Assembly: GCA_021324075.1 (NCBI GenBank)
Contig: JAJPJW010000054.1
Span: forward strand, 500 to 64,499
Length of the DNA: 64,000 bases
Reading direction: 5' to 3'
DNA from: Pseudomonadota bacterium
GTDB taxonomy: Bacteria > Oederibacteriota > Muellerivitia > Muellerivitales > Muellerivitaceae
Shown: positions 1-64,000 of the stretch, in pieces
Numbering within the stretch: position 1 is the stretch's first letter
Layout of the letters: each line of letters opens with the position of its first letter
Notes under the pieces: model-generated
Told to the model about the DNA's origin: nothing
Databases searched by the model: none
What the model saw: the letters and a program-made list of their open reading frames with translations, nothing else
Made by a program: the position numbers and the translations under genes

Positions 1-1
1 C

Positions 2-721
2 ATGGGCGTCTACAACGGGATGGGCTATGCCTCCCCCGCGGTGGAGGGCGTCATCCACGACGGAGAGCCCCTTTACCTGTTGGATAAGAGCAACATCATC
101 GACGTCCTGCCGGGTGAGCCGCGCAAGGACCTGGCGGTTATCATCGCCGGTTTGGACCGGGAATGGGCCCCGCTCCTCAAGAAGGACTTCCCCAAGGCCC
201 AATGGATCCCCCAATGGGAGTATTACCAGAGCAAGGCCGATGTCCCGGCCCTTTACGACGTGGTCATCAGCGCCTCGGATATCCCTGAAAAGCCGGGCAA
301 GCTCTTCTCCTACCGCGTGGTCCCGGACAAGAAATGGGTCCGCCGCGTTTACGCCACTTATTTCGGATTGGGCCGCGGCATGATCCAATATGAGGACAGC
401 AGCGCCACCTTGAACCCCTTCCCGCCCGGCATGGGCGCCCACTCCGCCGCGGGCGAGGGCGATTGGGAGGCACCCGCCGACGGCGATTACACCTTTTCGG
501 TGAACAGCCCCAATCCCATCCAGATTTGGATTGACGGCAAGAAGGTCCTTTCCTCCATCATCGCCGACTGGGTCCAGCCCAAACCCGTTTCGGCGACGGT
601 TTACCTAACCAAGGGCCCCCATCACGTGAAGTTCCTGACTTTCATGCGGGTGGACGCCTGGTTCGACCGGGTGACCATCCAGGATTCCAAGACCGGCTAT
701 AAGGCGGTTTTGGGCGAATAA
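2..721 (+). CDS. C-terminal fragment (5' truncated by the window edge) of a GT-C/PA14 paralog. It shares the middle domain and the PA14-like C-terminal domain with the two genes downstream.
   Basis: The ORF is open to the window edge. Its 'DLAVIIAGLD...DFPKAQW' and 'YFGLGRGMIQYED...WIDGKKVL...HHVKF' blocks line up with the 743..3334 and 3338..5821 proteins. Confidence 0.6.
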   Translation: MGVYNGMGYASPAVEGVIHDGEPLYLLDKSNIIDVLPGEPRKDLAVIIAGLDREWAPLLKKDFPKAQWIPQWEYYQSKADVPALYDVVISASDIPEKPGKLFSYRVVPDKKWVRRVYATYFGLGRGMIQYEDSSATLNPFPPGMGAHSAAGEGDWEAPADGDYTFSVNSPNPIQIWIDGKKVLSSIIADWVQPKPVSATVYLTKGPHHVKFLTFMRVDAWFDRVTIQDSKTGYKAVLGE

Positions 722-742
722 GCGTTTGAAGAGAGGATCCAG

Positions 743-3334
743 ATGGCGTCCCGAAAGAAACCGTCGAAAACCAAGGCTGCAGTGAAGAAGCCCCGGGCCG
801 GCGTGAAAGCCGCCCAGCGGACAAAAACCCCGGCTTTCCTGGCTTTCCTGGACCCCGTCTTGAACCCGTCCTCCTATAGCAAAGAGAAATACGGCGGCCT
901 CTTACTGGCCTTCCTGGCGGTCGTGGCGGGCCTTTTGGCCCTGCCCAATTACAACCTCCTCTTTTTTCCCGGCAATGCCTTCGTCAAGAACCAGATCCAG
1001 TCCTTTCCACCTTCCAACATCTTTGCCCATCTTCCCTCCACTCCCCTGATCTTCCTGGGCTTCCTGGCCCTCATCCTCCTCTTCCGCATGATCCCCCCGG
1101 TGGGGGAAGGCGCCTGGGACATCCCGGTTTTGCCCGCCCGCATCGCCTTTTGGTTTTTCATGGCCGTGGGCGCCTATTTGCGCCTGGAAAACCCGACCCA
1201 ACCGGTGGGTTTTTTCTGGGACGACCATTACACCATCGACTCGGACATCCGCAACCTGCTGGACTTCCACAAGTATTATTTCCTTTTCCCCGTGGGCTGG
1301 CGCGAGCCCCTCTTCCCCTACCTCTCGGCCTTCCTCTGGCTTTTCAACCCCCAGGCCACCGGCCAAGTGGTGGTGCTCTTGGCCGATACGATCTTCGACC
1401 TCACGGCCCTCTGGCTTTTTTACCTGATCGGCAAGGAAATCGGCGGCCGCCGCATGGGCCTGCTGCTGCTGGCCATGGGCTCCATCTGCAAGACCATGGT
1501 GATGGTGTGCCGGTTCGAATACGGCAACGACACCTGCGTGCTGGGCAGCGCCGTGGCCATGCTGTTTTTCCTTAGGCTCCTCAAGAAGCCCGACCTGAAG
1601 CATTTCATCGAATGGGGCGCGGCCCTGGGCTTTGGGGCCTTCACCTACGTGCCTTTCCGCCCCTGGATGCCGGTTTTCCTCGGCGCGACCTGCCTCTGGG
1701 TTTTCAGCCACGAAAAGGAAAGGCGCTTCAACGCCTATCGTCTCATCCTGGGGCCGGGCCTGCTGCTCTCCTGGGCCTTCCTTTTCCTCCACAAGAATTC
1801 CCTCATGTCCCAGGACAGTGCCCTGGTGCGCTTCCTCGCGGGGCCCGGCGCCATCCTGGCGGGCATCGCCTTGGCGGCCAGCTACGGGAAGGTCTTCCTG
1901 GATGAAAAAAAGAAGGGCTTCAGCCTGCTCTTCGGCTGGGCCACCGGCGCCTTCGTGACGGCCCTCGTCATGATGCCCTTTTACCTGCACCCCAATTACT
2001 CCGAGCACGTGACCGACATCTCGGCCTTCAGCGCCAAGTTCACCACCCCGGGCCAGGGCTGGCAGAAGGTCTGGGAAAACAACGCCTTCACCTGGAAGCT
2101 CCTTTTCGGGCAGGTGGACCACGTCTCCCGCCTTCCGGCCATCGGGGATTCGCTTTACGAGTTCATGGTGGCGGCCTGCACCCTGCTGGGCCTGGCTTAT
2201 TTCATTGCCCGGCCAGGGTGGCTCCAGGCTTTTGTGGTGGCGCTGTTTTTCGTGAGCACGACCGCCGGGACCCTTTCCAACGGCCCCCATTCCTTCCGCT
2301 ACGTCATCTGCGACCTGCCCCTCCTTTTGGCGGGGGCCTGGGGCCTGAACCGCCTCTGGCTGGGGGCCTTGCAGGCCTTCCGGGGAAGTTGGACGGACCT
2401 GGGTCTGGTGCTGGTGTTCTTAGCCGGATGGGTCTGGGAAGGGGCGCAAAACCACAAGCTGGTCTGGGAATGGATGGCCCAGGAAGCCCAAAACACCATT
2501 GTTTGGGACGGCGCGCGCAAAGAGATGCCGGACCACCGGGTCTATCTGATGCAGCACGACCAGGGGTTTTACGCCCCCATCGCCATGATGGTGCTTTCGG
2601 ACGGAACGGACCTATACCAGGCCACTGATTCCAATACCATCGACCTCACACCCGACGAGAAGGGGAAGGACCTGGCCGTCTTCGTTTACGGCAAGGACCC
2701 GGACAGCCAGAAAAAGATCGAAGCCGAGTTCCCGGGCGTCCAGTGGAACAAGAAGTCCTATTACCTGCAGGGCGACGGCGACATACCCTACCTTTGGTGG
2801 GCCGAGATCCCCTTCGACAAGATTCCCACGGATGAGAAGGCCTTCTTCCACGTGCGGCGGGTCGCACCCTCCACCTGGCGCCGGCGCTGTTACGGCTATT
2901 TCGGCCTGGGCCGGGGCCTCATCCTTTACGAGGACCGGGTGGCCCGTTGGAACGACAACCTGCCCCCGCGCCAGTACATCGATTGGAACAATTCCATGCG
3001 GGTGACGGGCGACTGGAATGTGGCGGTGTCCGGCAAGTACAAATTATCCCTGCGCACCCAGGACGTCCTCTGGTTTTTCCTGGACGGCAAGAAGGTGTTG
3101 GACGTGACCCCCGAGGGCGGGGGAACCCACAGCTGCGAGCTTAACCTGGACAAGGGGGTCCACCACGTGGAAGTGGTGACCGCCTTCGCCGCCGAACACG
3201 ACGTCCCGGCCGTGAATGTCACGGCCCCGGGAAGCGCCACCGAGGTGCCTCTGGATGAACTGGCCGCCGGAACGGCGCCCGATGCCCCCCCCGCGCCCGG
3301 CCCGGCCGCGGTTTCCCAGGCGGGGGCTCGATAA
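743..3334 (+). CDS. Polytopic membrane glycosyltransferase, ArnT/PMT_2-like GT-C fold, with a C-terminal PA14-like beta-sandwich domain.
   Basis: 863-aa ORF with a Lys-rich N-terminal tail and more than 10 hydrophobic segments. The loop motif 'REPLFPYLSAFLW' resembles the ArnT 'YFEKPPLxYW' motif. The C-terminus 'YFGLGRGLILYED...SGKYKLSLRTQDVLWFFLDGKKVLD...GVHHVEV' fits the PA14 pattern. It is a paralog of the 3338..5821 gene. Confidence 0.6.
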   Translation: MASRKKPSKTKAAVKKPRAGVKAAQRTKTPAFLAFLDPVLNPSSYSKEKYGGLLLAFLAVVAGLLALPNYNLLFFPGNAFVKNQIQSFPPSNIFAHLPSTPLIFLGFLALILLFRMIPPVGEGAWDIPVLPARIAFWFFMAVGAYLRLENPTQPVGFFWDDHYTIDSDIRNLLDFHKYYFLFPVGWREPLFPYLSAFLWLFNPQATGQVVVLLADTIFDLTALWLFYLIGKEIGGRRMGLLLLAMGSICKTMVMVCRFEYGNDTCVLGSAVAMLFFLRLLKKPDLKHFIEWGAALGFGAFTYVPFRPWMPVFLGATCLWVFSHEKERRFNAYRLILGPGLLLSWAFLFLHKNSLMSQDSALVRFLAGPGAILAGIALAASYGKVFLDEKKKGFSLLFGWATGAFVTALVMMPFYLHPNYSEHVTDISAFSAKFTTPGQGWQKVWENNAFTWKLLFGQVDHVSRLPAIGDSLYEFMVAACTLLGLAYFIARPGWLQAFVVALFFVSTTAGTLSNGPHSFRYVICDLPLLLAGAWGLNRLWLGALQAFRGSWTDLGLVLVFLAGWVWEGAQNHKLVWEWMAQEAQNTIVWDGARKEMPDHRVYLMQHDQGFYAPIAMMVLSDGTDLYQATDSNTIDLTPDEKGKDLAVFVYGKDPDSQKKIEAEFPGVQWNKKSYYLQGDGDIPYLWWAEIPFDKIPTDEKAFFHVRRVAPSTWRRRCYGYFGLGRGLILYEDRVARWNDNLPPRQYIDWNNSMRVTGDWNVAVSGKYKLSLRTQDVLWFFLDGKKVLDVTPEGGGTHSCELNLDKGVHHVEVVTAFAAEHDVPAVNVTAPGSATEVPLDELAAGTAPDAPPAPGPAAVSQAGAR

Positions 3335-3337
3335 CCC

Positions 3338-5821
3338 ATGGCTTCGCCCAAAGGCAAGAAAACCACCACCCGCCGCAAATCCGTTACCCCCCAAAAGGCC
3401 AAGCCGGTTCAGGTGAAAGCGGCCCCGGCGGCCGTTTCCCAGACCGACTTCCTCGGGTTGATGCTCTCCTGGGGCCTGGTTTTCCTGGCCCTGCTGTCCC
3501 TGCCCAACGCCCAGCTTTTGGTCCCGGGCTGGCGGTTTTTTTCCGGGCTGCCCTTTTACCCCCTCCTGATCCTCGGCTTCGCGGGTATGGTTTATTTCTT
3601 CCGGCGGATCCCCGAAGCGGGGACCACCGAGGACATCAGATCCCAATGGGCCCGCCCGATCTTCTTCCTCCTGCTCGTCCTGGGGGCCTTCATCCGGCTC
3701 CAGCAGATCAACCGTATTTCGGGCTGCATCGACAACGACCACTGGATGTGCGCCGACGAAGCCCTCAAGATCATGGAAGAGGGCGACCGGCCCATCCTCC
3801 TGCCCTATGGCCAGAGGGAGCCCTTCTTCGCTTATCTTTCCGCGGCCATCTGGTCCCTGAACCCCCAGGCAACGGCCAACGTAGCCCTGACCCTTTCCTC
3901 GGTATTGGTGGACGTCTTCATCCTGTGGTCCTTCTACCTGTTGGGCAAAGAGTTCGGCGGGCGCCGCGGGGGATTGATCTTCATGGGCATGGGCATGATG
4001 AGCAAGACGCTGGTGGAGATCTCGAAGATCAACTTCGGCTTCCACACGGACGTGCTGGCTTGCGCCTTGACGGTGCTTTTCCTCTTCCGGTTGCTGAAGA
4101 ACCCGAAACTGGCCCGCTTCCTCCATTGGGGCCTGGCCCTGACCCTCGGGTCCTACGTCTATGTGGCCTTCCGGCTCTGGACCCCGGCCATCATCGGCGG
4201 GTTGTGGCTTTGGATGTTTTGGAATCCGGAGCTGAGGCCCAAGACCCGCATCGGCTTCAGCCTTGCCTTCGCGGTCATGGGCGGCTGGACCTTCGCCTTT
4301 TTTTACGTCAACCGGGTGATCCCCCATGAATGGGGATGGGTGCATTTCCTTTCCTCCGGTTGGGGCCTCCTGGCGCTAGTGGCGGGGCTGCTTTTCCTCT
4401 ATATCCGGTCGGGAATGGAAAGCCGCGGTAAGGACTGGGTCTTCAAATGGGCCAGCGGGGCGCTTTTGGTAGCCCTGCTCTTAAGCCCACTTTGGTCCCA
4501 GCCCAATTATTCAGACCACCCGAACGAGATGGTCATTTTCCACCCCCGTTTCGAGATGACCAAGATGCAGTGCATCCTTTACTGCCTGGACAATTTTTGG
4601 AACGGCTTCAAGCTGCTCTTCAGCTACGACAACAACAACCCCTTCTGGAATATCCCCCCCATGCACGGAGATTCCTACATGGATTTTTTCATCCCCCTCT
4701 TCGGCTCGGCGGCCCTGGCGGCCTACCTGGCCCGCCCCCGCCTGGTCCAATCCTCCATCCTGTGCCTTTGGTTCATCGGCTACGCGGCCTTTTTCGTGAC
4801 CCATGGGGCCCATTCCAACCGGCTGATGGCCACCCTTCTGCCGATGTTCCTCATCGCGGCCTGGGGGGCCTACCGCCTGTGGCAGGTCTTCCGTTTTTCC
4901 ACCCTAAAAAACGGCAAGGCCTGGGGTAACGGCCTGCTTTTGGCGGTGGGGCTCTGGTCGTTGGTAACCAACGTCCAGATCCTGCAGGATTGGATGAACA
5001 TGCGCTGGCCCGACGCCTTCGTTCAAGACGTGATCGACGTCCTGCCCCAAGACAGGGTTTACCTGGTGCCCAGCGTGGGCCACTTCGGCGAAAGCGCCTG
5101 GGACCTGGTCAGCGAAGGCAAGGACGTCCATTTGGCCCTGGATTCCAATCCCATCGACCTGGTGGAAGGGGATAAGGGCAAGGATGTGGTGGTCATCCTC
5201 TGGGGAGGGGACGACGCCATGAAGGCCAAGCTGACCCAGGCCTTCCCCGGCGGCAGTTGGAGCGAGAAGGACAGCGCCTGGCCCGTCACCTCCCTCAAAT
5301 GGATCACCATTCCCTTCAGCCAGATCCCCCAGGACCCCAAGGCTTACCTCTCCGTCCGCTATACGCCGGCCACCGATTGGTCGAGGAAGTTCTACAACGG
5401 ATTATTATGCCGGGGGATCATCCGTGATGAGGACCGCTCCAACCATTGGAATGACAACCTGCCGGTCACCTTCATCCAGGGGGACAACACGGGCCGCATC
5501 TCAGGGGAATGGGAAGTGGAAAAGGACGGCGTTTACGAGCTCAGCTTCCGGACCAACAACACGACCCAGCTTTGGGTGGACGGAAAGAAGGTTCTGGAAC
5601 TGCAAAAACCGGACGGTAATCCGGCGCGCCGGACCCGCCTTAAGCTTTCCCAAGGGAAGCACCCCGTTGAGCTCTTGACGGATTTCCATGAGGAGCATGA
5701 TTTCCCGGCGGTTCTCGTCCGTTCCCCGGACGGAAGCTGGGAAAAGCCGTTGGAGGAACTCTCCCAATCCCCGCAGGCGGCTCCGGTCGCGGTGGACTCA
5801 ACCCCGGCATCCGTCCACTGA
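3338..5821 (+). CDS. ArnT/PMT_2-like GT-C membrane glycosyltransferase with a C-terminal PA14-like domain (paralog).
   Basis: 827-aa ORF with a Lys-rich N-terminal tail. The loop 'ADEALKIMEEGDRPILLPYGQREPFFAYLSAAIW' aligns with the ArnT 'DExRYAE...GDW...YFEKPPLxYW' motif block. The C-terminus 'GVYELSFRTNNTTQLWVDGKKVLE...HPVELL' is PA14-like. It lies 3 nt downstream of the previous gene. Confidence 0.65.
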   Translation: MASPKGKKTTTRRKSVTPQKAKPVQVKAAPAAVSQTDFLGLMLSWGLVFLALLSLPNAQLLVPGWRFFSGLPFYPLLILGFAGMVYFFRRIPEAGTTEDIRSQWARPIFFLLLVLGAFIRLQQINRISGCIDNDHWMCADEALKIMEEGDRPILLPYGQREPFFAYLSAAIWSLNPQATANVALTLSSVLVDVFILWSFYLLGKEFGGRRGGLIFMGMGMMSKTLVEISKINFGFHTDVLACALTVLFLFRLLKNPKLARFLHWGLALTLGSYVYVAFRLWTPAIIGGLWLWMFWNPELRPKTRIGFSLAFAVMGGWTFAFFYVNRVIPHEWGWVHFLSSGWGLLALVAGLLFLYIRSGMESRGKDWVFKWASGALLVALLLSPLWSQPNYSDHPNEMVIFHPRFEMTKMQCILYCLDNFWNGFKLLFSYDNNNPFWNIPPMHGDSYMDFFIPLFGSAALAAYLARPRLVQSSILCLWFIGYAAFFVTHGAHSNRLMATLLPMFLIAAWGAYRLWQVFRFSTLKNGKAWGNGLLLAVGLWSLVTNVQILQDWMNMRWPDAFVQDVIDVLPQDRVYLVPSVGHFGESAWDLVSEGKDVHLALDSNPIDLVEGDKGKDVVVILWGGDDAMKAKLTQAFPGGSWSEKDSAWPVTSLKWITIPFSQIPQDPKAYLSVRYTPATDWSRKFYNGLLCRGIIRDEDRSNHWNDNLPVTFIQGDNTGRISGEWEVEKDGVYELSFRTNNTTQLWVDGKKVLELQKPDGNPARRTRLKLSQGKHPVELLTDFHEEHDFPAVLVRSPDGSWEKPLEELSQSPQAAPVAVDSTPASVH

Positions 5822-5845
5822 ACCGATCTTAACTGAGGTAGGGCC

Positions 5846-8152
5846 ATGGCAAAAAAACCTAAATCGAAACCGTTCCGGCGGTCCCCCCAAGGCGGGCCTT
5901 CCTCCGCCCCTGCCCAAGGGAGGTCCGGTGAATGGCAAGTGAGGCTGGAGGGGTTTCTTAAAAAGGCCGGAAAAGCCGAGTTCGAGCACCACCGGGCGGC
6001 GGGCCTTTTCGCCTTGTTCACCTTGATGCTCCTATGGAAGCCGTTGACCCGCCCCAGCATGGTTCCCGGGGGCTATGACATGGTCACGGCCATTCCCTAC
6101 AAATCCTTGTGGTTTGAGAGCCTATTGCGGCTGCATCCGATCCTTTGGAACCCTTATTCCAGCCTGGGACAGCCCTTTGTGGCGCTTGAAAGCCCAGGCG
6201 CCTATGCACCCCTCAACTTTCTGCTCTTCATCCATCCTATTTCCTACGCCTTTACCTGGATGCACATCTTCCATTTCCTATCCGCGGCTTTCTTCACCTA
6301 CCTTTTCCTGAGGGGTTTGGGATGCGGATGGGTCAGCGGGTGCCTGGGTGCCCTGGCTTTCGCCTTCTCGGGTTTCTTCATGGGGCATTATTTTTGGACC
6401 CATCCCAACCTGATCTGGGGCGCCTCCTGGATGCCCCTGCTCTTATACGGTCTCCAGCGCTTCACTGAAAAAAGGGACTTCGCCGGGCTTTTCATAGCTT
6501 CCCTGGCCCTGGGCCTGAGCATCCTCGAAGGCGCCCCCCAAATGGACATGTACGCGCTGATAGCGGGCGGGTTTTGGCTGGCCTGGGCTTGGATCGGCAG
6601 GAAGATCAACTGGAAGGAATTGTGTGGCGCCCTGGCCTGCCTGCTTTTCCTTTCCTTTTCCATCGGGCTTTGCCAATTGGCGCCGGGATACCAATTCGCC
6701 CATCTCAGCAGCCGCTGGTTCTGGGAGTGGGGCGACATCATGAAGGATGTTTTCCGTCCGGAATACTTCAGGTTTTTTATCGATCCTTTCTTCCTGGGTG
6801 GTCCCGGACACGGTGACTACAGGGGCCAATGGGGGTTCCAGGAAGTTGTCGCTTATGTCGGTCTCTTGCCCCTTTTCCTTGCCTTGGGCGGCTTCTTATG
6901 GCTGATGAAGCGAAAACCACTGGTTTGGTGGTTCGCCCTGCTGGGGCTTTTAGGCTGCATCCTAGGCATGGCCGATTCCACCACCCCCACCCACTATATC
7001 TATTTGTTTTTCTACAAATTCATTCCGGGATTCGGGCATAACCGGAGCGTCGCCCGGATCATGCTTCTGGCCGAATTCTCCCTGGCCTGTCTTGCCGCCC
7101 TGGGATTGGAAAATTGGATCGATTTTTGGAAGGGGAAGCGACTTCCCGATCCCTTCCGCAAAGCGCTCACTACCTGGGTTCCGGCGGCGGTATTGGTTTT
7201 TTCCGCGGCGGACCTCTACCATTTCGGCTGCTACAACACTGCTGTCGGGGTCGATTACCGCCAGTATTGGGACCCGGGGATGTTCATCGGCGCGGGGATA
7301 CTGAAGGACATCCAGGACGACCCGACCTACCCGCGGATCCAACCGGAAACCACCGCCGATTCGGATTACGAAATGATCTACAAGGTGTCGGCCGTGATGA
7401 CCGGTTATCCCACGCAAATCCAGACGACCGCCAAGTACCTCGCCGAACAATGGAGATATTCGGAAACGCCTTTGCCGGATTTGCTCCATCTGACCTACCG
7501 TTGGAGGCAGCCGGATTTCACCGCCACCGAGAGGTGGCAGCCCCTTCCCGGCTACAAGTCCTTCTGGACCGACACGAAGGCTTTTCCCAGGGCCTTCATG
7601 GTGGGGGGGTACCAATCGGACCCGGATTACAACCAGGCCATCTATGACATCCGGGACGGGAAAGTGGACCCGCACGAGCAGGTCATCCTCGGACAGGACC
7701 CCCCCGACCGGCCTAACTGGCCCAAGGGCTGGGTAGGGGAAGCCAAGATCACGAAATATGATTGGAACGAGCTTGAGATGGACTGCACCAACGACCGTCC
7801 CTGCTTCCTCGTCCTCTCTGACTCTTTCTATCCCGGCTGGCGGGCCCGGGTGGATGGGCAGCCAACGACGATTTACCAGGCCAATGGGGCCCTCCGGGCT
7901 GTGGAACTGCCCCAGACGGGCCACCACTCGGTTGAAATGTCCTATTATCCGGGGATCATTACCTATTCTTTCGCTTACTCCCTTTTGGCCTGGGTCGTTC
8001 TGGCCCTGGCCTGGATTTTCCGTAAGGGCCTGGCCCGCCGGTATTCGGACCTTTTCAGGGGAAAACTGATTTTCGCCGGGTTCGTGAACCATTTTGAAAC
8101 ACCGCCCTCCCGTAAAGCGGCCTCCGGGCGGCGCGGCAAGGGAAAAAAATAG
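5846..8152 (+). CDS. YfhO-family membrane protein, a GT-C-type glycosyltransferase that uses polyprenyl-phosphate-sugar donors.
   Basis: 768-aa polytopic ORF. The C-terminal block 'SDSFYPGWRARVDGQPTTIYQANGALRAVELPQTGHHSVEMSY' followed by a final TM is characteristic of the YfhO family. Confidence 0.7.
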   Translation: MAKKPKSKPFRRSPQGGPSSAPAQGRSGEWQVRLEGFLKKAGKAEFEHHRAAGLFALFTLMLLWKPLTRPSMVPGGYDMVTAIPYKSLWFESLLRLHPILWNPYSSLGQPFVALESPGAYAPLNFLLFIHPISYAFTWMHIFHFLSAAFFTYLFLRGLGCGWVSGCLGALAFAFSGFFMGHYFWTHPNLIWGASWMPLLLYGLQRFTEKRDFAGLFIASLALGLSILEGAPQMDMYALIAGGFWLAWAWIGRKINWKELCGALACLLFLSFSIGLCQLAPGYQFAHLSSRWFWEWGDIMKDVFRPEYFRFFIDPFFLGGPGHGDYRGQWGFQEVVAYVGLLPLFLALGGFLWLMKRKPLVWWFALLGLLGCILGMADSTTPTHYIYLFFYKFIPGFGHNRSVARIMLLAEFSLACLAALGLENWIDFWKGKRLPDPFRKALTTWVPAAVLVFSAADLYHFGCYNTAVGVDYRQYWDPGMFIGAGILKDIQDDPTYPRIQPETTADSDYEMIYKVSAVMTGYPTQIQTTAKYLAEQWRYSETPLPDLLHLTYRWRQPDFTATERWQPLPGYKSFWTDTKAFPRAFMVGGYQSDPDYNQAIYDIRDGKVDPHEQVILGQDPPDRPNWPKGWVGEAKITKYDWNELEMDCTNDRPCFLVLSDSFYPGWRARVDGQPTTIYQANGALRAVELPQTGHHSVEMSYYPGIITYSFAYSLLAWVVLALAWIFRKGLARRYSDLFRGKLIFAGFVNHFETPPSRKAASGRRGKGKK

Positions 8153-8212
8153 GGAAGAACCCGGCCGAAAATCCGGGTTCGCCCTTAAAATCCATAGCGT
8201 AAGGAGATCTTC

Positions 8213-11158
8213 GTGCCTTCCAGGGAAAAAGGGAGCAGCCCCAAGAAAAATCCGGCCCATCCGGCCTTATTGGCCGTGATGGCTCTTCTGTTGCTTGCGG
8301 CATTCGTGTTCGGGCAGGTGGAGGTTTTGAAAGGACGAACGCTGACCGGCTTCGCCTTTTCACTGGCTGCGGTGGGATTGGGCCTTGCCTTGTACCTGGG
8401 AAAAGGACAACTGCCCAAGCTCGGGGTGAAGACACAAAGTCCCCGGCGAAAAAGCCGCGGTCCCAAGGGGCCGGGCGGATTCTTGAAAAACCTCGACCCA
8501 GTCTCCCTTTTAAAGGGTGCGGGTGTTCTGGCTGCGCTGGTACTGGCGGGTATGGGCCAATTCTATTTGTGCCAAGCGGGCGGTGATTCCACCCTGAAGG
8601 CCGGCCTTTGGTTTTTTTCCGCCGCGGCGGTATTGCTGGTGGCTTCCTTGTGGTCCTGGCGCCGGGAAGGCCTGAAGAACGCTCCCCTTGCCCCCTCCGC
8701 CGAATGGATCCTGCTGGGGCTTGTCCTCCTGATCGCGGTCTTCCTGAGGTCTTACCAAATCGCCTCCCTCCCCTCGGGGCTCTTCATCGACCAGGGCTTC
8801 CAGGGTTATTCAGCCCAACGCATCCTCCACGAAGGCTGGCGGCCTTTTTATGTCGAGGACATCTTCCATGCCTATTCGCTGGCGCTTTACCAGCTGGCCT
8901 TCTGGTTTAAGCTCTTCGGGGCGGGGGAGGTCAGCCTCAAGCTTTTCTACGCCTTCCTCGGCATCCTGGGTTTCCCCCTGGTTTACTGGTCCTTCCGTCA
9001 GCTGGCAGGCCCCCGGGTGGCCCTCTTGATCCTCTTTATCCTGGCCGTCATGCGCTGGAACTACCTTTTCAGCCGGAACGGTTTTCCCACGGTCCAGATG
9101 ATGCTCTACATGTTCGGGACGCTTTCCTTCCTCCTTTACGCCATCCTGCCCAAGAAACCTGCGGACCCGAAGCCGTTTTACAAGGCGGCCATCGCCGCCG
9201 CGGCCTTTTTTGTCCTCGGGGTTTTCCCCTTCGCGTTCTTTTCCCTCTTCTACACAGTGAAGGAAAAATCGGCGGTCCTGGCCGTTTTAGCCGTGTTGGC
9301 CGCCCTGGGCCTTCTGGCCCTCATGGCTTTCTTCATCTACCGGTCGAAAAACAGGCCCACCCTGGTGGCCACGCTTTTGGCTGCGGGTTTCTTCGTCTCC
9401 GGCTTTTATACTTACCAGGCCTATAAGGTCTTCCCGCTGCTTTTGGTCCTGTGGGCCCTCTATGAAGCGGTAGTGAACTGGAGGGAACTCAAGAAAAAAT
9501 GGCCTTATATCCTCCTCTTTGCCGTTCTTGCGGTGGTCCTGGTGCTTCCGGTTTTAGCCAACCCGAATACGCGCGAGAACGACCTTTCCATCTTCCCCCG
9601 GATCCGGGCGGAACACAGCCTCAGGCCCTTCCTGGAGGTGCTCTCCCGGACCGCAGTCATGTTCAACCGGCAGGGTGACCCGAACCCGCGGCATAACCTG
9701 CAGGACTACCGGATGCTGGACGACGTGTCGGGCGCTCTCCTTATCCTGGGGTTGGCCTATGCCCTCTTCCGCGCCAACCGGCGCAAGTATTTCTACGCCC
9801 TGGCGGGCTTTTTCGTCATGAGCCTGGCCTGCGTCCTTTCCATCGACGCGGCCCATGCCAACCGGCTCTTTGCCATGACTCCTTTCATCGCCTTCGTCAT
9901 TGCCGCACCCCTCAGCGCCCTTTGGGGGCGGTTGCGGGCGCTTTGGGGCGAAAAGGGGGAATGGGCCTTCCTGGTGGCCGCTGCGCCCTTCCTGGTGGCC
10001 ATGACGGACCAGAATTTCGACGTCTATTTCCATAAACAAGCCCGCAACCAGGCCTGCTGGAGCGAGTATTCCATTGCCGAGACTTCGGCCGGGCGCATGG
10101 TGGCCGACCATGGCGGCAATTATGATTATTACGTCACCCCCCGTTACTACAACTTTTATACCCTCGACTTCCTGGCCTATCCCTGGCTCAACCAGGTGAA
10201 GCCCCTCCTCCTGCCCGACAGCCTTGTTTCGCGCAGTCCCGGCACGTCACGGGGGCTCTATTACGCCCTGGAGCAGGGCCGCACGGGCGTTTTGGACATG
10301 CTCAAGACCCTCTATCCCGGGGGAACGGCGGAGTATTTGGTGGACCCGACAGGGAACACGGTGGAGTATTTCTACCGCGTCCCCCCGGAAGAAGCGGCGA
10401 AGGCCAAGGGCCTGACCGCCCGGTTTGACCCTCCCGCCGGTGGAAAGGCCGGGGCGCAGATCGACCGTTTCCCGGATGGATTGCCCCCCGGACCCTATCA
10501 CGCCGAATTGACCGGCAACCTTTATGTGCCTGTTACGGGGGATTACCAGTGGGAACTCAAGGGGAACGTCAAGGCGGGGTTGAAAGTGAAAGGATCGAGG
10601 CCCGGCCGTGGTTTTGCCCACCTGGACAAAGGGGAACATCCGGCCACGGTCGAACTGACGGTGCCCGAAGGGGTGACGCCTTCCCTCGTGATCCAGCAAG
10701 TCCCGGAGAAGGGCGTGGCCACCATCCTGGACGCAGGTTCTTTCGACAGCCTTCCATCGGCCAAGGGGTTATTGGGCCGTTATTTCAACAACTGGGACGG
10801 CGCAGGATCCCCCTTGTTGGCCGAATGGGACCCCATCCTCAATTTCACCAACGGCAACGACTTTTCCGTCCAACCTCCGCCCGCTTCGGTCCAATGGGCC
10901 GGCGAAATCGAGGTCCAAGAGGCAGGAACCTACCGCTTCCTGGGCAGCCCGCCCAATATTGCTTCCTTGAAGGTGGACGGGAAGGAGTGGCCGCTGGGGG
11001 AAGCCCAATCCAAGGGCCGTTCCCTTACGGCCGGAAGGCATTCCATCGAGCTGCGGGTGGGGAAGGGGCAGCGCTTCGACAATTTTTCGTTTTATTGGAC
11101 GCTTCCCGACGGAAAGACCGAGGTGGTTCCTTATTCAGTTTTAGGCGAGATCCGGTAA
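8213..11158 (+). CDS. Large GT-C-like polytopic membrane protein with two C-terminal PA14 domains.
   Basis: 981-aa ORF with a GTG start after an AAGGAG RBS. 'GLFIDQGFQGYSAQRILHEGWRPFY' resembles the first-loop motif of PMT_2 enzymes. 'GLLGRYFNNWDGAGSPLLAEWDPILNFTNG...FSVQWAGEIEVQEAGTYRFLGSPPNIASLKVDGKEW...FYWTLPDG' is a canonical PA14 signature, preceded by a second, weaker PA14-like unit. Confidence 0.65.
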   Translation: MPSREKGSSPKKNPAHPALLAVMALLLLAAFVFGQVEVLKGRTLTGFAFSLAAVGLGLALYLGKGQLPKLGVKTQSPRRKSRGPKGPGGFLKNLDPVSLLKGAGVLAALVLAGMGQFYLCQAGGDSTLKAGLWFFSAAAVLLVASLWSWRREGLKNAPLAPSAEWILLGLVLLIAVFLRSYQIASLPSGLFIDQGFQGYSAQRILHEGWRPFYVEDIFHAYSLALYQLAFWFKLFGAGEVSLKLFYAFLGILGFPLVYWSFRQLAGPRVALLILFILAVMRWNYLFSRNGFPTVQMMLYMFGTLSFLLYAILPKKPADPKPFYKAAIAAAAFFVLGVFPFAFFSLFYTVKEKSAVLAVLAVLAALGLLALMAFFIYRSKNRPTLVATLLAAGFFVSGFYTYQAYKVFPLLLVLWALYEAVVNWRELKKKWPYILLFAVLAVVLVLPVLANPNTRENDLSIFPRIRAEHSLRPFLEVLSRTAVMFNRQGDPNPRHNLQDYRMLDDVSGALLILGLAYALFRANRRKYFYALAGFFVMSLACVLSIDAAHANRLFAMTPFIAFVIAAPLSALWGRLRALWGEKGEWAFLVAAAPFLVAMTDQNFDVYFHKQARNQACWSEYSIAETSAGRMVADHGGNYDYYVTPRYYNFYTLDFLAYPWLNQVKPLLLPDSLVSRSPGTSRGLYYALEQGRTGVLDMLKTLYPGGTAEYLVDPTGNTVEYFYRVPPEEAAKAKGLTARFDPPAGGKAGAQIDRFPDGLPPGPYHAELTGNLYVPVTGDYQWELKGNVKAGLKVKGSRPGRGFAHLDKGEHPATVELTVPEGVTPSLVIQQVPEKGVATILDAGSFDSLPSAKGLLGRYFNNWDGAGSPLLAEWDPILNFTNGNDFSVQPPPASVQWAGEIEVQEAGTYRFLGSPPNIASLKVDGKEWPLGEAQSKGRSLTAGRHSIELRVGKGQRFDNFSFYWTLPDGKTEVVPYSVLGEIR

Positions 11159-11184
11159 GCTGGGTGTGGCTTTTGGGAAGACAG

Positions 11185-13149
11185 CTAGCGCCCGCTTCCC
11201 GGCACGGAATCGCCGGTGGAGTCGAACGGGACATCTTTTTCTTCGATCAAACTGCGGGCCAGTAATTCTGCGATAAGGTAATCCCCCATGGCGGTGTAAT
11301 GTTTCGAGAGATCCCGCTCGTTGACCGGATAAAAGGATGTTTTCAAAGTGTTATAGGCGGGGGCAATGTCAATCAGTGGGACTTGGTATTTGCCACAAAG
11401 TTCCCTCCAAAAATCCTCGAAAATATCCTGGGGCCAAGAGCGGTGGGGAACATAAACCGAAATGCATTTCGGTGCCAGGCCCCCGCTGGTTTTCATCCCC
11501 TGTAGCCTCTGTGAGAAGACCTGCAAAGCATGGCCGATCATTTCCAAAAGATCCTGATATACCTCGGGATCATCCATTTTGGTGTATTTCCCATAGTCAT
11601 TCGAGGGGAAGGCAGATCCCTCCTGGCACCAACCCTTTTCGAGGCAATGCCGGTAAAAACGGGTGGGCGCTCCCGGGGGAATGCGGGATGAAAGGGGCTT
11701 GAGAAGGTATTCCCCGTCCAGGGCCTTGGGGACCCCGTCCGCATCGACGGGTTTGCTGTAATAATCCATCCAAACCATGGACCACAAGGACAGGACGAGG
11801 TCCACGTCGTAATCCTTCGCCACTTCCAATCCCTGGGTGTTCCCGAAAAACGCCGGGTTTTGGCCCGGATGGCCCAGCATCAGCACTTCGAAATGGATGT
11901 CGCTTCCCCTTAAAGCCGCCTCGGTGTTCAAGATGAGTTCCAGGCGCTTGGGAATGGTGTAAATCCGCAGCGATTCCCCCTTCCAAGCAGGGTCTTTTCC
12001 CTCCTTTTCCGCCAGGGTGGGTGCGTTCACCAGGCGCGAGTCACCCAGCATGAGGATTCGGAAGGTCTTGGGGGGTTTCTTGACGGGGTACCGAAAATCC
12101 AGCGGGGAGTCCGTCGAATACCAGGTTGAGTCAAAATCATAATCCTTCACACTGATGATATTTTGGAAACCGTATCCGGGATAAGCGATGAGCAGCTTCC
12201 TTGCCTCGATGGTTGAGGCCGCGAAGCCGACGGGCGTCCCGCTTTGGAATTGGAGGAGGGGCTCCAAATCACCGGGGGCGTTATTGTCGATGAAATCCCA
12301 GGGCGTCGCCAGGCTGACAGGCGCGTAGGCGGGCGCGACCCTGGCGAGGGGGTCTTTTCCGGCCTGCAAAGCATAAAGGAGGCCATCGGATGCGGCCAAT
12401 TCGGTAATGTGGTCCCCGCTGCCGATCGCCGTCAGTGAAACTGAAAACCGGGAGGGAAGGGTTGTGGCCTGGGCGTCCACGCCGTAAACCGTCGGCAAAT
12501 CGGCGTCCGCAACGCAGATCTTGTCGTGGTACCAGCAGAGGGCCTTCGGGTGGGGCAATTGGTCATTATGGAGCAGTAGAGTTGCGGCCCTTGCGGTTTT
12601 CAGGTCGAGCCGGACCAACTCGGTTTCCTTGGGGAGGGAAAGATAGAGGCTGTCCTCCTTGGGGGAATAGGCCATATTCCAAAACTTCCCCGGTGCGGCC
12701 AGGGTCGATGTCTTCTTTGAGGCCAAATCGATAAGGCGCAGAAGTCCGTTTCCCGCATCGCCGACCGCCAGACGGCTGCTGGGAAGCAGGGAAAGGCAAT
12801 TGGGCCCGTTGAACGAAGCGCTTGCAAGGGGACCGTCGGCCTTCCCGGCCGTGCCGGTGCCGGCCAGCGTTTCAACCCTGTTGTTTTCGTGAAGGTAAAC
12901 CACCCGGATACGGTGATTGCCGGAGTCGGCCACGAAAAGGCGGTCGCCTTTTTCGTCCACGGCCAAGCCGGAGGGGGAGCTAAACCGCGCCTCATAAAAG
13001 GGGCCGTCCTTAAATCCGGAGCAGTCCCCACCCGCCACCAGGTTGTTGAAAGAGTCCACGGGGGTGATGGGGCGGCCAGCGGACGGGAGAAGGACAGCCA
13101 AAATAAAAAAGATGACCTGTTGAAAATGCAAAAGGGACCGGTTCAACAA
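11185..13149 (-). CDS. Secreted NHL-repeat beta-propeller protein fused to a C-terminal SGNH/GDSL-like hydrolase domain.
   Basis: N-terminal signal peptide. NHL-type repeats ('LFVADSGNHRIRVV', 'LAVGDAGNGLLRLI'). A GDS(L)-type block 'FRILMLGDSRLVN' starts the C-terminal ~300 aa. Confidence 0.6.
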   Translation of the reverse strand: MLNRSLLHFQQVIFFILAVLLPSAGRPITPVDSFNNLVAGGDCSGFKDGPFYEARFSSPSGLAVDEKGDRLFVADSGNHRIRVVYLHENNRVETLAGTGTAGKADGPLASASFNGPNCLSLLPSSRLAVGDAGNGLLRLIDLASKKTSTLAAPGKFWNMAYSPKEDSLYLSLPKETELVRLDLKTARAATLLLHNDQLPHPKALCWYHDKICVADADLPTVYGVDAQATTLPSRFSVSLTAIGSGDHITELAASDGLLYALQAGKDPLARVAPAYAPVSLATPWDFIDNNAPGDLEPLLQFQSGTPVGFAASTIEARKLLIAYPGYGFQNIISVKDYDFDSTWYSTDSPLDFRYPVKKPPKTFRILMLGDSRLVNAPTLAEKEGKDPAWKGESLRIYTIPKRLELILNTEAALRGSDIHFEVLMLGHPGQNPAFFGNTQGLEVAKDYDVDLVLSLWSMVWMDYYSKPVDADGVPKALDGEYLLKPLSSRIPPGAPTRFYRHCLEKGWCQEGSAFPSNDYGKYTKMDDPEVYQDLLEMIGHALQVFSQRLQGMKTSGGLAPKCISVYVPHRSWPQDIFEDFWRELCGKYQVPLIDIAPAYNTLKTSFYPVNERDLSKHYTAMGDYLIAELLARSLIEEKDVPFDSTGDSVPGSGR

Positions 13150-13243
13150 AGACTCCTCAAGTTCATAAAAACATACCGCGTTTTTTAAGAAACACCAAAC
13201 GGCGACAGGGCAGGTTTAAAAGCGGCGATGAAGACCGAAGAGG

Positions 13244-13936
13244 CTATGGGATGAACTTTAAATCGACCCAATCCACGTTGCTTTCGGTATTGGTGAACTC
13301 GGTGTTGTCCGCGCAGAGGACGAGTTCCTTGGCTCCGGCGACGGGCACGTCGATGGGAAAGGCTTCCGCGTCCGACTTCATCTTGGGACTCCTGAAAATT
13401 TCGCGCCCATCGGCCAGGACGACGTAGACCACCCCCCAATCAGGGCTGGAAGTGGAGTCCTGCCCCACTTTGCAGGAAAAGTGGCCGGCCTTCCCTTGCA
13501 AATCAAAGGCGATCTTGGAAGGCGCATGGGTACCGAACCCGTTTTGGAAGGTCGTTCCATGGATAACCAGCGGCCTCCCGTCGATATTCAGGTTCACCTT
13601 GGGCGGAAGGGTAAAGGTGACGTTGGAGATTTTTTCGCCTAAATAGCCGAATTTGTTGCGGATGTCGTCCGATACGGGGCCGGTCCAAGCGGCGTAACCC
13701 CATTCAGCGGGAATGCCGTCCACGGTTGCGTCCAACTTGTGCCTTTCGAAACCGTCTTGTCCGGACCAGAGGCGGACCATGCGGAGGGAAGGCTGAAGGA
13801 CTGGCAAGAAGGCCAGGGCCAAAAGAAGGGCGGCCGCAAGGGCTGGGAGGGCACCGGTATTTTGGGAGGCCGGAGAGGCTTTCATCGGGGCCTTGCCCTT
13901 GGTTTTTTCGGTTCGGGACCGGACTTGTTTCGGCAT
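13244..13936 (-). CDS. Secreted or membrane-anchored NPCBM-like (NEW2) carbohydrate-binding domain protein.
   Basis: N-terminal hydrophobic anchor. 'NIDGRPLVIHGTTFQNGFGTHAPSKIAFDLQGKAGHFSCKVGQDSTS...VVYVVLADGREIF' matches the NPCBM consensus (IDGK..Y..G.G.HA.S.I.Y.L...F...VG.DD). Confidence 0.55.
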   Translation of the reverse strand: MPKQVRSRTEKTKGKAPMKASPASQNTGALPALAAALLLALAFLPVLQPSLRMVRLWSGQDGFERHKLDATVDGIPAEWGYAAWTGPVSDDIRNKFGYLGEKISNVTFTLPPKVNLNIDGRPLVIHGTTFQNGFGTHAPSKIAFDLQGKAGHFSCKVGQDSTSSPDWGVVYVVLADGREIFRSPKMKSDAEAFPIDVPVAGAKELVLCADNTEFTNTESNVDWVDLKFIP

Positions 13937-13950
13937 CGTTTATCCCCGGA

Positions 13951-16479
13951 TCATTGAGGTTTTAATTCGCTGGAGGGAATCATGTCCCAGCCCGTCACGT
14001 CTTGTTCCAAAAAGTTAAGGTCGAAATTGCCGGGGCTTTGGAGGGTAAAGCGGATTTTAAAAGGCACCCCGTTCCCGGTTTTGGCGGGGCATTGAACCTC
14101 GGTGCGTTTGAAGTGACCGGCCCCCTCGACGTGGAAGCGCTGCCCACCGACAAGTCCCTCCGCTTTGCCACCGGTTTCGACCGCCAAGAGCTTGCCGGCG
14201 GCATCCTCCAGGACCCCTTGGGCCGTAAAATAGGAGGCTTTATCCCAGGGCACAGGCGCCGGGTTGCCGTTCAACCATTCCTGGTTCAAGGCCTTTGCCG
14301 CAAGGGTGGGAACGGTCATCTTCCCCAAAAGGTGGTTTTGGGTGTCGAACCAACTTAGGGTCATGCCTCCAGGAGGGGTCCGGGCCGGTTGGGACAGGGC
14401 CTGCTGGATTTGGGCCGGGGTGATTTCCCAAACCCGCATTTCAACGTCCCCAAAGGGGTTGAGGATCTCCTGGGGGTGGGCTTCCGGATAGTAATACTGG
14501 ATCCAATCCTGCAAAGCTCGCCCATCCTCGTCGTGCAACAACAAGGCGGCGCCTTTTTCACCGGCTTTTTTGAGGGGCAGGGGGAAGGGATCGGGCTTGA
14601 AAAGGACCCGGTTGGCGACGGAAGCCATGACTTCCGACATGGGATAGGACAATCCCCCTTCCGGGGCATAGGGGAAGTAAAGGCCCCATTGGACATCCAC
14701 GTAAGTGTCCCAGCCGCGGATATATTTGGCGCTGACTTTCCCCAAAGTGTAATGCTCACCGCTTTGGTTGGAGCCGTCGGACCAATAGGCGTATTTGGCC
14801 AGGGGAAGCCGGTGAAAGAAAGCGTCGTAATGCCATCCGATGGAAAAGATACCGAAGAGAAACATCAAAACAAGCCGGAGCCAACCGCCCTTGGATCCCA
14901 GGGGTGAAGCCACGATTCTTCCCAAACGGTCCAGGCCGATTCCCACCAAAAGGTAAACAAAGGGCGCGACGGACAACATCCGCCAGGGGAGGGTTGGGGC
15001 GTTGGTCATGAAAGCGGGGGCAAGGTTTCCGCCGAACCCCATTAATAAGATAAAGAAAGGCGGTTTGAAGAACCGACGCAAAGTCCAACCTAGGCCGGCC
15101 AGGAAAGCCAGGCCCTCCCAAGGGCTCAGGCGTGGGAGGTATTCGGTCAAGCCGTCGGTCGTTTGAACGTTGAAAGACTGCAGGTCCGTCAGGATGTTAG
15201 CCCATGGAATGGAGAACTTCCCCCCGCCCCAGGCCGCATCCCGGGCAAATACTTCGTTTCCGAGCACCAAAGGGTTGGCTGTGTGTTGGTAGTAAAGGAT
15301 CATCGGCAAATACCAGAGGAAAGCGACGCCCCAAGCCAGGGCCCAGGATTTTTTTTGCCCGAGCAGTTCCGAACGGTGGAAGTAGCAAAGAATGGCCAAG
15401 GAGAGGATAGCGAAGACCAGGAAAACCCGCCCTTGGACCGAGGTCATGAGATAGCAGGGAATAAGGGCGCCGAAAAGGAGATAGTCCTTCGTCTGCCCGT
15501 ATTCGAGGGCCCGGGCGAAAAAGAAGAGGGAAGCGCATTCCAACAGGGGAGTCAGGCCGTTTCCTCCGGTCGTGACATGACCGAAATAAACCACCCAATA
15601 ACAGGAAGAAAAAAGGAGAGTGGCTAATAATGCGGAATACTTGGGAAGGTAAAAACGCAGGAAACCAAAAAGGAAAAAATAACTTCCGAAAACCACGAGG
15701 CCCATGCAGAGGGTACCTTTGACGAGGGAGGAGCCCACCAATTTGAAAAAGGAACCCATCAGGTAAAAAGCAAAGGCCGGATTGCCCAGGGACCAACCAT
15801 CCATGTAAGGGGTAGTCCAAACACCGCCTTGGTCCGGATTTTTCAGGTAGTTGTTTGCCAAATCCACGGATACGTAAGCGTCGATGTTGTGGCCGATGGC
15901 ATAAACATCCCAGCCATAAAGCAAGAAGAAGGCGCCTACCAGGGCAATCAACAGCCACGGCCAAAGTTTTTGGAAGGCCGTGCCGGGCGTTTTTTCCGGG
16001 GGCTCGGCGCTAAACAGTACCGAATGCTTTTCAAGGACGGATAAGAGGCCGCCAAATATTCCCAAGGCGATCAAAAGGGGTATCCACTGCCCTTGGTGGA
16101 TGAAGTAATGAGATGCGCCCAGGATAGCCAGCAGGCACAGGCCAAGGGGGGCGTTCCGTTTCCAGTCCCATTCTTCTTGGACGTCGACGCCTTGAAGATC
16201 GGAGCCGGAAAAGGCCCTGAACCCCGGCACGGGGGAGAACCAGACCCGTATCAGGTAGACGCAGACGGCCCATAACAGGATACCGACGAGCGAATGATCG
16301 AAGGTGGGGTGGGTTTCAATAAGGAAGGCACCTAAAAGCAAGGTCCCGATGACCATGGTGAGGCGGTCGTAAGGGATGGGAGGATTTTTAAGGGTTTCGA
16401 TGAAACTTAAAAAAAAGGAGAAGAATTTATTGGAACCAGGCTGTTTGGAGCGGGGCGTGGATTTAGCTTGTTTTTCCAT
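13951..16479 (-). CDS. Large polytopic membrane protein, a putative GT-C-type glycosyltransferase, with a C-terminal soluble beta-rich domain.
   Basis: 842-aa ORF with a Lys-rich N-terminal tail and more than 12 hydrophobic segments over ~550 aa, then a ~280-aa hydrophilic C-terminus. It is first in a minus-strand operon with the NPCBM and NHL/SGNH genes. Confidence 0.45.
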   Translation of the reverse strand: MEKQAKSTPRSKQPGSNKFFSFFLSFIETLKNPPIPYDRLTMVIGTLLLGAFLIETHPTFDHSLVGILLWAVCVYLIRVWFSPVPGFRAFSGSDLQGVDVQEEWDWKRNAPLGLCLLAILGASHYFIHQGQWIPLLIALGIFGGLLSVLEKHSVLFSAEPPEKTPGTAFQKLWPWLLIALVGAFFLLYGWDVYAIGHNIDAYVSVDLANNYLKNPDQGGVWTTPYMDGWSLGNPAFAFYLMGSFFKLVGSSLVKGTLCMGLVVFGSYFFLFGFLRFYLPKYSALLATLLFSSCYWVVYFGHVTTGGNGLTPLLECASLFFFARALEYGQTKDYLLFGALIPCYLMTSVQGRVFLVFAILSLAILCYFHRSELLGQKKSWALAWGVAFLWYLPMILYYQHTANPLVLGNEVFARDAAWGGGKFSIPWANILTDLQSFNVQTTDGLTEYLPRLSPWEGLAFLAGLGWTLRRFFKPPFFILLMGFGGNLAPAFMTNAPTLPWRMLSVAPFVYLLVGIGLDRLGRIVASPLGSKGGWLRLVLMFLFGIFSIGWHYDAFFHRLPLAKYAYWSDGSNQSGEHYTLGKVSAKYIRGWDTYVDVQWGLYFPYAPEGGLSYPMSEVMASVANRVLFKPDPFPLPLKKAGEKGAALLLHDEDGRALQDWIQYYYPEAHPQEILNPFGDVEMRVWEITPAQIQQALSQPARTPPGGMTLSWFDTQNHLLGKMTVPTLAAKALNQEWLNGNPAPVPWDKASYFTAQGVLEDAAGKLLAVETGGKAEGLVGGQRFHVEGAGHFKRTEVQCPAKTGNGVPFKIRFTLQSPGNFDLNFLEQDVTGWDMIPSSELKPQ

Positions 16480-16818
16480 TTTTTTCGGGGGAATCCAGCC
16501 TTAAAAATTGCCGACAATATGGGCTAGGTATACTCCAAAGGTCCCGATCCGTCAAGGAAACACCCGGTACGGGACATGAATAGGTGGTTCGTCTTTCGTT
16601 TCGAAAAGAGAGAACGGGTCGGGAGATGGTCCGGATCCGGGGGGCCCTTGGGTCGTTCGGCAGTCCCTTTTTTTGCCATCCGCTAAAGATGAGTTAAGTT
16701 TGGAAAGCCCCAAGCAAGTTTGAATTGAGGCGCCATTTCTTTGGCCGTGGAAATGGCAACGAATGTGATAAACTTGGCAAACCAGCTTTTCGAATCCGAT
16801 ATTTAACCCGGGTAACCC

Positions 16819-17523
16819 ATGCCAAGATCTTCTTCCTTCCGCACGGATTTCGAGAACCACAAGGACACTTACCGGCAGGAAATCCAAAATTCCATTTCCT
16901 TTATCGGCCAAAACCTGGATTTTTTCACGCAAGTCAAGGTGGATTGCCTGTTGGACTTGACGCGCCGCTATGTGGGCGGCTCCAACCGGTTGAAAATCCT
17001 GGACGTGGGTTGCGGGGTCGGGATCACGGACCAGTATTTAACCGGCTATTACCAAAAGCTTTACGGTGTGGACCTAAGTCCCGGGGTGGTTCGCAAGGCC
17101 AAACAGTTGAATCCGCGGGCCAGCTACCGGCATTATGCGGGGCGCACCCTTCCCTATGCCTCCAATTCCATGGATGTTACCTTCGCCATCTGCGTCATGC
17201 ACCATGTGCCGCCCGAAGGGCTGGGCCGTTTCGCTTTGGAAATGACAAGGGTCACGCGAAAAGGGGGCCTGGTCGTGGTCATCGAGCATAATCCCTGGAA
17301 TCCCCTGACCCAGATTGCGGTTTCCCGGTGTGAAATGGACGACGACGCCATTCTTTTAAGAAGCCGGAAGGTCGAAGAGCTTTTAAAAGTAAATGGAGAT
17401 ATCGTCGAGAAAAGGTACATCCTGTTCACGCCTTTTCCGGTGCGTCCCTTTCGGTTTTTGGCCCCCTTCCTCGGCAAATTTCCATTGGGTGCCCAGTACT
17501 ACGTCGCCGCCAGGAAAAAATAG
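16819..17523 (+). CDS. Class I SAM-dependent methyltransferase (Methyltransf_11/12 type).
   Basis: Motif I 'ILDVGCGVGITDQYL', followed by an acidic post-motif and 'VMHHVPPEG'. Confidence 0.75.
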   Translation: MPRSSSFRTDFENHKDTYRQEIQNSISFIGQNLDFFTQVKVDCLLDLTRRYVGGSNRLKILDVGCGVGITDQYLTGYYQKLYGVDLSPGVVRKAKQLNPRASYRHYAGRTLPYASNSMDVTFAICVMHHVPPEGLGRFALEMTRVTRKGGLVVVIEHNPWNPLTQIAVSRCEMDDDAILLRSRKVEELLKVNGDIVEKRYILFTPFPVRPFRFLAPFLGKFPLGAQYYVAARKK

Positions 17524-17549
17524 GCGTTCGAGAACGCGAGGAGGCCCCA

Positions 17550-18245
17550 TTGGGCAAGAAGGTCGCGATCCTTCAATCCAATTACATTCCGTGGAAGGGC
17601 TATTTCGACATCATCCATAGCGTTGATTTGTTCGTTTTTTACGACGACGTCCAGTTCACGAAGAACGACTGGCGGAACCGCAACAAAATCAAGACCCCCA
17701 ACAGAAGCCAATGGTTGACCATCCCCACGGGCTACCACAACGACCAACTCATCAATGAAGTTACCCTGCCTTCCAAAGACTGGCAGGAGAAGCATTGGAA
17801 GACCCTGACCCAGTACTACGTCCGGGCCCCCTATTTCAAAACCTACGAGCCCCTTTTGCGGAAAATCTACCTCGAAGCCGAGTGGAAGTTCCTTTCGCCC
17901 CTGAACCAATCCCTCATCCGTCTGATCTCCAAGGACATCCTGGGGTTGCCGACGGAATTCGCCCAGTCTTCGGATTTCGAGCTTCCGGGTAAAAAGACCG
18001 AACGGTTGATCGAACTTTTGAAGAAATGCGGCGCCGATTATTACCTTTCGGGCCCCGCGGCCAAGGATTACCTGAAAGAAGAAGCCTTTGAACAGGAGGG
18101 AATCCGGCTAGAATACAAGGACTATTCGGGCTATCCCGAATACCCCCAGTTTTACCCGCCCTTTGAACATTCGGTGACGATCCTGGACCTGTTATTCCAC
18201 ACGGGGCCCAAGGCTTCGGATTATATCTGGGGATGGCGGAACTAG
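17550..18245 (+). CDS. WbqC-like family protein (O-antigen/aminosugar cluster-associated).
   Basis: The N-terminus 'VAILQSNYIPWKGYFDIIHSVDLFVFYDDVQF' is the WbqC family signature. Confidence 0.7.
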   Translation: MGKKVAILQSNYIPWKGYFDIIHSVDLFVFYDDVQFTKNDWRNRNKIKTPNRSQWLTIPTGYHNDQLINEVTLPSKDWQEKHWKTLTQYYVRAPYFKTYEPLLRKIYLEAEWKFLSPLNQSLIRLISKDILGLPTEFAQSSDFELPGKKTERLIELLKKCGADYYLSGPAAKDYLKEEAFEQEGIRLEYKDYSGYPEYPQFYPPFEHSVTILDLLFHTGPKASDYIWGWRN

Positions 18246-18303
18246 CGGGGCGGAAGGCCGGACCCGGATTTTATCCTGGTTTGTTTAAAGCAAGGAGCCT
18301 TTC

Positions 18304-19236
18304 ATGGCTTTTATTTCAGCCGTCATTCCGGTTTACCGCAGCGAAAAAACCCTTCCCGAACTTTACCTGCGCCTGAGGGCCGCCCTGGGGAAGGTCTCTC
18401 CCGATTACGAGATCCTGTTCGTCGACGACCACGGCGGCGACGGCTCCTGGAACGTCATCAGCGACCTCGTCCACCGGGACAAAAGGGTGGGCGGGATCCA
18501 GCTCAGCAAGAATTTCGGCCAGCACGCGGCCACCCTCTGCGGCATCCAGTGGTCCAAGGGCAAATGGATCGTCACCCTGGACGACGACCTGGAGCACCAG
18601 CCCGAATTCATCCCCAAGCTTTACAAAAAGGCCCTGGAGGGTTTCGACCTGGTTTACGGCGTCTATCCCCAGCGTTCCCACAGTTGGTGGCGCAACCTCA
18701 CGTCCCGGATAGCCCGGTTCCTCTTCCAGATGGCCATCCCTTCCTTGAATTTCGAATATACCTCCTTCCGCGTCATCCGGCGGGAGACCGCCCTGGCCCT
18801 TTCCCAATTCGATTCCCCCTTCCCCTTCGTGGACGGCTATCTTTCCTGGGCCACCAACTACTACGCCACCGTTCCCGTGGAGCACGGGAAGCGGGCCGAG
18901 GGGGGGAGCAATTACACCTTCGGGAAGCTCCTGTCCCACACCATCAATATTTTCGTCACTTTTTCCGACCTTCCCCTGAAGATGGCGGCTTGGATCGGCA
19001 TCTTTTCATTCGTGGGCGGTTTTTCCTGGCTGGTGGTCATTTTTTTAATGAAGGTTTTCGGTGAAATTACGGTCAACGGCTATACCTCCCTGATGGCGGC
19101 GTTGATCACGTTCAACGGCATCCAATTCTTCATCCTGGGGGTTTTCGGCTCCTACCTGGGAAGGATCAATTTCAAGACCTCCAAGCAACCCCTTTTCCTC
19201 GTGGGCTCCATCAAGGGTTGCGCGAAGCGCAAATAA
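18304..19236 (+). CDS. GT2 polyprenyl-phosphate sugar transferase, ArnC/GtrB/CsbB-like.
   Basis: GT2 fold 'ISAVIPVYRSEKTLPELY...ILFVDDHGGDGSWNVI' with a DxD-like 'LDDD' motif and two C-terminal TM helices, typical of ArnC/GtrB. Confidence 0.75.
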   Translation: MAFISAVIPVYRSEKTLPELYLRLRAALGKVSPDYEILFVDDHGGDGSWNVISDLVHRDKRVGGIQLSKNFGQHAATLCGIQWSKGKWIVTLDDDLEHQPEFIPKLYKKALEGFDLVYGVYPQRSHSWWRNLTSRIARFLFQMAIPSLNFEYTSFRVIRRETALALSQFDSPFPFVDGYLSWATNYYATVPVEHGKRAEGGSNYTFGKLLSHTINIFVTFSDLPLKMAAWIGIFSFVGGFSWLVVIFLMKVFGEITVNGYTSLMAALITFNGIQFFILGVFGSYLGRINFKTSKQPLFLVGSIKGCAKRK

Positions 19237-19270
19237 GATTTCGGGACTTTGACCGAAAAGCGAGGTTGTT

Positions 19271-19933
19271 TTGAAACCCATCGTCCTATTTGGAACAGGG
19301 CCTTACGCTTCGATGGTCCATCATTACCTTTCACGCCAGTCCGCCAGCCGGGTGGCGGCTTTTACCGTCGACGCCCAATACTCGCCCGGGGAGTCCTTTT
19401 GCGGGCTGAAGGTGGCCCCCTTCGCCGAAGTGGAACGGCTTTTCCCGCCGGCCGAGTATGACATGCTGGTTGCGGTGGGCTACAGCCAGGTCAACCGGAT
19501 CCGCGCCGAAAAATGCCGGGAGGCCAAGAGCAAAGGCTACCGTCTGGCTTCCTTCCTCCACCCCACCAACGTATTTTGGGACGGGTTCCAGCCCGGGGAG
19601 AACTGCATTTTTTTCGAAAACAACGTCTTCCAGCCCTTCTCGAAAATCGGCAACAACGTCTGCGTCTGGGCCGGAAGCGACATCTGCCACCACGCCGAGG
19701 TGGGGGACAACGTCTATATCGCGCCGGGAGTCGTCGTCTCCGGGGGGGTCCGGATCGGGGACAACAGTTTCATCGGTTCAAACGCGACGATCCGGGACCA
19801 GGTCAAGATCGGCAAAAACTGCGTGATCGGCGCCGGGGCCGTCATTCTCCACGACGTGGGGGACAATGAAGTCCATGCCGCCCCCGAACCCCGGCAGCTG
19901 TCCGTTAAAAGCAACGAGTTGAAGAATATCTGA
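19271..19933 (+). CDS. PglD/NeuD-family sugar N-acetyltransferase (left-handed beta-helix).
   Basis: N-terminal Rossmann-like 'MKPIVLFGTGPYASMV' followed by hexapeptide repeats ('IGNNVCVWAGSDICHHAEVGDNVYIAPGVVVSGGVRIGDNSFIGSNATI'). The start is TTG. Confidence 0.75.
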   Translation: MKPIVLFGTGPYASMVHHYLSRQSASRVAAFTVDAQYSPGESFCGLKVAPFAEVERLFPPAEYDMLVAVGYSQVNRIRAEKCREAKSKGYRLASFLHPTNVFWDGFQPGENCIFFENNVFQPFSKIGNNVCVWAGSDICHHAEVGDNVYIAPGVVVSGGVRIGDNSFIGSNATIRDQVKIGKNCVIGAGAVILHDVGDNEVHAAPEPRQLSVKSNELKNI

Positions 19934-19965
19934 GCGCCTGAAAAAACCTTAAGGCTTGGCCGACC

Positions 19966-21102
19966 ATGAACCTGATCCCTTTCAACAAACCCTTCCTGGT
20001 GGGAAGCGAGTTGGAGAACATCCGCCAGGCGCACGCCAACTGGCACTTGTCGGGGGACGGCCCCTTCACCCAGAAATGCCACCAGTGGCTGGAAAAATCC
20101 ATCGGGTCCCGAAAGGCCCTCCTGACCCATTCCTGCACGGCGGCCCTGGAAATGTCCGCCCTCCTCCTGGACCTGAAACCGGGCGATGAGGTCATCATGC
20201 CTTCCTACACCTTTGTTTCCACGGCCAACGCCTTTGCATTGCGCGGGGCAGTGCCGGTTTTCGTGGATGTGAGGCCCGACACCCTCAACCTGGATGAAAA
20301 CAAGGTGGAAGCCGCCATCACCCCCAAGACCAAAGCCATTGCGGTGGTCCATTACGCCGGGGTGTCCTGTGAGATGGACCGGTTTTTGGAAATCGCCCGC
20401 CGCCACCGCCTTTGGCTGGTGGAGGACGCGGCCCAGGGTATCGGTTCGAGCTACAAGGGGAAGGCCCTGGGCAACCTGGGCTCCTTGGGAGCCCTGAGCT
20501 TCCATGAGACGAAAAACATCATTTCGGGGGAGGGTGGGGTGCTCCTGGTCAATGACGAAGCTTTTGAGGAAAGGGCGGAGATCATCCGGGAGAAAGGCAC
20601 CAACCGGATCAAGTTCCGCAAAGGAATGGTGGATAAATACACCTGGGTGGACCTGGGTTCCTCCTACCTTCCCAGCGAGCTGATCGCGGCCTTCCTTTGG
20701 GCCCAGTTGGAGAATTTCGACGCCATCATGAAAAAACGCATGGACCTTTGGTTGGCCTACCACCAAGCCTTCGAAGACGCCGAGAGGAAAGGCTTCCTGC
20801 GCCGGCCCATCATTCCAAGGGACTGCCGGCACAACGCCCATATGTATTACCTGCTCCTGCCCCAAGCGGAAAGGCGCGCCGCCTTCCTGGCCGCCCTCAA
20901 CGAAGGCGGGGTGAACGCCGTCTTCCACTATGTGCCCCTCCACAGCTCCCCGGCTGGGCAGAAATACGGGAAGGCCCAGGGTTCCCTGGAGGTCACGACG
21001 GAGATGAGCGCCCGCATTGTGCGCCTTCCCCTTTGGATCGGGTTGGAAGGACAGCAGGCCACGGTGATCGAGAAGGTGTTGTCGGAATTAAAAAGAGGCT
21101 GA
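19966..21102 (+). CDS. DegT/DnrJ/EryC1-family PLP-dependent sugar aminotransferase, WecE-like (dTDP-4-keto-6-deoxyhexose transaminase).
   Basis: 'IPFNKPFLVGSELENI...DGPFTQKCHQWLE' and 'VIMPSYTFVSTANAF', 'HETKNI', 'REKGTNR' closely follow the E. coli WecE sequence as recalled from memory. Confidence 0.8.
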   Translation: MNLIPFNKPFLVGSELENIRQAHANWHLSGDGPFTQKCHQWLEKSIGSRKALLTHSCTAALEMSALLLDLKPGDEVIMPSYTFVSTANAFALRGAVPVFVDVRPDTLNLDENKVEAAITPKTKAIAVVHYAGVSCEMDRFLEIARRHRLWLVEDAAQGIGSSYKGKALGNLGSLGALSFHETKNIISGEGGVLLVNDEAFEERAEIIREKGTNRIKFRKGMVDKYTWVDLGSSYLPSELIAAFLWAQLENFDAIMKKRMDLWLAYHQAFEDAERKGFLRRPIIPRDCRHNAHMYYLLLPQAERRAAFLAALNEGGVNAVFHYVPLHSSPAGQKYGKAQGSLEVTTEMSARIVRLPLWIGLEGQQATVIEKVLSELKRG

Positions 21103-21119
21103 TTCGGCCGCAGTTGGGC

Positions 21120-21947
21120 CTATCGACGCTTCCAAAGGGCCCTAGATTTTTCCAGGGATTCCTCCATCAAGGCGCCGTCCCAGGCGACCGGGGAGGAAGT
21201 TTTAGTAAGCCATCGCAGGAAGACCACCAGGCTCATGGACAGGACGATAAAACCGTCCCAAACCGTCGTGCCCGCCCGGTAAAGGGGCACTTCCACCTCA
21301 AATTCATTGTCAATCTTGAAACCTTCCCGCGCCGAGATCAGCGCGATTTCCTGGGCGCAGGAGTATTTCACGCCACGGTAATACCTCAGGATAGGCTCTA
21401 AGGTTTTGACCTTCAAAAGCCTCAAGCCCGATTCCACGTCCCGGTATTTTTGCCCGGAGAGAAGGGAATTGGTCCAGGTCAGGAACCGGTTGCCCCAGAT
21501 TTTATAGGTCGGGTAAACCGAGAAATCACGGCGTGTCAGGACCACGTCGGCCCGGCGCGCCGCCAAGTGGCGCACAAGGGCGGGGATGTATTCGGGTTTG
21601 TGCTGTCCGTCGGCGTCAATGGTGACGACGACGTCCTCGGGTCCCGCCATTTTTTTTCCCGCCAGGTACAGGACGAAAAGGAAGCCCTGCTTCAAAGCGC
21701 CGGCCATTCCGGTGTTCGCCGGCAAGTCGACGATATAGGTGTTTTTCCTTTTCCTGGCGAAGGCCTTGAGCAGGGCCAGGCTTTTGTCCCGGGACCCGTC
21801 GTTGACGCAAACCAGGAAGTCCACCTGCCGGGCCAGGCGCGGCAGGATGTTGCCCAGGGTTTTTTCCTCGTTATAGACGGGCAGGACGACAATGGTTTTA
21901 GGCAAGGATTCCCTTTTCGAAGGATTTCGCTTTGAGGGTGCGGTCAA
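21120..21947 (-). CDS. GT2 glycosyltransferase, DPM1/polyprenol-phosphate-sugar synthase-like.
   Basis: 'IVVLPVYNEEKTLGNILPRL...VCVNDGSRDKS...TIDADGQH' GT2-A motifs. Confidence 0.7.
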   Translation of the reverse strand: MTAPSKRNPSKRESLPKTIVVLPVYNEEKTLGNILPRLARQVDFLVCVNDGSRDKSLALLKAFARKRKNTYIVDLPANTGMAGALKQGFLFVLYLAGKKMAGPEDVVVTIDADGQHKPEYIPALVRHLAARRADVVLTRRDFSVYPTYKIWGNRFLTWTNSLLSGQKYRDVESGLRLLKVKTLEPILRYYRGVKYSCAQEIALISAREGFKIDNEFEVEVPLYRAGTTVWDGFIVLSMSLVVFLRWLTKTSSPVAWDGALMEESLEKSRALWKRR

Positions 21948-22663
21948 GCCAGGGGATCGGGGCCCAGCCTCAACAAGAGGGCCCGGCCCAGGTATTTCAA
22001 CAACGTGGCCAACCCCAGTTTGGATTCCCCCCGGGTTCGGTCGACGAATTCAATGGGTGATTCCTCCACCTTCAGTCCCGCCCGGGTGCAGCGGTAAAGG
22101 ATTTCAGAAACCGTAAAGGGGTCGCGGGCGGCCAAGCTACGGACCTTGATTTTTTCCAAGGCCCTTCTTGAAAAAGCCCGGAAACCCGAGGTGGGATCCT
22201 TGGGTTTCAAGCCCAACACGACTTTCAGGTAATAGCGGGCGAAGTTACTGGTCCATTGGCGGTGGAAAGGGCGGTCCATATCCTTCCCACCGGGCATATA
22301 GCGGCTTCCGATGACCACGTCCGCCTTCCCGGATTCCAGGGGCGCCAGGAGGGCCGGGATGAACTTGGGCTGGTGGGAAAGATCGGCGTCCATTTCCACA
22401 ACGGCCCCCGCCCCCATTTGAAGGGCTTTTACGAAGCCGTCGCGGCCGGCCCAACCCCGGCCCTTGACGGAACGGTCCCGGAGCAACAGATGCAGTTTTT
22501 TGTCCTTTTTCATGAGCTTCCGGACTTCCTCGAAGGTGCCGTCCGGGGAGGAGTCGTCCACCACCAGCACCTGGGCCTGGGGGACGCTTTTATGGAGCTG
22601 TTTGACGAGTTCGCCGATATTGGCCCGTTCGTTGTAGGTGGGAACCATGACGATGGTTTTCAT
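21944..22663 (-). CDS. GT2 dolichyl/polyprenyl-phosphate mannose (hexose) synthase-like, DPM1/Ppm1 type.
   Basis: 'IVMVPTYNERANIGELVKQL...VLVVDDSSPDGT...EMDADLSHQP'. It overlaps the previous gene by 4 nt. Confidence 0.75.
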   Translation of the reverse strand: MKTIVMVPTYNERANIGELVKQLHKSVPQAQVLVVDDSSPDGTFEEVRKLMKKDKKLHLLLRDRSVKGRGWAGRDGFVKALQMGAGAVVEMDADLSHQPKFIPALLAPLESGKADVVIGSRYMPGGKDMDRPFHRQWTSNFARYYLKVVLGLKPKDPTSGFRAFSRRALEKIKVRSLAARDPFTVSEILYRCTRAGLKVEESPIEFVDRTRGESKLGLATLLKYLGRALLLRLGPDPLA

Positions 22664-22697
22664 CGGGGTACGCCTTCCGGAGGTTGATGCGACAAGA

Positions 22698-23825
22698 CTA
22701 GGTTTGTTTCAACTGTCTTTCCACGGCGGCCAGCATGTCTTTTTCCTTCAGGTTGTCCATGCAGGAAACCTTCTGGCTGCATTCGCCCTTGTAATAGTCC
22801 TGGCAGGGAAGGATGGGCAGGACCTTTTCACCCCGGCCGAAAAGGTCGATCTCGACGTCCGAGGTGGGCCCAAAGTAAGCCACGACCCTTTTGCCAAGGG
22901 CCACGGCCACGTGCAAGGCCAGGGTGTCGCCCGTCACCATCACATCGCTCAGGTTGACCAGTGCGGCGAACTGGCGCAGGGTGTTTTCGGTGCCCGTCGC
23001 CAGGCAGAGGCCCTTGAGCTTTTTGGCGAGGGCCGGCATGAGTTCCCGTTCCTCGGGCCCGCCGTAAAGCAGGATGCCGACCTTGGGATATTTTTTCTTC
23101 AATTGCCGGGCCAGCCATTCGAAGCCGTCCAGGCGCCAGCGCTTCATGGGCCAGCGGCCGCCCGAGCCGATATTGAAGCCGACGATCTTCTTGAACTTGG
23201 TGAGCTTGTTTTTCTTGGCGAAACCCGCGACGGCCCATTCCTTTTCCTTGGGCGTCAAGGCCAGCTGGGGTTCCTCTCCCTGGAATTTGAATCCGGCCAT
23301 TCGGAACAAATGGTCCTGGTAGGTCTTTTGGTTGGCCTTCTTGGCGGTGTCGAAGATGCCCATTTCAAACCATTCCTCGGCCAGGGGGTCGAGGGGGACC
23401 ACCGCACCTTCCTTGGAAAGACCGAAACCCTTTTTGACCGGGCTGTTGGCCAGGCCCAGGATGGCCGCGGCCTTGCGGCCCATATCGAAATTGAAGGCCT
23501 GGGTGAAGGCAACGGTCCCGAGGAGCCCGGGTAGGACCGGGTCCACCGGGAGGAGGACGTCGATATGGGGGTTCTTCTCCAAAAGCGGCTTGGAGGAATT
23601 TTCCGTCACCCACCAGATGGAAAGGCCCGGGCTGGACTTTTTGAAGGCCGGCAGAATGGAGGTGGAGCGAAGAACGTCGCCTGCGGCATCCAGCTTGACG
23701 ATAAGAACCCGTTGCTGGACGGGTTCGTAGCGTGGACAATCCCGGCAAACGACCCCCTCGGCCTTGTGGGGGGCACAGGGCTTCTCGCCGGTAAAATGGC
23801 GGCAGTCAGGCCTGAAATAAACCAT
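22698..23825 (-). CDS. GT9-family glycosyltransferase (heptosyltransferase-like) with an N-terminal Cys-rich extension.
   Basis: 'VLIVKLDAAGDVLRSTSILPA' is the GT9 N-terminal signature. The first 35 aa carry C8, C17, C27 and C30 ('CRHF...CAPH...CRDCP'). Confidence 0.7.
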   Translation of the reverse strand: MVYFRPDCRHFTGEKPCAPHKAEGVVCRDCPRYEPVQQRVLIVKLDAAGDVLRSTSILPAFKKSSPGLSIWWVTENSSKPLLEKNPHIDVLLPVDPVLPGLLGTVAFTQAFNFDMGRKAAAILGLANSPVKKGFGLSKEGAVVPLDPLAEEWFEMGIFDTAKKANQKTYQDHLFRMAGFKFQGEEPQLALTPKEKEWAVAGFAKKNKLTKFKKIVGFNIGSGGRWPMKRWRLDGFEWLARQLKKKYPKVGILLYGGPEERELMPALAKKLKGLCLATGTENTLRQFAALVNLSDVMVTGDTLALHVAVALGKRVVAYFGPTSDVEIDLFGRGEKVLPILPCQDYYKGECSQKVSCMDNLKEKDMLAAVERQLKQT

Positions 23826-24827
23826 CTAGGGCTGTCCCGGGGCCGGTGGAAGGCTGTGGTAGATGGCCACCCGGTCGGTTTGGACGGTCACCAAATCGCC
23901 GTTGGGAAGCACGCTTAGGGCGGTCATCCCGGGGAGGGGATGGGGGTTTTTGGGGTCCCCTTGCACCAGGACTCCCATTAATTTCCCATCGGTCGTATAG
24001 GCCCGGACGAATTTCCCGTCCTGGGAGGTCACGTAAAGGATATGGCGGGACAGGTCCACCGCTTCGGCCTGGGGAGGGTCCCCGAGGGAAATCGGCCTCT
24101 GGAAATGCCCTTCCGTATCCAAGACCTGGATACGGTTGTTGTCCCGGTCCACCACGTCGTAATGGCCCTGGCCGTCAAAGACAACCTGGTAGGGGCTGTT
24201 GAAGCCGTTCTTCCCGGACCCGTGCTGGCCCCAAGAGGCTAGGATGGCGCCCGAAGGGGCCACCTTGACGGTTCGGTGGCTGCCCGTGTCGGCAATGGCG
24301 AAATTAGACCCATCCCAGGCCAGGCCCCGGGGGCCGTAAAACCCCTTTCCGTTCAGATCCACGCTCAAAACGGGTTTTCCCTTGGCGTCAAAGCCGCGGA
24401 TGAGGGCGTTCCAGGTGTCCATCACGTAAATATTCCCGGAGGCGTCCGAAGCCAGGCAGGAAAACTCGCTGATGGTCGTCGGCCCGGCCTGTTTTTGGCC
24501 GATTTCCTGGAGAAATTTTCCCTGGGCGTCGAAAACCAGCAACCGCTTGTTTCCCTGGTCGCTGATGACGATCCGGCTATCGGGCAAGGCCATTACATCC
24601 CAAGCCTTGAAAGGTCCGCAGGGTTGGTCGGCCCCGCTGAAATCAAGGATGTCCTGGACGAAGACCTGTTTGGAGGTATTGGCCTTGTTAATGACGATGG
24701 AAACCATTTCGGCCAGGAGCAGGAAACCGAAGAAGATCAAAATGACGGCGATCAGCTTGCCGGAACGGCGCCCCCCTTTTCCCTTCGTCTTCTTTAAGGA
24801 AGATTTGCGTTGCGTCCTTTTCGCCAT
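23826..24827 (-). CDS. Membrane-anchored NHL-repeat beta-propeller protein.
   Basis: Lys/Arg-rich N-terminus and one TM. Repeats of the type 'VISDQGNKRLLVFDAQGKFLQEIG' and 'IADTGSHRTVKV'. Confidence 0.6.
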   Translation of the reverse strand: MAKRTQRKSSLKKTKGKGGRRSGKLIAVILIFFGFLLLAEMVSIVINKANTSKQVFVQDILDFSGADQPCGPFKAWDVMALPDSRIVISDQGNKRLLVFDAQGKFLQEIGQKQAGPTTISEFSCLASDASGNIYVMDTWNALIRGFDAKGKPVLSVDLNGKGFYGPRGLAWDGSNFAIADTGSHRTVKVAPSGAILASWGQHGSGKNGFNSPYQVVFDGQGHYDVVDRDNNRIQVLDTEGHFQRPISLGDPPQAEAVDLSRHILYVTSQDGKFVRAYTTDGKLMGVLVQGDPKNPHPLPGMTALSVLPNGDLVTVQTDRVAIYHSLPPAPGQP

Positions 24828-24950
24828 GAGGTTCCTCGCTTGATTTTGTGAAATCCGGTTTGAAAGAGCCCTAAAGATAACATGTTTGGGGGGTGTTTTG
24901 GCCCAGAAATTCCCCCGGGCCGGCCCGGGGGGCTTGGAAGGCGGCTTCGT

Positions 24951-25649
24951 TTAGTCGGTAAACCGGTAACGGATAAGGCAAACCACCGCCACCACCCCGT
25001 CCCGCCAGGTGATCTTTTTGCCCTCCCCAAAGCCCCGGCCGTGGTAGGAAATCGGCACTTCAAAGAGTTTGTAACCGCGCTTCAAGACCTTGGCGGTCAC
25101 TTCGGGTTCAAAGTCGAACCGGTTGGAGCGCAGTTTGAGGGAGCGAAGGATGTCCCCCTTGAAGGCCTTGTAGCAGGTTTCCATGTCGGTGAGGATGGTG
25201 CCGTAAAGCAGGTTGGTGATGTGGGTCAGCAGCTTGTTGCCCATGTAATGCAGGAACATGAAGGCCCGGTGGACGCCCATGAAACGGGAGCCGTAAACCA
25301 CGTCCGCCGAGCCGTTGAGGATGGGGGCCAGGACGGCCTTGTAGTCGTTGGGGTCGTATTCCAGGTCCGCGTCCTGGATGATCACGATGTCCCCCTTGGT
25401 ATGGGGGATGGCGGTACGGATGGCCGCACCCTTCCCCTGGTTTTTCTCGTGCCGCAGGATGAGCCCCCCGGGAATCTTCAGTTTCGCAAGGATCCGGGAC
25501 GTGCCGTCGGAGGAACCGTCGTTGACCAGGATAATTTGTTTTTTCATCCCGAAGAGCTTGACCGATTGCACCTTTTTTAAAAGGGGCGGGAGGGTTTTTT
25601 CTTCGTTATAAACCGGAACGATGATGGAAAGCAGGGATGGTTTCTTCAA
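24951..25649 (-). CDS. GT2 glycosyltransferase, DPM1-like.
   Basis: 'LSIIVPVYNEEKTLPPLLKKV...ILVNDGSSDGT...IIQDADLEYDP'. Confidence 0.7.
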   Translation of the reverse strand: MKKPSLLSIIVPVYNEEKTLPPLLKKVQSVKLFGMKKQIILVNDGSSDGTSRILAKLKIPGGLILRHEKNQGKGAAIRTAIPHTKGDIVIIQDADLEYDPNDYKAVLAPILNGSADVVYGSRFMGVHRAFMFLHYMGNKLLTHITNLLYGTILTDMETCYKAFKGDILRSLKLRSNRFDFEPEVTAKVLKRGYKLFEVPISYHGRGFGEGKKITWRDGVVAVVCLIRYRFTD

Positions 25650-25741
25650 CGGGACGGCCTCCTGTCGGGCAAGTCCGATGGATTCAAGGCCGGGTTACTT
25701 TATCGGAAGCCGCAACAATCCGCAATCCTTATGGGCGGCCG

Positions 25742-26464
25742 TCAGGATTTACGGTTTTTCCTGAACCCCACGCCGAAAAGGGAAAGGCCGACGGGCTTGG
25801 GGAGGAATTTTTCAATTTTCGAGGAAAAGCTGACGACGAAGTCGTAGAGCATCATCTGGGACTTGGGGATGATCTTGCGCCGGAGGATCTTTCCGTTGAA
25901 CCACCAGCCCAAAATGCCAAGAAGGTTCAAATAACGGCAGTATTCCACCTGGAAGCCAGCCCCAGCGATTTTCTCTTCGAGTTCCGGGCGGGAGTATCGC
26001 CGGAAGTGGCCGTAACTCTTGTCCATCGACCCATAGAGAAACTGGAAGGCCGGGACGAACAAGAGCAATTTGCCGCCCGGCGGAAGAAGGCGGAGGCACT
26101 GGTCGAGCACACCCCGGTCGTTTTCAATGTGTTCCAGGACGTTGACGCAAACGATGGTGTCGGGTTTAAACCGCTTGAGGGCGGAGAGGGGACGGTCCAA
26201 GTTGACCTTTTGGAAGGAAACCACTGCGGTTTTACCCAGACGGCGGCGGGCCGCCTCCAAATAACCGTCGTTGACGTCGGAGGCCAGGACCTTTCCATGC
26301 CGGGCGAAATAGCCCGTGAGGTTCCCGGTGCCGCAACCGATTTCCAGGATGCGGGTTCCCAAGTAAGGCTTCAGCATGCCGTAGATCCATTCGTTGTAAT
26401 GGACCGCGGCGGAAAGGTCGTCCAAGGTCTCCCTTTGGCCGTCCCAGGCTTTGGAAGCGGCCAT
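25742..26464 (-). CDS. Class I SAM-dependent methyltransferase.
   Basis: 'RILEIGCGTGNLTGYFARHGKVLASDVNDGYL' motif I and post-I. Confidence 0.7.
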   Translation of the reverse strand: MAASKAWDGQRETLDDLSAAVHYNEWIYGMLKPYLGTRILEIGCGTGNLTGYFARHGKVLASDVNDGYLEAARRRLGKTAVVSFQKVNLDRPLSALKRFKPDTIVCVNVLEHIENDRGVLDQCLRLLPPGGKLLLFVPAFQFLYGSMDKSYGHFRRYSRPELEEKIAGAGFQVEYCRYLNLLGILGWWFNGKILRRKIIPKSQMMLYDFVVSFSSKIEKFLPKPVGLSLFGVGFRKNRKS

Positions 26465-26466
26465 GC

Positions 26467-28872
26467 TTACTTTGAGACCAACTGGAAGCTGTCCTGCAGG
26501 GTGCTGTCGGAAGAATCCCGTCCCACCCAGAGATTGAAGCTTCCGGGCTCCAGCACATATTTACCCTGCTCGTTGTAAAAGCCAAGTTTGGAGGCGGGGA
26601 GGTCGAATTCCACGGTCTTGGTTTCACCCGGCGCCAGTTCCACCCGCTTGAAATCCACCAGCTTTCGCACGGGTTGGGTGATGCTGGCCACCAAGTCTCT
26701 TATATAAAGCTGGACAATCTCGGTGCCGGCCACCGAGCCGCTGTTCTTGACGTCCACGGTCACCTTGAGGGCACCGGAGGGTTTCAAGGTTTTGGAGTCC
26801 AACGCCAGGTTGCTGTAGTCGTACTGGGTATAGCTCAAGCCGAAACCGAAGGGAAACTGGGGGGTGTTGGGGCAGTCGATGTATTTGGATTCCCATTTTT
26901 CCTTGCCGACGGCGGGCCGGCCGGTGTTCATCTGGGCGTAATAAATGGGAATCTGGCCCAGGTTGCGCGGGAAAGTGACCACCAGCTTGCCGGAGGGGTT
27001 CACGTCACCGAAAAGCACGGCGGCCACCGCATTGCCCTGGCGGGTACCCAAGAACCAGGATTCCACGATGGCGGGAAGATGCTCCGCTTCCCAGGGGATG
27101 GTGAGGGGCCGGCCATTCATCAGGACCAACACCACGGGAACACCCGTGGCCTGGATGGCCTTGATCATTTCCTCCTGGCGGCCGGGCAGGTCGATGGAGG
27201 TGCGCGCCGCGGCCTCCCCGCTCATGTCCTGGGTTTCGCCCGCCACTACCACCGCCACCTGGGCCCTCTTGGCGGTGTCCACGGCTTGGGAAAGGGCTTT
27301 GTCCGTGCCGCTGTCGACCGTGACCCCCACGCCGGGGGCGTAAAGCACCTGGCAGTCCTTGGAGACGGAAGACTTGATGCCGGACAGGATGGTGCTGACC
27401 TTGTCCAAGGCGTCCTCACCGCGGCAATGCCAGCTGCCCAGCGGGTCCATCTTGGAGTCGGCCAGGGAGCCGATGACGGCGATGCTTTTGACGTCCTTGG
27501 AGAGGGGAAGCAGGTTTTTTTCGTTCTTCAAAAGCACGATGGACTGCTCCGCTTCCTGCAGGGCCAGGTCCAGGTTGTCTTTCGTCAAGGTCAGGCCGTC
27601 TTCCTTGGACTCGTCGGCGTAGGGGTTGTCGAAGAGGCCGAGATCGTATTTCACCTTCAGGATGCGGCGCACCGCCCCGTCGATGAAAAAGAGGGGGACC
27701 TTCTTTTCTTTCACCAGTTCGGCCAAATGGTCGCCATAGACGTGCGACTGCATGTCCATATCCACGCCCGCCAATATCCCCTTGGCCGCCGCATCCTTGT
27801 CGTCGGCTGCGTAACCGTGGGAAACCAATTGCTGGACGGAGGCCCAGTCCGAAACCACGAAACCCTTAAAACCCCACTCGCCCTTCAGGATATCCCGCAA
27901 GGTGTGGGTATTGCCCGAGGCGGGCACGCCATTGAGGTCGTTGAAGGCGCTCATGAGGGTTTCGACGCCCGCTTCCACCGCGGCCTTGAAGGGAGGAAGG
28001 TGGATTTCCCGGAGCGTCACTTCCGACATGTCGGTGGTGTTGTATTCCCGGCCCGCAATGGGGGCGCCGTAACCCACGAAGTGCTTGGCGCAGGCCGCGA
28101 TGGAGTTGGGGTCATCCAGGTGTTCCCCTTGGAAGCCCTTGACCCGGGCCGTGGCCAAAACCGAGCCCAAGGCGGGATCCTCGCCCGAACCTTCCGAAAT
28201 GCGGCCCCAGCGGGGTTCACGGGAGACGTCCACCATGGGGGCGAAGGTCCATTTCACGCCCGCCGCCGAAGCCTCTTGGGCGGCCACATGCGCGCATTTT
28301 TCCAGCAAAGCGGGGTTCCAAGCACAGTCCTCCGCCAAGGGAATGGGGAAGATGGTTTTGTAACCATGGATGACGTCCAGCCCAAATAGGAGGGGGATAT
28401 GAAGGCGGGATTGTTCGACGGCAACTTTTTGGAACTCATTGGCCCTTTTCGCGCCATAAACGTTGAGGAGGGAACCGACTTCGTCCTTGGCGATCTCGCC
28501 TTTGATCTTGTCCTCGGTGGATTTCCAAGGACTGTACTGGATCATCTGGCCAATCTTTTCCTCCAAGGTCATCTTGGCGAGCAAGGCCTGGACCTTTGCA
28601 TCCACGGGGGAAAGGGCTTTCTTGTTTTTGGAGGGGGCAGGTTTGGGTGAGGCGGCCGGCGCGGTCCCCTGGGCCTGCGCCATGGAAGCCACTGCGACAA
28701 AGATAATGGCGGTCATGAAGCGGTATCGCATAAATCGTCTCCCTCGGTTGAAAGATGGTGGAAAAATTAAAGCCCGGTTGTGGAAACCGGACTGCAATTC
28801 TAGCTTATCGGCTTGCCGGGGACCTTGGAAAAAGTCGGCCGGCTTGATGGACTTGAACGGCAAAGGGGACAA
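26467..28872 (-). CDS. bglX: Periplasmic GH3-family beta-glucosidase (BglX-like).
   Basis: Signal peptide, then 'LLFGLDVIHGYKTIFPIPLAE', 'GFVVSDW', a C-terminal Fn3-like domain, and 801 aa overall, which matches GH3. Confidence 0.8.
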   Translation of the reverse strand: MSPLPFKSIKPADFFQGPRQADKLELQSGFHNRALIFPPSFNRGRRFMRYRFMTAIIFVAVASMAQAQGTAPAASPKPAPSKNKKALSPVDAKVQALLAKMTLEEKIGQMIQYSPWKSTEDKIKGEIAKDEVGSLLNVYGAKRANEFQKVAVEQSRLHIPLLFGLDVIHGYKTIFPIPLAEDCAWNPALLEKCAHVAAQEASAAGVKWTFAPMVDVSREPRWGRISEGSGEDPALGSVLATARVKGFQGEHLDDPNSIAACAKHFVGYGAPIAGREYNTTDMSEVTLREIHLPPFKAAVEAGVETLMSAFNDLNGVPASGNTHTLRDILKGEWGFKGFVVSDWASVQQLVSHGYAADDKDAAAKGILAGVDMDMQSHVYGDHLAELVKEKKVPLFFIDGAVRRILKVKYDLGLFDNPYADESKEDGLTLTKDNLDLALQEAEQSIVLLKNEKNLLPLSKDVKSIAVIGSLADSKMDPLGSWHCRGEDALDKVSTILSGIKSSVSKDCQVLYAPGVGVTVDSGTDKALSQAVDTAKRAQVAVVVAGETQDMSGEAAARTSIDLPGRQEEMIKAIQATGVPVVLVLMNGRPLTIPWEAEHLPAIVESWFLGTRQGNAVAAVLFGDVNPSGKLVVTFPRNLGQIPIYYAQMNTGRPAVGKEKWESKYIDCPNTPQFPFGFGLSYTQYDYSNLALDSKTLKPSGALKVTVDVKNSGSVAGTEIVQLYIRDLVASITQPVRKLVDFKRVELAPGETKTVEFDLPASKLGFYNEQGKYVLEPGSFNLWVGRDSSDSTLQDSFQLVSK

Positions 28873-29017
28873 GCAAGGGGAAGCTTCGAATTGGAAAGCG
28901 TTTCCAGGGTTTTCTTCGTTGACGGCCCTAGGGCCCTATGACATACTAACCGGCGTTTGGCCTTTCCGTTTCATCCACGAAAGACACCCATCTATCATTC
29001 CGACTTTTGGAGGTTTT

Positions 29018-30313
29018 ATGAAAAATCTTCGGCGCGTTTTGGCTGGTGTTGCGTGTTTAGCGGTCATCCTGGGCCTCGGCCTTTACGGATGCAGTAAAAA
29101 TAGCGGGACAGTCATCCATATCTCTTCGTGGGGCACTCCCGAAGAAAACCAGATCCTCAGCGACCTCATTGCCGATTACAACAAGGCCCATTCCGGGATC
29201 ACGGTTCAGCTGGACCGTATTCCCTTCAACGAATACGTCACCAAGCTTTTGACCCAGGTTGCCGGCGGCGAAGCGCCGGACGTCATTTTTGTGGAAGCCA
29301 ACAACTTCGCACCCCTTTTCCTGCGTGGCGCCCTGGAACCCCTCAACTCCTACATCCAGACCGACCACGTGGATCTCAGCGGTTATTATCCCCAGGTCGT
29401 TGACCGGTTCACGGTGGATGGCCAGACTTACGTCATTCCACGTGATACGGCGCCTATCGGGCTCATTTTCTACAATAAAAAAGCTTTCGACGAAGCGGGT
29501 GTCCCTTATCCCACGGACGATTGGGATTGGGCCACTTTTGTGGCGGATGGAAAAAAGCTGGTCAAGGCCGATGCCTCCGGGAAAGTCACCCGTTGGGGTT
29601 TCATCGACGAGTGGCCGAATCCCGACGCCTGGGTTTGCGACGCCGGAGGTACTTATACCGACAGTGTCAAGCACCCCACCAAATGGACCTACGCCACCGA
29701 CCCGAATACCTTGAAAGGCATACAATTCCGATCCGATTTGATGAACAAATATAAATTTATGATGACCCCGGCCGGTCTCACGGCCATGGGCGGCATGGGT
29801 ACTTCGGACATGTTCGTGAACGGCCAAGTGGCGATGTATTTATCCGGTCTTTGGCCCACGCCCCGGTTCCGCCAGCAGATCAAAGATTTCAAGTGGGACA
29901 TTGTGATGATGCCCAAGAACCCCTCTGGTGGCCGGGCCTTTCCCACGGGTGGTTCGGGCTACGGTATCTTGAAATTTTCCCAACATAAGAAAGAGGCCTG
30001 GGATGTTGTGAAATTTATTTCCGGGGAGGAAGGGGAAAAACGCCTGGCGGCCACCGGATTGGCCCAGCCCGCCCTGATGGCCGATGTGAATTCCCCCGTT
30101 TTCCTCGACGGCAAGGACCCCCAGAACAAGAAGGTGGTCATTGAAGCCATGAAATACGTCCAGTATTTCCCCATCTGCAAAAACTGGTTTGAAGTGCACG
30201 ATAGCATCATCGGCCCCGAATTGGACAAGGTCTGGAGCGGCACAGAGACGGCAGCGGAGGCCATGGAGCACTTGAAGCCCTTGCTGGCGAATAAGCCGCC
30301 CGAGACCAATTAA
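29018..30313 (+). CDS. ABC transporter extracellular solute-binding lipoprotein (family 1, sugar-type).
   Basis: ATG at 29018 after a GGAGG RBS. Lipobox 'LGLYGC'. SBP_bac_1-like sequence. The 28463 ORF start overlaps the GH3 gene and is rejected. Confidence 0.75.
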   Translation: MKNLRRVLAGVACLAVILGLGLYGCSKNSGTVIHISSWGTPEENQILSDLIADYNKAHSGITVQLDRIPFNEYVTKLLTQVAGGEAPDVIFVEANNFAPLFLRGALEPLNSYIQTDHVDLSGYYPQVVDRFTVDGQTYVIPRDTAPIGLIFYNKKAFDEAGVPYPTDDWDWATFVADGKKLVKADASGKVTRWGFIDEWPNPDAWVCDAGGTYTDSVKHPTKWTYATDPNTLKGIQFRSDLMNKYKFMMTPAGLTAMGGMGTSDMFVNGQVAMYLSGLWPTPRFRQQIKDFKWDIVMMPKNPSGGRAFPTGGSGYGILKFSQHKKEAWDVVKFISGEEGEKRLAATGLAQPALMADVNSPVFLDGKDPQNKKVVIEAMKYVQYFPICKNWFEVHDSIIGPELDKVWSGTETAAEAMEHLKPLLANKPPETN

Positions 30314-30333
30314 ACCGGAGGAAGACCCTGAAA

Positions 30334-31242
30334 ATGACATCGGCCGAGCGCAAAGAAGCCATCAGCGCTTTCATGTTTTTGTCGCCTTTCCTGATCTGGA
30401 TGGTGTTCCTGATGGGGGGGCCCATCCTGGCGGCTTTCTTCCTCTCTTTCTGCAAGTGGGATATTTTCAATCCCATCCAATTCGTGGGGTTCGATAATTA
30501 CAAGGAGATGTTCTTCAACGATCCCCGGTTTTGGAAGGCCCTCTACAACACGGCCTACTTCACCTTCCTTTCCGTGCCGATCGGCATGGCCTTGTCCATC
30601 GTGGTGGCCCTGTTGATGAACCAAAAGGTGAAGGGAATCGCCATCTTCCGGACCATCTACTACCTGCCGTCCATCCTGGGGTCGGGCGTGGCCATGGCGG
30701 TTCTTTGGAAATGGATCTTCAACGCCGATTCGGGCCTTCTCAACTATATGCTCAACGTCTTCACCGGCATCCCCATTTCCGAATGCCCCAAATGGCTGGC
30801 CAGCGAGGCCTGGAGCAAGCCCGCCCTGGTCATCATGAGTTTTTGGAACGTGGGTGGCGGCATGATCATCTACCTGGCGGGGTTACAGGGGATTCCTTCG
30901 ACGCTTTACGAGGCCGCCGAAATCGACGGCGCCAACCGCTGGCAGCAGTTATGGACGGTGACCCTTCCGGGCCTCTCGCCGGTCATCTTCTTCCAGCTCA
31001 TCGTGAGCATCGTGGGTTCTTTCCAGATCTTCAACCAGGTTTACGTCATGACCGACGGGCTGGGCGGCCCGGCCGATTCCACCCTGGTCATGGTCCTTTA
31101 CATCTACCAGAAGTTCAAATACTTCCAGATGGGCTATTCCTCGGCTTTGGCCTTCGTGTTGTTCATCGTGATCATGCTGGCTACCTGGCTCCAATTCAGG
31201 TTTGCCAAGTGGGTTTATTACGAAGGCGAATTAAGGAAATAG
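30334..31242 (+). CDS. Sugar ABC transporter permease (MalF/UgpA-like).
   Basis: Six TM helices and an EAA loop 'EAAEIDGANRWQQLWTVTLP'. Confidence 0.8.
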   Translation: MTSAERKEAISAFMFLSPFLIWMVFLMGGPILAAFFLSFCKWDIFNPIQFVGFDNYKEMFFNDPRFWKALYNTAYFTFLSVPIGMALSIVVALLMNQKVKGIAIFRTIYYLPSILGSGVAMAVLWKWIFNADSGLLNYMLNVFTGIPISECPKWLASEAWSKPALVIMSFWNVGGGMIIYLAGLQGIPSTLYEAAEIDGANRWQQLWTVTLPGLSPVIFFQLIVSIVGSFQIFNQVYVMTDGLGGPADSTLVMVLYIYQKFKYFQMGYSSALAFVLFIVIMLATWLQFRFAKWVYYEGELRK

Positions 31243-31252
31243 GACGGATAAC

Positions 31253-32242
31253 ATGACCGATACCACCATTCCCTCTCCCACGGCTGCGCCCAATGGTTTT
31301 TGGGCCAGCAAGCGCCGCACGGAGAACGTCACCCGCTGGACCGTTTTTGTGGTGCTGGTCGTGGGGTCCATCACCATGTTGTTGCCGGTGGTTTGGATGC
31401 TGATCACTTCCTTCAAGACCCGGGCGGATGTTTTCGCCGTCCCTCCGCCCAACAGCACCTTCTTCCAGACCCTGAAATTTTGGATTCCCATCCCGCCCCA
31501 CCCTGAGAACTACCCCCAAGCCTGGACGGTGTCGGGAATGTATTCGGGTGACAGTTGGAGCTTTTTTGGCATCCCGGTGCAAGGCATCACCTTCACCACC
31601 TACACCCTCAACACGCTTTTCATCGCGGTTTGCGGCTGCCTGGGGACCACCCTTTCTTCCTCCCTGGTGGCTTTCGCTTTCGCCCGCCTCCGCTTTCCGG
31701 GACGCGGCCCTTTGTTCCTCCTTTGCCTGGCCACCATGATGGTTCCCACCCAGGTAACCATGATCCCCACCTTCATCCTCTTTAGGAACATGCCGGCTTT
31801 CCTGGGCGGCCCCTGGTACAACAATTTCTTCCCCCTGGTCGTTCCGGCCTTCCTGGGCGGCGGGGCCTACAACATCTTCCTGATGCGGCAGTTCTTCATG
31901 AGCATTCCTTATGAAATGGACGAAGCGGCCAAGATCGACGGCTGTACCAACTTTGGGGTCTTTTGGCGCATCCTGCTGCCCCTCTGCAAGCCCGCCCTAA
32001 CCACCGTGGCGGTCTTTTCCTTCCTCTGGAACTGGAACGACTTCCTGAACCCACTGATCTACCTGGATTCGAACAGCAAGAAGACCCTGGCCTTGGGACT
32101 GACCAACTTCGTCTCCCTTTACGGGCAGGACTACCAGCTATTAATGGCCGCGTCCCTGGTCATTTCCTTGCCCATCATCGTCATGTTCTTGGCGGGTCAG
32201 CGGTACTTCATCCAGGGCATCGCGACCACAGGATTGAAATAG
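31253..32242 (+). CDS. Sugar ABC transporter permease (MalG/UgpE-like).
   Basis: EAA loop 'DEAAKIDGCTNFGVFWRILLP'. Confidence 0.8.
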   Translation: MTDTTIPSPTAAPNGFWASKRRTENVTRWTVFVVLVVGSITMLLPVVWMLITSFKTRADVFAVPPPNSTFFQTLKFWIPIPPHPENYPQAWTVSGMYSGDSWSFFGIPVQGITFTTYTLNTLFIAVCGCLGTTLSSSLVAFAFARLRFPGRGPLFLLCLATMMVPTQVTMIPTFILFRNMPAFLGGPWYNNFFPLVVPAFLGGGAYNIFLMRQFFMSIPYEMDEAAKIDGCTNFGVFWRILLPLCKPALTTVAVFSFLWNWNDFLNPLIYLDSNSKKTLALGLTNFVSLYGQDYQLLMAASLVISLPIIVMFLAGQRYFIQGIATTGLK

Positions 32243-32289
32243 TTCAATTGAAATTTGGCGTTTAAAAACTATAATTGCTCTCCGAAACG

Positions 32290-32328
32290 GCCCCTTTCCC
32301 AGCCTTGGGACAGGGGCTTTCCTTTTGG
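32290..32328 (+). terminator. Rho-independent terminator of the sugar ABC operon.
   Basis: 'GCCCCTTTCCCAG-CC-TTGGGACAGGGGC' gives a 12-13-bp stem with one mismatch, followed by 'TTTCCTTTTGG'. Confidence 0.6.
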
Positions 32329-32435
32329 CGCCTGTGCCCCGAGGAATTTTACAAAGGTTTTTCGACGCACCGACGCCCTACTTCGCCCACCTGTTTTTGC
32401 CGTGATGTGAGTCCATCCATTCAAGGAGATTTGGA

Positions 32436-33608
<1,173 letters not shown>

Positions 33609-33616
33609 ACATCTTT

Positions 33617-33667
33617 AACCACAGGGTCCGTTTTAAGAAGAACGACGCCCTGTGGTTCAATTTTTTG
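33617..33667 (+). terminator. Terminator hairpin after metK, whose arms resemble the ends of the intergenic repeat family.
   Basis: 'AACCACAGGG' ... 'CCCTGTGGTT' form a 10-bp stem, followed by 'CAATTTTTTG'. The arm sequence is similar to the 'ACCACRGAGT...CCTGTGGTGAAA' repeats at 39241 and 62229. Confidence 0.6.
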
Positions 33668-33678
33668 AGGAGAACTAA

Positions 33679-34935
<1,257 letters not shown>

Positions 34936-35022
34936 GAAATTTAATCGCTGTCATTGCAAGGAATGCCCCGCGAATAGCGGGGCGTTCATGACGAAGCAAC
35001 CTCAGTTTAAATATGTTTTCCA

Positions 35023-35060
35023 AAAGGCGAACCTTTTAGGTTCGCCTTTTTTGTTTTCGC
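35023..35060 (+). terminator. Rho-independent terminator.
   Basis: 'GGCGAACC-TTTTA-GGTTCGCC' followed by 'TTTTTTGTTTT'. Confidence 0.7.
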
Positions 35061-35098
35061 TGATTGTTCTGTATATAAAATGTCTCAGGTGGAAGGAG
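35051..35098 (+). promoter_or_regulatory. Sigma70-like promoter plus RBS for the TIR gene.
   Basis: TTGTTT(35051-56)-N17-TATAAA(35074-79), and a GGAAGGAG RBS at 35091-98 placed 7 nt before the ATG at 35106. Confidence 0.5.
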
Positions 35099-35105
35099 AT
35101 GGCGA

Positions 35106-35888
35106 ATGAAAATATTTATTTCTTATGAACATAATGTGTGGCCATTGGCAAAAGCTATCGCAGAGTGGTTAAAACCAAGTGGTCATGATGTTCAGTGGGA
35201 TTTTGAAAGTCTAAATCCTGGCATGCCATTTAATGAAAAGATAGCTTCTTTAATCGCGGATTCAGACCAAATCATTTACTTGGCAAGCCCAGCTTCTCTA
35301 ACTAGCAAATGGGTATCAGCTGAATTGGCTTATGCTCGGGCTCTGCAAAAGTCTCTTATGCCAATAAAATTAGAAGGGGTTACAAACGAGCAAATTGAGG
35401 CTATGCCTTTTATTGGAAAAGTTCATTTGTTGGATTGGCCGACAGGCCGAAACATTTCAACCGATATACTAAAAGCAATTTCTAATTCGAATTATTCCGA
35501 TTTGATCGAAATAAATGTCGAGAGACAAGCAAACAACGTCTTGAAAATATTTTTTAAAAATAAAGCTCCCATAGATTTTTACGATGTCAAAACGGATATT
35601 TGTGTGGAGTTCGAGGGAAAATTGGAAATAGAATTCTCTCCAGTAATAGAGGAAAGATTTCTCGTCTTGCCGCGGGGGGAAATTTGCTGGGTTCGACGCG
35701 AAGTAAAAGAATTCACTAAAAATATTCGTCTTGAAGGGGACTTCTATTCGGACCGGAACAATATGATAGTTCTTTGTAAATATTGTTTTCAAAATCAGGA
35801 AAGATATTTTTATGTTTCGAAAAGATTTAAGCTCAACCTGTTAGCGCCGGAAAAGACATCGTCGGAGGAAATTGAAAAGGGAAATTGA
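35106..35888 (+). CDS. TIR-domain protein with an uncharacterised ~140-aa C-terminal domain; a candidate antiphage defence gene.
   Basis: 'MKIFISYEHNVWPLAKAIAEWL...QIIYLASPASLTSKWVSAELAYA' has the bacterial TIR layout (FISY...D, a conserved Glu in 'SAEL'). The gene is ~35% GC against ~60% for its neighbours. Confidence 0.7.
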   Translation: MKIFISYEHNVWPLAKAIAEWLKPSGHDVQWDFESLNPGMPFNEKIASLIADSDQIIYLASPASLTSKWVSAELAYARALQKSLMPIKLEGVTNEQIEAMPFIGKVHLLDWPTGRNISTDILKAISNSNYSDLIEINVERQANNVLKIFFKNKAPIDFYDVKTDICVEFEGKLEIEFSPVIEERFLVLPRGEICWVRREVKEFTKNIRLEGDFYSDRNNMIVLCKYCFQNQERYFYVSKRFKLNLLAPEKTSSEEIEKGN

Positions 35889-35895
35889 ACACGTT

Positions 35896-36999
35896 TTAGC
35901 TTGCGGCGACTCTTTGGGCTTCGGCTTTTGCATCCGCCGCTTCTTTTTCCATAAGGGGCTGGAACCGCTTCTTCTCGTTGGCCTTCAGGTAGGCTTGTTC
36001 CGCCGTGATTTTGCCGGCTTCCAAGAATTTCATCAGGCATTGGTCCATGGTCTGCATCCCGACCTTGGCGTTCAGTTCGATCAGGGAATTCAAGCCCGAC
36101 ACCTTGCCGGTGCGGATCAGGTTCGGCAGGCTCTTCTCAAAGCATAGAACCTCCACCGCCGCGCAACGGCCCTTGCCGTCCTTGGTGGGGCAGAGTTGCT
36201 GGGCCACGATGCCCTTGGTGGAGGCGGCCAGGGCGCCCCGGGCCTTGTCCCGCTCGTCGGAAGGGAAAACGTTGATGATGCGGTCGATGGTCTTGGCCGC
36301 CGAGTTGGTATGCAGGGTGCCGAAGACCAGGATGCCCATTTCCGCCGCCGCAATGGCCAGGGAAATGGTTTCATAGTCCCGCATTTCACCCACCAGAATG
36401 ATGTCCGGGTCCTGGCGCATCGAAGAACGCAGGGCCGCCTTGAAAGAATGGGTGTCCCGGTGCACTTCGCGCTGGGTGATCTTGCACTTCTTGACCGGGT
36501 GGACGAACTCGATGGGGTCCTCGATGGTGAGGATGTTGGCCTCACGGTTGGAATTGATCTGGTCGATCATGGCCGCCAGGGTGGTGGATTTGCCGCTTCC
36601 CGTAGGCCCGGTGACCAGGATCAGGCCCCGCTTGACGTTGCACATGGTGCGGATGACCGGCGGCATGCCCAGTTCGTCCAGAGTCAGGATCTTAGTCGGG
36701 ATGGTGCGGAAAACCGCCGCAACGCCCTGCTGGTTGAAGAAGACGTTGGAACGGAACCGGGCCAGGCCGGGCACCTCATAGGCGTAGTCGTAATCATGCC
36801 GCTGCCAGCAAAGCTCCCACTGCTCCGGGGTCATGGTCTCATAAAGAAGAACATGCATGACCTGTTCGGTCATGATCCAGTCTTCCAAGGGCGCCAGGTC
36901 GCCCTTGGTGCGGATGAGGGGCGGGTTACCCACGGTCAAATGAAGGTCCGAGGCCTTGCGTTCCACCATCTTCTTGAAAAGTTCGTCGATGGTCGCCAT
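35896..36999 (-). CDS. pilT: Type IV pilus retraction ATPase PilT.
   Basis: 'ASDLHL', Walker A 'GPTGSGKSTT', 'ILTIEDPIEF', 'REVHRDT', 'DPDIILVGEMRD'. Confidence 0.9.
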   Translation of the reverse strand: MATIDELFKKMVERKASDLHLTVGNPPLIRTKGDLAPLEDWIMTEQVMHVLLYETMTPEQWELCWQRHDYDYAYEVPGLARFRSNVFFNQQGVAAVFRTIPTKILTLDELGMPPVIRTMCNVKRGLILVTGPTGSGKSTTLAAMIDQINSNREANILTIEDPIEFVHPVKKCKITQREVHRDTHSFKAALRSSMRQDPDIILVGEMRDYETISLAIAAAEMGILVFGTLHTNSAAKTIDRIINVFPSDERDKARGALAASTKGIVAQQLCPTKDGKGRCAAVEVLCFEKSLPNLIRTGKVSGLNSLIELNAKVGMQTMDQCLMKFLEAGKITAEQAYLKANEKKRFQPLMEKEAADAKAEAQRVAAS

Positions 37000-38030
37000 C
37001 AGGCCTCCTCGGCCAGGATTTCGTCAGCCTGGGCCTGGGTGATCTTCTTGGCGGCCACCAAGCCTTTGATGGCGACTTCCATGGTTTGCATGCCCGACGA
37101 ACCGCCGGTGGCGATCATGGAGGGGATCTTGTGGTATTCCTCACTGCGGATGGTGTTGGCCATGGCCAGCGAGTTCACCAAAATCTCGAAAGCCGGCACC
37201 ATGGACAGCCCGTCGGCGTTCACCAACAGGCGCTGGGAGACGATGCCCACCAGGCTCTCGGACAAGCTGGCGATGGCCTGGGCTTGCTCGGCGGCCGGGA
37301 AGAGGTTGACCACGCGGGAGACGGTGGCTGCCGCCGAGCCCGTATGCAGGGTGCCGATGACCAGGTGGCCGGTCTCCGCGGCCGTCAAGGCCAGGCTCAT
37401 GGTCTCATAGTCGCGCATCTCGCCCACCATGATGATGTCCGGGTCCTCGCGCAGGGCGCTGCGGAGGGCCGCCGAAAAGCTGGCGGTGTGGGGCCCCACG
37501 CTGCGCTGGTTGACCAGGGACTTCTTGCGCTGGTGGATGTATTCGATAGGGTCCTCGATGGTGATGATGTGTTCGTCGCTTTCCGAGTTCATGTGGTCCA
37601 CCAGTGCGGCGCAGGTGGTGGACTTGCCCGAACGGCCCGGGCCGGTGATGAGGATGAGGCCCTGGTTGGCATCGGAGAATTTCTTGAGGATGGGCGGCAG
37701 GCCCAGCCCGTCGATGGAGGGGACCTGGGAGCTGAAGTGGCGGAACACCGCGTCCCAGCCCTTCCTTTGACGGTAGGCGTTGACGCGGAAACGCTCGCCG
37801 TTGGACATGGTGTAGGCCGTGTCCACTTCCCATTCGGTCTTGATGCGCTCGGCTTCGGCCGGCTCGAGGACCTCGAAAATCATGCGTTCGCAATCCGCCA
37901 CGCTCAGGGGCTGGGTGATGGGGGTCAGGCGCCCCAACTGCCGGACATAGACGGGCGATTCGGAGGCCACGTGCAGGTCGGAGCCTTTGCATTCGACGCA
38001 AGCTTGGAGGTATTGGTCCAGTTCGGGCAT
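36999..38030 (-). CDS. PilT-family twitching-motility ATPase (second paralog, PilT/PilU-like).
   Basis: 'GSDLHV', 'GPGRSGKSTT', 'IITIEDPIEY', 'DPDIIMVGEMRD'. It overlaps the downstream pilT by 1 nt. Confidence 0.85.
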   Translation of the reverse strand: MPELDQYLQACVECKGSDLHVASESPVYVRQLGRLTPITQPLSVADCERMIFEVLEPAEAERIKTEWEVDTAYTMSNGERFRVNAYRQRKGWDAVFRHFSSQVPSIDGLGLPPILKKFSDANQGLILITGPGRSGKSTTCAALVDHMNSESDEHIITIEDPIEYIHQRKKSLVNQRSVGPHTASFSAALRSALREDPDIIMVGEMRDYETMSLALTAAETGHLVIGTLHTGSAAATVSRVVNLFPAAEQAQAIASLSESLVGIVSQRLLVNADGLSMVPAFEILVNSLAMANTIRSEEYHKIPSMIATGGSSGMQTMEVAIKGLVAAKKITQAQADEILAEEA

Positions 38031-38225
38031 GGCCGCTTTTCAGGGGATGGGGTGAGAAGCACCTTTAGATTACGAAAAAATAGTGTTAAGTCAATTTATA
38101 ACGAAACGCCGGCGTAACCCGCCAAGCGGGCTGCGGGCGGTGCTTTTAACCTCCTCGAAACCTGTTTTGCCGGTCCCCCCTTGGCTTATAATCCTCGGGC
38201 GGATCAATCATCCCTGGAGGAAACC

Positions 38226-39236
38226 ATGCGCCTGAGGACTGTTGGAATTGTGGCTTTGTCGATTTTGTTGTTGGGAGGATGCTCCAAAAACGGCGGTGGA
38301 AACAAGATCAAGATCGGCCTTTCCCTGGACACCCTCAAGGAAGAGCGCTGGCAGCACGACCGGGACCTCTTCGTGGCCCGTGCCAAGGAATTGGGCGCGG
38401 ATGTGCTGGTGCAGGCCGCCAATTCGGACGACACCCTGCAGAATTCCCAGGCGGAAAACCTCCTGACCGAGGGGGTGAACGTGCTGGTCGTGGTGCCCCA
38501 TGACGGCAAGAGTTCAGCCACCATCGTCGAAGCGGCCCACAAAGCCGGAGTTCCCGTCATCGCCTACGACCGGCTGATCCGCGACTGTGACCTGGACCTT
38601 TACGTGACCTTGGATCCCGAGAAGGTCGGTGAACAGCAGGCCGATTACGCCGTGAAGCACCGGCCCAAGGGTAATTACGTTTTGATCGGCGGGGCCCCCA
38701 CGGATAACAATGCGGTCCTCGTCCGTCAGGGGCAAATGAAGATCCTCCAACCCTCCATCGACAAGGGCGACATCAAGGTTGTGGCCGACCAATGGGCTAA
38801 AGACTGGCAGCCGGTGGAGGCCCTGAAGATCATGGAAAACGCCCTTACCAAGAACAACAACAAGGTGGACGCAGTGGTGGTCTCCAACGACGGCACGGCG
38901 GGCGGCGTGGTTCAGGCCCTGAATGAGCAGGGTTTGGCCGGGAAAGTCCTGGTGACGGGGCAGGACGCGGACCTGGCGGCCTGCCAGCGCATCGTGCAAG
39001 GCACCCAAAGCATGACGGTCTATAAGCCCCTGGCCAAGCTGGCCAACAAGGCGGCAGAACTGGCGGTTGCCCTGGCCCAGAAGCAGCCCATTGCGGACCC
39101 CGTGACCAAGCTCAACAACGGCAAGATCGACGTGCCGTCCATCCTCCTGCCCACGGTGGAAGTGGACAAGGACAACCTGGATTCCACGGTCATCGCCGAC
39201 GGGTTCCAGAAAAAAGAAGACGTGTATAAAAAATAA
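38226..39236 (+). CDS. xylF: D-xylose ABC transporter periplasmic binding protein.
   Basis: ATG at 38226 after GGAGGA. Lipobox 'LLGGC'. Colinear with E. coli XylF ('ERWQHDRDLF', 'NNAVLVRQGQMKIL', 'GQDADLAA'). Confidence 0.85.
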   Translation: MRLRTVGIVALSILLLGGCSKNGGGNKIKIGLSLDTLKEERWQHDRDLFVARAKELGADVLVQAANSDDTLQNSQAENLLTEGVNVLVVVPHDGKSSATIVEAAHKAGVPVIAYDRLIRDCDLDLYVTLDPEKVGEQQADYAVKHRPKGNYVLIGGAPTDNNAVLVRQGQMKILQPSIDKGDIKVVADQWAKDWQPVEALKIMENALTKNNNKVDAVVVSNDGTAGGVVQALNEQGLAGKVLVTGQDADLAACQRIVQGTQSMTVYKPLAKLANKAAELAVALAQKQPIADPVTKLNNGKIDVPSILLPTVEVDKDNLDSTVIADGFQKKEDVYKK

Positions 39237-39240
39237 TCGA

Positions 39241-39337
39241 ACCACGGAGTACATAGAGGTCACAGAGTGAGGATTCGGATCCTGTGGCAATGAATGATTG
39301 GGTTTACTCTGTGTACTCCGTGTCCTCTGTGGTGAAA
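39241..39337. repeat. Imperfect-palindromic intergenic repeat, copy A of the 'ACCACRGAGT...CTGTGGTGAAA' family.
   Basis: 'CCACGGAGTACA' pairs with 'TGTACTCCGTG', and 'CACAGAGTGA' pairs with 'TTACTCTGTG'. The last ~40 nt are ~80% identical to the copy at 62229..62324 and end in 'TCTGTGGTGAAA' directly before the ATG. Confidence 0.65.
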
Positions 39338-40852
39338 ATGCCCCTGTTAGAACTCAAAAACATCACTAAAGACTTCCCGGGTGTGCGCGCCTTGGACGGC
39401 GTTTCCTTCGACCTGAACAAGGGCGAGATCCACGCCCTTTGCGGCGAGAACGGCGCGGGCAAAAGCACCCTGATCAAGATCCTTTGCGGCTACCACCCCT
39501 TCGGTTCCTACGGCGGGGAAGTGCTGCTCAACGGCCAGCCGACCCGGTTCAAAGACCTGAAATCCTCAGAAGAAAAGGGAATCGCCCTGATCGCCCAGGA
39601 ACTGGCCCTCGTGCCGGAGCTCACGGTTGCGGAAAACCTGCTTTTGGGCCGCTGGCCGAAGAAGGCGGGTTTCATCCGATGGGAGGAAGTGCACCGGGAG
39701 GCCCAAAGGGCCCTGGATTTGGTGGGCCTGCCTTTGGACCTTGAAAAACCCATCAAGGAACTGGGGATCGGCCAACAGCAGATGATCGAGATTGCCAAGG
39801 CCCTCTCCAAAAAAGCCGAAATCCTCGTTTTGGATGAACCCACGGCGGCCCTGACCGAGGCTGACACCGCACGGCTTTTGGATTTCTTAAAACAGTTGAG
39901 GAAACAGGGTGTTTCCTCCATTTATATCAGCCACCGCCTGGAGGAAGTGGGCCAGATCGCCGACCGGGTGACGGTATTGCGCGACGGCAAATCCATCGTG
40001 ACCGCCCCCATGTCCGGGTTAAGCCAGGACAAGATCATCGCCCATATGGTGGGCCGCGAGGTCAAGAACCTCTACCCCCGGCCCCAGACGAAGGCCGGGG
40101 AAGTCCTGCTGGCGGTGAAGGATTTCAGCGTGGAAGACCCGGCCAATCCCGGCCGGTTTGTGGTGAAGGGCGCCTCCCTTGAGGTCCATGCGGGGGAAGT
40201 GCTCGGCATCGCCGGGCTTATGGGGGCGGGCCGCACGGCCCTTTTGAGTTCCCTTTTCGGGGCGTCCCGTGGGAAGGTCCAAGGCCGCCTCACCGTCCAT
40301 GGGGAAGAGCGCCGGCCTTTTGCCTCGCCCGAAGAGGCCATCGGGGCGGGGGTGGCCCTGGTCAGCGAAGACCGCAAGCGTTACGGTCTGGTGCTGGAAA
40401 GCGCGGTGGAAGAAAACCTCATCCTGGCCTTCATGCGAAAGCTGGTCAAACACGGGTTCCTGGACCAACCGGCCATCGAAAAAGAATGCGATACCCAGGT
40501 AAAAGCCATGCGCATCAAGACTCCCGGCCTTTCCGCCTGGGTCAACAAGCTCTCGGGGGGGAACCAGCAAAAGGTGGTCCTGGGCAAATGGCTGATGACG
40601 CGGCCCCGGGTCCTCTTCCTGGACGAACCCACCCGCGGCATCGACGTGGGGGCCAAGTCCGAAATCTACGAGCTCATGGGCCAATTGGCCGCCCAGGGGA
40701 TCGGCATCGTGCTGGTTTCCTCCGACCTCCCGGAAATCCTGGGGTTGAGCCACCGGGTCCTGGTGCTCAACCAGGGGCGGATGACGGCGAAACTGGAAGC
40801 CGAGGATGCCACGCCCGAGAGGGTTTTGGCCGCCGCGGCCCTTAAAGTCTGA
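39338..40852 (+). CDS. xylG: Xylose ABC transporter ATP-binding protein with duplicated ABC domains.
   Basis: 'MPLLELKNITKDFPGVRALDGV' is the start typical of this family. There are two Walker A and two signature motifs. The annotated upstream ATG (39284) lies inside the repeat element. Confidence 0.85.
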   Translation: MPLLELKNITKDFPGVRALDGVSFDLNKGEIHALCGENGAGKSTLIKILCGYHPFGSYGGEVLLNGQPTRFKDLKSSEEKGIALIAQELALVPELTVAENLLLGRWPKKAGFIRWEEVHREAQRALDLVGLPLDLEKPIKELGIGQQQMIEIAKALSKKAEILVLDEPTAALTEADTARLLDFLKQLRKQGVSSIYISHRLEEVGQIADRVTVLRDGKSIVTAPMSGLSQDKIIAHMVGREVKNLYPRPQTKAGEVLLAVKDFSVEDPANPGRFVVKGASLEVHAGEVLGIAGLMGAGRTALLSSLFGASRGKVQGRLTVHGEERRPFASPEEAIGAGVALVSEDRKRYGLVLESAVEENLILAFMRKLVKHGFLDQPAIEKECDTQVKAMRIKTPGLSAWVNKLSGGNQQKVVLGKWLMTRPRVLFLDEPTRGIDVGAKSEIYELMGQLAAQGIGIVLVSSDLPEILGLSHRVLVLNQGRMTAKLEAEDATPERVLAAAALKV

Positions 40853-40854
40853 CG

Positions 40855-42549
40855 ATGGCCAAAAACCCCAAAGCCGCCCCGGGCCAAGGACTTGGAACCA
40901 TCCTCTCATGGGCCCTGATGGCGGGCCTGGGGTTCCTGGGAATATGGCAATTCCACAACGTTGAGTTCTATTCCGATTTCGACCTCGTGCCGGGAGGGCG
41001 GGGCGACAACCGGCTGGTGACGGCCCTTCTGGAGTATTTTTACCACGCCCTCCGGGGTGAGGGTTCCTTTTCCTCCCCGGCCTTTTATTACCCCGCCCAG
41101 GGTACCCTGGGGTACGCCGACGTTTTTTTAAGTTATTCCATCCCCTACGGCATCCTGCGGAGCTTCGGGATGGATGTCTTTTCCTGTTACCAGGTTTGCG
41201 GCATCCTCTTCAGCCTTTTGAACTACCTTTGCGGTTTCCTTTTGCTTTACCGGGGATTGGGCCGCGGTGTCACCGCTTCCGCTTTGGGCGCCTTCCTTTT
41301 CGCCTTCAACGCCCCTAAGTTCAACCAGATCAGCCACCCCCAACTCCAATGCCTCTTCCTCCTGCCGCTCGTGGTGTGGTTGGCGGTGGAATGGGTCAAA
41401 CGGGGTTCGAAAATTTCGCCGCGCGAATCCTTCACCTTTCTTTGCGCCGCCGTCCTCGTGGCGGATTTCCAGCTTTATAGCGGCTTTTACATGGGCTGGT
41501 TTTTCTTTTTCTGGGTCCTGCTCTTCTTCATCCTTTCCCTTAGTTTCAAGGCCACCCGGGGTTACCTGTGGGAGATTTGGCAACACCATCAACTTCCCCT
41601 TTTGGGGGCCGGGGTTGTCTTCGTCCTGGGGTTGGTCCCATTCCTATGGATTTACCTGCCGGTCATCCGCGAACTTGGGGGAAAAAGCTACAGCGAAATC
41701 CAAATGATGACCCCGGATGCGTGGTCCTTCCTCTGGATGGGGCCGCGCCACAGCTGGTGGGGTTGGCTATGGGACCATTCCCAGACCATCCGGAATTATC
41801 CGGTGGAGGGTGAAGAGAGGGACGGCTTGGGTTTGTCCGTCCTGGCCGCCTGGTTCCTATTGACCCTGGCGGCGGTTTGGTTTCTAAGGGAAAAGAAGCC
41901 TCCTTTTTCCGATAAAACCAAGGCTGTTTATTACTATTTCGCCGCTGTGGCGGTCCTTGCCACCACCCTCTTTGCCCTTTTAGGTTTTAAATATCCCGGC
42001 GATGTTTCCCCCTGGCGGATCATCTATGAGCTGGTGCCGGGGGGCGGCAGCATCCGGGCCGTTTCCCGGTATGTCCTATTCATCGCCCTGCCTCTCTCTG
42101 TTTTTATTGGGCTCGCTTTTCAAATGCTTTTGGAAAAGGTTAAAACCCTCCGCGAGCCTTTGGGAGGGCGGGTTTTTACGGCACTCTTGTTCCTATGGGG
42201 CGCTGTGATGGTGTTTGAACAGGTCGGGTTGCCGCCTTACCCCGCTTTTTCCAAATCCGTGGACCTGAACCGGTTGGAATACCTGAGCGAAAAATTACCG
42301 GCCCAATGCAACGCCTTTTACGTCGATGTGGATCCCCGGCTGACCTATGACGCCACCAACCTCCAGATCGACGCCATGCTTCTTTCAGCCGTGCGGGGCA
42401 TCCCCACCCTCAACGGCTACAGCGGGGCCAATCCGAAGGATTGGAACCTGTACCGCGTCAGAAGCCCCCGTTATCATGAGTATGTCCAGGATTGGGTCGG
42501 CCAAAACCACATTGGGGGACCTATTTGCGGAGTTTTGATCGACCGGTAA
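40855..42549 (+). CDS. Polytopic integral membrane protein of unknown function, inserted between xylG and xylH.
   Basis: 564 aa with at least 12 hydrophobic segments and a Lys-containing N-terminal tail 'MAKNPKAAP'. Its ATG lies 2 nt after the xylG stop. Confidence 0.5.
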   Translation: MAKNPKAAPGQGLGTILSWALMAGLGFLGIWQFHNVEFYSDFDLVPGGRGDNRLVTALLEYFYHALRGEGSFSSPAFYYPAQGTLGYADVFLSYSIPYGILRSFGMDVFSCYQVCGILFSLLNYLCGFLLLYRGLGRGVTASALGAFLFAFNAPKFNQISHPQLQCLFLLPLVVWLAVEWVKRGSKISPRESFTFLCAAVLVADFQLYSGFYMGWFFFFWVLLFFILSLSFKATRGYLWEIWQHHQLPLLGAGVVFVLGLVPFLWIYLPVIRELGGKSYSEIQMMTPDAWSFLWMGPRHSWWGWLWDHSQTIRNYPVEGEERDGLGLSVLAAWFLLTLAAVWFLREKKPPFSDKTKAVYYYFAAVAVLATTLFALLGFKYPGDVSPWRIIYELVPGGGSIRAVSRYVLFIALPLSVFIGLAFQMLLEKVKTLREPLGGRVFTALLFLWGAVMVFEQVGLPPYPAFSKSVDLNRLEYLSEKLPAQCNAFYVDVDPRLTYDATNLQIDAMLLSAVRGIPTLNGYSGANPKDWNLYRVRSPRYHEYVQDWVGQNHIGGPICGVLIDR

Positions 42550-42566
42550 TTGTTGTTTTTACTTTT

Positions 42567-42982
42567 CCCTCTCCCCATGCGGGAGAGGGTAAGGTGAGGG
42601 GTGATGGCCGATAAGCTACAAGGAAACTTTGCTAGGACTTTACGCCGGAACCAAACGGAAGCTGAAAAAAAGCTTTGGAGATATTTGCGTTCTAGGGAGT
42701 TTCAAGGGGTTAAATTCCGGCGACAACAACCGTTGGGCCATTATGTTGTTGATTTTTGCTCCCTTGAAAAAAGACTTATTGTTGAACTGGATGGCGGTCA
42801 ACACGCTTTGAATCAAGACGAAGACGCCAAACGAACACAATACCTTAAGAAATCTGGTTACAAGGTAATTTGTTTTTGGAATAACGAAGTTTTAGAAAAT
42901 ATTGAAGGCGTTTTGGAAAGAATAAAGCAAAGCTTAGCCTAAACACCCCTCACCCCATCCCTCTCCCGCAAGGGGAGAGGGG
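42567..42982. mobile_element. Miniature cassette: a DUF559 endonuclease-like gene flanked by ~38-bp terminal inverted repeats.
   Basis: Left IR 'CCCTCTCCCCATGCGGGAGAGGGTAAGGTGAGGGGTG' (42567-42603). Right IR 'CACCCCTCACCCCATCCCTCTCCCGCAAGGGGAGAGGG' (42944-42982). They are ~87% reverse-complement identical. Internal GC is ~40%, against ~60% for the flanks. Confidence 0.6.
42604..42942 (+). CDS. DUF559 (Vsr/restriction-endonuclease-like fold) protein.
   Basis: 'EAEKKLWRYLRSREFQGVKFRRQQPLGHYVVDFCSLEKRLIVELDGGQH...D..R...L...GYKVICFWNNEVL' is the DUF559 signature. Confidence 0.75.
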   Translation: MADKLQGNFARTLRRNQTEAEKKLWRYLRSREFQGVKFRRQQPLGHYVVDFCSLEKRLIVELDGGQHALNQDEDAKRTQYLKKSGYKVICFWNNEVLENIEGVLERIKQSLA

Positions 42983-42995
42983 GAAAAGAGAAGCA

Positions 42996-44090
42996 ATGAA
43001 CGACAAGAAACTGCAAATACCCTGGCGCGCCCTGACGATGGTGGGGGCGCTTCTGCTGATATGGGTCATTTTTTCCATCACCACCGAGGGCATTTTCCTG
43101 GGGCCCCGCAACCTTTCCCTCTTGATGCGGCAGATGTCGGTCACCGCCATTTTGGCCATCGGGATGGTGCTGGTCATCGTGGCGGGGCAGATCGACCTTT
43201 CGGTGGGCGCCATGACGGGCTTCCTGGGGGCGGTCTCGGCCATCCTGTTCGTGAACCATAACTGGCCCCTTTGGGCCACCTTCGCCGTCACGATCCTCTT
43301 GGGGGCCTTGTTGGGGCATTTTCAGGGGCATTTGGTCACCTGGTTCAATATTCCCCCTTTTATCGTGACCTTGGGGGGAATGTTGATCTTCCAAGGCGCC
43401 TTGTTGGGGCTCACGGGCGGCGTGGCCATCAGCCCAACGCCTGATTATCTTTTTGTGGGCCAGGCCCACGTGGCCAAGCTGGTCGGATGGGCCCTCTTCG
43501 GGCTTGTGGCGATCTTCTTTTTGTACCTGGCCTTTAAAAGCAAAACAGCCGCCGCCAGGTTCAAGTGGCTCGGCCTATTGGCCCTAGCCGGTGTTTTTAT
43601 CGCCGTCATGAACGCCTATGAAGGGATTCCCTTCCCCGTGCTGCTCATGCTTCTATTCGCGGCGGTTTTTTCCATTGTGGCCCAGCAGACGCCTTTTGGC
43701 CGGCACCTTTACGCCATCGGCGGCAACCGGGAAGCGGCTTTTTATTCCGGCATCAACATCAACCGGCATATTGTCCTGGTATTCACCCTGATGGGCGCCA
43801 TGGTCGGTGTGGCCGGCATCGTCCTCACCGCGCGGGTGGGTTCGGCCACCTCGGATGCCGGACGCATGATGGAGTTGGACGCCATTGCGGCGGCCGTCAT
43901 CGGGGGGACCTCCCTGATGGGAGGGCGGGGAACGGTTTGGGGCGCCATCTTGGGGGCCCTGGTCATGGCCTCACTCGACAATGGCATGAGCCTGATGAAC
44001 ACCGAAGCCTTCTGGCAGCCCATCATCAAGGGAAGCATCCTGGTGGTCGCGGTAGCCTTGGATATGATGGGACGGAAAGGTAAAAACTGA
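42996..44090 (+). CDS. xylH: Xylose ABC transporter permease.
   Basis: Colinear with E. coli XylH ('ARNLSLLMRQMSVTAILAIGMVLVIVAGQIDLSVGA', 'RRIYAIGGN', 'ELDAIAAAVIGGTSL', 'MASLDNGMSLM'). Confidence 0.85.
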   Translation: MNDKKLQIPWRALTMVGALLLIWVIFSITTEGIFLGPRNLSLLMRQMSVTAILAIGMVLVIVAGQIDLSVGAMTGFLGAVSAILFVNHNWPLWATFAVTILLGALLGHFQGHLVTWFNIPPFIVTLGGMLIFQGALLGLTGGVAISPTPDYLFVGQAHVAKLVGWALFGLVAIFFLYLAFKSKTAAARFKWLGLLALAGVFIAVMNAYEGIPFPVLLMLLFAAVFSIVAQQTPFGRHLYAIGGNREAAFYSGININRHIVLVFTLMGAMVGVAGIVLTARVGSATSDAGRMMELDAIAAAVIGGTSLMGGRGTVWGAILGALVMASLDNGMSLMNTEAFWQPIIKGSILVVAVALDMMGRKGKN

Positions 44091-44095
44091 GCCTG

Positions 44096-45253
44096 CTAGA
44101 AACAGACCACCGCATCCAGGGCGCCGCCGAGGGAAATGGAATCCTGCAGGTCGGGGATGCTCCTCGTCAGTAAAGAAGCGTCAACAGCGATGTTTTTACC
44201 CACGTAACCTATTCCGAAGGTCCACATCTGTTGGTTGGAAACTTCATCGGCAAAGGTCCCCAGCCTTACCAGGACATGGGCTTCAGGATAATACCGCTCC
44301 ATGCCCACCCTCCAGCGGGTCTGGTCCTGGGACCAGGAAATCTCCGCCTCTATCCCGATGTTATTGTCGGGGGGGGTGAAGGCCATGCCCAGTTTGGTGG
44401 CATAGGGAAAGGGCGTGGAAAGGCTGACGCTTTGGGCCGGTCCCACGGGGGTTTCGTGACCCGCCCCGTCCAATTGGTAATTTTGCTGGGTCGCCTGCCA
44501 GGTGAAGTTGGAAGTGAGGTTCTCGAAGACCATGCCCGCCGTCAGCGCGTCCGTGAATTTAGCAAGGAATCCGCCGTCGATGCTCAGTCCCAACCCTGAA
44601 TTCGAAGTTGTTTTCGTGTAGGTATAGGCACCGTCCATGGGGGTCGCCGGGTTATAAGTTCCGGTCAGGGTGGTTTGCTGGTATTGCAATCCGTCGTGGT
44701 ATTTCAAGTTTCCCCCGATGGTGAACATCTGCAAGCTGCCCAGGGGAAAAGGCATGCCATAACCCAGGACCAAATTGGCGACCTGCTGGTTGGTTTGTTG
44801 GAAATTGACACCGTAACTGGAAACCAGGCCGATGGAATTATTGTCCCGGTCGTGGAAAAACTGAAGGGCGCCCTGGGAAGCTGAATAATTCAATTCCTGG
44901 TCGTAAATAACCCCGGCCGCAGTGGAGAAGTATTTCACCCCGAATAGCCCCAGGTATTGCTGGTAGCGCTGGACCGGATCCTGTCCCGACCCTAGGGCAT
45001 CCCCGGGTTGGAAATGGACGATGGGTTTTCCGGAATTGCTCGTGTCAAAAGCCGAAAAACCGGAACCAACGGACCAGCCGGAAGGGGAGCCGTCGGGAAA
45101 GGCCAAGTCGGCGGGGTTCCAATAGATGCTGAAGAGGCCCATGGGAGCCGCGGTAGCCGCCCCGCCGATGCCCATACTGTGGGCGTCTTGGGCCCGGAGG
45201 GGAAGGACGAGGAACATCAGGGCAAGGGTGGCCAAAAGGTATCGCGCAAACAT
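44096..45253 (-). CDS. Putative outer-membrane beta-barrel protein.
   Basis: Signal peptide 'MFARYLLATLALMFLVLPLRAQ'. Alternating amphipathic beta-strands. A C-terminal aromatic residue ('...AVVCF'). Confidence 0.5.
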   Translation of the reverse strand: MFARYLLATLALMFLVLPLRAQDAHSMGIGGAATAAPMGLFSIYWNPADLAFPDGSPSGWSVGSGFSAFDTSNSGKPIVHFQPGDALGSGQDPVQRYQQYLGLFGVKYFSTAAGVIYDQELNYSASQGALQFFHDRDNNSIGLVSSYGVNFQQTNQQVANLVLGYGMPFPLGSLQMFTIGGNLKYHDGLQYQQTTLTGTYNPATPMDGAYTYTKTTSNSGLGLSIDGGFLAKFTDALTAGMVFENLTSNFTWQATQQNYQLDGAGHETPVGPAQSVSLSTPFPYATKLGMAFTPPDNNIGIEAEISWSQDQTRWRVGMERYYPEAHVLVRLGTFADEVSNQQMWTFGIGYVGKNIAVDASLLTRSIPDLQDSISLGGALDAVVCF

Positions 45254-45359
45254 GCCGGTATCTTAACCTTGGCTCTGTCCCAAAATCAAAATAAATTGGG
45301 TTTTTGCAAGTTCCGGCGCGTCGAATGACCTTTGGGAAAAATATCCCGCTTGCTACAAT

Positions 45360-46253
45360 TTGTCGGTGAAAAAAAAGAAAGCCCTTCCGGCATTCCTTCC
45401 TTCTTCCATCCTTCCGCGCCTTCCCTGGCTTTGGCCGGTTCCCGCAGCAGGCCTTTGGGTATGGGAGCAGTTCGCCCACGCCTCCGAAGGGGTTCCCCTT
45501 TCCGGGTTGATCTTTGCCAAGGGTTTGGTCCTATTGGCCGAGGCCGCCGTCCTCTACGGCCTGGCCCGCTTTCCAAAGTTTTATTTCCTGGGGATGTTCC
45601 CGCTGTCCTGGCTGGCGGTTTCCCATTTCCAATGGGATTTGTGCGCCGTCCCCGAATACCGCTTTTGGGTTTGGTTGGCCCTTTTCCTGGGTGTTGAAAT
45701 CCTCATTCTGGCATTGCCCGATGGAAAAAAACTCCTGTTCGCCCTCGTGCCGGGCTGGGCTGTCCTGGTTTGGCTCTTTAAGTTCTCTTTCCTGCTGCCT
45801 TTGGTTTTTTTAACGGCGCCGTCCAAGCGCTTTTGGAACGCTCCCTGGGCCCGGTGGGGAGGCCTGGCGACGGCTGTCGTTTTGTACCTTGCGTTCGGCG
45901 GCTGGAATTATTGGTTTCTCAACTGGACCGATCTTTACGACCTGCTTATCAGCGGCCGTTTCATCGCCTTTTTTGTGTTGGGTTGTCTGGGCCTGGCGGC
46001 TTTCGACTCCAAATGGAAGGGCAGTTTCCGGCACGTCCTACTCCCCCTGGTCCTCCTGCCGGCCGGATTGCTTTTCTGGGGCGGGAACAATCCCGCGTCC
46101 GGCTTTTTTGAAATGGCCATCCTTCAATGGGTCCTCGTTTGGATGGCCGGCTATGGTTGGGAAGCCTTCCGGGAATACCTGCTGGATCCCACTTGGCATG
46201 GAAGGCTGGTATGGCTGGCCCTCAGTTTGGGGCTCTTCGGGGGCGTCCTTTAA
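45360..46253 (+). CDS. Polytopic membrane protein, hypothetical.
   Basis: 297 aa with a Lys-rich N-terminus 'MSVKKKKALP' and about 8 hydrophobic segments. Confidence 0.4.
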   Translation: MSVKKKKALPAFLPSSILPRLPWLWPVPAAGLWVWEQFAHASEGVPLSGLIFAKGLVLLAEAAVLYGLARFPKFYFLGMFPLSWLAVSHFQWDLCAVPEYRFWVWLALFLGVEILILALPDGKKLLFALVPGWAVLVWLFKFSFLLPLVFLTAPSKRFWNAPWARWGGLATAVVLYLAFGGWNYWFLNWTDLYDLLISGRFIAFFVLGCLGLAAFDSKWKGSFRHVLLPLVLLPAGLLFWGGNNPASGFFEMAILQWVLVWMAGYGWEAFREYLLDPTWHGRLVWLALSLGLFGGVL

Positions 46254-46418
46254 ACAAAGAAAACCATGGGGGCCACGAAGAAAAAGGACCGGTAACCGCA
46301 AATTACTTCTTTAAAAAAATCGGTGGAAAAATTAGGATAGTCGCTTCCCCGACCCAGTGGGTGGGTTGCGAGATCAAGCAGTCCCGTTCATCGGCACTTA
46401 CTATATGGAGGTTTTAGA

Positions 46419-47507
46419 ATGAAAGTTTCCCGCAAACTCTTCGTATTTTTAATGGGCCCCGCGATGGCCCTGGCCCAAGGAGTCCCGGTGGCCACCCCGC
46501 CTTCCGGGCCCGCCCCGACCGCCACCCCCGATATGGCCCACGCGCCTAAGATCATCAGTTCCAAAACCAAATTCGACTTCGGCAACGTGGACGAAGGGCC
46601 GGATATCGTCCATAAGTTCCATGTCGCCAACCGCGGCAAAGGGACGCTGAAGATTAAGAGTGTCTCGACCTCCTGCGGCTGTACGGCCGCCATTCCCGGG
46701 AGCAAGTATCCCGTTCCCAAGGCCGACAAGGACCAGGGCGTCATGGCCGTCATCCCGCCGGGAGGCTGGGATGTCATCCAGGCCACCTACCACACCAACG
46801 GCCGGCCGGGGCACGCCACCAAGTTCATCACGGTCACGAGCAACGACCCCGTCAACCCCAGCTTCCAGCTCCAACTGGACATGACGGTTCAGCGGGATAT
46901 CGACCTCCAACCCGACCGGCTTTACCTCTACAGCCTCAAGCACGGCCAGCCCCATTCCTCCACGATAAAAATCCTGGGCAAGGCAGGGGAGGACCTGGAG
47001 ATCCTTTCGGCCACCGCCACCGGCAACGTCGTGACGGTGACCAGCGTCGCCCCCTATAAGGACGAGGCGAACAACCGCAACGGCGCCACCATCCAGGTGG
47101 ATGTGCCCGTCACCCAGGCGATCGGCAGCTTCACGGACAACATCTCGATCAAGACCAACAACAAGAAAAAGCCCGAAGTGACGGTGCCGGTGCTGGGCGA
47201 GATCGTCGGCCCGGTGCAGTTCAACCCCAAGAGCCTGAATTTCGCGCCCCACCAGGAAATGGCCGTGACCATCATGTTTACGCCGGACGAGCCGAAGAAA
47301 TTCGCGATCCGGAGCGTGGCGTCGGAGAACCACTTGGTGCGGCCTTCCATCGTGAAGACCAACGTCAACGGGGTGGACCAGTATGCTTTGTCGGTTTCGG
47401 TCATTAAAAACGTCCCGCAAACCAGCGACGGCAAGGACAAGGTGGACGTCTATACCAACGACCCGGAGATGGGCAAGATCTCCATCGACGTCCAGGCGAA
47501 CAAATAG
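46419..47507 (+). CDS. Secreted DUF1573-domain protein.
   Basis: Signal peptide. 'KFDFGNVDEGPDIVHKFHVANRGKGTLKIKSVSTSCGCTAA' is the DUF1573 signature (including the SCGCT motif). A second repeat of the same fold follows. Confidence 0.7.
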   Translation: MKVSRKLFVFLMGPAMALAQGVPVATPPSGPAPTATPDMAHAPKIISSKTKFDFGNVDEGPDIVHKFHVANRGKGTLKIKSVSTSCGCTAAIPGSKYPVPKADKDQGVMAVIPPGGWDVIQATYHTNGRPGHATKFITVTSNDPVNPSFQLQLDMTVQRDIDLQPDRLYLYSLKHGQPHSSTIKILGKAGEDLEILSATATGNVVTVTSVAPYKDEANNRNGATIQVDVPVTQAIGSFTDNISIKTNNKKKPEVTVPVLGEIVGPVQFNPKSLNFAPHQEMAVTIMFTPDEPKKFAIRSVASENHLVRPSIVKTNVNGVDQYALSVSVIKNVPQTSDGKDKVDVYTNDPEMGKISIDVQANK

Positions 47508-47533
47508 CCGGTCCGGGAAAGACGGCCGCCGTT

Positions 47534-47884
47534 TTAAGGTTTTTTGGGGTGGAACTGTTTGAGGAGGCCGTGCAGGCTCTTCTTTTCTTTTTCGGAGAGG
47601 TGTTTCAACATCTCCTTGATCTTCGCGTCGTAAGTGGAGGGTTTTTCCTGGGTTGTGACCGCCGAAGAAGGTATGAAAAGGTCGTAGAAATTAACCCCTA
47701 AAATCCGGGCAAGGTTTTCCAGTGTGGACAAGGGCGCCTGCCGGGTGCCGCGCTCGATGTGGCTCAAAAAACTGGTGGAAATTTCAGCCCGCTCCGCGAG
47801 TTCCTCCAGGGTGAAGCCTTTTTGCTTGCGGGGGCGTTTCAACGCCGAGCCCGCCGTGATGTAGCTGTTGGGGTTCTTGGCCAT
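47534..47884 (-). CDS. XRE-family helix-turn-helix transcriptional regulator.
   Basis: 'FTLEELAERAEISTSFLSHIERGTRQAPLSTLENLARILGV' is the HTH_3 motif. Confidence 0.8.
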   Translation of the reverse strand: MAKNPNSYITAGSALKRPRKQKGFTLEELAERAEISTSFLSHIERGTRQAPLSTLENLARILGVNFYDLFIPSSAVTTQEKPSTYDAKIKEMLKHLSEKEKKSLHGLLKQFHPKKP

Positions 47885-47939
47885 TTCTTCTCCCAGTCAA
47901 ATTCAAAAACACTATCGCAGAACCCTTTTCCCTTAAAAA

Positions 47940-47967
47940 GTGACTATAAGTCAAATATAATTTTGAC
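47940..47967. promoter_or_regulatory. Palindromic candidate operator overlapping a TATAAT box, lying between the divergent XRE gene and the small ORF.
   Basis: 'GTCAAA-TATAAT-TTTGAC' is a perfect 6-bp inverted repeat around TATAAT. It is immediately preceded by 'TGACT-ATA-AGTCA'. Confidence 0.45.
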
Positions 47968-48030
47968 CAAAAGAATAAACAGCTATAAAATTCAGGCAGT
48001 TTTATCTCCGCCTGTGGCGTGGGGTGCAAA

Positions 48031-48393
48031 ATGGTTTGGCGTGGAGAAGTGGAAAAATGGTTTGTTGAACAAGGTTTCCAGACCGAGTGGTTATGGATGG
48101 GCCGCGACAAATTCTTTTTCCTGGCCTGGAAGGGACGGATGCTGGCCGTTCATTTTGTCGAACCGGAAGGCTCAGCGGTACCCGAGAAGCCAATGACCGT
48201 CAAAAAATTGTTCCTCGAGCTTTTCACCCACCTGAGGTACCTGGAAAGCTGGAACAGGGTGTTCAAAGGACGGGAAGTTTCCTTCAAATGGCTTTGTTTC
48301 CGGGTCCTTACCGGTAATGAAATTGAAAGGCTGAAGATAGCCGGGGTGGAACCCTTTCATTTCGAGCCTTACACCGGCTATTCTTCCAACTAG
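48031..48393 (+). CDS. Hypothetical small protein, divergent from the XRE regulator.
   Basis: ORF with an ATG at 48031 (a GTG is possible at 48019). No recognisable domain. GC is intermediate. Confidence 0.35.
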   Translation: MVWRGEVEKWFVEQGFQTEWLWMGRDKFFFLAWKGRMLAVHFVEPEGSAVPEKPMTVKKLFLELFTHLRYLESWNRVFKGREVSFKWLCFRVLTGNEIERLKIAGVEPFHFEPYTGYSSN

Positions 48394-48499
48394 ATGCCGC
48401 TTTCCTCAATTGTTTAAAGCCTTTCATGTCGATAGAATGTGCCTTCGGAAGCCCGGGCCAAGGCCCGGGCTTCTTTTTGTGGCGACTTCAAGGAAGGCC

Positions 48500-50293
48500 A
48501 TGTCCTCCACGGAAAAATCAAAGAATTCCTTCGGGCTTTACCTCCGGTTATTAGGCTATTTGGACGGCCACAAGGGCCGTTCGTCTTTTGCCGTCTTGTG
48601 CATGATCCTTTCGGCGGCTTCCACGGGCATCGTGATGAAGCAGTTGGAACCAATCACCAACGAGACCTTCCTTAAAAGTCCGGACCCCCAGGGCACTTTT
48701 ACCCATCTCCTGACCTTCGTCATCCCGGTCACCTTCCTGGCGGCTGTGGTAAGGGGGCTTTCCGGCTACGGCCGGGACTACTATATGAGGGCCCTTTCAC
48801 AGGTGGTGGTCCAAAGGCTTCGCAACCACCTTTACGGCCACTTTCTCACCATGCAGATGTCCTATTTTGAAAGCCAGCGCACCGGGGGGTTAGCCGCCCG
48901 CATCACCAACGACGTGCAGGTCCTGGAGGATTCGGTCACCAGCGTCGTGGGCCAGGGGATTTCCTCCAGCATCACGGCGATCGCCCTGGTGGGATTCATG
49001 GTCTATACGGACTGGCGGCTGTCCCTGGCGGCCTTTGTGGTTTTCCCGCTGGCCTTGGGCCCTATTTTCCATTTCGGGCGCCGTATCCGCAGGGCTTCGG
49101 GCGAGGGCCAGCAATTCCTCGCCGATTTGAACGCCCAGGTCCATGAGACCCTGACGGGCATCCGCGTGGTCAAGGCCTTCGGCATGGAGCACCACGAAAA
49201 GCGGAAATTCGAAACCACCAATGCCAGCTATTTCGCCGTGACCCTGCGGCGCATCCGGGCTTTTGTGGCCTCGTCGCCCCTGGTGGAGTTCATCACCACC
49301 ACCACCCTTTTGGTATTGCTGTTGTGGGTCGCCTACCGGGCCCTTTTGGAGCAAAATGTCAATATCGGAACCTTTATTTCCTTCTTCGCCATGGCCGCCA
49401 CCCTCTATCCCCAGCTTAAGAATTTCAACGGCCTCTGGGCCCAGCTCCAGCAGGCCATGGCCTCGGCGGAACGTTGTTTCGAGATCCTGGATATTCCCGA
49501 TCCCATGCCGGACGCCAAGAACGCCCCCGAGATCAAACCCTTGAAGAAGGCCATCGAGTTCAAGAACGTCGGTTTTGAATACGTGCACGGTCACCCGGTT
49601 TTGCGGAACATTTCCTTCAAAATCGAGCGTGGGGAAGTCGTGGCCCTGGTCGGCCCCTCGGGAGGGGGCAAGAGCACCCTGGCGGACCTGATCCCCCGTT
49701 TTTACCAGCTCACCTCGGGCCAGATCCTTTGGGACGGGCAGGATATCAGCCAGGCCAAACTGGCTTCCTTAAGGTCCCATATCGGCATCGTGACCCAGGA
49801 AACCATCCTTTTCCACGACTCCATCCTGCGCAACATCGCCTATGGCCGGCCCGGGGCCGGCTTTTGGGATGTGCAGGAGGCGGCCAAGGCGGCTTACGCC
49901 AAGGAGTTCATCGAGAACACGCCCCAAGGATTCAACACCCTGATCGGGGAGCGGGGCATCAAGCTCTCAGGCGGGCAGCGCCAGCGCCTGGCCATCGCAA
50001 GGGCCATTTTGAAAAACCCGCCGGTCCTTATTTTGGATGAGGCCACTTCCGCCTTGGACACGGAAAGCGAGCAATTGGTGCAGAAAGCCCTCAACGAACT
50101 CATGGGACACCGGACAACCCTGGTCATCGCCCACCGGCTTTCCACGGTGCGCAAAGCCGACCGAATCCTGGTCATCGACAAGGGACGTATTGTGGAACAG
50201 GGCAAACACGGTTTTCTCCTGGGCAAGCACGGTCTTTACGCAAAACTGTACAAGATGCAGTTCCGCACTCCCGGCAAGGCGGAAGCCGGATGA
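48500..50293 (+). CDS. msbA: ABC exporter with fused TMD and NBD, MsbA-like lipid A flippase.
   Basis: Six TM helices, then Walker A 'GPSGGGKST', signature 'LSGGQRQR' and 'ILILDEATSALD'. The start is chosen at 'MSSTEKSK'. Confidence 0.75.
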   Translation: MSSTEKSKNSFGLYLRLLGYLDGHKGRSSFAVLCMILSAASTGIVMKQLEPITNETFLKSPDPQGTFTHLLTFVIPVTFLAAVVRGLSGYGRDYYMRALSQVVVQRLRNHLYGHFLTMQMSYFESQRTGGLAARITNDVQVLEDSVTSVVGQGISSSITAIALVGFMVYTDWRLSLAAFVVFPLALGPIFHFGRRIRRASGEGQQFLADLNAQVHETLTGIRVVKAFGMEHHEKRKFETTNASYFAVTLRRIRAFVASSPLVEFITTTTLLVLLLWVAYRALLEQNVNIGTFISFFAMAATLYPQLKNFNGLWAQLQQAMASAERCFEILDIPDPMPDAKNAPEIKPLKKAIEFKNVGFEYVHGHPVLRNISFKIERGEVVALVGPSGGGKSTLADLIPRFYQLTSGQILWDGQDISQAKLASLRSHIGIVTQETILFHDSILRNIAYGRPGAGFWDVQEAAKAAYAKEFIENTPQGFNTLIGERGIKLSGGQRQRLAIARAILKNPPVLILDEATSALDTESEQLVQKALNELMGHRTTLVIAHRLSTVRKADRILVIDKGRIVEQGKHGFLLGKHGLYAKLYKMQFRTPGKAEAG

Positions 50294-50904
50294 AAGCGGG
50301 TACCAAAGCGGGAAAAAAGCCGGCGGTTTTCCTGGACCGCGACGGGACCCTGATGCCGGACTTGGGTTACCTGGGCGACCCGAAGAAGGTGAAACTTTAC
50401 AAGGGGACGGCGGAGGCCTTGAAGATCCTTCGCCGGGAAGGGTTTTACCTTTTCGTGGTGACCAACCAGTCGGGGGTGGCCCGCGGATATTTCCCCGAAA
50501 GCTCGGTGAAGGCGGTCCACCGGAAGCTGCAAAATTTGCTCAAGGCCAAAGGGGCGAGGATTGACGCCTTTTTTTACTGCCCCCACTACAAGGAAGGGAA
50601 AGCCAAACGCTACGTCAAGGTTTGCGACTGCCGCAAACCCAAACCCGGAATGGTGAAGCAGGCATTGAGGAAATACCCGGTCGACCTGAAGCATAGCTAT
50701 GGGGTGGGGGACAAGGTGGACGATCTCCAGTTGGCCCGGAATGCCAAGTTGGCGAAGGGTTTCCTGGTCCGGACGGGCAATGGCCGTGCGAGCGAGAAAA
50801 AACTGAAAATCAGCCCCCTTGCCAAGAGCCGCGTGGTTTCGGATTTATTACAAGCGGCCCAATTCATCCTGGAAGAGAAAGAAAAACGGAAGAACCATGA
50901 CTAA
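50290..50904 (+). CDS. gmhB: D-glycero-D-manno-heptose 1,7-bisphosphate phosphatase (HAD family).
   Basis: 'VFLDRDGTL' (DxDGT) and 'FFYCPHYKEGKAKRYVKVCDCRKPKPGM'. It overlaps the msbA stop (ATGA). Confidence 0.8.
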   Translation: MKAGTKAGKKPAVFLDRDGTLMPDLGYLGDPKKVKLYKGTAEALKILRREGFYLFVVTNQSGVARGYFPESSVKAVHRKLQNLLKAKGARIDAFFYCPHYKEGKAKRYVKVCDCRKPKPGMVKQALRKYPVDLKHSYGVGDKVDDLQLARNAKLAKGFLVRTGNGRASEKKLKISPLAKSRVVSDLLQAAQFILEEKEKRKNHD

Positions 50905-51379
50905 GAAAATACTCGATCGCCCAGCAGTGATACGGATCCTGGAAACCTTGAAATCCCAAGGCAAGAAGGTCGTGCTGGCCGACGGTGTTTTCGACCTGCT
51001 GCGCAGAGGACATTCCCGTTATCTGCGGGCGGCAAAGGCCTTGGGGGACGTCCTGGTCCTGGCCCTGCCCTCGGACGAATCCGTTAAGAAAACAATGGGC
51101 CCCGGCCGTCCGCTCCTGCCCCTGGAGGACCGGTTGGGCATCCTTGACGCCTTCGAAATGGTCGATTGGGTGACCTCTTATTCGGAAAACGATGTGGTAA
51201 AACTACTGGAGGATTTAAAACCCGATCTATATGCCGTACAGAACAAAGCCAAGTTATCCGTCGGCTCCTTTCGTGGGAAGGTCGTCGAATTGAAGGAATC
51301 GGGCGACCAGGAAGCGGACCAGCTTATCCAGGAGATCCTCCGTAAATACCCCGATCCTTCCATGAAGATCAATGAGTGA
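50897..51379 (+). CDS. Cytidylyltransferase-like (HldE domain II-like) paralog with a degenerate HxGH motif.
   Basis: 'VVLADGVFDLLRRGHSRYL...LPSDESVKK' keeps the fold of heptose-1-P adenylyltransferase, but the first His of HxGH is Arg. Confidence 0.6.
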   Translation: MTKKILDRPAVIRILETLKSQGKKVVLADGVFDLLRRGHSRYLRAAKALGDVLVLALPSDESVKKTMGPGRPLLPLEDRLGILDAFEMVDWVTSYSENDVVKLLEDLKPDLYAVQNKAKLSVGSFRGKVVELKESGDQEADQLIQEILRKYPDPSMKINE

Positions 51380-52421
51380 CCCTAAGCCCCGGCATATCCT
51401 TATCGCCCGCACCGACAAGGTGGGGGACCTTTTGCTTTCCCTTCCCACATTCCAAACACTCAAGAAAGCCTTTCCCGGGACCCGCTTGACGGCTCTTGTC
51501 AGCCCTTATGCCAAGGAGATCGTCCAAAACCATCCAGCTGTGGATGCGGTGGAACTGTATGAAAAAAGTGAAAGCCTTTGGGCTTTAACCCGGCGGTTCA
51601 AGACCTTTAAACCCGACGTCTTCATCGCCCTCTATCCGCGGGCCCGGCAGGTTTTGGCGGCGCGGTTGGCCGGAATCCCGAAGCGCATCGGCACAGCCTA
51701 TCGCTGGTACAGCTTCCTCCTGACGGACAAGGTGAAGGTCCACCGGTCGGTTTGCGACCGGCACGAAGTGGAATACAACCTGGACCTGGTCAAACCGCTG
51801 GGTGTGGAGCCGAAAAAGGAGAAGATCGCATTTCCCTTAACCGAATCCGAGCGTTCTTTCGCCAGGGATTTGCTGAAAGAGAAGGGCCTCAAACCCAAGG
51901 ACCACTACGTGATTGTGCATCCGGGGCACAAGGGATCGGCCCTCAATTGGAAACCTGAACGTTACGGGCAGGCGGTCGCCCAATTGTGCCGTCGGAAGGG
52001 TTTGCGGGTCATCCTGACCGGCGCGGCTAGTGAGACCGCCTTGATTTCCCAAGTGACAACCCACCTTCCGGGCCTGGGGCCCGACCAGAAGCCCATCCTC
52101 CTGATCGGTGAATGCACCTTGCGGCAATTGGCCGCCGTTTACGAGGAGGCGGATTGTTTCCTTTCGGGCTCCACCGGCACCATGCACCTGGCCGCCGCGG
52201 TGGGCACCCCCACCGTATCCCTTTTCTGTCCCATCCCCCAGACCACGCCGGTACGATGGGGGCCCTGGGGAAACCAGTCCACTGTTTTGATGCCGCAAAA
52301 CCTCGAATGCCCCGATTGCAAGGTAGGCGCCTGCTCCAAGCACGACCCCATGGATGCCATCTCCGTGGAAGAGGTCCTGGCGGCCCTGCAAAACTATCTT
52401 CCGAAAAAGGCCGCGCGTTGA
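51372..52421 (+). CDS. GT9 LPS heptosyltransferase (WaaC/WaaF-like).
   Basis: 'ILIARTDKVGDLLLSLPTFQTLKKAFPGTRLTALV' and C-terminal 'GSTGTMHLAAAVGTPTVSLF'. Confidence 0.75.
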   Translation: MSDPKPRHILIARTDKVGDLLLSLPTFQTLKKAFPGTRLTALVSPYAKEIVQNHPAVDAVELYEKSESLWALTRRFKTFKPDVFIALYPRARQVLAARLAGIPKRIGTAYRWYSFLLTDKVKVHRSVCDRHEVEYNLDLVKPLGVEPKKEKIAFPLTESERSFARDLLKEKGLKPKDHYVIVHPGHKGSALNWKPERYGQAVAQLCRRKGLRVILTGAASETALISQVTTHLPGLGPDQKPILLIGECTLRQLAAVYEEADCFLSGSTGTMHLAAAVGTPTVSLFCPIPQTTPVRWGPWGNQSTVLMPQNLECPDCKVGACSKHDPMDAISVEEVLAALQNYLPKKAAR

Positions 52422-53617
52422 AAACAAGGCGCTTTTACACCTTTGCCCTGCTTGTTGTTTTGCTTTCCTGGCTGCAAGGCTGCTCCCTCCTTTTTATCGC
52501 CAAAGGCAAGTCCTCCATTTCAACCTCCAAAATCGAAAAGGTTCCAGAGGCCGCTTCCCTGGAAAAAAGGATGAGCCAAAGGGTGGTCCTGCATTACAAG
52601 GTACAGGAGGGCGACACGCTGGACTTCGTTGCCCAGGCTTATTACGGCGACCCGGGGTTTACACGGAAAATCGCCAAGGACAACCGCCTGAATCCCAAGA
52701 AACCGCTGAAGGCGGGGAAAGACCTCAAAATCGTCGACCCCGCCAATTTCCCGGACAAGGGCACCCTGGACGACCTGCGCAAAAAAATGAGTGCCGCGGC
52801 GACGCCCTCGGCCACGGTGACTTCGAACCAGGCCTTTTCCGAGCCGGATTCGGCCGAGGACGAGAAGGACGTGGAGAAAATACCACGGCCCAAGTCCAAC
52901 CAGGCCTTTGCCGCCGGCGAGAAATTGACCTTTGAGGTGAGGGCCATCGGCATCCTGGGCGGCTATGCGACGCTGGAAGTGGACGATTACCAGACCGTCA
53001 ACAACAGGCCCTGCTATCCGCTGACCGCCAAGGCCAAGTCCGCCTTTCCTTTCAGCAGTTTTTACCCGGTGAACGACATCCAGACCAGCTACTTCGACGC
53101 GGTGGATTTCATCACCTGGAAGTTCCAGAACGACGTGCACGAGGGCAATTACAACGCCCAAAACCGCGAAAGTTACGACCAGCTCAAACACACGGTGGTG
53201 CGCCAACACAACCAGGAGCCAACGGAACAGGTGGATGTCCAGCCCTTTACGCAAGACATCATCTCCTGTTTCTATTATTTCCGGCTCCTGCCCCTGGATA
53301 TCGGGAAGAAATTCCTGATCCCAACCTGTTCGGGAGGCAAGAATTACAAGATGATCGTGAAGGTGGTTTCCCGGGAAAAGGTCACGGTGCCCGCAGGCAC
53401 CTTCGACTGTTTCCGCACAAAGCCTTTCGTGAAATATGGCACGGTCTTCCGGAACAAGGAGGACATCGACCTTTGGGTCACGGCCGACAGCCGGCACCTG
53501 CCGGTCCTCATCAAGAGCGCCATTGTTATCGGCAACATCCAGGTTTCACTGATGGGGGCCACCGTGCCTGATATCAACGGGGACGGGGGTAAGATCCAAT
53601 CCAGGATTTCCAATTGA
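52418..53617 (+). CDS. LysM plus DUF3108 lipoprotein.
   Basis: Putative TTG start overlapping the GT9 stop. Lipobox 'WLQGC'. LysM 'HYKVQEGDTLDFVAQAYYGD'. A DUF3108-like beta-rich C-terminus. Confidence 0.5.
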   Translation: MKTRRFYTFALLVVLLSWLQGCSLLFIAKGKSSISTSKIEKVPEAASLEKRMSQRVVLHYKVQEGDTLDFVAQAYYGDPGFTRKIAKDNRLNPKKPLKAGKDLKIVDPANFPDKGTLDDLRKKMSAAATPSATVTSNQAFSEPDSAEDEKDVEKIPRPKSNQAFAAGEKLTFEVRAIGILGGYATLEVDDYQTVNNRPCYPLTAKAKSAFPFSSFYPVNDIQTSYFDAVDFITWKFQNDVHEGNYNAQNRESYDQLKHTVVRQHNQEPTEQVDVQPFTQDIISCFYYFRLLPLDIGKKFLIPTCSGGKNYKMIVKVVSREKVTVPAGTFDCFRTKPFVKYGTVFRNKEDIDLWVTADSRHLPVLIKSAIVIGNIQVSLMGATVPDINGDGGKIQSRISN

Positions 53618-53643
53618 AGCCGAATCCAAAAAGGGAAGGGACA

Positions 53644-54894
53644 ATGTCGTTGAAGTTTTCACCCGGCGCCGAAAAACGCCGGCTTTATTTCGTCCTTACC
53701 GCGCTCCTCCTTGGTGCGGCCTTGCGCCTCTGCCTGCCCGGGGACATTGAATACAAGGACGACGAGAAGGTCATGTTCGACATGACCCAAGCGATCCGGA
53801 CAACCGGGAACTGGCCCCTCCTGGGGGTCCGATCGGGGGTCGGGGGCTGGCATCCGGCCCTGGGAGTCTGGGTTTTCGGCGCGATGACAAGGCTCTTGTC
53901 CGTGTCCAGCCCGCCCGAGCTGGCCCGGTGCAGCCAGATCCTGAATATTCTGGCCCTGTGCCTGCTGGCCTTCTTCAGTTTCCGTGTGGTCAGTGCGCAA
54001 GAGAGGGAGCCTTGGCTGTGGGCCACGGTTTTCGCGGCCGTAAACCCTTTCGCGGTCCTTCTCCAACGGAAAATCTGGATTCCCTCCATTCTCCCGTTTT
54101 TTTGCATTTTGCTTTGGATGGGATGGCGTTTCCGACACAAGCGGGCGGGCGCCTTCGCCTGGGGCCTTCTGGGGATCATCCTGGGACAGATCCACATGTC
54201 CGGTTTTTTCCTGGCAGGTGCCCTCTTTTTATGGACGGTTTGGAAGGAACGCGGGGTGAAGTGGGGAGCCTGGCTTGCGGGAACCCTTTTAGGCCTTCCG
54301 CCCCTCCTGCCTTGGATCCAATTCGTTTTCACCCGCCACGAGGACGGCTTTTCCAAGTTTGGTTGGTGGTGGGTTCTTTACCCGAAATACTGGCTTTACT
54401 GGGTGAGTGATCCCTTGGGATTGGGGCTGAACTATAGCTTGAAAACACAGACCTTCATGGACTTTATCCGCTATCCACTTTTAGATGGTTATGGAACCTA
54501 TTTGGTGGGGTTGCTTCATTTGCTGATTGGAGGATTAGGCGTCCTGTTTTTCCTTGCTTGGAAGAAAAACCGAGGGAAGGGGTCTGCGATTTTGGATTCC
54601 TCCGACACCGGTTCGGCCTTGAAGGTGGCCCTCATTCCCACAGGCCTGCTGATGACCCTCTCTTGTATCGAGGTCGTCCGTCATTACATGGTGATGGCCT
54701 TCCCTTTGGAAGGGGTCTGGCTTGCCCGGCTGGGTCTTTGCGATCCTAAAGAAGGAAGGCGCCTCTTGGCCTTGCTTTGGCTCTTGGAACTGTTATTGAC
54801 CGTCTCGTTCCTGGCTTTCATCCATATCAACCATGGAGCCCCCATCGGCGACTATGGACTTGGTTACCAGTACCAGGTCCCTCCCACGCCCTGA
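53644..54894 (+). CDS. ArnT/PMT_2-like GT-C membrane glycosyltransferase.
   Basis: 'DDEKVMFDMTQAIRTTGNWPLLGV...GGWHPALGVWVF' corresponds to the DE...Y...GDW...HPPL block of ArnT-type enzymes. More than 10 TM helices. Confidence 0.5.
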   Translation: MSLKFSPGAEKRRLYFVLTALLLGAALRLCLPGDIEYKDDEKVMFDMTQAIRTTGNWPLLGVRSGVGGWHPALGVWVFGAMTRLLSVSSPPELARCSQILNILALCLLAFFSFRVVSAQEREPWLWATVFAAVNPFAVLLQRKIWIPSILPFFCILLWMGWRFRHKRAGAFAWGLLGIILGQIHMSGFFLAGALFLWTVWKERGVKWGAWLAGTLLGLPPLLPWIQFVFTRHEDGFSKFGWWWVLYPKYWLYWVSDPLGLGLNYSLKTQTFMDFIRYPLLDGYGTYLVGLLHLLIGGLGVLFFLAWKKNRGKGSAILDSSDTGSALKVALIPTGLLMTLSCIEVVRHYMVMAFPLEGVWLARLGLCDPKEGRRLLALLWLLELLLTVSFLAFIHINHGAPIGDYGLGYQYQVPPTP

Positions 54895-54905
54895 AAGCCG
54901 CCTCT

Positions 54906-56228
54906 TCAGTATTTCGCGTCCGGCCTGCGTTCCCCCAACAAGCGGTAATTCTTTTCCGCGATCGCCTGGCAGAACAGGCCCCGGTTTTTGTAAAGCGACT
55001 TTACCGGAAGGTTGTGCAAAGCCAGTCCTGCGTGGAAAAGGATATTGCAGGCCAATAAAACCGTGACGGCGACTAAGAAGCCCTTTTTTTGAACCCAAGG
55101 CGTGAAGACGTAAAATCCATACAACATGGCCACCGGCAAGGTTAAGTAATAGGTATGGGCGGCCGGCGGTTTGATGGCGAAAAGGAAGCTGAGGTAAATC
55201 AGGAAAAAAGTCGCGAGGGCCAGGCCCTTCACGGCCATCCAGTCCTTTTGGGGATGGCTTTTCTGGAACCAACCCGCGATGAGGGCGGTTACCTGGATCA
55301 TTCCTAGAATCCCCGCTACGACGGCAAAGGGTGCGACCCAAAAGTTTTCCCTTAAAAAATCAAGCCGGTCGGCGTTGTTGGCCCCGATAAAACGGGGGAT
55401 CTCACAGCAGGCGAGGGAAAGATAGCGGAAGAGGATGTCAAAGAAACCCAGGAGGTTTCCGGGGTTGAAAGCCACCGCGTTTTCCGCACCTCCCGATCCC
55501 TGGCTCCAACCATAATTGGCGAGCGTTGGTAGGATAAAGACGCCGGTTGTCAGGCACCCCAAGAGGAAAACCGCAAGGTTTAAACCGGCCTTAATGCCGG
55601 GGGATTTCCATTGGAAATAAGCCGAAGCCAGGACAAAGGGGAATAGCAGGACATAGGACATGTGGAACTGGATGTCCCAGAAAAGGGCGAACCCCATGAG
55701 GAAACTGGCGGCGGCGGGTGGAAGCCGCTTCAGGCTTAGGGCTGGAACGGTTTCCAAGAACCCAATAAAGAAAAGGCAGCTTCCGAAGAGAACATAGGAA
55801 TCGTTGTCGATATTTGTGGACCAATTCATGACCCAAGGGGCGGTCAGGAGCCAGGCATAAAGGATCCATTTGGGAAACCGGGGAAGGCGCTGAGAACAAT
55901 ACCAGGCGAAGAGGCACAGTCCGGTAAAGGAAAGCAGGTTTAGAAGAATGTAAGGCGCCTCCGGAATAGGGCAGATAAAAAGCGGTCCGCCCACCACCAA
56001 GCCCTGGAGTGCGCCGGGGAGCTGGATATGGGGCGCCACATCCGCCCCGAAATAAGGCCAGAGGCCGGTGCAATAGAACTTCAGCCCGATCAGGTAGATT
56101 TGTTGCTGGTCGATGAACCAGATTTCGGTGCAGAGCCCGAAGGCGAGGCGGAAGAGGAAGGCCAATCCCAAGAGTGCGCAAACCCAGGGGACGGAAAGGG
56201 CATTTGGAGTGGAGGGGCGGTTGGACAC
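54906..56228 (-). CDS. Polytopic membrane protein, a possible GT-C-type enzyme.
   Basis: 440 aa with more than 11 hydrophobic segments. No soluble domain. Confidence 0.35.
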   Translation of the reverse strand: MSNRPSTPNALSVPWVCALLGLAFLFRLAFGLCTEIWFIDQQQIYLIGLKFYCTGLWPYFGADVAPHIQLPGALQGLVVGGPLFICPIPEAPYILLNLLSFTGLCLFAWYCSQRLPRFPKWILYAWLLTAPWVMNWSTNIDNDSYVLFGSCLFFIGFLETVPALSLKRLPPAAASFLMGFALFWDIQFHMSYVLLFPFVLASAYFQWKSPGIKAGLNLAVFLLGCLTTGVFILPTLANYGWSQGSGGAENAVAFNPGNLLGFFDILFRYLSLACCEIPRFIGANNADRLDFLRENFWVAPFAVVAGILGMIQVTALIAGWFQKSHPQKDWMAVKGLALATFFLIYLSFLFAIKPPAAHTYYLTLPVAMLYGFYVFTPWVQKKGFLVAVTVLLACNILFHAGLALHNLPVKSLYKNRGLFCQAIAEKNYRLLGERRPDAKY

Positions 56229-56375
56229 GGGGCCATTATTATGGGCTAAAGAATCGGCATCAAGCCAATTACCCGCCTCTTTAAGGTGGCAGAGGTCTTG
56301 GGAGGGCGATAAAATGTGCCCGCTTTATCGGAAATCCGACTGCGTTATGGAAGCACCAAGCGAGGAAGTCCTTTT

Positions 56376-56945
56376 ATGATCGAGAAGATCCGGGGCCGTA
56401 TCGAGGAAAGCATCCAAGTCAAACAAAACCTCCTGAACAAGTGCCTCCCTCAAATCGAATCCGCGGCCAAATTGCTCGTCGAAGCCTATAAAAGGGGAAA
56501 CAAAGCCGTCTGGTTCGGCAATGGGGGGAGCGCGGCCGACGCCCAGCATATCGCCGCTGAACTGGTGGGGGACTACCTGAAGCGCCGCCGGGCCTTGATG
56601 TCCCTGGCCCTGCATACCAATACTTCCACCTTGACGGCCCTGGGAAACGACTACGGATACGACCAGATCTACTCCCACCAGATCGAAGGGCTTTGCGTAC
56701 CCGGTGACGTGGCGGTGGGGCTTTCCACCTCGGGCAATTCGGAAAACGTCTTGAAGGGCGTGGCCGCCGCCAAGAAGAACAAGGTGCATACCATCGGCCT
56801 TTTGGGCCGCGACGGGGGCAAGATCGCCAAGGAAGTGGACGTGGCCATCGTGGTGCCGGCCTCTTCCACGGACCGGATCCAGGAATGCCATATGCTGATG
56901 GGACATATCTTCTGCGAGTTGATCGAATCGGCGATGTTTCCATGA
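56376..56945 (+). CDS. gmhA: Sedoheptulose-7-phosphate isomerase (SIS domain).
   Basis: 'FGNGGSAADAQHIAAELVG' and 'GLSTSGNSENV'. Confidence 0.85.
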   Translation: MIEKIRGRIEESIQVKQNLLNKCLPQIESAAKLLVEAYKRGNKAVWFGNGGSAADAQHIAAELVGDYLKRRRALMSLALHTNTSTLTALGNDYGYDQIYSHQIEGLCVPGDVAVGLSTSGNSENVLKGVAAAKKNKVHTIGLLGRDGGKIAKEVDVAIVVPASSTDRIQECHMLMGHIFCELIESAMFP

Positions 56946-57012
56946 AGCCGTTTCCTGTTAGGACCTATAGTCGTCAGCAAGGCCAAAAACCAAGAATGAA
57001 ACCGGAGATGCC

Positions 57013-58029
57013 GTGAAAAAGAAAAACGACCTTTCGTCCGTCGATAAAACCGAGCTCCTGGCACTAGTAGGATCCCTCCAGAACAAGAAAGTCGTCGTCA
57101 TCGGCGACGTGATGCTCGACGTCTACATCCGCGGCGCGGTGGCCCGCATATCCCCCGAGGCCCCCATTCCGGTGGTGGAAATCAACGAAGACGACAGGAA
57201 AATGCCGGGAGGGGCGGCCAACGTGGCGGCCAATATCACGGCCCTGGGCGGCCGGTCGGCCATCATCGGGACCGTCGGCATGGACATGGCGGGCAAGGAA
57301 CTTGTCCGGGAATTGAAGAAGAACAAGGTGGATACCACCGGCATCCTGGCCCTCGCGGACCGCCCCACCACCGAAAAAACCCGCGTGATCGCCCATACCC
57401 AGCAGGTGGTACGCATCGACCGGGAGGTTAAATCCGCGCTCACCGATTCCCAACAGGACCAGGTGATCCAGAAGGCCCTGAAGGCCGTGCGGGACGCCGA
57501 TGCGGTTATTTTTGAGGACTACAACAAGGGCCTTTTGACCCCCAAGGTGATCCGGAAGATCATCGCCTATGCCAAGGCCCACAAGAAAATCACGGCGGTG
57601 GACCCGAAATTCCACAATTTCTTCGAATTCAAGGGTGTTACGGTCCTGAAACCCAATATGAAGGAGATAACCGAGGCTTTGGGGCCGGAAGTGGATGGGG
57701 AGACCTTCGAGACCATCGGCTTCAAGGTGATGAAGGAACTGGGTTGTAAGTCGGTGGTCTTGACCCGCAGCGAACATGGGATGGCCCTTTTTGAGGCCGG
57801 CCAACCGATCCGCACCATCCCCACGGTGGCGCGGGAGGTTTACGACGTTTCGGGGGCCGGGGATACGGTCATCGCCACCCTGACCCTGGCCTTGACCGCC
57901 GGGGCCACCCTGCTCCAGGCCGCCACCCTGGCCAATTACGCGGCGGGCATCGAGGTGGAGAAGCTGGGCGTGGCCACCGTTTCGGCCGAGGAACTGAGCC
58001 AGCGCCTGCTTGAGGAAATGAACCGATAA
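57013..58029 (+). CDS. hldA: D-glycero-beta-D-manno-heptose-7-phosphate kinase (RfaE/HldE domain I, PfkB family).
   Basis: 'VVVIGDVMLDVYIRGAVARISPEAPIPVV' and 'DVSGAGDTVIATLTLAL'. GTG start. Confidence 0.8.
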   Translation: MKKKNDLSSVDKTELLALVGSLQNKKVVVIGDVMLDVYIRGAVARISPEAPIPVVEINEDDRKMPGGAANVAANITALGGRSAIIGTVGMDMAGKELVRELKKNKVDTTGILALADRPTTEKTRVIAHTQQVVRIDREVKSALTDSQQDQVIQKALKAVRDADAVIFEDYNKGLLTPKVIRKIIAYAKAHKKITAVDPKFHNFFEFKGVTVLKPNMKEITEALGPEVDGETFETIGFKVMKELGCKSVVLTRSEHGMALFEAGQPIRTIPTVAREVYDVSGAGDTVIATLTLALTAGATLLQAATLANYAAGIEVEKLGVATVSAEELSQRLLEEMNR

Positions 58030-58100
58030 TTACCAAAGTGTTAAATGAACGATGAAGAACATTCGAACTTGATTTTACATTTTACATTGTCCATTCTTGA

Positions 58101-59237
58101 TTGATGTTCCACCAACCCCTCTTCACCCTCTACCTTTTCCTCCAGTTCCAAGTTTTCATCTTCCTGACCAACCGGCTTGCCTTCCATCCCCGCTTCCGGG
58201 TCTTCGAGACAGGCTGGACCCTTTCCTGGACGTCCTTCACCCTGGCCGTCCAAACGACCCTAACGGTTTTCCTGGGGCGCTCCTGGGATTTCTCCCCTTC
58301 CGATTGGGTGGCGATCCCGGCCGGGTGGAAGCTTTTGACCGCGGCCCTGGCCCTGTCGGTCATCGGTTATTGGACCGAGTTCCTTTTCTGGCTCCTCTTC
58401 GTCAAAAAGCCCGTGCAAAGCCGCCTGCTGTCCAGCCAATTGGTGAAACTCCCCCCGCGGTTCAGGCCGCCCTTGGAATTCCTCAAGTATTTGGGTTTTG
58501 AGAACCAGATTTACCAGCCCGAAGTCAACGAGTACGAAGTGTTCCTGCCCCATTGGCCCAAGGAATTCTCAGGGCTTTCCATCGTCCAGATCTCGGACAT
58601 CCATTACGGCAAATATATCAACCTGGACTACCTGGGAATCCTCGTGGCGGTCGCCCAAAAACTGAAACCCGACCTGTTTGTCCTGACCGGTGATTTTATT
58701 TCCTTCCAGAAACATATCCCGGCCATGGAGGGCCTCTTCAAGAAACTCAAGGCGCCCCTGGGGGTTTACGCCCTGCTTGGGAACCATGATTACTGGTCCG
58801 ATGGGGAAGGGATGCGGAAGGCCCTGGAAGAGGACCATATCCGCGTGCTCCGGAACGACGTGGCCATGATCAAACGAAAGGGAAAAACCCTGGCCCTGAT
58901 GGGCGTGGACGACCTTTGGGAGGGAACGAAAAACGAAGCCCCGCTCCTGAACGCGAAGGGGGATGCCAAGATCCTTTTGGCGCACCATCCCGACCATTTT
59001 TACCTGGCAAAGAAAACCAAGGCCCACCTGCAAATCTCCGGGCATTGCCACGGCGGGCAGATTTGTTTTCCCCTTTGGGGCCCGCTCATCATCCCCTCGA
59101 CCAAGGGGCGCAAATACGTGGAAGGTTTCGTGCGCGAAGGCGACACCACCCTCTTCGCCCACCGCGGCATCGGAGGCTATCCGCCGATCCGCACTTATTG
59201 CCGTCCGGAAATTGTGAAACTCATCCTGCGGTCCTAA
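58101..59237 (+). CDS. Membrane-anchored calcineurin-like metallophosphoesterase.
   Basis: N-terminal TM helices, then 'VQISDIHYG', 'VLTGDF', 'LGNHDYW', 'GHCHGGQ'. Confidence 0.75.
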   Translation: MMFHQPLFTLYLFLQFQVFIFLTNRLAFHPRFRVFETGWTLSWTSFTLAVQTTLTVFLGRSWDFSPSDWVAIPAGWKLLTAALALSVIGYWTEFLFWLLFVKKPVQSRLLSSQLVKLPPRFRPPLEFLKYLGFENQIYQPEVNEYEVFLPHWPKEFSGLSIVQISDIHYGKYINLDYLGILVAVAQKLKPDLFVLTGDFISFQKHIPAMEGLFKKLKAPLGVYALLGNHDYWSDGEGMRKALEEDHIRVLRNDVAMIKRKGKTLALMGVDDLWEGTKNEAPLLNAKGDAKILLAHHPDHFYLAKKTKAHLQISGHCHGGQICFPLWGPLIIPSTKGRKYVEGFVREGDTTLFAHRGIGGYPPIRTYCRPEIVKLILRS

Positions 59238-59308
59238 AACCAAAGATCAAGTTGCCACTGCGGCACTCTTTCCCTATAATTACCCATCCCAAGGGAAGTT
59301 GAGATGAA

Positions 59309-59788
59309 TTGGATCATTTTTTAGAACCCACCAAGTTAGCGCCGGTCCTCCAGAACCTTCAAAAACAAGGTAAAAAGGCAGTCTTCACCAACGGGGTCTT
59401 CGACCTCCTGCATTTGGGCCATGTCACCTACCTCCAGGAAGCCCGGAATCGGGGAGATTTATTAGTCGTGGGCCTCAATAGCGACGCCTCGGTGCGCCGG
59501 ATCAAGGGACCTTTGAAGCCCCTCCTGCCCCTGGAAGAAAGGGCTGAAATGCTCCTGGCCCTCTCCTGCGTGGATTACGCGACCTTCTTCGAAGAAGAAA
59601 ACCCCTATAACGTCATCAAGATCCTGCGCCCGGATGTGCTGGTCAAAGGCGGTGATTGGGCCATCGACAAGATCATCGGCGGCGACCTGGTGCAGTCCTG
59701 GGGCGGCAAGGTCCTGAATATCCCCGTGGTGGAAGGCCGCTCGACCACGAACCTGATCCAAATGGTGAGGGACCGTTATGGCAAATAA
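59309..59788 (+). CDS. hldC: D-beta-D-heptose 1-phosphate adenylyltransferase (HldE domain II).
   Basis: 'AVFTNGVFDLLHLGHVTYL...VVGLNSDASVRRIKGP...VKGGDW...STTNLI' is colinear with E. coli HldE residues 340-477. The start codon (TTG at 59309) is uncertain. Confidence 0.75.
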   Translation: MDHFLEPTKLAPVLQNLQKQGKKAVFTNGVFDLLHLGHVTYLQEARNRGDLLVVGLNSDASVRRIKGPLKPLLPLEERAEMLLALSCVDYATFFEEENPYNVIKILRPDVLVKGGDWAIDKIIGGDLVQSWGGKVLNIPVVEGRSTTNLIQMVRDRYGK

Positions 59789-60512
59789 GGTCATCGGCGT
59801 CATCCCCTCCCGCTACGGCGCCCAACGATTCCCGGGGAAACCCCTGGCCCTGATCGCGGGGGTCCCCATGATCGTCCGGGTGATCCGCCAGGCCCAAAAA
59901 GCCGGGCGCCTCAGCGAGGTCTGGGTGGCCACGGATGACCAAAGGATCGCGGAGGCCGTCGAAAAAGCCGGTGCCACGGCCGTGATGACCCCCTCTTCCC
60001 TCAAGTCCGGCACCGACCGGATCGCCTATGCGGTGCGCGACCAGAAGGCCGATATCGTCGTGAATATCCAGGGTGACGAGCCGGTCATGGCCCCGGCCGC
60101 CATCGACGCGGCGGTGGAAGTATTGCAAAACGACCCGAAAGTCCTCATGTCGACGGTGGTCATCCCCCTGTCGGACAAGAAGGAATGGCTGGACCCCAAC
60201 GTGGTGAAGGCGGTTTTGGGGCCCAATGGCAATGTGCTTTATTTCTCCCGGGCGCCGATTCCCTATCCCCGCGAGGGTGGGATGCCCAGGGCCTATAAAC
60301 ATATGGGGCTTTACGGATACCGTCCGGGTTGGCTGCAATTGATGGCAACCTTGAAGCCCACCCCCCTGGAACTGGCCGAAAAACTTGAGCAATTGCGGGC
60401 CATGGAAAACGGCGTGATGATCCGCGCCGCCGTACGGAAAGTCGAATCGATCGCCGTGGACGTTCCTGCTGACGTGAAGAAGGTAGAGAAGTACCTGAAG
60501 AAAAGAAAATAA
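59778..60512 (+). CDS. kdsB: 3-deoxy-manno-octulosonate cytidylyltransferase.
   Basis: 'VIGVIPSRYGAQRFPGKPL', 'IVVNIQGDEPV'. Confidence 0.9.
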   Translation: MANKVIGVIPSRYGAQRFPGKPLALIAGVPMIVRVIRQAQKAGRLSEVWVATDDQRIAEAVEKAGATAVMTPSSLKSGTDRIAYAVRDQKADIVVNIQGDEPVMAPAAIDAAVEVLQNDPKVLMSTVVIPLSDKKEWLDPNVVKAVLGPNGNVLYFSRAPIPYPREGGMPRAYKHMGLYGYRPGWLQLMATLKPTPLELAEKLEQLRAMENGVMIRAAVRKVESIAVDVPADVKKVEKYLKKRK

Positions 60513-60514
60513 GG

Positions 60515-60581
60515 CCAACACGAAGTCACGAAGCCACAAAGAAAAGAATGATTTCTTGGTGACTTAGAGGCTTTGTGTTGG
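60515..60581. repeat. Long imperfect hairpin element between kdsB and pyrG.
   Basis: 'CCAACACGAAG...GTCAC...' pairs with '...GTGAC...CTTTGTGTTGG'. It is CACRAAG-rich, like the 39241 and 62229 repeats, but is not a clear copy of them. Confidence 0.4.
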
Positions 60582-60593
60582 ATGTTGGTTTAA

Positions 60594-62228
<1,635 letters not shown>

Positions 62229-62324
62229 ACCACAGAGTTCACAGGGTACACAAAGTTAAATCTTTGATGTTTTGAACCTCATGTCTTACTCTGTGCTCTC
62301 TGTGTACCCTGTGGTGAAAGAGGC
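62229..62324. repeat. Imperfect-palindromic intergenic repeat, copy B of the 'ACCACRGAGT...CTGTGGTGAAA' family.
   Basis: The 5' end 'ACCACAGAGTTCACAGGG' and 3' end 'TTACTCTGTGCTCTCTGTGTACCCTGTGGTGAAA' match the ends of copy A at 39241. 'CACAGGGTACACA' pairs with 'TGTGTACCCTGTG'. Confidence 0.65.
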
Positions 62325-63134
62325 TTGGTTTTGATCGACGTCAAGCAGTTAGGCAAAAACGGCAAGTTCTTCGTGATCGCGGGGCCCTGCGTCATCGAGG
62401 GCACGGACTTCCTCTTGAAGACCGCCAAGACCATCAAGGGCATCGCGGACGAATTCGGCGTGCCGCTGGTCTTCAAATCCTCCTACGACAAGGCCAACCG
62501 CAGTTCCATCAAGGGTTACCGCGGGGTGGGCATCAAGCGGGGCATGGCGGCCTTGTTCTGGGTCAAAAAGAAGCTGAAGGTCCCGGTCTTGACCGATATC
62601 CATGAGATCGAGGAAGTGCATTTCGCCGCCAAGGTCGCGGATGTGCTCCAAATCCCCGCCTTCCTTTCCCGCCAGACCAGCCTGCTGGCGGCCGCGGCCA
62701 AGACGGGAAAGATCGTCAACGTGAAGAAGGGCCAGTTCATGGCCCCCTGGGAAATGCAAAACGTCGTGGACAAGATCAAGGGCTCGGGGGGCAAGCACAT
62801 CTGGCTCACCGAACGGGGGACCTCCTTCGGGTACAACAACCTGGTGGTGGATTACCGGGGTATCCCCGAGATGAAAAAGACCAAATGCCCGGTGATCTTC
62901 GACGGTACCCACAGCGTCCAGCAGCCCGCCGCCAAGGGGACCTCGAGCGGCGGCACCCGTGAACACGCGCCCGACCTCATGCGCGCCGCGGTGGCTGTGG
63001 GCGTGGACGGCCTTTTCATGGAAGTCCATCCCGACCCGCCCAAGGCCAAGTCCGACGCCGCCACCCAGATCACCTTCGAGACTTTCCGCCAGGTCCTCAA
63101 GGACAGCCTCGCCATCCGCAAAGCGCTCAAATAA
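62325..63134 (+). CDS. kdsA: 3-deoxy-8-phosphooctulonate (Kdo-8-P) synthase.
   Basis: 'FFVIAGPCVIEG', 'KSSYDKANRSS'. TTG start (62325 or 62331). Confidence 0.85.
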   Translation: MVLIDVKQLGKNGKFFVIAGPCVIEGTDFLLKTAKTIKGIADEFGVPLVFKSSYDKANRSSIKGYRGVGIKRGMAALFWVKKKLKVPVLTDIHEIEEVHFAAKVADVLQIPAFLSRQTSLLAAAAKTGKIVNVKKGQFMAPWEMQNVVDKIKGSGGKHIWLTERGTSFGYNNLVVDYRGIPEMKKTKCPVIFDGTHSVQQPAAKGTSSGGTREHAPDLMRAAVAVGVDGLFMEVHPDPPKAKSDAATQITFETFRQVLKDSLAIRKALK

Positions 63135-63159
63135 CCCTGTTTCGTCCGGAAAGGCTGTC

Positions 63160-63564
63160 ATGTACCAAATTTTCAGCGACGGCGCTTCCCGCGGGAACCC
63201 CGGCCCATCCGGCATCGGGGCGGTCATCCTCAAAGACGGCAAAGTCGTCCATGAAATCGCGGAATATATCGGCGAAACCACCAACAACGTGGCTGAATAC
63301 GAGGCCCTCCTGCATGCCCTCGACTATTGCGTGAAGAAGAAGTTGTCCCCGGTGGAAATCCTGGCCGACAGCCAGCTGATGATCCGGCAACTGACCGGCC
63401 ATTACAAAGTGAAACATCCCAACATCATCCCCCTCCACGAAAAGGCCAGGGAGTATCTGGCCCATTTGGATGTCACGGGTTACCAGCATGTCCCCCGGGA
63501 ACAGAACAAACACGCCGACCGGCTGTCCAATAAGGGCATTGATGACCACTTCCAAAAAGGCTGA
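63160..63564 (+). CDS. rnhA: Ribonuclease HI.
   Basis: 'MYQIFSDGASRGNPGPSGIG...TNNVAEYEAL...HVPREQNKHADRL'. Confidence 0.85.
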   Translation: MYQIFSDGASRGNPGPSGIGAVILKDGKVVHEIAEYIGETTNNVAEYEALLHALDYCVKKKLSPVEILADSQLMIRQLTGHYKVKHPNIIPLHEKAREYLAHLDVTGYQHVPREQNKHADRLSNKGIDDHFQKG

Positions 63565-64000
63565 ATCACCCACCGTTTCCATCCGCCCCATGAGGGCCGG
63601 CGATCACTCCCAAGCCCTGGCCCTTTGGAAACGTTCCAAGGGGGTCGGCCTTCGGGGAGATGACACTCCCGCCCAATTAACCGCTTACCTCAAACGCAAT
63701 CCGGGGTTCAGCCTGACCGCCCTGTCGGAAGGAAAGGTCGTGGGAACCATCCTGGGCGGCCATGATGGGCGCCGGGGAACCATGTTCCACCTGGCCGTTG
63801 ACGAAACCCTCCGTCGCCGGGGACTGGGGCGCCAATTGGTGGACCTTTGCCTGCGAAAGTTGGAAAGGGCCGGCATCCCCCGCACCCATGTCATGGTGAT
63901 CGCCACCAACCGGACCGGAAGGCGTTTTTGGAAGCAAATGGGCTGGGCCGAACGCCACGACCTCGCCCTTTTTTCCAGCCCTTTCAAGAAAGTCCGTCCC
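63542..64000 (+). CDS. GNAT-family N-acetyltransferase (3' end beyond the window).
   Basis: 'VSIRPMRAGD...FHLAVDETLRRRGLGRQLV' is the acetyl-CoA-binding motif A. The start is either the ATG at 63542 (overlapping rnhA) or the ATG at 63590. Confidence 0.6.
   Translation, partial: MTTSKKAESPTVSIRPMRAGDHSQALALWKRSKGVGLRGDDTPAQLTAYLKRNPGFSLTALSEGKVVGTILGGHDGRRGTMFHLAVDETLRRRGLGRQLVDLCLRKLERAGIPRTHVMVIATNRTGRRFWKQMGWAERHDLALFSSPFKKVRP

Follow-up and report, generated by a model that had tools for sequence, protein, structure and literature searches.

Results

Organization of the ahcY–pilT interval

We analyzed a 64-kb stretch of contig DNA (the window) from an uncultured soil bacterium of the candidate phylum FCPU426, a phylum for which we know of no cultured members and no phages. 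In the window, the end of ahcY at 34935 and that of the convergent pilT at 35896 enclose a 960-bp gap with one open reading frame, at 35106–35888 on the forward strand, which encodes a 260-residue protein with an N-terminal TIR domain. The genes around it (metK, ahcY, pilT, and a sugar ABC transporter) are housekeeping genes. A preliminary description had correctly placed a single gene between ahcY and pilT, in a segment of ~35% GC. The segment is indeed poor in GC, but that figure is slightly low: we measured 38.2% for 34936–35895 and 37.2% for the gene, against a window mean of 57.6%. No stretch of the window is lower in GC (z = −6.7 in gene-sized windows), and the GC3 of the gene is 0.34, versus 0.85 for ahcY. 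The window has no tRNA and, by Pfam and PADLOC scans of its 64 kb, no integrase or transposase; an Rfam scan of it returned no RNA family, and neither direct nor inverted repeats flank the TIR gene.

The spacer after ahcY contains a GC-rich hairpin, GAAUGCCCCGCG-AAUAG-CGGGGCGUUC, on the forward strand at 34961–34987, which is present in the related locus L004 and absent from L006, a related FCPU426 genome in which the site is empty (see below). At 35022–35050, both a scan and folding identify a terminator-like hairpin with a 13-bp stem, preceded by an A-run and followed by a T-run and thus bidirectional in shape; the fold of this region has z = −6. Located between ahcY and the TIR gene, the hairpin marks the left edge of the variable cassette, where identity to L004 is still 82–90%. 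L004 and L088 have the same stem, and in L006 a similar hairpin follows ahcY at the same position. It had been taken for the segment's own terminator. The structure is real, but its place upstream of the gene and directly after ahcY, together with the counterpart in L006, identifies it as the terminator of ahcY or as a boundary element and not as the terminator of the TIR gene.

The promoter-like sequence TTGTTT-N17-TATAAA follows on the forward strand at 35051–35079. Described as near-consensus, it is present as reported but matches the sigma-70 consensus at only 8 of 12 positions (3 of 6 in the −35 box), and a promoter scan made no call for it. Both hexamers are kept in the window, L004, and L088, with a diverged spacer between them. 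The strong ribosome-binding site of the preliminary description corresponds to a Shine–Dalgarno sequence, AAGGAG, at 35093–35098 on the forward strand, 7 nt ahead of the ATG, with purine-rich counterparts in L004 and L088. At the right junction (35867–35895), the direct repeat GGAAATTGAA occurs twice, at 35867 and 35880, and the stop codons of the TIR gene and pilT are only 7 nt apart. The bidirectional terminator found on the pilT side in L004 and L006 is deleted in the window, and folding gave no terminator-like structure 3′ of the TIR gene there. Two further candidates were rejected: a 107-residue antisense open reading frame (35469–35792), whose frame and length are not kept in L004 and L088, and a promoter-like match on the minus strand (35792–35763), which is not conserved in these loci.

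The TIR domain

Residues 1–128 (35106–35489, forward strand) form the TIR domain that the preliminary description had recognized. Pfam TIR_2 (PF13676, STIR clan) scores 63.6 bits over residues 3–110 (E = 3.3e-17), the gathering cut-off being 28 bits, and Foldseek matches the structure model of the protein to the TIRs of SARM1, SPARTA, AbTir, and TIR-STING. The F4-I5-S6-Y7 strand and the BB-loop Asp…Gly (D32…G39) of enzymatic TIRs are both present, and in the αC segment W69-V-S-A-E73 the Trp stands four residues ahead of the putative catalytic Glu, as in enzymatic TIRs. In a profile alignment, D32, E34, G39, W69, and E73 lie opposite D594, E596, G601, W638, and E642 of SARM1. E73, the Glu of the SAEL motif to which attention had been drawn, thus falls at the catalytic position. 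All family members have F4, D32, G39, W69, and E73 unchanged, and so do the two closest TIRs outside the family, P0008 and P0009, which show 36–41% identity over 74% of the TIR half. The Phe/Glu pair parallels F6/E81, the catalytic pair of Staphylococcus aureus ThsB2 (PMC12578639). Judged by these residues, the domain appears enzymatically competent, that is, NAD+-cleaving.

Among defense profiles, the protein matches PADLOC ThsB1 (PDLC00434, E = 1.7e-11), the NCBIfam Thoeris type III model ThcB4 (E = 3.7e-12; 45.8 bits against an equivalog cut-off of 220 bits), and Pfam ThsB_TIR (25.2 bits against a cut-off of 21.2, over residues 42–92 only and more weakly than TIR_2). The PADLOC Aga_TIR and SAVED_TIR models match only its TIR part (residues 2–84 and 2–75). 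None of the PADLOC PycTIR models matches the protein, and Pfam finds no cNMP domain within it. The N terminus is the first TIR β-strand; there is no signal peptide and no secretion-associated neighbor.

The C-terminal domain

The remainder of the protein, residues 129–260 (35490–35888 including the stop codon, forward strand), had been described as a domain with no recognizable family, and it remains so: searches of Pfam, NCBIfam, PADLOC, PHROGs, and PDB sequences assign its ~130 residues to no family. The only relatives in a set of 1.84 billion representative proteins are the members of its own tiny family and P0005, an 81-residue truncated remnant encoded elsewhere. A match to the repeat protein P0004 was judged spurious because it is limited to a short DFYD-type stretch that is repeated six times. 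The C-terminal half is poor in the full-length AlphaFold model (pLDDT 30–60), and a model of the domain alone is usable, with moderate confidence (pLDDT 69). The predicted fold is a generic eight-stranded Ig-like β-sandwich, for which Foldseek searches of the PDB and BFVD return only generic β-sandwiches (best E = 5e-3, TM ≤ 0.44).

The domain is 31–51% identical between lineages, and the final ~15 residues are an extension specific to the window. Against this background, the motif LCK[YF]CFQNQERYFY (35772–35813, forward strand), located on a C-terminal β-hairpin, is invariant; it has accumulated many synonymous and almost no amino acid changes, is the highest-confidence part of the model, and is still recognizable in the P0005 remnant. 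We considered its CxxC as a zinc site, but this is unsupported, as conservation covers just two Cys, with Cys-x-x-Ser in the remnant.

Divergence and selection at the locus

In L006, the order is metK-ahcY-pilT-pilT-BP with no TIR gene, and thus the gene is accessory. Protein-level comparison found no significant remnant of the TIR gene in the L006 spacer, and the idea that this spacer is a decayed copy was rejected. The gene occurs in three lineages at the same neighborhood, as deeply divergent alleles that are all AT-rich (GC3 of 0.29–0.43 across lineages versus 0.72–0.86 in the flanks). When the window is compared with L004, identity in the flanks is 85–95% and pilT has a pS of 0.43, but the TIR gene has a pS of 0.74–0.85, with sharp boundaries near 35050 and 35900. 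Silent sites are thus saturated in the TIR gene and not in the adjacent pilT; the pS observed is equal to or above that expected at random, although the unusual base composition of the gene could inflate this contrast. Despite this divergence, the open reading frame is intact in all three lineages. The TIR half is under strong purifying selection (dN/dS of 0.04–0.10 between lineages), and the C-terminal half evolves fast (pN of 0.39–0.49).

The segment had been described as an insertion. The gene is accessory, but because silent sites are saturated among the alleles of three lineages, the conserved locus holds a hypervariable cassette that is old and not a recent arrival. One further contig, L002, carries a TIR gene identical to that of the window next to a pilT that is only 71% identical; it matches the window exactly as far as 36536 and then diverges, and we treated it as strain mixing or a chimeric assembly.

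Distribution and neighbors

No relative of the TIR gene was found in 185,579 species-representative genomes or among viral contigs and phage records, and a metagenome scan gave nothing beyond the already known L003 contig. Plasmid matches cover the TIR domain only, at 23–35% identity. The family is therefore known from one locus in three lineages of one candidate phylum, and, because of this confinement, evidence from its context effectively amounts to a single observation.

Pfam and PADLOC scans of the 64-kb window revealed no ThsA, Argonaute, cyclase, or other partner, in agreement with the preliminary description. No described effector (SIR2/SLOG, Macro, or other) adjoins the gene in L004 or L088, nor is there a conserved antitoxin-like small open reading frame beside it. 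The neighbors differ between lineages, and only the promoter and the gene itself are conserved across all three. In the window, L001–L004, and L088–L091, all neighbors are housekeeping or unannotated genes, with no recognizable defense gene among them. We also considered whether the slot downstream of ahcY might be a defense hotspot. Its content varies, but PADLOC finds no defense family among the other occupants, in L007 and L088, and the 570-residue occupant in L007 is merely the orthologue of a membrane protein encoded at 40855–42549 in the window. Because no partner lies in the 64 kb and no homologue adjoins a defense gene, this single gene among housekeeping genes does not constitute the defense island that had been suggested. 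As far as the data go, homologues are never found in defense islands, and guilt by association thus lends no support to a defense role. Since all homologues occupy one locus, however, the lack of a defense context removes support for such a role without disproving it.

Discussion

The protein resembles several characterized TIR systems in part. SpbK, from the ICEBs1 element of Bacillus subtilis, is a single-gene TIR NADase that acts through abortive infection; docking of its non-TIR domain on the multimeric phage portal YonE brings the TIRs together, and the active site forms in the resulting cluster (PMC12847820). Like SpbK, the window protein has ~260 residues, a TIR plus one small non-TIR domain, and no operon partner. 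The differences are that SpbK has the reverse order (an N-terminal four-helix bundle and a C-terminal TIR), that its sensor is helical rather than a predicted β-sandwich, and that it resides on an integrative conjugative element, whereas the window gene lacks mobile-element hallmarks; no SpbK-named chain appears among the PDB sequence matches. The Escherichia coli proteins TIR-V/VI/IX, whose phage defense depends on TIR active-site residues (PMC11350192), are likewise short stand-alone TIRs with no recognizable second domain and no partner; they come from Enterobacteria, whereas the window protein has a distinct 130-residue orphan domain and comes from an uncultured phylum. The likeness to SpbK and to these three proteins is one of functional class, drawn from layout and not from homologous family or sequence comparison. 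P0008 and P0009, uncharacterized TIR-SH3_15 proteins, also have an N-terminal TIR and a short β-rich C-terminal domain and also stand alone among metabolic genes, but their C-terminal domain is unrelated (SH3_15 in P0008), ~50 residues shorter, and without the LCKYCFQNQERYFY motif.

Other systems are more distant. SPARTA TIR-APAZ chains, the top Foldseek matches of the full-length model, share the order of TIR followed by a non-TIR region, but the matched chains have 371–450 residues, with a far larger APAZ and a short Argonaute partner, whereas the C-terminal domain here has 130 residues and is predicted to be all-β, and no Argonaute is encoded in the window. Because the rmsd is 17–30 Å outside the TIR, these matches cover the TIR only. 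CBASS TIR-SAVED and TIR-STING proteins need a SAVED or STING sensor and a CD-NTase gene, which the window locus does not provide. In Pycsar, PycTIR has a cNMP domain fused to the TIR and is accompanied by a pyrimidine cyclase gene; the window protein lacks the former and the window the latter.

The reading that we favor, tentatively and at somewhat less than an even chance, is that the gene encodes a stand-alone cytoplasmic sensor-effector, in which a competent-looking TIR is joined to a fast-evolving Ig-like β-sandwich that serves as the sensor. The sensor assignment is drawn from the evolutionary rate of the domain, and we infer likewise the NADase activity, the trigger, oligomerization, and the antiviral role. 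In an uninfected cell, the protein would be monomeric or dimeric and inactive. During infection, the β-sandwich would bind a multimeric component of the invader, most plausibly a phage structural protein, and this binding would cluster the TIR domains. Head-to-tail contacts between TIRs through the BB loop could then build a composite active site, in which E73 would cleave NAD+ to nicotinamide and ADPR and/or a cyclic ADPR isomer, and this would arrest the cell before the phage completes its cycle. A more specific and rather unlikely proposal is that the gene is an ancient, balanced-polymorphic one-gene immune receptor, restricted to FCPU426, whose motif-anchored Ig-like domain directly recognizes a phage structural protein and whose AT-richness is actively maintained despite the saturation of silent sites. 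As to composition, a GC3 of ~0.3 in a genome at ~0.8 might reflect, for example, a toxic NADase kept at a low level or xenogeneic silencing.

Several alternatives deserve consideration. First, the protein could be an orphan ThsB-like generator of a cADPR-type or other ADPR-derived signal that activates a ThsA or other Thoeris-type effector encoded elsewhere, as the preliminary description had envisaged. Its best defense-profile matches are of ThsB type (PADLOC ThsB1, NCBIfam ThcB4, and Pfam ThsB_TIR), its N-terminal TIR carries the Phe/Glu pair as in ThsB2, and the authors of the SpbK study note that a receptor for its N1-cADPR product, if there is one, would need to lie elsewhere in the genome (PMC12847820). 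ThsB proteins, moreover, directly sense phage capsid proteins (PMC12578639). Unlike ThsB, however, the window gene has no adjacent effector in any lineage (none in 64 kb here, none adjoining in L004 or L088), its NCBIfam score falls far under the equivalog cut-off, and it travels alone, as a cassette that has its own promoter. The described Thoeris types were delimited as operons in which an effector gene adjoins the TIR gene, a set from which TIRs that stand alone were left out (10.64898/2025.12.03.692087). Given that none of the three lineages has a conserved partner and that the closest TIRs from outside the family likewise stand alone, we prefer the stand-alone sensor-effector and regard an orphan signal generator as unlikely.

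Second, a TIR that is active or merely scaffolding could have a non-antiviral role, in NAD+-linked regulation, addiction or intragenomic conflict, or interbacterial interactions, with the β-sandwich binding a host ligand. The gene always lies amid housekeeping genes and never near defense genes, the Ig-like fold is generic, and antiphage activity was seen in only 37.5% of tested E. coli TIR systems (PMC11350192). Its presence and absence, the extreme divergence of alleles within conserved flanks, and the fast evolution of the non-catalytic domain nevertheless resemble a conflict gene and not a housekeeping regulator; nor does the gene have a signal peptide, a secretion-associated neighbor, or a conserved antitoxin-like small open reading frame beside it. 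We consider such a role improbable.

Third, the protein could be the effector of a split Pycsar-like system, activated by a separate cNMP-binding protein that senses a cyclic nucleotide. In L088/L003, the gene directly upstream does encode a 144-residue cNMP-binding protein (Pfam E = 2.6e-19), whose match to the PADLOC PycTIR models (E = 1.7e-13) lies in their cNMP part. But that gene has host-like GC, with a terminator hairpin and a promoter between it and the TIR gene, and is confined to the L088 lineage; the 64-kb window lacks it and has ahcY directly upstream, and the upstream sequence of L004 matches this ahcY-downstream spacer. There is also no pyrimidine cyclase, the window TIR protein matches no PycTIR model, and the match of the 144-residue protein reflects generic cNMP-domain similarity. 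For the window locus, this very improbable reading is close to refuted. Finally, the low GC, the tiny family, the truncated P0005, and the loss of the downstream terminator in the window might suggest a non-functional relic of horizontally acquired DNA, a scarcely credible reading that the selection analysis already contradicts, with open reading frames intact in three lineages despite saturated silent sites, a TIR-half dN/dS of 0.04–0.10, almost exclusively synonymous changes in the motif, and conserved promoter hexamers and ribosome-binding site.

To our knowledge, how infection is sensed is understood for very few stand-alone TIR proteins, with SpbK as the main example. Systematic surveys of Thoeris and TIR systems usually omit such proteins (10.64898/2025.12.03.692087). 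The practical impact of the present case is modest, as many TIR fusions are uncharacterized and the predicted mechanism follows an established paradigm. The locus nevertheless offers a natural experiment, as three divergent alleles can be set beside an empty site and a remnant, and it is an evolutionary oddity that, in a GC-rich genome, so low a GC3 has persisted while divergence reached saturation. The protein itself is compact, joining in 260 residues a conserved half of catalytic type to a putative sensor half without relatives. Most likely, it extends the known kind of stand-alone TIR with a new sensor domain and does not represent a new type of system. If active, it would give TIR immunity a new sensor module, and, if the immune-receptor proposal is true, that module would be a new sensor fold, in a gene whose composition is held by selection and is not the product of recent transfer.

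Results

The TIR gene (35106-35888, + strand, 260 aa) is the sole ORF in the 960-bp gap between ahcY (33679-34935, +) and the convergent pilT (35896-36999, -). GC content is 38.2% in the gap and 37.2% in the gene versus 57.6% in the window, GC3 is 0.34 versus 0.85 in ahcY, and the gene occupies the GC minimum of the 64-kb window (z = -6.7 for gene-sized windows). The core of the preliminary description, a single low-GC TIR gene, holds, but its account of the flanking signals needs revision. The hairpin that it took for the gene's own terminator (35022-35050) is real by motif scan and fold, although it sits 5' of the gene, directly 3' of ahcY. The promoter that it called near-consensus, TTGTTT-N17-TATAAA at 35051-35079, exists, with 8 of its 12 positions agreeing with the consensus, but a promoter scan did not call it. 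The ribosome-binding site AAGGAG lies 7 nt 5' of the ATG. An additional GC-rich hairpin (34961-34987, stem GCCCCGC/GCGGGGC) in the stretch from the ahcY stop to the terminator is shared with metagenome contig L004 and missing from the empty-site genome L006. Rfam at gathering thresholds returned no RNA family across the 64 kb, including no SAM/SAH riboswitch 5' of metK (32250-32435) or ahcY (33609-33678).

Pfam TIR_2 covers residues 3-110 (E = 3.3e-17), with weaker matches to ThsB_TIR and TIR. In a profile alignment with SARM1, D32, E34, and G39 correspond to D594, E596, and G601 of the BB loop, W69 to W638, and E73 to the catalytic E642, with SARM1 residues counted along the known sequence. 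F4, D32, G39, W69, and E73 do not vary within the family or in P0008 and P0009 (36-41% identity), the closest TIRs beyond it. Both of these are likewise stand-alone TIR proteins, end in a short, beta-rich domain, and are encoded amid metabolic genes. A full-length AlphaFold model (pLDDT ~75 in the TIR part) retrieves the TIRs of SARM1, SPARTA, AbTir, and TIR-STING.

The remainder, residues ~129-260, has no match in Pfam, NCBIfam, PADLOC, PHROGs, or PDB sequences. Searched exhaustively as an HMMER profile against 1.84 billion representative proteins, this domain gave three results: its own family, the 81-aa stand-alone ORF P0005, and one repeat protein that we judged spurious. The terminal motif is still present in P0005 as LVLCKFSFQNQDKYF, with an hhalign probability of 97%. 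This ORF occurs on contigs L086 (200-445) and L087 (299-544) as an AT-rich, shortened C-terminal domain without a TIR, keeping the N-terminal strand and terminal hairpin motif without the variable middle; these contigs, at only 553-677 nt, are too short for host or context. Domain-only AlphaFold reproducibly gives an all-beta model with 7-8 strands (pLDDT 69, pTM 0.61); its Foldseek matches in the PDB are confined to generic Ig-like sandwiches (best E = 5e-3, TM <= 0.44), and viral structures give no specific match. The invariant motif LCK[YF]CFQNQERYFY is predicted to form the last beta-hairpin, the model's most confident part.

The full-length family comprises three lineages in 5.8 billion protein clusters: the window sequence with metagenome contigs L001 and L002; P0002 (60% identity) on L004; and P0003/P0006 (about 50% identity) on L003 and L088-L091. 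No relative is encoded in any of 185,579 species-representative genomes or present in phage and viral records. AhcY is 84-89% identical to that of three MAGs, and we therefore assign the window to candidate phylum FCPU426. L002, a Logan contig, is identical to window 34728-36536, after which (L002 1810-2407) its pilT is only ~71% identical at the protein level, which reflects recombination at strain level within pilT or else a chimeric assembly.

The gene order is metK-ahcY-TIR-pilT-pilT-BP-ABC in the window, TIR-pilT, equally convergent, in L004, and metK-ahcY-cNMP_binding-TIR-BP-ABC in L088/L003. L006 reads metK-ahcY-pilT-pilT-BP, with a 396-bp spacer after ahcY in which we found no TIR remnant; the gene is therefore accessory. 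In L007, ahcY directly abuts the orthologue of window gene 40855-42549. The TIR gene thus occupies a rearrangement-prone slot 3' of ahcY, with no tRNA, integrase, or flanking repeats at the locus. At the left junction, the hairpin, both promoter hexamers, and the ribosome-binding site are kept in all three carrier lineages, and L006 has a similar hairpin in the same place. At the right, L004 (930-975) and L006 (6865-6905) share a strong bidirectional terminator beside the pilT stop. In the window this terminator is deleted (35867-35895), and the TIR ORF carries a 15-aa extension ending 7 nt from the pilT stop, with the direct repeat GGAAATTGAA at the spot. The terminator serves both pilT and the TIR gene in the relatives; with its loss, transcripts reading through pilT would run antisense across the TIR gene up to the 35022-35050 hairpin.

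Between lineages, dN/dS in the TIR half is 0.04-0.10 with saturated silent sites (pS ~0.74), pN in the C-terminal half is 0.39-0.49, and the terminal motif has many synonymous and essentially zero amino-acid changes. This pattern indicates a functional gene whose enzyme half is conserved and whose second half evolves fast. Window and L004 are 85-95% identical in the flanks, and pS is 0.43 (dS 0.63) in the adjacent pilT, whereas the TIR gene has reached saturation and identity changes sharply near 35050 and 35900. The TIR alleles are much older than their flanks, which suggests that, at one locus, alleles were exchanged or polymorphism was maintained over a long time. Since GC3 is 0.29-0.43 in every allele versus 0.72-0.86 in the flanks, the AT-richness does not mark a recently transferred gene still to drift towards host composition.

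A second low-GC islet (42566-42985, GC 0.43), inserted between a 564-aa membrane gene and an ABC permease, carries a 113-aa DUF559 (Vsr-like endonuclease) gene (42601-42942; Pfam E = 1.2e-44). Hairpin repeats flank the islet: CCCTCTCCCCATGCGGGAGAGGGTAAGGTGAGGGG stands to its left, with a related copy in inverted orientation to its right, and a core of the repeat, 14-15 nt long, recurs in the L006 spacer. The 564-aa multi-pass membrane ORF (40855-42549), between the ATPase and permease of a sugar ABC operon, has no Pfam or PADLOC family. It is no insertion, and L006 has it at the same position; its 45%-identical orthologue is directly 3' of ahcY in L007, and L088/L003 lack the ORF at that position. 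A small HTH (Cro/C1-type) gene (47534-47884, -; region 47534-48300) adjoins the third-lowest GC spot (~47901, GC 0.455).

Discussion

The best-supported reading is that the TIR protein is a stand-alone sensor-effector. The orphan beta-sandwich would bind a multimeric protein of invader origin, which would cluster the TIR domains; BB-loop contacts would then build a composite active site in which E73 would cleave NAD+. Such clustering, with formation of the BB-loop composite site and NAD+ cleavage, is established for SpbK (PMC12847820), and the same mechanism is assumed for single-protein TIR systems of E. coli (PMC11350192). For the protein here, the data show TIR membership, the residues, the pattern of selection, accessory status, allele divergence, and the lack of a partner gene; enzymatic activity, trigger, and antiviral role are what we infer.

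The chief alternative, of lower probability, would be a signal generator of the ThsB type that serves a distal effector. PADLOC gives ThsB-type TIR matches (best E = 1.7e-11), and the F4/E73 pair mirrors F6/E81, the catalytic pair of S. aureus ThsB2 (PMC12578639); the NCBIfam match to a Thoeris type III TIR protein is below threshold (45.8 bits versus a 220-bit cut-off). Pfam and PADLOC annotate the window with glycosyltransferases, methyltransferases, a GH3 glycosidase, ABC transporters, envelope proteins, an HTH protein, CTP synthase, and several family-less ORFs, and find no SIR2, SLOG, Macro, Argonaute, cyclase, or caspase-like domain in the 64 kb. A non-antiviral role is also possible because no homologue lies in a defense context, and the label of candidate defense island is unsupported.

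A split PycTIR-like pair is improbable in the L088 lineage, where a stand-alone 144-aa cNMP-binding protein encoded just 5' of the TIR gene (L088 3552-3986; L003 1-288; L091 58-492) resembles the cNMP portion of the PycTIR models of Pycsar (E = 1.7e-13). Its gene is host-like in GC, a terminator and a promoter stand between it and the TIR gene, and it is present in that lineage only, being absent from the window; the resemblance is probably generic and the two genes probably neighbors by coincidence, leaving the pair a slight chance.

As a stand-alone sensor-effector, the protein would belong to an already known kind, the single-gene TIR defense protein; what would be new is the sensor domain and the phylum. 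The most unusual feature is that alleles at a conserved locus diverge so deeply and yet stay AT-rich.

Follow-up and report, generated by a model that had tools for sequence, protein, structure and literature searches.

BoxC repeats, also described as PIT or TM elements (TMECO), have been known since 1992 and occur in many genomes (Bergler 1992; Hoyne et al. 2000, 2002; Holder et al. 2015, PMC4666352). Each copy is composed of a pyrimidine block, a loop, a purine block, 2-4 nt and a G-rich third block in mirror arrangement to the purine block, and the published TMECO consensus is CCCTCNCCC-N3-6-GGGNGAGGG-N3-GGGNGAGGG (PMC4666352). Such an arrangement corresponds to an intrastrand triplex of the purine motif. 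The isolated G-rich strand of an E. coli TM folds into a stable triplex in vitro according to CD and NMR; duplex TM stayed B-form in vitro, and attempts by Holder et al. to detect the triplex in vivo were unsuccessful (PMC4666352). TMs have been linked with local instability in E. coli, and neither mobility genes nor any functional gene class were found near them (Holder et al. 2015, PMC4666352). PIT elements are cited in the same paper as having neither promoter nor terminator activity (Hoyne and Maher 2002, cited in PMC4666352). The literature on these repeats gives them no associated gene or partner protein, no known origin and no known function.

In the REP/RAYT system, a short dispersed repeat has a partner enzyme: the RAYT protein is an HUH Y1 (IS200/IS605-like) transposase, and the REP has a conserved GTAG/CGTC tag. 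Vsr, which nicks T:G mismatches, is usually encoded beside a partner cytosine methyltransferase (dcm in E. coli). I-Bth0305I, a Vsr-like homing endonuclease of the EDxHD type (PDB 3R3P), is larger than the protein described below, is encoded in a phage intron and carries an extra DNA-binding region. The structure of one DUF559 protein has been solved (PDB 3HRL) and E. coli encodes a family member (YcjD), but we know of no function for the family.

The locus described here lies in a window of 64 kb, by which we mean the whole stretch of DNA that was analysed. It contains a DUF559 (YcjD-like, Vsr-fold) nuclease gene of 112 codons on the plus strand (42604-42942, TAA stop at 42940-42942), bracketed by inverted repeats of 37-38 nt. 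The left BoxC/TM unit (42567-42603, plus strand) reads CCCTCTCCC-CATGC-GGGAGAGGG-TAA-GGTGAGGGGTG and consists of block S (42567-42575, CCCTCTCCC), a loop (42576-42580), block S' (42581-42589, GGGAGAGGG), a spacer (42590-42592) and the G-rich mirror block B (42593-42601, followed by TG). The right unit (42944-42981) is inverted and belongs to the minus strand, where it reads CCCTCTCCC-CTTGC-GGGAGAGGG-ATG-GGGTGAGGGG; in plus-strand reading it is CACCCCTCACC-CCAT-CCCTCTCCC-GCAAG-GGGAGAGGG, with block B' at 42944-42955, the spacer at 42956-42958, S at 42959-42967, the loop at 42968-42972 and S' at 42973-42981. A repeat search returned arm pairs of 23 nt at 96% and 11 nt at 100%. The left junction closes with CTTTT, which has its mirror in GGAAAAG on the right, and with the outer CTTTT/AAAAG counted the inverted repeat reaches about 43 nt in a gapped alignment. 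The internal hairpins that had been predicted for the repeats are real: each outer half holds a 9-bp hairpin, with a DNA fold of -10.6 to -11.1 kcal/mol and z of -2.3 to -3.8. The motif CCCTCTCCC-N5-GGGAGAGGG, with up to 2 mismatches allowed, has two sites in the 64 kb, both of them here, and none was expected from 100 shuffles, which rules out a chance origin of the repeat pair.

The cassette spans the gap between the stop of a membrane-protein gene (42547-42549) and the start of a xylH-like gene (42996), as originally placed. The upstream neighbor (40855-42549, plus strand), the position of which relative to the cassette differs among relatives, encodes a membrane protein of 564 aa that matches neither a Pfam nor an NCBIfam model. 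The downstream neighbor (42996-44090, plus strand), a xylH/GguB-like sugar ABC permease gene, has the same orientation as the cassette, and xylF-like (above the TIGR02634 cut-off) and xylG-like genes are found in the same neighborhood. The T-rich left junction (42550-42566, unstranded, TTGTTGTTTTTACTTTT) extends from the membrane-protein stop to the left TM and aligns with the empty site of a relative (L205). The right junction (42982-42995, plus strand, GGAAAAGAGAAGCA) carries the purine-rich xylH ribosome-binding region, and in the alignment it is conserved between filled and empty relatives. Inside the cassette the fit is equally tight, with the ATG directly touching the inner arm of the left TM, the stop codon 1 nt from the right arm, and the inner arms B and B' perfectly complementary over 11 nt. 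Block B, next to the ATG, probably supplies the ribosome-binding site of the DUF559 gene. Neither an intrinsic terminator (hairpin plus T-run) nor -35/-10 promoter hexamers were found at either TM, and the cassette is probably expressed by read-through. A known RNA family for the repeats was ruled out by an Rfam scan of 42300-43200 (E<=10), in which the hairpins gave sub-threshold, miRNA-like noise and no family reached its threshold.

The original prediction regarded these repeats as 38-bp terminal inverted repeats belonging to one element. Judged by their sequence they are instead two inverted copies of the published BoxC/PIT/TM repeat (PMC4666352), most copies of which carry no gene: TMs were found beside DUF559 in only 6 of 143 units, and most lie far from any DUF559 gene. 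On the minus strand the right unit fits the TMECO consensus exactly, the left unit deviates from it by one third-block base, and the differences from E. coli TM are confined to the loops and one triplet. The window units share with published BoxC/PIT/TM copies the three-block consensus, the intergenic position and the mirror rule for triplexes (G·G, A·A or T·A, antiparallel), under which they contain 0-1 mismatched triplets; their arrangement as an inverted pair resembles the "tandem inverted" TMECOs of E. coli. Across units flanking DUF559 genes the mirror rule held with zero mismatches in 67/108, compared with 25/108 for a direct-repeat rule, and the mirror rule was the better of the two in 49 units and the direct rule in 11. 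Nearly identical repeats are dispersed across many phyla, among the genome-contig matches listed. The repeat is thus widespread beyond this locus, and orthologous loci carry the gene together with its repeats. What sets the present locus and most close DUF559 loci apart from the published repeats is that a nuclease gene fills the inward pair.

The ORF agrees with the description first given of it (about 340 bp, about 40% GC), with a GC content of 0.398 compared with 0.576 for the window. Its product matches Pfam DUF559 (PF04480) at E=1.2e-44, with 151.1 bits against a cut-off of 20.6, over profile positions 5-108 of 109. The family is large, with 24,917 cluster representatives at E<=1e-3. The best full-length match is NCBIfam PRK09767 (YcjD), at 125.7 bits against an equivalog cut-off of 218, and the protein is best assigned to the YcjD family as a member other than the YcjD equivalog. 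An exact-protein look-up returned no record. PDB 3HRL, the structure of N. gonorrhoeae NGO0050, is matched at E=2e-26; NGO0050 and E. coli YcjD are members of the same family, and the E. coli cassette is decayed. Residues D50, E61, D63 and H67 are invariant across 40 homologs, and with them the protein carries a complete Vsr-type catalytic set. The Vsr fold that had been proposed is borne out by an AF2 model (pLDDT 88.9), whose fold neighbors are 3HRL, I-Bth0305I (3R3P) and Vsr (1VSR). The closest characterized one is the catalytic domain of I-Bth0305I (E=4e-5, TM-score 0.67/0.75), with Vsr next. With I-Bth0305I the protein shares the core fold and the acidic/histidine catalytic set at 22-23% identity; unlike it, the protein consists of the 112-aa core only, is chromosomal and is not encoded in an intron. 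The resemblance to Vsr extends to the fold and to the kind of catalytic residues but is weaker (E=0.02-0.07), and no methyltransferase gene is adjacent to the DUF559 gene in the window. PADLOC returned no match for the unit, which rules out a defense-system component.

We examined 80 metagenomic DUF559 loci at 50-68% identity, a sample that represents the nearest relatives of the window protein alone. Both canonical TMs, with their B arms facing the gene, were present in 47 of the 80; a single canonical TM was found upstream only in 13 and downstream only in 8, so that at least one accompanies the gene in 68/80. The motif finder detected no TM at 10/80 loci. TM density was 7.5/kb within 130 nt of the DUF559 ends as opposed to 0.21/kb elsewhere in the same loci, a 35-fold enrichment, and the DUF559 matches in 887 kb of genome loci with TMs all lay at most 41 nt from a TM. 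B arms pointing outward, a non-strict geometry, were observed in Deinococcus proteolyticus pDEIPR03 and at loci L033, L142 and L019/L024. The two ends of a cassette resemble each other: end-to-end matches within a cassette had a median score of 20.5, compared with 10.5 between different cassettes and 8 for shuffled sequence, and the S' core was identical at both ends in 19 of 39 cassettes, against a null of 12.6%. The subtype of the cassette was also shared by other TMs on the same contig (23/43 versus 17%). The cassette is co-oriented with its upstream gene in 42/55 loci, and DUF559 GC content is below that of the flanks in 57 of 60.

Inward TM pairs enclosed no compact cargo of any other kind; in the larger intervals only ordinary genes were found, in adjacent intergenic regions. 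Inward pairs mostly have short spacers of 15-62 nt (38/50), and singlet TMs and outward doublets occur just as often as inward ones. DUF559 3' remnants were recognized in the inward-doublet spacers of L157 and L135, which is 2 of 44 inward spacers, and in 0 of 45 outward or tandem control spacers. The TM-gene-TM cassette is a recurrent unit across bacteria of many phyla. The nuclease had been called a passenger; since it is the only cargo that recurs between these repeats, it is probably not a passive one.

Conservation and variation of the cassette were followed in orthologous operons found through neighboring genes, leaving out L001 and L002, which are the window strain itself (100% identical). 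At the junction occupied in the window, the cassette is present in L206 and L207 and the site is empty in L205, with the boundaries of the difference coinciding with the outer repeat ends. In L003 the cassette lies between xylG and the membrane gene, and in L217 between xylG and xylH, with the membrane gene missing. The empty alleles at the window's junction (L205, L209, L210) have neither TMs nor the gene, and in L209 and L210 an unrelated AT-rich palindrome occupies that junction. The cassette is thus a discrete module, kept whole and gained, lost or repositioned whole. Movement of the membrane-protein gene would account for its varying position in the xyl operon as well. The window, L206 and L207 carry orthologous cassettes whose proteins are about 60-68% identical and whose TMs hardly differ, which points to selection on the repeats.

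Such presence or absence as a module, along with gene-less derivatives, two of them with DUF559 remnants, agrees with part of the original prediction of a mobile, MITE-like cassette; other observations speak against it. We saw no target-site duplication: the CTTTT/AAAAG flanks merely prolong the inverted repeat, and the comparison with the empty L205 site reveals none. The unit contains no transposase of the DDE, HUH, serine or tyrosine type, its sole ORF being the 112-aa Vsr-fold nuclease. All cassette pairs with at least 83% nucleotide identity and comparable flanks are syntenic, which argues against frequent transposition, and among the 80 loci no two cassettes were nearly identical yet set in unrelated surroundings, which gives no sign of recent movement. 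A plasmid search returned 45 records with DUF559, mostly chromids or mislabelled chromosomes, a phage search gave 3 weak matches, and no DUF559 relative was found in viral contigs; a phage or plasmid vehicle is ruled out by this rarity. DUF559 genes had also been expected to be multicopy, and we found mostly 1 copy per chromid or chromosome record and a median of 1 (maximum 2) ycjD copies per E. coli genome. The cassette shares with MITEs and their parent transposons the inverted ends, the short gene-less derivatives and the behavior of a presence/absence module; it differs from them in having no target-site duplication, transposase or multicopy autonomous element, and in having ends that also occur singly or in outward pairs. 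We conclude that it is not IS-like, being single-copy, syntenic in close relatives, free of target-site duplication and rare on plasmids and phages. The window copy would seem to be a long-term resident of the operon and not actively hopping.

The E. coli locus fits into this picture as a decayed cassette. The K-12 genome of E. coli contains 23 TMs and a single ycjD, which adjoins TMECO#9, and the ycjD locus is the site where BoxC was first described. A degenerate S-loop-S' is found at the 3' end of ycjD, the upstream TM is absent, and a 3' gene fragment is duplicated. Among complete E. coli genomes 4534 have a TM match and 3378 a ycjD match, so that at least 1156 have a TM match and no ycjD match; over a time scale of this kind, at least, TMs therefore persist in the absence of ycjD. 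There are 5 TM doublets in E. coli, and the single ycjD is not inside one of them. We found no evidence that the doublets were filled by a DUF559 gene, ycjD-like DNA being present at one locus and in at most 2 places per genome.

Taken together, these observations suggest that the DUF559 family is the missing partner enzyme of BoxC/TM. The coupling looks unreported, as papers that mention DUF559 or ycjD make no link to BoxC/TM, to judge by their titles and abstracts and by text searches of a few. We infer an enzymatic link from the TM-DUF559-TM architecture, which is directly visible in the loci. The explanation that we favor is a repeat-associated nuclease cassette built on the Vsr/homing-endonuclease fold and analogous to REP/RAYT, with DUF559 as the cognate TM nuclease; in our judgment the balance of belief and doubt in it is even. 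As with REP/REPIN and RAYT (TnpA-REP), a single-copy, mostly vertically inherited nuclease gene lies between two inverted short hairpin repeats, and the repeat occurs in excess as dispersed singlets and doublets of genome-specific subtype. The differences are that the enzyme has a Vsr/PD-(D/E)XK-like fold where RAYT is an HUH Y1 transposase, that a third, mirror block is part of the repeat, and that REPs are lineage-specific, whereas BoxC/TM sequences are nearly identical across phyla (among the matches listed). The cassette therefore resembles REP/RAYT in its working without being a member, as fold, Pfam family and repeat architecture differ.

Speculatively, DUF559 proteins might recognize or cleave TMs. 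The protein would recognize the TM as a duplex, or as a hairpin or triplex folded on transiently single-stranded DNA, and would nick it or the DNA next to it. Through the repair or recombination of such nicks, TM copies could be kept homogeneous and singlets and doublets could arise elsewhere, and from time to time the doublet with the gene would be carried along, deleted or shifted. This would reproduce the relationship of a RAYT gene between REPs, with a Vsr/PD-(D/E)XK-type nuclease replacing the HUH transposase. A further-reaching proposal is that DUF559 creates, homogenizes and spreads BoxC/TM, with TM-DUF559-TM as the autonomous and inward doublets as the non-autonomous form of an unrecognized class of mobile or selfish DNA that has a Vsr-fold nickase, triplex- or hairpin-forming ends and no transposase; we offer it tentatively, as possible and more doubtful than not.

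Against a cognate TM nuclease it may be argued that there is no enzymatic link, and that TMs are structure- or recombination-prone "punctuation" or expression-control hairpins flanking a housekeeping repair nuclease gene, or that both accumulate in permissive intergenic hot spots. As one example under that reading, mRNA pairing between the two 11-nt inner arms could hide the ATG and ribosome-binding site of a nuclease that may be toxic. The overlap of B with the ribosome-binding region, the B/B' complementarity and the co-orientation of a promoterless cassette with its upstream gene are consistent with a role in expression, although the reported lack of promoter or terminator activity in PIT elements (Hoyne and Maher 2002, as cited in PMC4666352) is not, and a role in RNA alone would need no third mirror block, purine-motif triplexes not forming in RNA (PMC4666352). 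TM-associated local instability in E. coli (PMC4666352) and the persistence of TMs in ycjD-less E. coli genomes also favor the absence of a link, as does the AT-rich palindrome of L209 and L210, which marks the window's junction as a hot spot. Hot spots, however, fail to explain the regular geometry, the 35-fold enrichment, the matched end subtypes and the absence of other compact cargo, and we consider it unlikely that the two are unconnected.

Another reading takes the gene for a free-standing homing endonuclease and the TMs for pre-existing host repeats, which it would exploit but not make. Its target would be the inner-arm junction of an inward TM doublet (the palindrome ...GGTGAGGGG / CCCCTCACC...); the nuclease would cut doublets that lack the gene, and repair on a gene-bearing template would install the gene, split the palindrome and immunize the site. 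The gene does lie exactly between the B arms, with start and stop codons abutting; genomes commonly contain potential targets in the form of inward doublets spaced by 15-62 nt; the fold is nearest to the catalytic domain of I-Bth0305I; and both the low GC content relative to flanks, typical of selfish genes, and the patchy distribution among relatives are as expected. Yet the empty alleles L205, L209 and L210 have no TMs either, a misfit with the simple model which indicates that gene and repeats come and go together and that the gene does not enter an existing doublet. Moreover, the gene is single-copy in spite of several available doublets, as the five of E. coli with ycjD outside them illustrate, and cases of reversed orientation occur, so that homing into host repeats appears distinctly unlikely.

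Least probable, and in our view quite improbable, is an autonomous cut-and-paste transposon with the 38-bp repeats as its terminal inverted repeats, DUF559 as transposase and TM doublets as MITEs: the inverted ends that bound the presence/absence polymorphism, the different junction in L003, the deletion derivatives with gene remnants and the nearly identical ends across phyla (among the matches listed) are outweighed by the missing target-site duplication, the single copy, the synteny of close cassettes, the rarity on plasmids and phages with absence from viral contigs, a frequency of singlets and outward doublets that terminal repeats do not predict, and the fact that we know of no strand-transfer activity in a 112-aa Vsr-fold nuclease, even the PD-(D/E)XK protein TnsA of Tn7 needing the transposase TnsB.

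DUF559 genes nested between inverted TMs tie two orphans together, a repeat without a partner and a nuclease family without a function. Both questions lead to bench experiments with existing reagents: the YcjD or NGO0050 protein, oligonucleotides with the TM sequence, and the K-12 strain of E. coli, in which 23 TMs are mapped. Should the cognate-nuclease explanation be true, BoxC/TM and DUF559 would form a second partnership of repeat and enzyme, next to REP/RAYT but with an unrelated mechanism, and would offer a possible explanation for TM-associated genome instability. If DUF559 creates and spreads TMs, this would account for the conservation of the repeat between phyla as well as for the instability reported at TM loci.

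The DUF559 open reading frame (42604-42942, plus strand) encodes 112 amino acids and matches Pfam DUF559 with an E-value of 1.2e-44 (151 bits; gathering score 20.6); its GC fraction is 0.398, that of the window 0.576. It is flanked by a left repeat at 42567-42603, CCCTCTCCC-CATGC-GGGAGAGGG-TAA-GGTGAGGGGTG, and a right repeat at 42944-42981, CACCCCTCACC-CCAT-CCCTCTCCC-GCAAG-GGGAGAGGG. The two repeats are reverse complements that differ in their loops and by one indel, and the outer 23 nt of either forms a 9-bp hairpin; the only instances of this hairpin pattern in the 64 kb are the two cassette copies, where the chance expectation is 0. The cassette fills the intergenic space that follows the stop codon of a gene for a 564-aa membrane protein and ends at the start of a xylH/GguB-like permease gene, in a xylF/xylG-type ABC operon. 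The original prediction described both this location and a low-GC DUF559 gene between hairpin-bearing inverted repeats, and the Pfam match, GC content and aligned repeats bear it out. The insertion-site duplication that it envisaged is absent from the window flanks: we found no direct repeat there, and the outer CTTTT/AAAAG merely extends the inverted repeat.

The inverted repeats are members of a known family whose names have been BoxC, then PIT (potential intrastrand triplex) element, then TM/TMECO (PMC4666352). BoxC first appeared in the envM (= fabI) paper; this gene lies beside ycjD, the DUF559 gene of E. coli (reference 46 of PMC4666352). The TMECO consensus is CCCTCNCCC-N3-6-GGGNGAGGG-N3-GGGNGAGGG, and E. 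coli K-12 has 23 copies, five as inverted pairs (PMC4666352). In vitro the G-rich TM strand folds into a purine-motif triplex of very high stability, which is not detectable in vivo; the elements act neither as promoters nor as terminators, and the genes near them belong to no one functional class (PMC4666352). Both window repeats conform to this consensus and, with 0-1 deviating triplets, to the mirror rule, under which G*G, A*A or T*A pairs join the purine block to the third block, the latter taken in the 3' to 5' direction. An exact-pattern scan of one genome per species (CCCTCTCCC-N3-7-GGGAGAGGG-N2-5-GGTGAGGGG) matched at least 120 stretches. Sources among the matches listed include Pseudomonas, Enterobacteriaceae, Azospirillum, Planctomycetota, Omnitrophota, Cyanobacteria, Akkermansia, Muribaculaceae, Atribacterota and Dehalococcoidia, and a DUF559 gene adjoins just 6 of the 143 units listed (5 loci). 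Blastn matches to one such unit have a median of 7 per E. coli genome. The pattern scan and the published consensus thus replace the notion of element-specific terminal repeats with that of a dispersed repeat family. Nor is this a one-off stem-loop pair, since the repeat is dispersed in other species and two orthologues of the cassette (L206, L207) keep the gene together with its TMs. For many DUF559 homologues from unrelated metagenomes, the annotated protein has a C-terminal tail such as PSPRPSPARGEGE or PLTPALSRKGRG, produced by translating through a 3' hairpin of this kind.

The best solved relative of the DUF559 protein is N. gonorrhoeae NGO0050 (3HRL, E=2e-26), deposited as an 'endonuclease-like protein'. 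Residues D50, E61, D63 and H67 are invariant across 40 homologues, and the catalytic site is intact. An AlphaFold model (pLDDT 88.9) has 3HRL as its first match, followed by the catalytic domain of the homing endonuclease I-Bth0305I (E=4e-5, TM-score 0.67/0.75) and then by Vsr. PADLOC returned no match for this protein. The family is large, with 24,917 representatives at E<=1e-3 and 11,565 at E<=1e-10.

We examined 80 metagenome loci encoding proteins 50-68% identical to the window DUF559, the clade nearest to it. A motif-free local alignment of the two 160-nt flanks of each gene, the downstream one reverse-complemented, gave a median score of 20.5 within the same locus, against 10.5 for upstream of one locus with downstream of another, 8 for shuffled sequences and 8 for flanks 540-700 nt away. 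A finder based on the triplex rule, which required a stem of 8 or more and allowed up to one mismatch each in the stem and the third block, placed canonical TMs on both sides, upstream plus and downstream minus with G-rich arms toward the gene, at 47 of 80 loci; 13 had the upstream TM only, 8 the downstream TM only, 2 another arrangement and 10 none. Several finder-negative loci have an additional hairpin within the spacer. At L048, L059 and L071, a GC-rich hairpin of about 20 nt lies between the purine and third blocks, e.g. GGGAGAGGG-AGGGGCCCGCCGCGCAGCGGCGGGA-GGGTGAGGGG, and is identical in kind at both cassette ends. TMs occur at 7.5 per kb in the 130 nt next to the gene ends and at 0.21 per kb in the other 240 kb of the same 80 loci. 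TM sequence varies by locus (GGGAGAGG, GGGGGAGG, GGGAGGGG, GGGGGAAG and others), with identical cores at both ends in 19 of 39 cassettes (null 12.6%) and matches to other TMs of the same contig in 23 of 43 (against 17%). TMs with asymmetric blocks tend to follow the mirror rule: across the DUF559 loci, 67 of 108 units have zero mismatch under it, as opposed to 25 of 108 under a direct-repeat rule. The window-type DUF559 clade is statistically coupled to inward TM pairs.

TM-bearing genome loci (887 kb) contained 259 TMs, forming 59 outward, 19 tandem and 50 inward pairs; 38 of the inward pairs have 15-62-nt spacers, which is the cassette geometry minus the gene. Two inward spacers hold DUF559 3' remnants, one covering profile positions 73-111 (L157, E=0.006) and one reading WDDEVLGEIE (L135), while none occurred in 45 outward or tandem control spacers (best E 9). 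These remnants indicate that some doublets are decayed cassettes; most spacers are uninformative. At L172 (1390-1998), a 143-nt unit consisting of an inward doublet with a conserved 43-44-nt spacer is repeated five times in tandem, a satellite-like amplification. At L107 (~4000-4392), the end of a YajD-like HNH endonuclease ORF directly adjoins a TM, which may be coincidence or may reflect a second nuclease family linked to TMs.

The 564-aa neighbour protein served to find relatives of the window locus. In L205 (neighbour 79% identical), a 45-nt spacer holds neither TMs nor gene and the alignment to the window breaks exactly at the outer TM ends, an empty site of the kind the original prediction had called for. 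L206 (74%) and L207 (73%) carry an orthologous cassette at the same junction, and TMs are conserved among these orthologues: they are nearly identical, while the DUF559 proteins are about 60-68% identical. The closest non-identical homologues also lie in xylFGH operons, at different junctions. In L217 (2340-2880; xylG 87% and DUF559 75% identical to the window) the cassette separates xylG from xylH and the membrane gene is absent, and in L003 (2930-3460; 80% and 68%) it lies between xylG and the membrane gene, a distance of only 2 nt in the window (40850-40857). The window (42547-42996), L206 and L207 share the order xylG, membrane gene, cassette, xylH, and L205 has the membrane gene followed by xylH. 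All breakpoints between these arrangements are outer TM ends, and either the cassette or the membrane-protein gene has moved. Trees of the flanking genes (window 40855-42549 and 42996-44090; L205, L206, L207, L210) differ on the two sides of the cassette: that of the membrane protein places the window with L209 and L205, which are cassette-free, whereas the window's XylH is nearer to those of L206 and L207, which carry the cassette, than to that of L205 (distance 0.11 vs 0.15). This conflict suggests recombination near the TMs. In L209 (2903-3026) and L210 (2616-2730), the junction between the membrane gene and xylH is occupied by an unrelated AT-rich palindromic element, about 110 nt long and containing a hairpin of its own (TTTTCAATCC...GGATTGAAAA); palindromic insertions seem to favour this junction. 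The upstream gene in both is DUF1189 in place of xylG.

The association extends to cultured genomes, where the geometry is looser. In Deinococcus proteolyticus pDEIPR03 (L212:1416-1840), DUF559 has a TM on either side with G-rich arms pointing outward, a minority orientation also seen at L033, L142 and L019/L024, the last with differing TM subtypes at the two ends. TMs lie near DUF559 in Azospirillum lipoferum, Sphingomonas parapaucimobilis and N. gonorrhoeae, and Picosynechococcus PCC 7002 has variants with short stems. In E. coli, the 3' end of ycjD contains a degenerate S-loop-S' hairpin (pyrimidine block, loop, purine block) inside the coding sequence, and TMECO#9 lies about 170 nt downstream. 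Between them in K-12 (L204:1440-1610, minus strand, ycjD-fabI), a 3'-end fragment of ycjD is duplicated, GAGACGGTGCTGGAGAATATTC...CTGAACCG; together with the degenerate hairpin it looks like the scar of a past cassette rearrangement. The fabI-sapF interval has two alternative alleles, ycjD with TMECO#9 or the eefRABCD efflux operon, which stands in its place in 38% of complete E. coli genomes. Homology between APEC O2-211 (L216) and K-12 returns about 40-50 nt from the TMECO#9 position, and ycjD has replaced eef at least twice independently (PMC12817139).

The cassette has been gained, lost or shifted as a module. The prediction of a mobile cassette was partly right: a present-or-absent unit breaks at the outer TM ends, but its repeats belong to a known family, and single-copy occurrence and synteny speak against hopping. 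DUF559 is not multicopy as had been supposed: of 5426 complete E. coli genomes, 3378 have ycjD, in a single copy. Among cassette pairs of at least 83% nucleotide identity, all those with comparable flank DNA share their flanks. It also speaks against an active transposon that phages, viral contigs and true plasmids almost entirely lack the family. DUF559 GC is below that of the flanks in 57 of 60 metagenome loci (L003-L082; mean difference -7.5 points) and tracks host GC (r=0.77, 60 loci); the window copy is an extreme case, at -17.7 points.

From these sequence patterns we infer that DUF559 would act on TM DNA. By analogy, a partnership like that of REP and RAYT fits best, and we give it about an even chance. 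It would explain a single-copy resident gene, a surplus of gene-less TMs as singlets and doublets, contig-specific TM subtypes, and a TM sequence kept across phyla as a conserved recognition target. Against it stand the persistence of TMs in E. coli genomes that lack ycjD (at least 1156) and the reversed repeat orientation at some loci. It is rather unlikely that there is no enzymatic link and that TMs are expression-control or recombination-prone punctuation, a reading weakened by the regular geometry and cargo specificity. A homing endonuclease exploiting already existing TM doublets is unlikely, because empty alleles of the window locus also lack TMs. A classical TIR transposon is improbable, contradicted by copy number, synteny and the absence of target-site duplications and of a transposase.

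We found no link of DUF559 or ycjD to BoxC/TM in the literature searched, mostly at the level of titles and abstracts, and the systematic DUF559-BoxC/TM cassette is apparently unreported. On sequence grounds, DUF559 would be a testable candidate partner enzyme for the TM repeats, which have been unexplained for three decades.
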